Notes: generated by a model from the letters alone, not told the origin. A stretch of 17,354 bases of DNA from an uncultured delta proteobacterium (GCA_963712115.1 CAVQGX010000015.1:1-17354); one strand, 5' to 3'; shown: positions 1-17,354, counted from the stretch's first letter. Translations and numbers: made by a program.

Positions 1-206
1 TGATATTCCCGGTCTCGAGACAACCGAAAAGAACCAAATACCAATATGCATAGACTGATTCCGTTAGACTTACTTTACACAATAATGATATGATACTAAG
101 GTATGTCAGGCTGTTACTGGTTCTTTATGATCAGGGTGCAATACCACTTTTTTTGTTCTGATTTTTTTTGGTCGTGAAGGCACACCAATCGACCCTGGGA
201 AAATAA

Positions 207-401
207 CCCTAATGTTGCAAACCCAAACCGGCAAAAATCGCTTCGCTCGCGTGATAGTCCCGCTTCAGCGGGACGCCCATGCTCAGCTCAGACAGGATCT
301 CACGTACGGTCAAGTACTGTTCATCCTGTCCGAGCCTGCGCGCGACCACATCTGGCGCGCTCTGACGCGTTTTTTCTCGACGTGGGTCTGCAACATTAGG
401 G
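207..401. mobile_element. MITE-like element 1 (195 bp)
   Basis: 19-bp terminal inverted repeats CCCTAATGTTGCAAACCCA (207-225) / TGGGTCTGCAACATTAGGG (383-401), 1 mismatch. Flanked by direct repeat ATAA (203-206, 402-405). Internal hairpins include GTCCCGC-TTCA-GCGGGAC and GCTCAGACAGGAT...ATCCTGTCCGAGC. No transposase. Confidence 0.75.
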
Positions 402-555
402 ATAAATCACCGCTGCAAATATAGCCGTTATCACCTCTTCTGGCGATCATCTTGAGTCTAGGTAACGGGCGCATAATCAGATTCCCGGATAAATTGCCTG
501 ACATGTCTTTCGACGTTAAAGTGTATTTGGGGATGCATCTATGATTCTCTTATTT

Positions 556-779
556 GAGACTGTTCAATAATTCAGTCTTTGAATGCCTTAAAGCTTTGAC
601 TTACCTGGATCCCCGCCTACGCGGGGATGACGGGCGATCGCATACTGTCGTCATTCCCGCGAAAGTGGGAATCTAGGGCATTGGCAGAGTTTTACCGATA
701 ATTTCTTGGGGGTAACTATCCAAAACATGGTGTTTTAACTATTTGATTTGTCTGTTTAAAAAAAATATTGAACAGTCTC
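556..779. mobile_element. MITE-like element 2 (224 bp) carrying a REP doublet
   Basis: Perfect 14-bp terminal inverted repeats GAGACTGTTCAATA (556-569) / TATTGAACAGTCTC (766-779), flanked by 5-bp direct repeat TATTT (551-555, 780-784). Confidence 0.8.
604..677. repeat. Inverted pair of REP-like palindromes (GTCATYCCCGCG..GYGGGRATCYAG type)
   Basis: CCTGGATCCCCGCCTACGCGGGGATGACG (604-632) and CGTCATTCCCGCGAAAGTGGGAATCTAGG (649-677) are near reverse complements, and each is itself a hairpin. The second contains ATTCCC-N8-GGGAAT, the Neisseria dRS3 core pattern. Confidence 0.75.
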
Positions 780-791
780 TATTTATAGTTA

Positions 792-1050
792 GTACTCATC
801 CGGAAATACAACCATCTGCTCCCCCTTGACGGGGGAGGATGAAGTAGGGGGTGATTAAATAATTGGTATTTTAATCACTTATTCTTTCCCCCTCCCCCCG
901 CCCGCCTCGCCCGTCCGCCTCGCCTAGCTTGGCTGGAGGGCGGGCCTGAGCGAGCAGGCTCGCGATGGCGGGCAGGCTTAATCCCCTCCGACTCGGCCGA
1001 GCTCGTCGCGGGCCGCCAAGAAAGGGGAAAGGAAATTTCCGGATTGACAT
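792..1050. mobile_element. MITE-like element 3 with nested GC-rich palindromes
   Basis: Inverted ends with a perfect 10-bp core ATCCGGAAAT (798-807) / ATTTCCGGAT (1035-1044). Flanked by TAGTTA(G) direct repeat (786-791/792, 1051-1056/1057). Internal hairpin CTCCCCC-TTGAC-GGGGGAG and a very GC-rich insert at about 896-1016. Confidence 0.6.
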
Positions 1051-1183
1051 TAGTTAGAAGATCCGATCTGCTGACTTGTAGTCGAAGAGGGATGATTGGT
1101 TAACCTGCAATACTGGGACTGCTACCACTGTGAAAGACTTCACTGAAGACGGAGTAGGCCCGTTTGGTCCGAAAGGAAAGCAG

Positions 1184-1693
1184 ATGTCAATGGTTACCCA
1201 GAGGTTAGTTTTGTCAGTCCACAATTATCAGGAATATTCCATACAATGTAAAAGGCTCTTTCAAGCTCTTAGAAAAATAGCGCATTTTGTCCTTGCTATG
1301 ACGCTAACAGGTTTCCTATTTGGGTCCAACGGTTGCGCTACCTCCCCTGAAGAGTCAAAGAGAGCTTTACCCCCAAGAGGTGATCTGGAGAGATATCTGC
1401 AAACTGCTGATCATTTAGATGATGAGCAGAAAAAGCAGATGGCAAGCCGCCAACCTTTTGTTGGTATGACCCTCGAAGAGGCGAACCTTGCGATGCGCAA
1501 GGAATCTACCGAGCTAAATGTTTCTGGAGCAGCAATGCAGGCCGTTTATGTGGGCGGCTCGGGGGCGCGCTACTACCTCTATTTTGAGGGTGATCCTCCA
1601 CGAGTGGTGAAGTGGACCGCTATTTCTGATGACGAGATTAAGCTCACGGACCCAGAGCTGCTCCGCCCCTCTCCACCTCTGCGCCCATTTTAG
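1184..1693 (+). CDS. Hypothetical putative lipoprotein, possible SmpA/BamE-like small domain
   Basis: ORF 1130-1693. ATG at 1184 follows AAAGGAAAG (true start uncertain). Hydrophobic stretch ends in atypical lipobox FGSNG-C. C-terminal GMTLEEA...Y...YYLYFEG...VVKW pattern resembles SmpA/OmlA-like folds. Pro-rich tail. Confidence 0.65.
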   Translation: MSMVTQRLVLSVHNYQEYSIQCKRLFQALRKIAHFVLAMTLTGFLFGSNGCATSPEESKRALPPRGDLERYLQTADHLDDEQKKQMASRQPFVGMTLEEANLAMRKESTELNVSGAAMQAVYVGGSGARYYLYFEGDPPRVVKWTAISDDEIKLTDPELLRPSPPLRPF

Positions 1694-2149
1694 AATTTGA
1701 TTTGGTAAGGCTGTATCGGAGGTCGCAGCAAGCCATTCGTGAATTTTGCGGGCTACAGACTTTTGGTCGAATTTTCGGGTTGTGATGCAAGCCCTGGCCC
1801 TAACCGCTACTATACTCGGGCAGAAAAATGGAAAAATCCCTGGCCAATAGCAGGAGTTTCCTCAACTCTTGCTCTTTTGGGATTGGATGAAGTGCCTCAG
1901 ACATCCCCAATGAGCAACAAGTCACTGCCAAGGGCAGGGTAAACTGCCTAGCATTCGGTGCAACCAATGTGGGGCTTTTTTGCCTGCAATGCCTACAATC
2001 TGTGCCAGCTCTAAGCTCTGCTATTGATGATGGTAGCGACCATGGTTCTTTGCTGTGGAACTTACTCTGGCCATCGCACATAGTCACCAGGTCAATGAGG
2101 CAAGTCCCAAAGAGCAGAGGTGGTGAATTAGTTCTGGTAGTCTTATAAA

Positions 2150-2179
2150 TTGACAAGGGAGTCGGAAATAGTATAGATT
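2150..2179 (+). promoter_or_regulatory. Candidate sigma-70 promoter upstream of tpsA
   Basis: Perfect TTGACA (2150-2155), then TATAGA (16-bp spacer) or TAGATT (18-bp spacer), in AT-rich context about 640 bp before the tpsA start. Confidence 0.3.
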
Positions 2180-2819
2180 ATTTCAATAATTTTCCATATC
2201 TTTTCAGATATCTTTATAGTTGAGCAATTTCGGAACGTAAGAGAATACCCTGAGGTGTTCTTATTCAACTCTTAATAAAAGCCTCAGTCTCGCCGCGAGT
2301 AAATCTCGAGATGATTGGATGAGACACGCGATGAGACTTCTCAGCCTATGGATAATAGATAATCTCTTTGAACTTTACTCTAATTGAAGCAGGGTAGGAT
2401 ATAAACATCTGTCTAATTTAGCCTCTCTCTAGCTGTCTCTTTTACCACTGGCAATTAGTGTTTCAATCCAAAATCCAAAATGATTTTCCCCAAGGAGATG
2501 TTCCTTGACAGTAACTCTAATCTGGTCCTTGATAGGCTCAACTAGAAAACCCCCAAAGTGGGAAGGTAGCCCGAGAGTGCTGGCTCAATGTTACTGAGAA
2601 TTCCCATAGAACTACCAAACTTTAATCCTATGTTTTCTGATTCTGTTCTGGAGTATTTTAGCTTATCGGACTCCTGTGGTCTGAAGCAGGTTTAGTTGAA
2701 ACGAATGGTTTCTATAACAAGATCACCTTGAGGGAGATTAAGGTGTCTGCCGGCATACCCATGACCTCTCATTATAGTTTGTGAACAAAAAATAGCCCTA
2801 GAAGTCAAAGGAGAAGGAT

Positions 2820-5570
2820 ATGCTCTCCCAAAAAGCTCGTCAGTACCCAATTAGCATATTAAAGAAGTCACTTTTCATAAGTGCATTTCTGATTCAAATA
2901 ATCATACCCGCCCGCGGCCATGCCCAATCCGCGATAACCTCCGACGGCACCATGAATACTACGGTCACATTTGATCAAGGAAACTATACCATCAGCGATG
3001 GTACGATCAAAGGGAGCAACCAATTCCATAGCCTCGGTCGTTTCAATGTGCCGACTGAAGAAAGTGCGACTTTCACCGGCCCTCAGACAATTGAGAATAT
3101 TATCAGTAGGGTTACGGGGGGGGAGGTTTCGGAAATTGACGGCCGCATTAGCTCAGAGATCGACGGGGCGAATTTGTTTCTAGTTAATCCCACCGGAATC
3201 CTTTTTGGACCTAACGCCACTTTGGATGTAAAAGGGTCGTTCCATGCCAGCACAGCAGATTTCGTTAGGCTTTCGGACGGCGGGATTTTCTACGCCGACC
3301 CGGGGGGTAACAGTACGCTAACAGTGACCTCGCCGGCAGCTTTCGGGTTTCTCGATGGGAATCCGGCAGGGATTACCATCCAAGGAAGCGCGCTCGAGGT
3401 GCCAGAGGGCAAGACCTTGTCGGTTGTGGGCGGGGATATTGAGATTAAGGGTGATAGTTCTTTCGCTAGTGCAAGTCTAACTGCATTGAGTGGACAGATT
3501 AACATTGCGAGCGTTGCATCACCAGGCGAAGTCATTCCAAACACTTCGGGTGAGGCCCCAGACATACAAGTTGAGTCGTTTGAGCACCTTGGGGAGATTG
3601 CTTTGGCCCAGGGTGCACTTATCAACGCCGGCGGTGACAGTGGAGGCACCATTGTTATTCGAGGTGGACGTTTGATGATAGACAACGCGTTTGTTCTTGC
3701 TCACACGGGGGACGTTGATGGTTCCAGTACCGGGATCGACATTGATGTAACGGACAGTTTGACCATCGTCAATGGCGGTGGTCTGGGGGCAAACAGTTAC
3801 GGAGCTGGAGATGCTGGGGAAATAAGGATCAAGGCCGGGAGCATCAAAATGCTAGGAGTTCTTCAGACGCCGTACTACTCCTCCTCTTTTATCGGAAGCC
3901 AGGTACTGGCTTCAGGTGACAGCGGTGATATACGTATAGAAACCGGCAATCTGGAAATCCGGGATGCATCTGTTATTACCACCACTTCATGGAATAGCCA
4001 AGGGGGGAATGCCGGCAACTTGGAAGTGATTGCAGATAGCGTGCTCATCGCTGGACCTGAGAGTTCGCCCGACCCCTTTGTGACAGACTTTACAGGTATG
4101 GACACCTCATCAGGATGGGCGGCCGGAAACGGCGGAGATTTGAGCATCACTACCGATAATTTGACAATGACGAATAGAGCCTCACTGGATGGTAGCGCCT
4201 ACGGGCCAGGTCGAGGCGGTGACATGACAATAAATGCAGGCAATGTGGAGGTGCTAAAAGGCTCAGCCATGATTGCCAGTGCATTCGGTTCAGGGGATGG
4301 AGGAAATTGTACGGTGACCGCAGACCGAGTATTTATCTCTGGTGTAAGTCCTGAAATCTTTACAGATATAACTGGGACCCAATCACTATCACCCTCGGGT
4401 ATAGCTTCCCAAACCGGTCTTAATGGTGGAAGTGCTGGCGGAGTGAAGATTGTGGCGGACAGTTTGGAAATTTCCGACGGCGGCAGGCTATCTGTCGAAA
4501 CATTCGGTCCTGGGGACGGCGGCAGCGTCGAAGTGGAAGCCGGCAACGTGCTTATATCTGGGGTAAACCCTGATCTCAGAGACTTACTGATTAGTAACGA
4601 CGCTAATCCTAAGTACGCAGCCGCAAGCATTTTGTCCGGTTCAGGCAGTTTCTACTTGGGTGACGGAGCAACGGGACAAGGTGGTAATATTAAAATTAAG
4701 GCTGAAGACATTGAATTAAGCGATGGGGCGCTGATTTCCAGCGAGACCGAAACTCCGGGAGATGGGGGTTTTATAGAGATCGAAGCAGATAATGTGACAC
4801 TTTCCGGTGGAGCCTCGATTGCGTCTGAAAGCAGGGTAGCCTTCGCCACACTCACCGGAAAGGCCGGCAACATCTCGATCACAGCTAATGAAACATTCAG
4901 CAGTGACGACAGTTCTGTCATCACTTCCGCTGAGCAGGCAGAAGGTGGCAATATCACCATCACTTCCCGCGAGGTGCTACTGACCAATGGATCCTTGATC
5001 TCGGCCGAAAGCTCTGGCCCGGGCGACGCCGGCAATATCACTCTTACCGCCACCGATATGTTTCACATGAAAGACAGCTCCCTAACTACTGAGGCCAAAC
5101 GAGCTGATGGGGGTAATATAAAGATTAATACAGACTACATGGTCCATCTTGTTGGCAGTGAGATAACCGCTACTGTTGGCGGTGGCCCCGAGACTGTTGG
5201 AGGTAATATCAACATAGATCCGGAGTTCGTTATTCTGGATAATAGCAAAATCATCGCTAATGCCTTTGAGGGCAGGGGTGGAAACATACGAATCGTTGCC
5301 GGCACTTTTCTGGCCGACCCAAACAGCATAGTGGATGCATCGTCTGCCAAGGGCATCGATGGTACAGTTGAAATCCGTGCGCCGGTCAAGGACATAAGCC
5401 AGAAGCTTAAACCTTTACCGAGGAATGTATTACGGGCCAGAGACCTTATTCACGAACCATGCATTGCGCGGCTTTACGGGGGGGAATATAGCAGTTTTGT
5501 CGTCAGCGGGCGCGACGGCTTGCCACTCGAGCCAGGTGGGTTGCTACCCAGTCCGCTCCAGTTGGAATGA
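2820..5570 (+). CDS. TpsA: filamentous haemagglutinin N-terminal (TPS) domain beta-helical exoprotein, cyanobacterial type
   Basis: RBS AAAGGAG. Sec signal ends ARGHA|Q (residue 35). TPS motifs NQFHSLGRFNV, NIISRVTGG and NLFLVNPTGILFGPNA. About 16 G-x-[AG]-G-x-I-x-I beta-helix repeats. C-terminal C..SSFVVSGRDGLP..P motif. Confidence 0.93.
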   Translation: MLSQKARQYPISILKKSLFISAFLIQIIIPARGHAQSAITSDGTMNTTVTFDQGNYTISDGTIKGSNQFHSLGRFNVPTEESATFTGPQTIENIISRVTGGEVSEIDGRISSEIDGANLFLVNPTGILFGPNATLDVKGSFHASTADFVRLSDGGIFYADPGGNSTLTVTSPAAFGFLDGNPAGITIQGSALEVPEGKTLSVVGGDIEIKGDSSFASASLTALSGQINIASVASPGEVIPNTSGEAPDIQVESFEHLGEIALAQGALINAGGDSGGTIVIRGGRLMIDNAFVLAHTGDVDGSSTGIDIDVTDSLTIVNGGGLGANSYGAGDAGEIRIKAGSIKMLGVLQTPYYSSSFIGSQVLASGDSGDIRIETGNLEIRDASVITTTSWNSQGGNAGNLEVIADSVLIAGPESSPDPFVTDFTGMDTSSGWAAGNGGDLSITTDNLTMTNRASLDGSAYGPGRGGDMTINAGNVEVLKGSAMIASAFGSGDGGNCTVTADRVFISGVSPEIFTDITGTQSLSPSGIASQTGLNGGSAGGVKIVADSLEISDGGRLSVETFGPGDGGSVEVEAGNVLISGVNPDLRDLLISNDANPKYAAASILSGSGSFYLGDGATGQGGNIKIKAEDIELSDGALISSETETPGDGGFIEIEADNVTLSGGASIASESRVAFATLTGKAGNISITANETFSSDDSSVITSAEQAEGGNITITSREVLLTNGSLISAESSGPGDAGNITLTATDMFHMKDSSLTTEAKRADGGNIKINTDYMVHLVGSEITATVGGGPETVGGNINIDPEFVILDNSKIIANAFEGRGGNIRIVAGTFLADPNSIVDASSAKGIDGTVEIRAPVKDISQKLKPLPRNVLRARDLIHEPCIARLYGGEYSSFVVSGRDGLPLEPGGLLPSPLQLE

Positions 5571-5678
5571 GGAATTCGGGCCAGTAGTTCTTTTGCCCTC
5601 ATGGATCTTAACTATTTTGCGCGAAGAGAGAATTACAGTACCTAAAGCCGCAGGCAAGACGTACGCGTCGATGAGAGT

Positions 5679-7469
5679 ATGAGAAAAATGGACTATGATC
5701 TGCACCAAGTGATTTGCGGCTTTTTAACTATTACGAATAGTAAAGGAGAAAAAATCAGTGATCGGCACATAATCTCCTGGCATGGTAGACTTGCGCAGTC
5801 CCTTTTTTTAGTGCTTTTTATCGCTTTAATATTCTCTCCTCCAGTCCCCGCACAGGTAGAACGGCAAGAACCCCTCGACCCACCAACGAGCACGGGGTTG
5901 CCACTGGCTTCCGATGACTCTGGACCTGAGACAATGCAGTTACCCCTTGAGCGTGTCTTTGTGCGGAAGATAGTTTTAACTGGAAGTACAGTTTTTTCAG
6001 AGGATGAGCTAGCTAAAGTTACAACTCCCTATGTCAATCGAGAGCTTACCAGCGAGGATTTAGAGGAACTTCGGCGTGCCCTAACGATCTATTATATTGA
6101 AAGAGGGTATGTGAACTCCGGCGCAATAATCCCTGACCAGAACATAAGAGATGGCCTAATCAGGTTTCATATCATCGAGGGTGAATTGACAAACATTGAG
6201 CTGGAGGGGAACAAATGGTTTAGGTCAAGCTACATAGAAAATCGTCTTGCCCTAGGAGTCGAGCCGCCTTTGAACATAAGTCCTTTACAGAAACGGCTTC
6301 AGCTCTTGCAGCAAGATGAGCGGATACAGCGGCTGAACGCTGAGCTAAGGCCTGGCGTGAAACCAGGCGAAAGTGTCCTGAAAGTAGGTGTTAAAGAAAA
6401 GATGCCCTACAAAACCTCGGTAGTTTTCGATAATTACCAGTCCCCGTCTGTGGGAGCTGAAAATATCAAGCTTAACATCGCCCCTCAGAACTTGACTGGA
6501 AATGGCGACATCCTAGATCTCACCGTGGGAGGTTCGGAAGGTCTCAAGCCTTTATTAGAAGCTCGCTATTCTATCCCCGTAACTGCCTACGATACGACTA
6601 TGGCTTTGCGGTACAAGCATACTCACTATGAGGTTGTGGAAAGACCTTTTGATGATCTGGATATTGAGAGTGATACGGACTATTACACGATCGGTCTCTA
6701 TCATCCATTCTACCGTAGTTTAAATCATAAATTCACCATGGGACTCGTCGGAGAGCATATTCGGAACAAGACGTACCTGTTGGGCGAACCGTTTTCATTT
6801 TCACCAGGTGCTGAAAACGGTAAATATAACCAGACAGCTTTGCGATTCATTCAGGAATACACCTATCGCAGCCAGAGGCAGGCGATAGCGGCCCGGTCTC
6901 GTTTCACCTTGGGCATTGATGCACTCGACGCAACGACCAGTGAAGACTCTTCGGTCCCGGACAGTGAGTTTTTTGCCTGGTTGGGTCAATTTCAGTGGGC
7001 TGGGATTTGGGGAGACCTTGGCATTGAGACGATCTTTCGAACCGATGTACAATTAGTAAATGATTCTCTCTTGGCGGTCGAATTGATTTCAACTGGTGGA
7101 AGATATAGTGTCCGTGGGTATCGCGAGAGCACCTTTGTGAGGGACAATGCTGTAATTGCTCAATTTGAAACCCGCCTTCCTTTATTTCGAAATAGATGGT
7201 GGGCAGATTACATACAGCTTGTACCTTTTGTGGATTACGGCCGTGGATGGAACGAGGATCTTCCCACCCGCGGCCGCAAGACAATTTACAGTGCTGGAAT
7301 AGGTCTCAGGTGGAGGGCGACTTGGGAAATATCTCCTACTGAGAAATTGAGGCCACGCTTCGAGATCTATTGGGGGCATAAGTTTAAAGATGTTGACTAC
7401 CCGTCGGACGAAGATGATCTTCAGGACGATGGCATTCACTTACAGTTTGCTATCTCAGCAGGAATCTAG
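5679..7469 (+). CDS. TpsB: ShlB/FhaC/HecB family two-partner secretion outer-membrane transporter
   Basis: Signal peptide (...PPVPA|Q; true start may be downstream). POTRA motifs (GSTVFSEDEL...LTIYYIERGYVNSGA...IIEG). Alternating beta-barrel strands. Conserved loop-6 motif GGRYSVRGYRE. Immediately downstream of TpsA. Confidence 0.93.
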   Translation: MRKMDYDLHQVICGFLTITNSKGEKISDRHIISWHGRLAQSLFLVLFIALIFSPPVPAQVERQEPLDPPTSTGLPLASDDSGPETMQLPLERVFVRKIVLTGSTVFSEDELAKVTTPYVNRELTSEDLEELRRALTIYYIERGYVNSGAIIPDQNIRDGLIRFHIIEGELTNIELEGNKWFRSSYIENRLALGVEPPLNISPLQKRLQLLQQDERIQRLNAELRPGVKPGESVLKVGVKEKMPYKTSVVFDNYQSPSVGAENIKLNIAPQNLTGNGDILDLTVGGSEGLKPLLEARYSIPVTAYDTTMALRYKHTHYEVVERPFDDLDIESDTDYYTIGLYHPFYRSLNHKFTMGLVGEHIRNKTYLLGEPFSFSPGAENGKYNQTALRFIQEYTYRSQRQAIAARSRFTLGIDALDATTSEDSSVPDSEFFAWLGQFQWAGIWGDLGIETIFRTDVQLVNDSLLAVELISTGGRYSVRGYRESTFVRDNAVIAQFETRLPLFRNRWWADYIQLVPFVDYGRGWNEDLPTRGRKTIYSAGIGLRWRATWEISPTEKLRPRFEIYWGHKFKDVDYPSDEDDLQDDGIHLQFAISAGI

Positions 7470-7506
7470 TTCTCGGAGAGGCTCCGGAGCGATCGGCAGG
7501 AAATTA

Positions 7507-8346
7507 TTATTCACCTGAGCTACGCTGTTTAAGATCATATTGGGCTATTTGCTCTAAGCCCACCTGCTCAAGCAAAGAAGCCCTCTGTTGCCTATAGAGT
7601 GTGTCATCCGGCGCGGTTTCTATCAGATCAGAGACTGCAGAAAAAGCGTCATACCAAAGCCCCGCCTCCGCATAAATATGTGCAGCTCTCGTCCTATCTG
7701 TCTCGGCCAACTTCGCTCTTAAGTCCTGAGTGAACTCAACGCGTTCAACCGCTCCCCAGGCAAGGATGTCCTTTGAACGACGGTCATAATCGGGGACCAT
7801 TGCTACGAACCATTTGTAGTTAACACCTGGCTGGAGACTTACATCAAAGTCAGCTAATCGTATGCGCTGTATCCCAGGCTGTTTCGGGGAAGGGATGCGT
7901 TTTTCTAAAATAGGATATATAGCCTGATCCAAGATAAGGGTAAACTCGATAGAATGGGGCACAGTTTCCGCGAGAAACCAGTACAAGACAGGTTGTGCTT
8001 GAACTGTCTGACCAGCATGATCTGGCGAAAGTACGACCAACATGGAAGGAAATTCATCGAAAATACCCCTGCTACCACCTGCTATCCGACCAACCGGAGC
8101 GCCACGCAAAGGAGGTCTGTAAACTGGCATACTAATTGGTGTTACCGGTCCTTTTTTCTTTTCTCCCTCTGAGGGTAGAAATGGCTCCCTACCCTTAAAA
8201 TCCTGAGAATCACTAGTTGCGGGGGTTTCTACTTTTGCTCCTTGCTTAGCTCTTTCTGTTTGGTCACTTGCTTGAACCATCGGCAAGGACAGAAGTAAAC
8301 TAAAACCGCCAGTTAGTATCAAAGCTAAAGCAGTGGCGTTTTTCAT
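7507..8346 (-). CDS. Exported DUF928 domain protein
   Basis: Signal peptide ends MVQA. Characteristic YRPPLRGAPVGRIAGGSRG, QPVLYWF, LQPGVNYKW and YAEAGLWYDA...LLEQVGL motifs. Starts 3 bp after the cyclase stop. Confidence 0.88.
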   Translation of the reverse strand: MKNATALALILTGGFSLLLSLPMVQASDQTERAKQGAKVETPATSDSQDFKGREPFLPSEGEKKKGPVTPISMPVYRPPLRGAPVGRIAGGSRGIFDEFPSMLVVLSPDHAGQTVQAQPVLYWFLAETVPHSIEFTLILDQAIYPILEKRIPSPKQPGIQRIRLADFDVSLQPGVNYKWFVAMVPDYDRRSKDILAWGAVERVEFTQDLRAKLAETDRTRAAHIYAEAGLWYDAFSAVSDLIETAPDDTLYRQQRASLLEQVGLEQIAQYDLKQRSSGE

Positions 8347-8349
8347 CGC

Positions 8350-10281
8350 TCAACTCCTGGGGAATAGAGCCTCGAGGTTATCCTTTTTCCTAAAAAGCTG
8401 GTAAATGTTAATCTTCTGGTCTTTCCCTTTTAGGACTCCCTCTCCGACCCTGCACGTCTTGAATTGGTTACCGAGGTATTTCAGCGTTGATTCGCCAATT
8501 AGAATGCGGCAAAGGCTCTCGCGGGCAAAATCTTTGTCATAGCTTTCAAGCCTTGCGGCAGTGTTTACAGTATCTCCCACAGTAGTATACTTCATTCTCC
8601 GTGAACTCCCCAAGGCACCGGCAACTACCGGTCCTGTGAAAATTCCAATCCGGATGCCTACATTGGGCAAACGTTGCTCTTGCCAAAGACTGTTGAGGCG
8701 AAGAATCTCACTTTCCATAGCAAGAGCACAATTTACTGCGTTTGTGGCGTCTCTGCCAATTTCAGCTTGACTAGTTCGGGGCAAGGGTACACCGAAGTTT
8801 GCCTTTATGCTATCACCTGCATAGTCATCAACCACACCCCCATGGTCCATTATCAACTGAGTCATGGAATCCATGTAAGTGTTTAGCCAGTCAATGAGGG
8901 ACTGTGGGTCCATTCTCTCGGATACTGAGGTGAATCCTTTAAGGTCTGAAAACAAGACGGTGACCATCAACTCTTGAGAACGCGGTCTGCCATCGTTAAG
9001 AAATTGGTCGCGCTGACGCCAAATTGACTCAGCAACCTCTGGCGAAACGTGTCTGGAAAACAGTCCCATGAGGATTTCTCTTTGCCTCTTCTCTAGGCTA
9101 GATACATAAGCAGTTACAGAAACAGCGGAGATCAACCAGACCGCAGCCGGAGGAACTAGGGGAATCCACCATCCTTGAAGGAAGGCTAGAAATGAGCTGA
9201 AGAAAATAATGATCAGGCCAGTTAAGCCAAAAACAAAGAAGCGCCAGAGTGAACCAGTTAACAGTCCCGTTGCACTACCCATAACAGCCCAGAGCAAAAT
9301 CCAAAGAGTTTCCTGCCTCTCCTTCAGAGTTACCATAGGTGAACTTCCATCAATGGCATGTCTGAGTAATTGGCTTACAATGTTAGCGTGCAAAGTAACC
9401 CCTTGAACCTGCTGGGCATCTCTGAAGCCGCGACTGCGAGGAGTGTAAAAAAAGTCTTTCACGCTTTCGGCCATGAATCCAACAAGAACAACTTTGTCCT
9501 TGATCGCAGCTTTTTCAATCTCATCAGATAGGAGAGATTGTAAGGAATAAATGGGGAAAGACCGTCTGTCATCCTTAAAATCAAGCAAAAACTGGTATCC
9601 TCTAGCATCAGCATCGATATACCCGCCATCGCTCTCTTCAAAAGGGGGTATAGTAGTTTGGCCGATCCTTAGATATTGTGGGCTAGACGCATCAGATCGA
9701 GGCACAATACCCTCAGACCGTAAATAGAGCAGTGTCAGTCTTAAGGCAAATGAATAAAATGCCGTTTCGCCATCATCGAGAAAAAGCAGACCGCGACGCA
9801 CAATGCCCCCAGGATCGACAATTACATCATTAAAACCAACCTGTTCCGTATTTTTTAGTATTGGAGGTGGTTGTACTCCCTCATCACCGAACTTGGTCAC
9901 CACTACAATGTTTTGGTTTTCAAGCAGAATTGATTCAAGCTTTTTACTCCCTGGGGGCACAGATATATCCCGGAAGACATCCAGACCAATAGCACGAGAT
10001 TTGTACTGGAGAAGCGTCGCCAACGTCCTCGCCAGAGTAGCATCTGTCAGAGGCCAGTGTCCTTCTCGAGAAATATCCTCTTCGGTTATTGCGATAATTG
10101 CCACGCGTGGATCTGATCGAGAAAGGGTTGGCCTTAATCGGATAAACCAGTCGTATGCTGCAAGCTCGAGGAATTCCAAATTACCGCTGCTGCGCAACCC
10201 AATTATGATGAGAAAGGCAATGGCACTCACGAATAACCCACAGACGGTTGATGATGACAGGAGGTTACGTAAGGATCTCAT
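8350..10281 (-). CDS. CHASE2-domain membrane class III nucleotide (adenylate/guanylate) cyclase
   Basis: N-terminal TM. CHASE2 motifs LELAAYDWF, AIGLDVFRD, VGFNDVIVDPGGIVRR and GVTLHANIVSQ. Three TMs. Cyclase motifs LFSDLKGFT (D446), YAGD (D490), IRIGIFTG and GDTVNTAARLE (N573, R577). Confidence 0.93.
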   Translation of the reverse strand: MRSLRNLLSSSTVCGLFVSAIAFLIIIGLRSSGNLEFLELAAYDWFIRLRPTLSRSDPRVAIIAITEEDISREGHWPLTDATLARTLATLLQYKSRAIGLDVFRDISVPPGSKKLESILLENQNIVVVTKFGDEGVQPPPILKNTEQVGFNDVIVDPGGIVRRGLLFLDDGETAFYSFALRLTLLYLRSEGIVPRSDASSPQYLRIGQTTIPPFEESDGGYIDADARGYQFLLDFKDDRRSFPIYSLQSLLSDEIEKAAIKDKVVLVGFMAESVKDFFYTPRSRGFRDAQQVQGVTLHANIVSQLLRHAIDGSSPMVTLKERQETLWILLWAVMGSATGLLTGSLWRFFVFGLTGLIIIFFSSFLAFLQGWWIPLVPPAAVWLISAVSVTAYVSSLEKRQREILMGLFSRHVSPEVAESIWRQRDQFLNDGRPRSQELMVTVLFSDLKGFTSVSERMDPQSLIDWLNTYMDSMTQLIMDHGGVVDDYAGDSIKANFGVPLPRTSQAEIGRDATNAVNCALAMESEILRLNSLWQEQRLPNVGIRIGIFTGPVVAGALGSSRRMKYTTVGDTVNTAARLESYDKDFARESLCRILIGESTLKYLGNQFKTCRVGEGVLKGKDQKINIYQLFRKKDNLEALFPRS

Positions 10282-10296
10282 GACACAGTCTAAGTC

Positions 10297-12687
10297 TTAC
10301 AACCAATTGTTGATCAACAGGAAAGGTGACCAGTAACCCGGATGCTCGTAGCGTCTATCATTCAGCATCCTAAGCTGTGCACGTTGGAGCGCAACTGCTT
10401 TAGAAATCCCTGGTCCCTGCAGTTGTCTGTAGAACTCTCCGACCAAAGCCGCAGTAGCCAAATCATTTATATGCCAAAGCGTTGCAAGGGCACTTCTAGC
10501 ACCTGCTTTGACTGCGACCCCGGCGAGGCCAAGGGCAGCACGATCATCACCTGTAGCGGTATCGCAGGCGCTGAGAGTCAATAACTCTAAAGGCTCTTCT
10601 CGAAACCGAAGTAGTCCCACATATTGATCAAGCCGATCCAAAGTCACTTTATCGTCGAAAGTGAGGATAAAAGTTCTTTCAACGTCATTGTCGAACTGCG
10701 CGTGGGAAGCTATGTGCACCAGAGCAAATTGTTCATCAGCCAAAGCCTTTCTCAGGCTGGAGGTCAAAAATTCTTCATTGACAAGTAGCTTGCTGGCGTA
10801 AAAACTTTGAATGGTCTGGAGCTCTGAGGACACATAAGGCAGCGGGGGGAATCCTTGTGTGGATTCGGTGAGCCCAACCAGCAGAATTTTCAGAGCTTCT
10901 CCGCTGATTGGACGAGGATCGGTAAGACTGAGTCCAGGTGTAACCGCCACTGCGTATTTGTTGATGAGGAACTGCTCGCCATCATGAAGCGCCGCCATGG
11001 GAACCGTACGGAGGGGCCCGTCTGGCACGAAAACTAAAGTATCGACGTTGATAGATGCTAATTCGGGTTCGAAAGGTCTAATCAACCAGTCATAAAGCTT
11101 CTGCGCGTGGGGAAGAAACTCCCGTGTGGTGCGTTTTTCGAGTTTTTTGCGGAACTCGATAGCCTCTTTATTAATGGTGTCTCCTTGGATGTGTACTGAG
11201 AATTTCTTTAGCCCGGTCGGCAGGCTTACAAGTATTTCAGTTCTGTCAGGCAGTAATATAGGATACACTACAACAGCTGTCTGGGAAACGATATCAAGTG
11301 TTTGAATTCCAGTTTGGGCAGCGCCCACGCAGTCGTCCTGGAAGTACTCCCGTAACTCAAAGACCTTTTGCACTTCCACCGCCTCGCGCGCCTCGAACAG
11401 GTAAGTATCATATTCCTCACTTTCGTGAAGTGCGTCAGCACGATGCAAAAGAAGATCAACCAGCTCGAAATACATAGGGCCCACGGACTCACGGAAAGAC
11501 AATTGAGTTCTTCCATAGCATCTAGTCATTTCCTGGCGAATGGATTGAACAGTATAGACAGCTCGTTTATAAACAGATATTGCCTCATCTGTTTTCCCCA
11601 ACTTTTTGAGCAAACGGCCAGCTTGCCACTGCCATTTGTAGAGTGATTCTGGTGCGTTGACCTGTTGGGCTGCAAAGATCGCTCTGTTTGTTAGCTGCAA
11701 GGCCTCCTGATAACGGCGTTCGTCTTCATGAAGTTTGCCTAGATAGCCATAGGCGTATGAGGCTGTGCGGGGATTATCGATGGTTTCAGCTAAATCGACG
11801 GCTTCAATGAGAGCCATGTAAGCAGAGTGCAGAAGGTCACCATCAGATTCAACAAGGTATGGACGAAGATTCTGATAAGCCAAACCAATATTTATTAGCC
11901 TAAAGATCTTATCTTGCGACTGATCCAACCTTTGAATCTGATCTGAAGCCTTGTTAAGAAGGGCCTTCGCCTCTCCGTACTCTTCATCTTGTATTGAGGC
12001 CATAGCAGCATTGGTAAGGGCCGTAACCGCTAATGGGTGATTACCTATTGCATCGGCCAGTTCTTTACTCTCTTTATAGGCATCAATGGCTGCCTTGTAT
12101 TCCTTCTGTAATGAGTATAGGTTGCCTAAGTTGTTGAGGATTACCGCTGTTAGGTTGGAATCCTGCAATTCCCTCGCCATGGCCAGACCCTCGTTCAAAT
12201 ATTGATCTGCCAAGTGACTAGGACCTATGGCTATGTATACATTGCCCAGACTGCCCAAAACTGTTGCTACCAGCTTCCGATCACCTAAACTTTGGGCAAG
12301 AAGCTGAGCTGACTCCAGAGTTTCTAAGGCATCATCGTATTCACCAACGAATCCATATGCCCCGGAAAGCTTGATTAGCACTCGAATTTGCTCAGTGGGC
12401 TTTCCCTGCAGCTCGTAAAGCCTGGAGGCCTCTTTCCAGCTCGAGATAGCGACTTCGAAATCGCCTCGCAAGAACGCGCGATAGCCCTTTTCCACCTGTT
12501 CCTCTGGAGACATGCCTTCTGTAACAGAAGGGGTTTTTATTATTGTCTGATCCTTGGTGGAGGTCCTAACCGAACAGCCGGAGATAAGTATCAAAACAAT
12601 GCAGATCTTAAGAATAAAACTGAAGATGCAGCATCTTGATTGCTGATTACCTACAGGCGGAATGTGGTAGGATCTGATCGTAAACAT
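10297..12687 (-). CDS. Lipoprotein TPR-repeat CHAT-domain (caspase/HetF clan) cysteine protease
   Basis: RBS AGGAAGG. Lipobox LISG-C38. Many TPRs (e.g. LNNLGNLY, YGYLGKLHE, WQWQAGRL). CHAT motifs LVFVPDGPLRTVPMAAL, HIASHA (H662), LSACDTA (C708), ATLWHIND and HPGYWSPF. Confidence 0.93.
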   Translation of the reverse strand: MFTIRSYHIPPVGNQQSRCCIFSFILKICIVLILISGCSVRTSTKDQTIIKTPSVTEGMSPEEQVEKGYRAFLRGDFEVAISSWKEASRLYELQGKPTEQIRVLIKLSGAYGFVGEYDDALETLESAQLLAQSLGDRKLVATVLGSLGNVYIAIGPSHLADQYLNEGLAMARELQDSNLTAVILNNLGNLYSLQKEYKAAIDAYKESKELADAIGNHPLAVTALTNAAMASIQDEEYGEAKALLNKASDQIQRLDQSQDKIFRLINIGLAYQNLRPYLVESDGDLLHSAYMALIEAVDLAETIDNPRTASYAYGYLGKLHEDERRYQEALQLTNRAIFAAQQVNAPESLYKWQWQAGRLLKKLGKTDEAISVYKRAVYTVQSIRQEMTRCYGRTQLSFRESVGPMYFELVDLLLHRADALHESEEYDTYLFEAREAVEVQKVFELREYFQDDCVGAAQTGIQTLDIVSQTAVVVYPILLPDRTEILVSLPTGLKKFSVHIQGDTINKEAIEFRKKLEKRTTREFLPHAQKLYDWLIRPFEPELASINVDTLVFVPDGPLRTVPMAALHDGEQFLINKYAVAVTPGLSLTDPRPISGEALKILLVGLTESTQGFPPLPYVSSELQTIQSFYASKLLVNEEFLTSSLRKALADEQFALVHIASHAQFDNDVERTFILTFDDKVTLDRLDQYVGLLRFREEPLELLTLSACDTATGDDRAALGLAGVAVKAGARSALATLWHINDLATAALVGEFYRQLQGPGISKAVALQRAQLRMLNDRRYEHPGYWSPFLLINNWL

Positions 12688-13416
12688 TATAGAATCCTTC
12701 CTGTTTGGTTAGATAGAACTACCGAAAAACTACGAGGTTGGATTTTTCATCGCCAAGGGTTCTTCACTTCCTCTGCAGCCAGCGATTTTGAGCAGAAGGG
12801 TGATCAACTAAGGGCTACAAAAATAGATTTTAAGGGTTTGGGCAGGGAAATCACTAACTACTATGCATTGTTTCACCATACACATAAGCTTTAGATTGAG
12901 TCAAGATCGAAAAAAACCTAAAGTGTGCAGCCTGTTCTCACACATTTCTACATTGCAGTCCACATCCATTATTCCATATCGGACTAATCATATCTGTAAG
13001 CGGTTAGTTTTTCAGGATTCTTTCACATTTCGCTGACAACACTGGGATATTGGACCGGTGGAACATATTGGAGTGGTTTTAGGATTAATCACAACTACCG
13101 GGGGTTTGGATAATATTTACTTTTCAAAAACTCGGCGGGGTTTCGGCTTGGCTCTTGTGTTTTCAAGTTTACTCTGCAGGGAGTTAGATTACATACTCCA
13201 CATTTTGTCTCTTATGATCCGCCCACAAAACGATGAGTCGCCTCGCTTTCCATCTCGTTGGCAAGGGATTGTCGACTTAACCCAACCTCCTTGCCCCACA
13301 GGTCAATGTGTGGTAATTTTTGAAAAATACGTTAGTAAGACTTATGATACTCTAACCAATAGGCTTGCAGCTTCCAACCTGACTACATGACTTAAGTATC
13401 AACCGGTGCATCTGTC

Positions 13417-13968
13417 ATGCTTCGAAGTTTGTCGAAAAGGTTCTGTTGTTTTTGGAACCAATTTGCCCGTTGTGGTGGGAGAATCTCTCTCATCCTCTCA
13501 ATGCTCGTCTTTGCCATAGTCTTGTTTTTCCTCCTGAGCACGCTAAGCTATGCTCTTGACGTTACTCTCGTCTGGGATGCTGGTTATCCAAATGATAACC
13601 TCTTGGGCTATATGCTTCACTATAAGGAAGGAGCGCCTGGTCCGCCATACGATGGGACGGAGGCTAATGAGGGGGAGTCGCCCATTGATATAGGACTTTC
13701 CACCACCTTTACACTCACTGGATTAGACGAGACTGAAACCTATTTCTTCAGGCTAACTGCTTACAATGATGATGCTGAAAGTGGTTACTCCAATGAGGTC
13801 TGTGTAAATTGCCCCACCAAGACTAATATGCAAAATGGAGGCGGAGACGGTGGTTGTTTTATTGCTACGGCAGCATCTGGATCAGCAATGGAGTCACACC
13901 TTGTATCGCTGAAAATGCGGTTTTTAATGCCACCACATTTTATTATCCTCTTGAGGAAGCATTTATAA
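13417..13968 (+). CDS. Secreted fibronectin type III domain protein with a truncated CFI-box-CTERM-like tail
   Basis: Signal peptide ...LSYA|LDVTLVWD. FN3 motifs GYMLHY, FTLTGLDETETYFFRLTAYN and ESGYSNEV. Gly linker followed by GGCFIATAA. Start may be a downstream Met. Confidence 0.8.
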   Translation: MLRSLSKRFCCFWNQFARCGGRISLILSMLVFAIVLFFLLSTLSYALDVTLVWDAGYPNDNLLGYMLHYKEGAPGPPYDGTEANEGESPIDIGLSTTFTLTGLDETETYFFRLTAYNDDAESGYSNEVCVNCPTKTNMQNGGGDGGCFIATAASGSAMESHLVSLKMRFLMPPHFIILLRKHL

Positions 13969-14198
13969 GGATTGACATGTCTCACTTTGCACATAAAAAC
14001 ATTCATGAAAAATGCAGGGCCAAAATGACCCTGCCTTTCCAGCCTGATAGTTTCCCGCTTCTCTAACGACTAAACCTTCTTTTGAAGTTGAAGCTTGCAA
14101 GACCGACTAAGCCAGTGCAGGCGCCCACCTTGAAGGTTGGAGAGTCTACATCTTAACGCTTGAATTATGCGCATCATAAATATTTGTCATGGATCTAT

Positions 14199-14678
14199 TT
14201 ACTTTTTTTCACCCCTAGCGGATATTGATTTTATAAGAGCAAAAACATTCTCTCCCTTGTCATATAACAAGACTTGCAAGCTCATAACAAATAATCCAAA
14301 ATTTTGCACTATGTGGGTCCATTGAACTGACTTTTGATCATCCGTAACGGAAAAGCATCCACATGAGATGTCGAGCCCACGGAATATAGCTATCCCTGTT
14401 ATTGTCGCAAATATTAATGACAGGATGGATAGGATCAAAGCGTTCCCTTTTATCCATAGGCCAGTAATTAAAAGTAGACCCGTCATTAGCTCCAGCCAAG
14501 GCAACCAGATTGCCAGGAGGTTTGTTAAAATATCTGGAAATAATTTATAATTATCAATTGCCTTGCTGAAGGCTGAAGGATATTCGATTTTATTTATGCT
14601 AGCATAGATGAATATTACCCCAAGCATCCACCGAAAAATTAAAGAGAGCTTCTGCGATGTAATCAACCGTTTAATCAT
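14199..14678 (-). CDS. MauE/DoxX family membrane protein
   Basis: Motifs RWMLGVIFIYASINKI, LPWLELMTGLLLITG and RGLDISCGCF, with four hydrophobic segments. Confidence 0.88.
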   Translation of the reverse strand: MIKRLITSQKLSLIFRWMLGVIFIYASINKIEYPSAFSKAIDNYKLFPDILTNLLAIWLPWLELMTGLLLITGLWIKGNALILSILSLIFATITGIAIFRGLDISCGCFSVTDDQKSVQWTHIVQNFGLFVMSLQVLLYDKGENVFALIKSISARGEKK

Positions 14679-14702
14679 AGGTTTTTCTGTCTAATTGTTC
14701 TA

Positions 14703-15152
14703 TCAGTTCTCTTTCTTACGTTCCCATCCGCTCCAACCCTCTGTCATGATATAGATGCTACTATATCCCATCATTTGAAGAAGAGAAGCGACTTCAGATG
14801 GGCTAGTGTCCTTCGTATCAGTCCCATAGAGAATAATCTTGGCCTTCATTGGTATTTGTTGACTAAATCTTGCGAGCATTCCATATATGATTTCGGCCGG
14901 AAAATTAAGTGAACCAGAGATATGAGATATGTTAAAGGAATCAGCGGGTCGTAGGTCAATAAAAAAGGCCTCTCTATTATTTAAGAGGTCTTGAGCCTCT
15001 GATATGGAAATTTGTTTGATTTGATCTTTCTTAAATAGATCATCACTTGGAGATGGAAATAAAGATATACCATCGGAACGGATAAAATTGACAGCTAATC
15101 CAACTATGAGTGCTAACAGAGATACTGCAAAGGCTTGCTTGAGTATATACAT
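14703..15152 (-). CDS. Membrane-anchored rhodanese-like domain protein lacking the catalytic Cys
   Basis: N-terminal TM. FIDLRPADSFNISHISGSLNFP and IYIMTEGWSGW are rhodanese motifs. The active-site position reads ILYG rather than YC. 24 bp from the MauE-like gene. Confidence 0.82.
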   Translation of the reverse strand: MYILKQAFAVSLLALIVGLAVNFIRSDGISLFPSPSDDLFKKDQIKQISISEAQDLLNNREAFFIDLRPADSFNISHISGSLNFPAEIIYGMLARFSQQIPMKAKIILYGTDTKDTSPSEVASLLQMMGYSSIYIMTEGWSGWERKKEN

Positions 15153-15525
15153 AATTATTAAACATATAGTTAAAATTTACTCTTATCAATCAGGAATAAT
15201 GCTGCAGTGGCGCGCTCGTCCTCTTCGCGCTCGCTCCGCTCAGTCCTCATCATTTGGGGGGAGAATCCCCAGGTTACAAAGTCTCGCGACATTGATTTGT
15301 GAAATATCCGAGTTTAGTATAAGTTGGCAAAGATTGTAAGGATTTTATATGCTTTGCTAGATGGACAGATTCGGCAAGAGATTAGAGGTCGAGTTGGGCA
15401 GATAAATAATTTATGCCAACCATACTCCCGGTCATCTTCTGGAAGCACAAAATACTGTATGGGGGCACTAGCCCCATTGAATTTCCCGAACCCAAGCCTA
15501 TTCAACAAGACGAGCTAAATCATTT

Positions 15526-15765
15526 TCAAGTATCAGCCCCTGTATCTAATCTTGGGTGTGGGGAAACAATAGCTACTGAAGGCTTACGAGTGCTTAACTG
15601 ACTCTGTTCTGCAAAATCTCTAGGTTCGTTCTGATGCCTTGCTAGTTCTTCTCTTAAACGCTTATTTTCACGCATTAGGCCGGTTACTCGCCCCGCTGCT
15701 ATCATACTGGCCAATATGAAGCCTATTGATCCACCAAGTACAAACATGATCAGCCAGACGTGCAT
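15526..15765 (-). CDS. Small single-pass membrane protein with a coiled coil
   Basis: GAGGAG RBS upstream. N-terminal TM, then a coiled-coil-like RENKRLREELAR segment. Sigma-54 promoter directly upstream. Confidence 0.7.
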   Translation of the reverse strand: MHVWLIMFVLGGSIGFILASMIAAGRVTGLMRENKRLREELARHQNEPRDFAEQSQLSTRKPSVAIVSPHPRLDTGADT

Positions 15766-15821
15766 GATCGTATGGGACTCCTCTATGCGGCATTTATTTC
15801 AAAGTACTCAGTTTTGCTCTA

Positions 15822-15837
15822 AGCAATTCATGTGCCA
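15822..15837 (-). promoter_or_regulatory. Sigma-54 (-24/-12) promoter
   Basis: Minus strand reads TGGCAC-ATGAA-TTGCT, an exact match to TGGCAC-N5-TTGCW, 56 bp upstream of the ATG at 15765. Confidence 0.8.
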
Positions 15838-16130
15838 TATGTGGTATGGCTATAAATTCCTGTCCCGTCAAAGATGCCATACTAACTAGGAAATAATACG
15901 AATTCAACATTTTTTTGACAATCAGGGGGAGAGTGAGTTGGGCAGCATGGAGTCAGAGGACTACGCCGTTGGAGGTTGGAGGCAAGAACCCGGAGGTCAG
16001 AGGACAGAAGAGGATTTCGAATTTGGAATTGCGCGATCGCCTCGCATTGCGTCCGCCATCGGCTTCGCCTTCAGGCGATTGCCGGGCGGGCTCGCATGGC
16101 GGGCAGGCCCACGCAGATAGGCGCAGACCT

Positions 16131-16239
16131 TTCATCAGACAGGATTAACAAGATGTCCAGGATGAGAGCGATCCTGGTATCGAGTTGACTTCTCTTTGTT
16201 TCTTTTATCTTGTAGATCCTGTAAATCCTGTCCGATGAA
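16131..16239. repeat. Long imperfect inverted repeat built from about 9-nt ACAGGATTT-like units
   Basis: 16131-16163 TTCATCAGACAGGATTAACAAGATGTCCAGGAT matches the reverse complement of 16207-16239 at 27/33 positions. Confidence 0.75.
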
Positions 16240-16375
16240 TTGAGCTTCCTCTATTCTTGTTCTTTGCTTACTTCGCAGATTGAATTGAAGTCCGCGGACG
16301 TCGACGTGTGTCTATGGTTCAGTGATGTGAGCGTTTAGGATAACGGTAAGCGGTAAAAAGCCAACCTGACAGAAT

Positions 16376-16418
16376 AAAGAAAAGCCGCCTGGGAAACAAC
16401 TCCCAAGGCGGCTTTTTT
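16376..16418. terminator. Intrinsic, probably bidirectional, terminator downstream of the PEP-CTERM gene
   Basis: AAAAGCCGCCT-GGGA-aacaac-TCCC-a-AGGCGGCTTTT hairpin with an A-tract before and a T-tract after, about 30 bp past the stop at 16447. Confidence 0.8.
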
Positions 16419-16446
16419 CGTTGCCCGTGCCTAGGCAAAGTAATTC

Positions 16447-16632
16447 TTACTTTTTGTGGAGTCTTTTCCTACTATAGCCTGCCAGACCAACCAGACAAAT
16501 GCCCAGCAGCAACATCTGGGCAGGCTCGGAAATGGACCTATGCGGAACAATATCCAGTCCTAGTTGGCCTGCGACCGCCATAGTACTTATAAGTATTAGG
16601 GCAACGAGTAGTAATCTTATGATTATTTTCAT
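16447..16632 (-). CDS. Minimal PEP-CTERM sorting-signal protein (61 aa)
   Basis: Signal peptide MKIIIRLLLVALILISTMAVA, a linker of about 12 aa, then ISEPAQMLLLGICLVGLAGYSRKRLHKK (PEP-like motif, TM, basic tail). Followed by a terminator. Confidence 0.8.
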   Translation of the reverse strand: MKIIIRLLLVALILISTMAVAGQLGLDIVPHRSISEPAQMLLLGICLVGLAGYSRKRLHKK

Positions 16633-16906
16633 CTCACTCTAGGCAAACCAGTCAAAAGATCAGTGAAATCCTAATTAATAGTTCCAAATACTAAGGTACT
16701 AGTAAGTGAAAACTTCTACTGGCAAACCGACCAATCCAGTGCAGAAAGAAAAGATTGTCTCTCCTTGAGAATGGTTGCGGGAACTTGAACTGTTCTTAGT
16801 TTAGGACAACCTGGCTGAATTTGTAAATAGGAAGCATGCATGATTTTGACTTTAGTACCAGTATAATACCAGTTAGATCAGTGGTCGGGCCAAGGAGAGG
16901 AAAAGG

Positions 16907-17208
16907 CAGAGGTCAGAGGTCAGAGGTCGGACGTCGGAGGGCAGAAGAGAATTGCGGATTTGGAATTCAGATTGCGAAGTTATCGCTTTGCGATTGTCCG
17001 TAGTTCCACCTTAGGCTGATCAGTTGCCCGTTGCAAATGAATGGAGCATGGGGAAAGACAGCGGGAGGCAGGCAGCGGACAGCCCCATTATGTTGGAGGG
17101 TGGAGCCAGTCTTAAGAGACGCGGAGATGGGGAGAAACGGAGACGCGGAGGAGAAAGACAGAGGGCGGAGGACAGTTTCCACTAGGCACTAGGGACTATG
17201 CTCTAGGC
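16907..17208. repeat. Mosaic of degenerate 7- and 8-nt tandem repeat tracts
   Basis: CAGAGGT x3 plus variants (16907-16948), GAATTGC-like heptamers (16949-16977), AGACGCGG-type octamers x4 (17117-17148), ACTAGGC-type heptamers x4 (17181-17208). Confidence 0.7.
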
Positions 17209-17354
17209 ACAGTAAAGGCGACACGAGGAGACGGAGATGCGGCGAGAGGGATTTAGGGCATCAGGCTTCGCCGTCATTAGGTCACTACGCTGCGCTGTCA
17301 TTTGTTGTAATAGGTAAAGCAGAAAGTTTTAAATTGAGGATTTCGGATTGCGCC

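Follow-up and report, generated by a model that had tools for sequence, protein, structure and literature searches.

Which factors CHASE2 domains recognize is not known, as stated in the accessible part of one report (PMC5192318), and the question has stood open since the domain was defined. The closest studied system to the locus described here is NsrA-CyaK of Sinorhizobium. According to the available portions of two papers, activation of CyaK by a peptidic signal requires NsrA, a beta-barrel receptor of the outer membrane (PMC7529298, PMC13001267), and this only worked example points to a protein signal received via an outer-membrane protein. In S. meliloti, nsrA overlaps cyaK, and Pfam matches FecR and TPR in NsrA and CHASE2 and Guanylate_cyc in CyaK. 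The gene that comes after mtxA in Magnetospirillum gryphiswaldense encodes a CHASE2 adenylate cyclase, and deletion of mtxA gave no visible phenotype in standard conditions, as far as the accessible text of that study reports (PMC4439547). Literature searches found no published description of the five-gene module analyzed below.

The window is a 17,354-nucleotide stretch of DNA from an uncultured delta proteobacterium (GCA_963712115.1, CAVQGX010000015.1:1-17354). By ORF calls, its plus strand carries the TpsA gene (2820-5570, 916 aa) and, 108 bp downstream, the TpsB gene (5679-7469, 596 aa). The minus strand carries the TPR-CHAT protease gene (10297-12687, 796 aa), the CHASE2-cyclase gene (8350-10281, 643 aa) and the DUF928 gene (7507-8346, 279 aa), with 15 bp (10282-10296) between the first two and 3 bp (8347-8349) between the cyclase gene and the DUF928 gene that follows it. 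A 37-bp spacer (7470-7506, assigned to neither strand) separates the two convergent stop codons. An earlier note on this DNA had described five genes in two convergent units with gaps of 15, 3 and 37 bp, had assigned a family to each product and had placed all five in the envelope. The ORF coordinates agree with the layout in every point, Pfam returned the expected families (TPS, ShlB/POTRA_2, DUF928, CHASE2/Guanylate_cyc and CHAT/TPR), and export or membrane signals can be read in each of the five sequences, so that all are predicted envelope proteins. Over positions 2000-13400 a promoter scan gave 17 sites (13.5 expected) and a terminator scan 11 (10.6 expected), which is no excess; neither scan had a site in the 37-bp spacer, and 0 families of direct repeats bordering the module were found. 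The window holds neither a cNMP-binding gene nor a transcription factor gene. We tentatively read the five genes as a single envelope module that moves horizontally and links a two-partner-secreted surface filament with the synthesis of cyclic nucleotides, a reading to which we give somewhat less than an even chance.

TpsA is a predicted secreted beta-helix exoprotein with a signal peptide, a TPS secretion domain (residues 39-278, nt 2934-3653, plus strand; Pfam PF05860, 2.2e-41; TIGR01901 adhes_NPXG, 3.1e-21) and Gly/Asp-rich repeats thereafter. Pfam identified TpsB as an Omp85-family outer-membrane transporter (PF03865 ShlB, 8.5e-28; PF08479 POTRA_2, 1e-21). A TPS exoprotein adjoining a POTRA/ShlB transporter is the sequence signature of two-partner secretion (type Vb), export itself being predicted; judged from their domains, TpsB forms a pore of the Omp85 type, and the TPS domain of TpsA is of the kind that such pores export. 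Reading of the sequences also showed one N-terminal hydrophobic stretch apiece in TpsA, TpsB and the DUF928 protein. TpsA ends in a conserved C-terminal tail (about residues 860-916, nt 5397-5567, plus strand) that has homologues in 39 loci and the consensus LLRExCxAR..G..SSFVVxGRxGLPxEPGG. In an alignment of 34 tails, Cys881 (nt 5460-5462) was the sole invariant column. The tails fall into two types by their cysteine pattern: many orthologues have just two cysteines in the whole protein, one about 60-96 residues and the other 2 residues before the C-terminus, and the window TpsA is of the short form, its tail holding a single cysteine.

The protease consists of TPR repeats (about residues 68-378, nt 11554-12486, minus strand; Pfam TPR_12, 1.5e-30) followed by a CHAT domain (residues 527-792, nt 10312-11109, minus strand; Pfam PF12770, 5.9e-60). 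It has the lipobox I-S-G-C38 and is a predicted lipoprotein in this genome; the N-terminus was hydrophobic in all CHAT orthologues aligned. His662 (nt 10702-10704) and Cys708 (nt 10564-10566), both on the minus strand and presumably the catalytic dyad of the CHAT protease, were invariant in 43/43 CHAT orthologues (proteins of at least 600 aa). The residue that the earlier note had singled out for mutation, C708, is thus the conserved CHAT cysteine of an intact dyad. A phmmer search against PDB sequences matched TPR proteins alone and zero CHAT structures, and by sequence the TPR part resembles the peptide-binding TPRs of LGN/Pins. We conclude that TPR-CHAT is an exported predicted protease with a preserved His/Cys dyad.

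In the cyclase protein, Pfam PF05226 places the CHASE2 domain at residues 22-336 (2.2e-60), whose span we take as about residues 34-337 (nt 9271-10182, minus strand), and the cyclase domain lies at residues 439-629 (nt 8395-8967, minus strand; Pfam Guanylate_cyc, 5.7e-24). Because the hydrophobic segments found by hydropathy are at the N-terminus (6-35) and in a block at about 338-400, CHASE2 should face outward and the cyclase domain inward. This is the predicted layout of a CHASE2 transmembrane receptor: one membrane helix at the N-terminus, next the extracytoplasmic CHASE2 domain, more helices after it and a cytoplasmic output. Alignment to CyaB (3R5G) and Cya2 (2W01) placed the metal residues D446 and D490 and the transition-state residues N573 and R577, which together make the class III catalytic set complete; they were conserved in 52/52, 52/52, 51/52 and 52/52 orthologues, respectively. 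Positions 486 and 566, which we take to be substrate-specifying with those two alignments as a guide, hold the non-canonical pair Asp486/Thr566. For ATP the canonical pair is Lys with either Asp or Thr, and for GTP it is Glu with either Cys or Gly. Among the 52 orthologues, D/T was found in 24, K/T in 8, Q/V in 6 and K/A in 3; S/T, R/N, Q/A and D/G occurred twice each, and E/T, R/A and Q/T once each. Since Asp486 stands where adenylate cyclases have Lys and guanylate cyclases have Glu, the product nucleotide is not predictable from this pair. The CHASE2 domain model (pLDDT 87.8, pTM 0.89) gave nothing at E <= 0.001 in a Foldseek search of the PDB (best 0.09), and its best matches in VIA wide, to a solute-binding protein and a Mur ligase domain, had a Z of 5.2. 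Neither search provided anything in favor of a caspase-like fold for CHASE2 itself.

The DUF928 protein matched PF06051 at 8.5e-38 with 130 bits against a cut-off of 26, and begins with a signal peptide, after which come a disordered linker and a core of Ig-like and TPR-like parts (residues 102-279) with a pLDDT of >85 in the AF2 model. When the core was compared with MtxA (PDB 4Z29), VIA aligned 158/169 residues over both subdomains with a Z of 10.8 and an rmsd of 4.7 (the runner-up match had a Z of 8.6), and Foldseek gave an E of 7e-6 with a probability of 1.00. As modelled, the DUF928 core shares the MtxA fold, in which an Ig-like domain is packed on TPR-like helices. An Atlas feature match (score 0.81) fell in a cluster with 14-15% MtxA-family members and serves as a lead only. 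At the sequence level, a DUF928 profile searched against PDB sequences matched neither 4Z29 nor any other relevant entry, and Pfam at E up to 0.01 returned PF06051 alone, that is, no membership of the MtxA family. No forms of DUF928 fused to other families were found, and the one longer protein (490 aa) contains DUF928 alone, which is weak evidence. Complex prediction of CHASE2 34-337 with DUF928 68-279, run without controls, gave scores of 0.42, 0.00 and 0.00, which weigh on neither side of the question of binding.

Ahead of the core lies an Arg/Gly-rich peptide (residues 74-94, nt 8065-8127, minus strand), PVYRPPLRGAPVGRIAGGSRG, in which P78, R81, G82, P84, R87, G90, R93 and G94 were invariant in 21 sequences. 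The model has a pLDDT of <50 at residues 82-103, and the peptide region is mostly of low confidence. A motif shared by the TpsA tail and this peptide was sought with hhalign and rejected (probability 0.15%); the two have no common motif and so give no sign of one recognition site shared for one protease. P1 preference is not uniform among CHAT proteases, and because of this variation the conserved arginines of DUF928 are no pointer to a cleavage site.

From 241 DUF928 relatives we retained 80 loci, 27 of them with at least 9 kb on each flank of the DUF928 gene (complete loci). The 80 were seeded with the motifs of this DUF928 subfamily and match it best, and the frequencies given here hold for the subfamily only. 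All five families were present in 21/27 complete loci, spread over many phyla; individually, CHASE2 was found in 24/27, the cyclase domain in 23/27, CHAT in 26/27, TpsB in 24/27, the TPS domain in 24/27 and the TpsA tail in 25/27. The five-gene grouping is not chance. The earlier note had linked these families to cyanobacteria and other filamentous bacteria and had proposed gene-neighborhood statistics as a check; the co-occurrence proved enriched, and the taxonomic link was too narrow for the subfamily. Its carriers are metagenome-assembled genomes labelled Desulfobacterales and delta proteobacteria, Nitrospirota, Verrucomicrobiota, Beta- and Gammaproteobacteria, Methylomirabilota/Rokubacteria and others. 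The usual gene order in relatives is TpsA-TpsB-CHAT-CHASE2 cyclase-DUF928, and the five genes lie on one strand in the same direction in 11 loci.

Within this order, the run of CHAT, CHASE2 cyclase and DUF928 is retained across loci. In 34 of 60 testable loci, the CHASE2 gene ends within -200 to +500 bp upstream of DUF928 on the same strand, and the two genes overlap by 4 bp in many relatives. We regard DUF928 and CHASE2 as coupled because of this close same-strand spacing and the 3-bp gap here. Three complete loci (L026, L070 and L080) have TpsA, TpsB, CHAT and one to three copies of DUF928 with CHASE2 absent, and because they keep both DUF928 and the secretion/protease half without CHASE2, DUF928 is also tied to that half; the three fit the earlier idea of DUF928 as the link joining the two halves. 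Conversely, CHASE2 and DUF928 occur without TPS or CHAT in the complete locus L029, and CHAT and TPS matches are absent beside them in L056 and L059, where the flanks are incomplete. At least 15 of the 80 loci contain cNMP_binding proteins (counted among 60 preselected ORFs, without a background count), and a cNMP_binding gene directly follows DUF928 in L013 and L078.

In the 4.9-Mb source genome, DUF928 and TPS each had 1 match and ShlB 1 over the cut-off, all inside this block, and CHASE2 and CHAT had 4 and 5 matches, respectively, one of each in this block. DUF928 was found in 0/40 relatives, and the module looks like an accessory island, not found in these 40 relatives. A second CHASE2 receptor in the genome, on contig C31, is a Ser/Thr kinase whose gene is overlapped by 4 bp by a gene for an exported LysM-FecR protein of 335 aa. 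Mis-binning of the contig was considered and rejected: its GC content is 0.468 where the genome has 0.49 (sd 0.018), its tetranucleotide distance stands at the 82nd percentile among 256 genome chunks, both values are within the range of the genome, and the short repeats of its right flank, which have many copies in the source genome, were present in 12/12 same-genus genomes searched. New for this window, then, are the DUF928-MtxA fold, the invariant protease dyad, the TpsA tail cysteine, the Asp/Thr cyclase pair and the failure to find the module in 40 relatives.

The coupling of surface filament to nucleotide synthesis could work as follows. FhaB and HMW1 have C-terminal segments that are periplasmic or tethering and are handled by proteases; we borrow this model, with its retained tail, for TpsA. 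The TpsA helix would stand on the cell surface with its C-terminal tail retained in or beneath the TpsB pore, and a change in the surface filament would bring the tail within reach of the TPR-CHAT protease in the periplasm or take it away. The TPR groove of the protease may grip an extended peptide, and the protease may cut the tail of TpsA or else DUF928 in its flexible N-terminal segment. The CHASE2 domain would read the state of DUF928 and switch the cytoplasmic cyclase dimer, and the cyclic nucleotide would act on cNMP-binding proteins, which other genomes encode beside the module. The more specific version, in which the periplasmic, cysteine-bearing tail of pore-held TpsA reports contact or damage to CHAT, CHAT processes DUF928, and processed DUF928 or its Arg/Gly peptide is the CHASE2 ligand, we consider unlikely; were it true, the nucleotide need not be cAMP or cGMP, given the Asp at the specificity position. 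Of the earlier reading as a whole, the conserved five-gene module, the export and membrane signals, the intact protease dyad and the cyclase catalytic residues have stood, and the proteolytic relay, in which TpsA would sense contact, CHAT would cleave DUF928 or the TpsA tail, and a product of cleavage would act on CHASE2 with the signal passing inward, is something that we still only infer.

Gene order gives no signalling direction, and the flow could run the other way. The CHASE2 cyclase with DUF928 may sense some other periplasmic or environmental cue, its nucleotide governing TpsA expression or secretion while CHAT matures, releases or degrades TpsA, in which case the cluster would be a regulator travelling with its target. 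FhaB is handled by dedicated proteases, a precedent for such a role of CHAT. This reading agrees just as well with the conserved neighborhood, processing or retention could take place at the conserved tail of TpsA, and L029 shows that the sensor pair can stand alone; moreover, control of a two-partner-secreted toxin by c-di-GMP is the subject named in the title of PMC8472254. However, the three complete loci with DUF928, TpsA, TpsB and CHAT and no CHASE2 are unexpected if DUF928 serves the sensor alone, the window is without a transcription factor, and CyaK receives its signal via an outer-membrane protein, which, in the available parts of those papers, favors the outside-in direction (PMC7529298, PMC13001267). 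We consider this reversed flow possible but rather doubtful.

The three loci without CHASE2 would be explained if DUF928 were mainly part of the secretion/protease half, as a periplasmic chaperone, inhibitor or adaptor of CHAT or of the TpsA tail, and the CHASE2 cyclase a frequent, separable passenger without direct DUF928 contact. The core of DUF928, which unites two protein-binding folds, Ig-like and TPR, would suit such a role. Against this, no other genes of the module are spaced as tightly and regularly as those of the CHASE2 cyclase and DUF928 (3 bp here, 4-bp overlaps in many loci), MtxA is paired with a CHASE2 cyclase, TPS and CHAT not being reported there in the accessible text (PMC4439547), and L029, as well as L056 and L059 with their incomplete flanks, show CHASE2 and DUF928 without CHAT or TPS. 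We hold this to be improbable.

The patchy, horizontal-looking distribution, with 0/40 relatives yet close copies in many phyla, would also be expected of a conflict system for contact-dependent competition or defense, in which TpsA would be an adhesin or a delivered effector, the caspase-like protease would act as effector or as activator, and an alarm nucleotide would come from the cyclase. PADLOC matched the cyclase domain to Pycsar PycC models (best 9.7e-27), and caspase-like proteases are found in bacterial conflict systems, as described in the accessible part of one study (PMC8195603). However, PycC matches are expected of any class III cyclase and the window is without a Pycsar effector. 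TpsA has no variable toxin domain, just the 57-residue conserved tail, a candidate immunity gene is absent, the protease is exported whereas the systems in the available text of PMC8195603 are cytoplasmic, and no PADLOC model exists for TpsA, TpsB or DUF928. We hold a conflict function to be quite improbable. The other PADLOC matches were to generic TPR, plus one weak BovA match (3.1e-4), and an identity as Pycsar was rejected, the cyclase being a CHASE2 receptor with no cNMP-binding gene in the window. That the genes are chance neighbors or lie on a mis-binned contig, without functional unity, is scarcely credible, for although the contig is just 17 kb, the bin has an estimated contamination of 5.99% and DUF928 is found in 0/40 relatives, 21/27 complete loci in many phyla hold all five families and the composition and flank repeats of the contig match the source genome.

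If the coupling of filament, protease and cyclase is real, it would represent caspase-fold protease signalling outside the cytoplasm, and it would suggest a function for DUF928 and for MtxA. Given its recurrence across many phyla, a result from one carrier would probably apply to many.

Several known systems resemble parts of the module. Like the protease, Craspase (type III-E CRISPR gRAMP with Csx29) has TPR repeats followed by a CHAT domain, and Csx29 of Craspase acts as a switchable signal relay, not a degradative enzyme. Csx29 is cytoplasmic and RNA-guided, whereas the window TPR-CHAT protein is exported and CRISPR genes are absent nearby; the likeness is one of domain architecture. FhaB/FhaC of Bordetella and HMW1/HMW1B of Haemophilus likewise pair a TPS exoprotein with a POTRA/ShlB transporter, but are not known to have a CHAT protease, DUF928 or a CHASE2 cyclase. 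The TpsA orthologues with two cysteines recall the C-terminal disulfide loop of HMW1, whereas the window TpsA has its single tail cysteine.

On the sensor side, the 'BiofilmReg' operon of Burkholderia encodes a small exported LysM-FecR protein directly before a CHASE2 histidine kinase, as described in the accessible part of PMC5192318. Such LysM-FecR/CHASE2 pairs differ in having FecR instead of DUF928 and a kinase instead of a cyclase output, with no secretion pair or protease. MtxA (MGR_0208 in M. gryphiswaldense; 4Z29) is, like DUF928, an exported protein with an Ig-like domain on a TPR-like domain, of five helices in MtxA, but it belongs to another Pfam family, has a different N-terminal region and no detectable sequence similarity, and the available text reports neither a TPS pair nor a CHAT protease with it (PMC4439547).

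NsrA and CyaK (CyaD1, CyaD2)/Clr come closest in plan: an outer-membrane barrel with periplasmic TPR and a small beta-rich domain hands an external peptidic signal on to a CHASE2 cyclase of the inner membrane, and the genes of partner and cyclase are translationally coupled there as well. The analogy is architectural only. NsrA has neither a ShlB-type barrel nor a protease, and the five proteins here have no FecR match; NsrA matched the TPR-CHAT protein in the TPR region only, at a non-significant E of 0.055, and its C-terminal half gave a weak OMP_b-brl_3 match (0.032) and none to ShlB. NsrA is a single polypeptide of 1200 aa, whereas the parts here are four separate proteins, and the module would offer the NsrA-CyaK logic in tractable pieces: a pore displaying a filament, a protease that is exported and has an obvious active-site mutant, and DUF928, a small partner in the periplasm that has a solved structural relative in MtxA.

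Five open reading frames were called where the earlier note had placed them, two on the forward strand, encoding TpsA (2820-5570, 916 aa) and TpsB (5679-7469, 596 aa), and three on the reverse strand, encoding a DUF928 protein (7507-8346, 279 aa), a CHASE2 cyclase (8350-10281, 643 aa), and a TPR-CHAT protein (10297-12687, 796 aa), and the intergenic gaps within the block were the expected 15, 3, and 37 bp. The families named for these products were borne out by Pfam: TpsA matched TPS (2.2e-41), TpsB matched ShlB (8.5e-28) and POTRA_2 (1e-21), the DUF928 protein matched DUF928 (8.5e-38), the cyclase matched CHASE2 (2.2e-60) and Guanylate_cyc (5.7e-24), and the protease matched CHAT (5.9e-60) and TPR families. 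NCBIfam also assigned an NPXG haemagglutinin N-terminal domain to TpsA. Translations and a hydropathy scan agreed with the export and membrane signals claimed for the five products. TpsA, TpsB, and the DUF928 protein have one N-terminal hydrophobic stretch apiece, the lipobox of the CHAT protein ends at Cys38, and the cyclase has a single hydrophobic segment at its N-terminus followed by a hydrophobic block around residues 338-400, a layout that would place CHASE2 outside and the cyclase inside.

To examine the neighbourhood, 21 DUF928 homologues were aligned and one genome per prokaryote species was then scanned; from the 241 relatives detected, the 80 best loci were taken forward. Their labels include Desulfobacterales and other 'delta proteobacteria', Zixibacteria, Nitrospirota, Nitrospinota, Verrucomicrobiota, Beta- and Gammaproteobacteria, Methylomirabilota/Rokubacteria, Acidobacteriota, and Myxococcota, a few of the MAG labels being unlikely to be correct. 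Open reading frames of the 80 loci were called and then searched by jackhmmer seeded from the window's own domains. Among the 27 complete loci (at least 9 kb on either side of DUF928), CHAT was present in 26, the TpsA tail in 25, CHASE2, TpsB, and the TPS domain in 24 each, and the cyclase domain in 23, and CHASE2, CHAT, TpsB, and TpsA stood jointly beside DUF928 in 21; these frequencies cover this DUF928 subfamily, because the loci (the closest relatives of the window's DUF928, seeded with its motifs) and the detection profiles (grown from window proteins) both derive from the window's own sequences. As the background for the grouping we used counts from the window's own genome, in which DUF928, TPS, and ShlB were each matched once over the cut-off by a six-frame Pfam search, every time in the block, and CHASE2 was matched four times and CHAT five times, one of each inside the block. 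Given these low counts and the 21 of 27 complete loci that hold all families, the five-family grouping proposed from the sequence is real and non-random.

The exceptions bear on the place of DUF928. Three complete loci (L026, L070, and L080) keep TpsA, TpsB, and CHAT without CHASE2, one (L025) is without TpsB, an apparently fragmented one (L009) has only CHASE2 and CHAT, and in another (L029) CHASE2 is the only searched module family beside DUF928. Because three loci are without CHASE2 and others have CHASE2 and DUF928 alone, DUF928 is the element common to both halves. Its distribution resembles that of a coupling protein and would also fit an adaptor serving either half.

The DUF928 protein is laid out as a signal peptide, a variable charged linker, a conserved peptide (PVYxPPLRGAPxGRxAGGxRG), and then a folded core. 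P78, R81, G82, P84, R87, G90, R93, and G94 of the peptide are invariant in all 21 aligned sequences. AlphaFold2 modelled residues 103-279 confidently (block means mostly 83-96), whereas residues 13-69 and 82-103 scored under 50; the core is predicted to be an Ig-like sandwich packed against five helices. The C-terminal domain of MtxA (4Z29) ranked first in both structure searches and matched both subdomains (Foldseek E 7e-6; VIA-align Z 10.8, rmsd 4.7, 158 residues aligned), and the lower-ranked structures (Z at most 8.6) each matched a single subdomain, generic TPR or FN3. Sequence profiles revealed no link between DUF928 and 4Z29, and an ESM Atlas feature match (0.81) to a cluster in which some members carry MtxA-family annotation is a lead only. 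MtxA likewise has an Ig plus TPR architecture; a conserved gene for a CHASE2 adenylate cyclase comes after mtxA, and no phenotype is reported for the deletion (PMC4439547).

His662 and Cys708 of the TPR-CHAT protease are kept, and the N-terminus is hydrophobic, in all 43 orthologues that reach 600 aa. A Cys follows the hydrophobic stretch, like the window lipobox, in relatives labelled Desulfobacula, Desulfobacterium, Desulfobacteraceae, Zixibacteria, and 'delta proteobacterium' (examples are loci L001, L002, L005, L006, L011, L014, and L040), and many of the remaining orthologues have an Ala-rich end of the signal-peptidase-I type. Nearest by sequence to the TPR half are the LGN/Pins TPRs (E ~1e-20), which bind extended peptides. 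Two conserved peptides, both probably flexible, occur in the module, namely the N-terminal segment of DUF928 and the tail of TpsA. After the TPS domain and repeats, the final ~55 residues of TpsA are conserved in 39 tails (consensus LLRExCxAR..G..SSFVVxGRxGLPxEPGG), and the Cys is the sole invariant column in an alignment of 34. A long form of the tail, found in proteins of 900-1300 aa (L022, L023, L026, L028, L032, L043, L055, L062, L075, L077, and others), has one Cys ~60-96 residues and another 2 residues before the C-terminus, and in 11 of the proteins listed no cysteine beyond the signal region exists apart from this pair; two cysteines alone, both near the C-terminus, suggest a terminal disulfide loop. 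The short form, to which the window belongs, retains just the first of the two, 33-44 residues from the end, and six proteins have no other cysteine beyond the signal region.

Alignment of the cyclase to CyaB (3R5G) and Cya2 (2W01) placed the metal Asp residues at D446 and D490 (each 52/52 orthologues) and the transition-state residues at N573 (51/52) and R577 (52/52). Where adenylate cyclases have Lys and Cya2 has Glu, the window's cyclase has Asp486, whose partner is Thr566. Among the 52 otherwise close orthologues, position 486 is D in 26, K in 11, Q in 9, R in 3, S in 2, and E in 1, and the specificity pair is D/T in 24, K/T in 8, Q/V in 6, and K/A in 3, with seven rarer pairs. Because of this pair and its variation, the product nucleotide is not readable from sequence, and copies of the module may make different nucleotides. 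A highly confident model of the CHASE2 domain (pLDDT 87.8, pTM 0.89) had no clear match among solved structures. No cNMP-binding gene was found within the window. In related loci, cNMP_binding was detected in 22 of 60 scanned flanking proteins, spread over 15 of the 80 loci, 8 of them among the 27 complete loci, and directly following DUF928 in L013 and L078, an association with the module that is only suggestive because the 60 proteins were a preselected cluster with no background rate. Beside the module, cNMP-binding-rhodanese fusions are encoded at L078:10832-11755 and L029:14508-15827, and window positions 14703-15152, ~2 kb from the protease gene and adjoining a MauE/DoxX gene, encode a membrane-anchored rhodanese that has no cNMP-binding domain; the rhodaneses near the module in these three places may be coincidence. 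Glutaminase proteins also occur near the module in L029, L044, L061, and L069, fused to a cNMP-binding domain in the first three, and the L069 ORF ends at the contig edge.

The assembly comprises 4.9 Mb in 70 contigs, and the window is one complete contig (C15) of 17,354 bp whose composition is no outlier against the rest of the genome. A search of 40 relatives with completeness of 61-100%, of which 17 share the genus, 4 the family, and 19 the class, did not find DUF928, and the module is best read as a horizontally acquired accessory island. Short dispersed repeats of ~50-220 nt lie at the right end (15464-15532, 15980-16107, 16688-16871, 16929-17148, and 17228-17354), one of which shares 96% identity with part of contig C14. 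Because these repeats, present in many copies on many contigs of the genome, are shared with 12 of 12 same-genus and 0 of 8 other-family genomes, the contig belongs to the genus. ORFs across them, with Arg/Gly-rich translations, are probably spurious. A 61-aa ORF at 16447-16632 has a weak PEP-CTERM match (E 0.001, under the Pfam cut-off), and one of 183 aa at 13417-13968 has an fn3 domain and an N-terminal hydrophobic segment. The left flank contains imperfect inverted repeats at 204-404 (arms of 41 nt, 78% complementary) and 547-788 (26 nt, 81%), to which no gene was assigned.

The earlier note had proposed a trans-envelope proteolytic relay from TpsA/TpsB through the TPR-CHAT protease and DUF928 to the CHASE2 cyclase. 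In such a relay, the TpsA tail would remain periplasmic or inside the pore, the protease would act on this tail or on DUF928, DUF928 would contact CHASE2, and the signal would travel from outside to inside. The families, export signals, intact catalytic residues, conserved neighbourhood and order, and MtxA-like fold are observed; the whole chain is possible, and we hold it tentatively, at somewhat under an even chance. The most frequent order, on a single strand, is TpsA-TpsB-CHAT-CHASE2 cyclase-DUF928 (11 loci), and in the second most frequent arrangement the TPS pair converges on the DUF928 end, as in the window; gene order does not separate the outside-in chain from its main rival, in which the secretion system would be under the control of the cyclase and the protease would do no more than mature TpsA, and which we hold to be a little less likely than the chain. 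A conflict system, with which the patchy distribution of the module and PycC-like matches of the cyclase would agree, is very improbable, as the module is without a toxin domain, an immunity gene, or a Pycsar effector. We class the module as a new form of trans-envelope signalling that ends at a CHASE2 receptor, the proteolytic relay within it being putative.

In the literature outside subscription journals and supplements, we found no published description of the module and no pairing of CHASE2 with a CHAT domain or of a CHAT domain with hemagglutinin, and the two-partner-secretion literature, among the matches listed, made no mention of a CHAT domain. The one paper there that mentions DUF928 notes a CHASE2-DUF928 neighbourhood in Nostoc punctiforme (PMC5587647). 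The EACC2-caspase proteins, which are described as cytoplasmic and in some cases fused to CHASE2, are a system different from the window module (PMC8195603). An exported partner (FecR, MtxA, or DUF928) repeatedly adjoins CHASE2 receptors. In the Burkholderia 'BiofilmReg' operon, a LysM-FecR protein is encoded together with a CHASE2 kinase (PMC5192318), and the same pairing occurs in the window's genome, where the gene for a CHASE2 Ser/Thr kinase receptor (L084:5256-8482, contig C31) overlaps an exported LysM-FecR gene by 4 bp; a PilZ gene lies immediately downstream of the pair. The same genome encodes two further CHASE2 cyclases. One (L082:5165-9488, contig C2) adjoins a fusion of PilZ, cNMP-binding, and Ser/Thr kinase domains that is a candidate for reading the cyclic nucleotide. 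On the upstream side of the other (L083:4957-10189, contig C19) lie a divergent polysaccharide deacetylase and a CtpB-like S41 PDZ protease, another instance of an exported protease adjoining a CHASE2 receptor.

Among CHASE2 cyclases, those studied most closely are S. meliloti CyaK, CyaD1, and CyaD2, and activation of CyaK by a peptidic plant signal is reported to require the outer-membrane protein NsrA, the sole tested case, in which the signal enters through an outer-membrane barrel with TPR repeats (PMC7529298, PMC13001267). At the S. meliloti locus, nsrA (1200 aa) overlaps cyaK. In NsrA, FecR occupies residues 66-160 and the TPR repeats span 378-587; its C-terminal half gave no match to ShlB models. 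Compared with NsrA-CyaK, the window module holds the same kinds of parts, but as separate proteins, and it additionally has a secreted filament and a caspase-fold protease.
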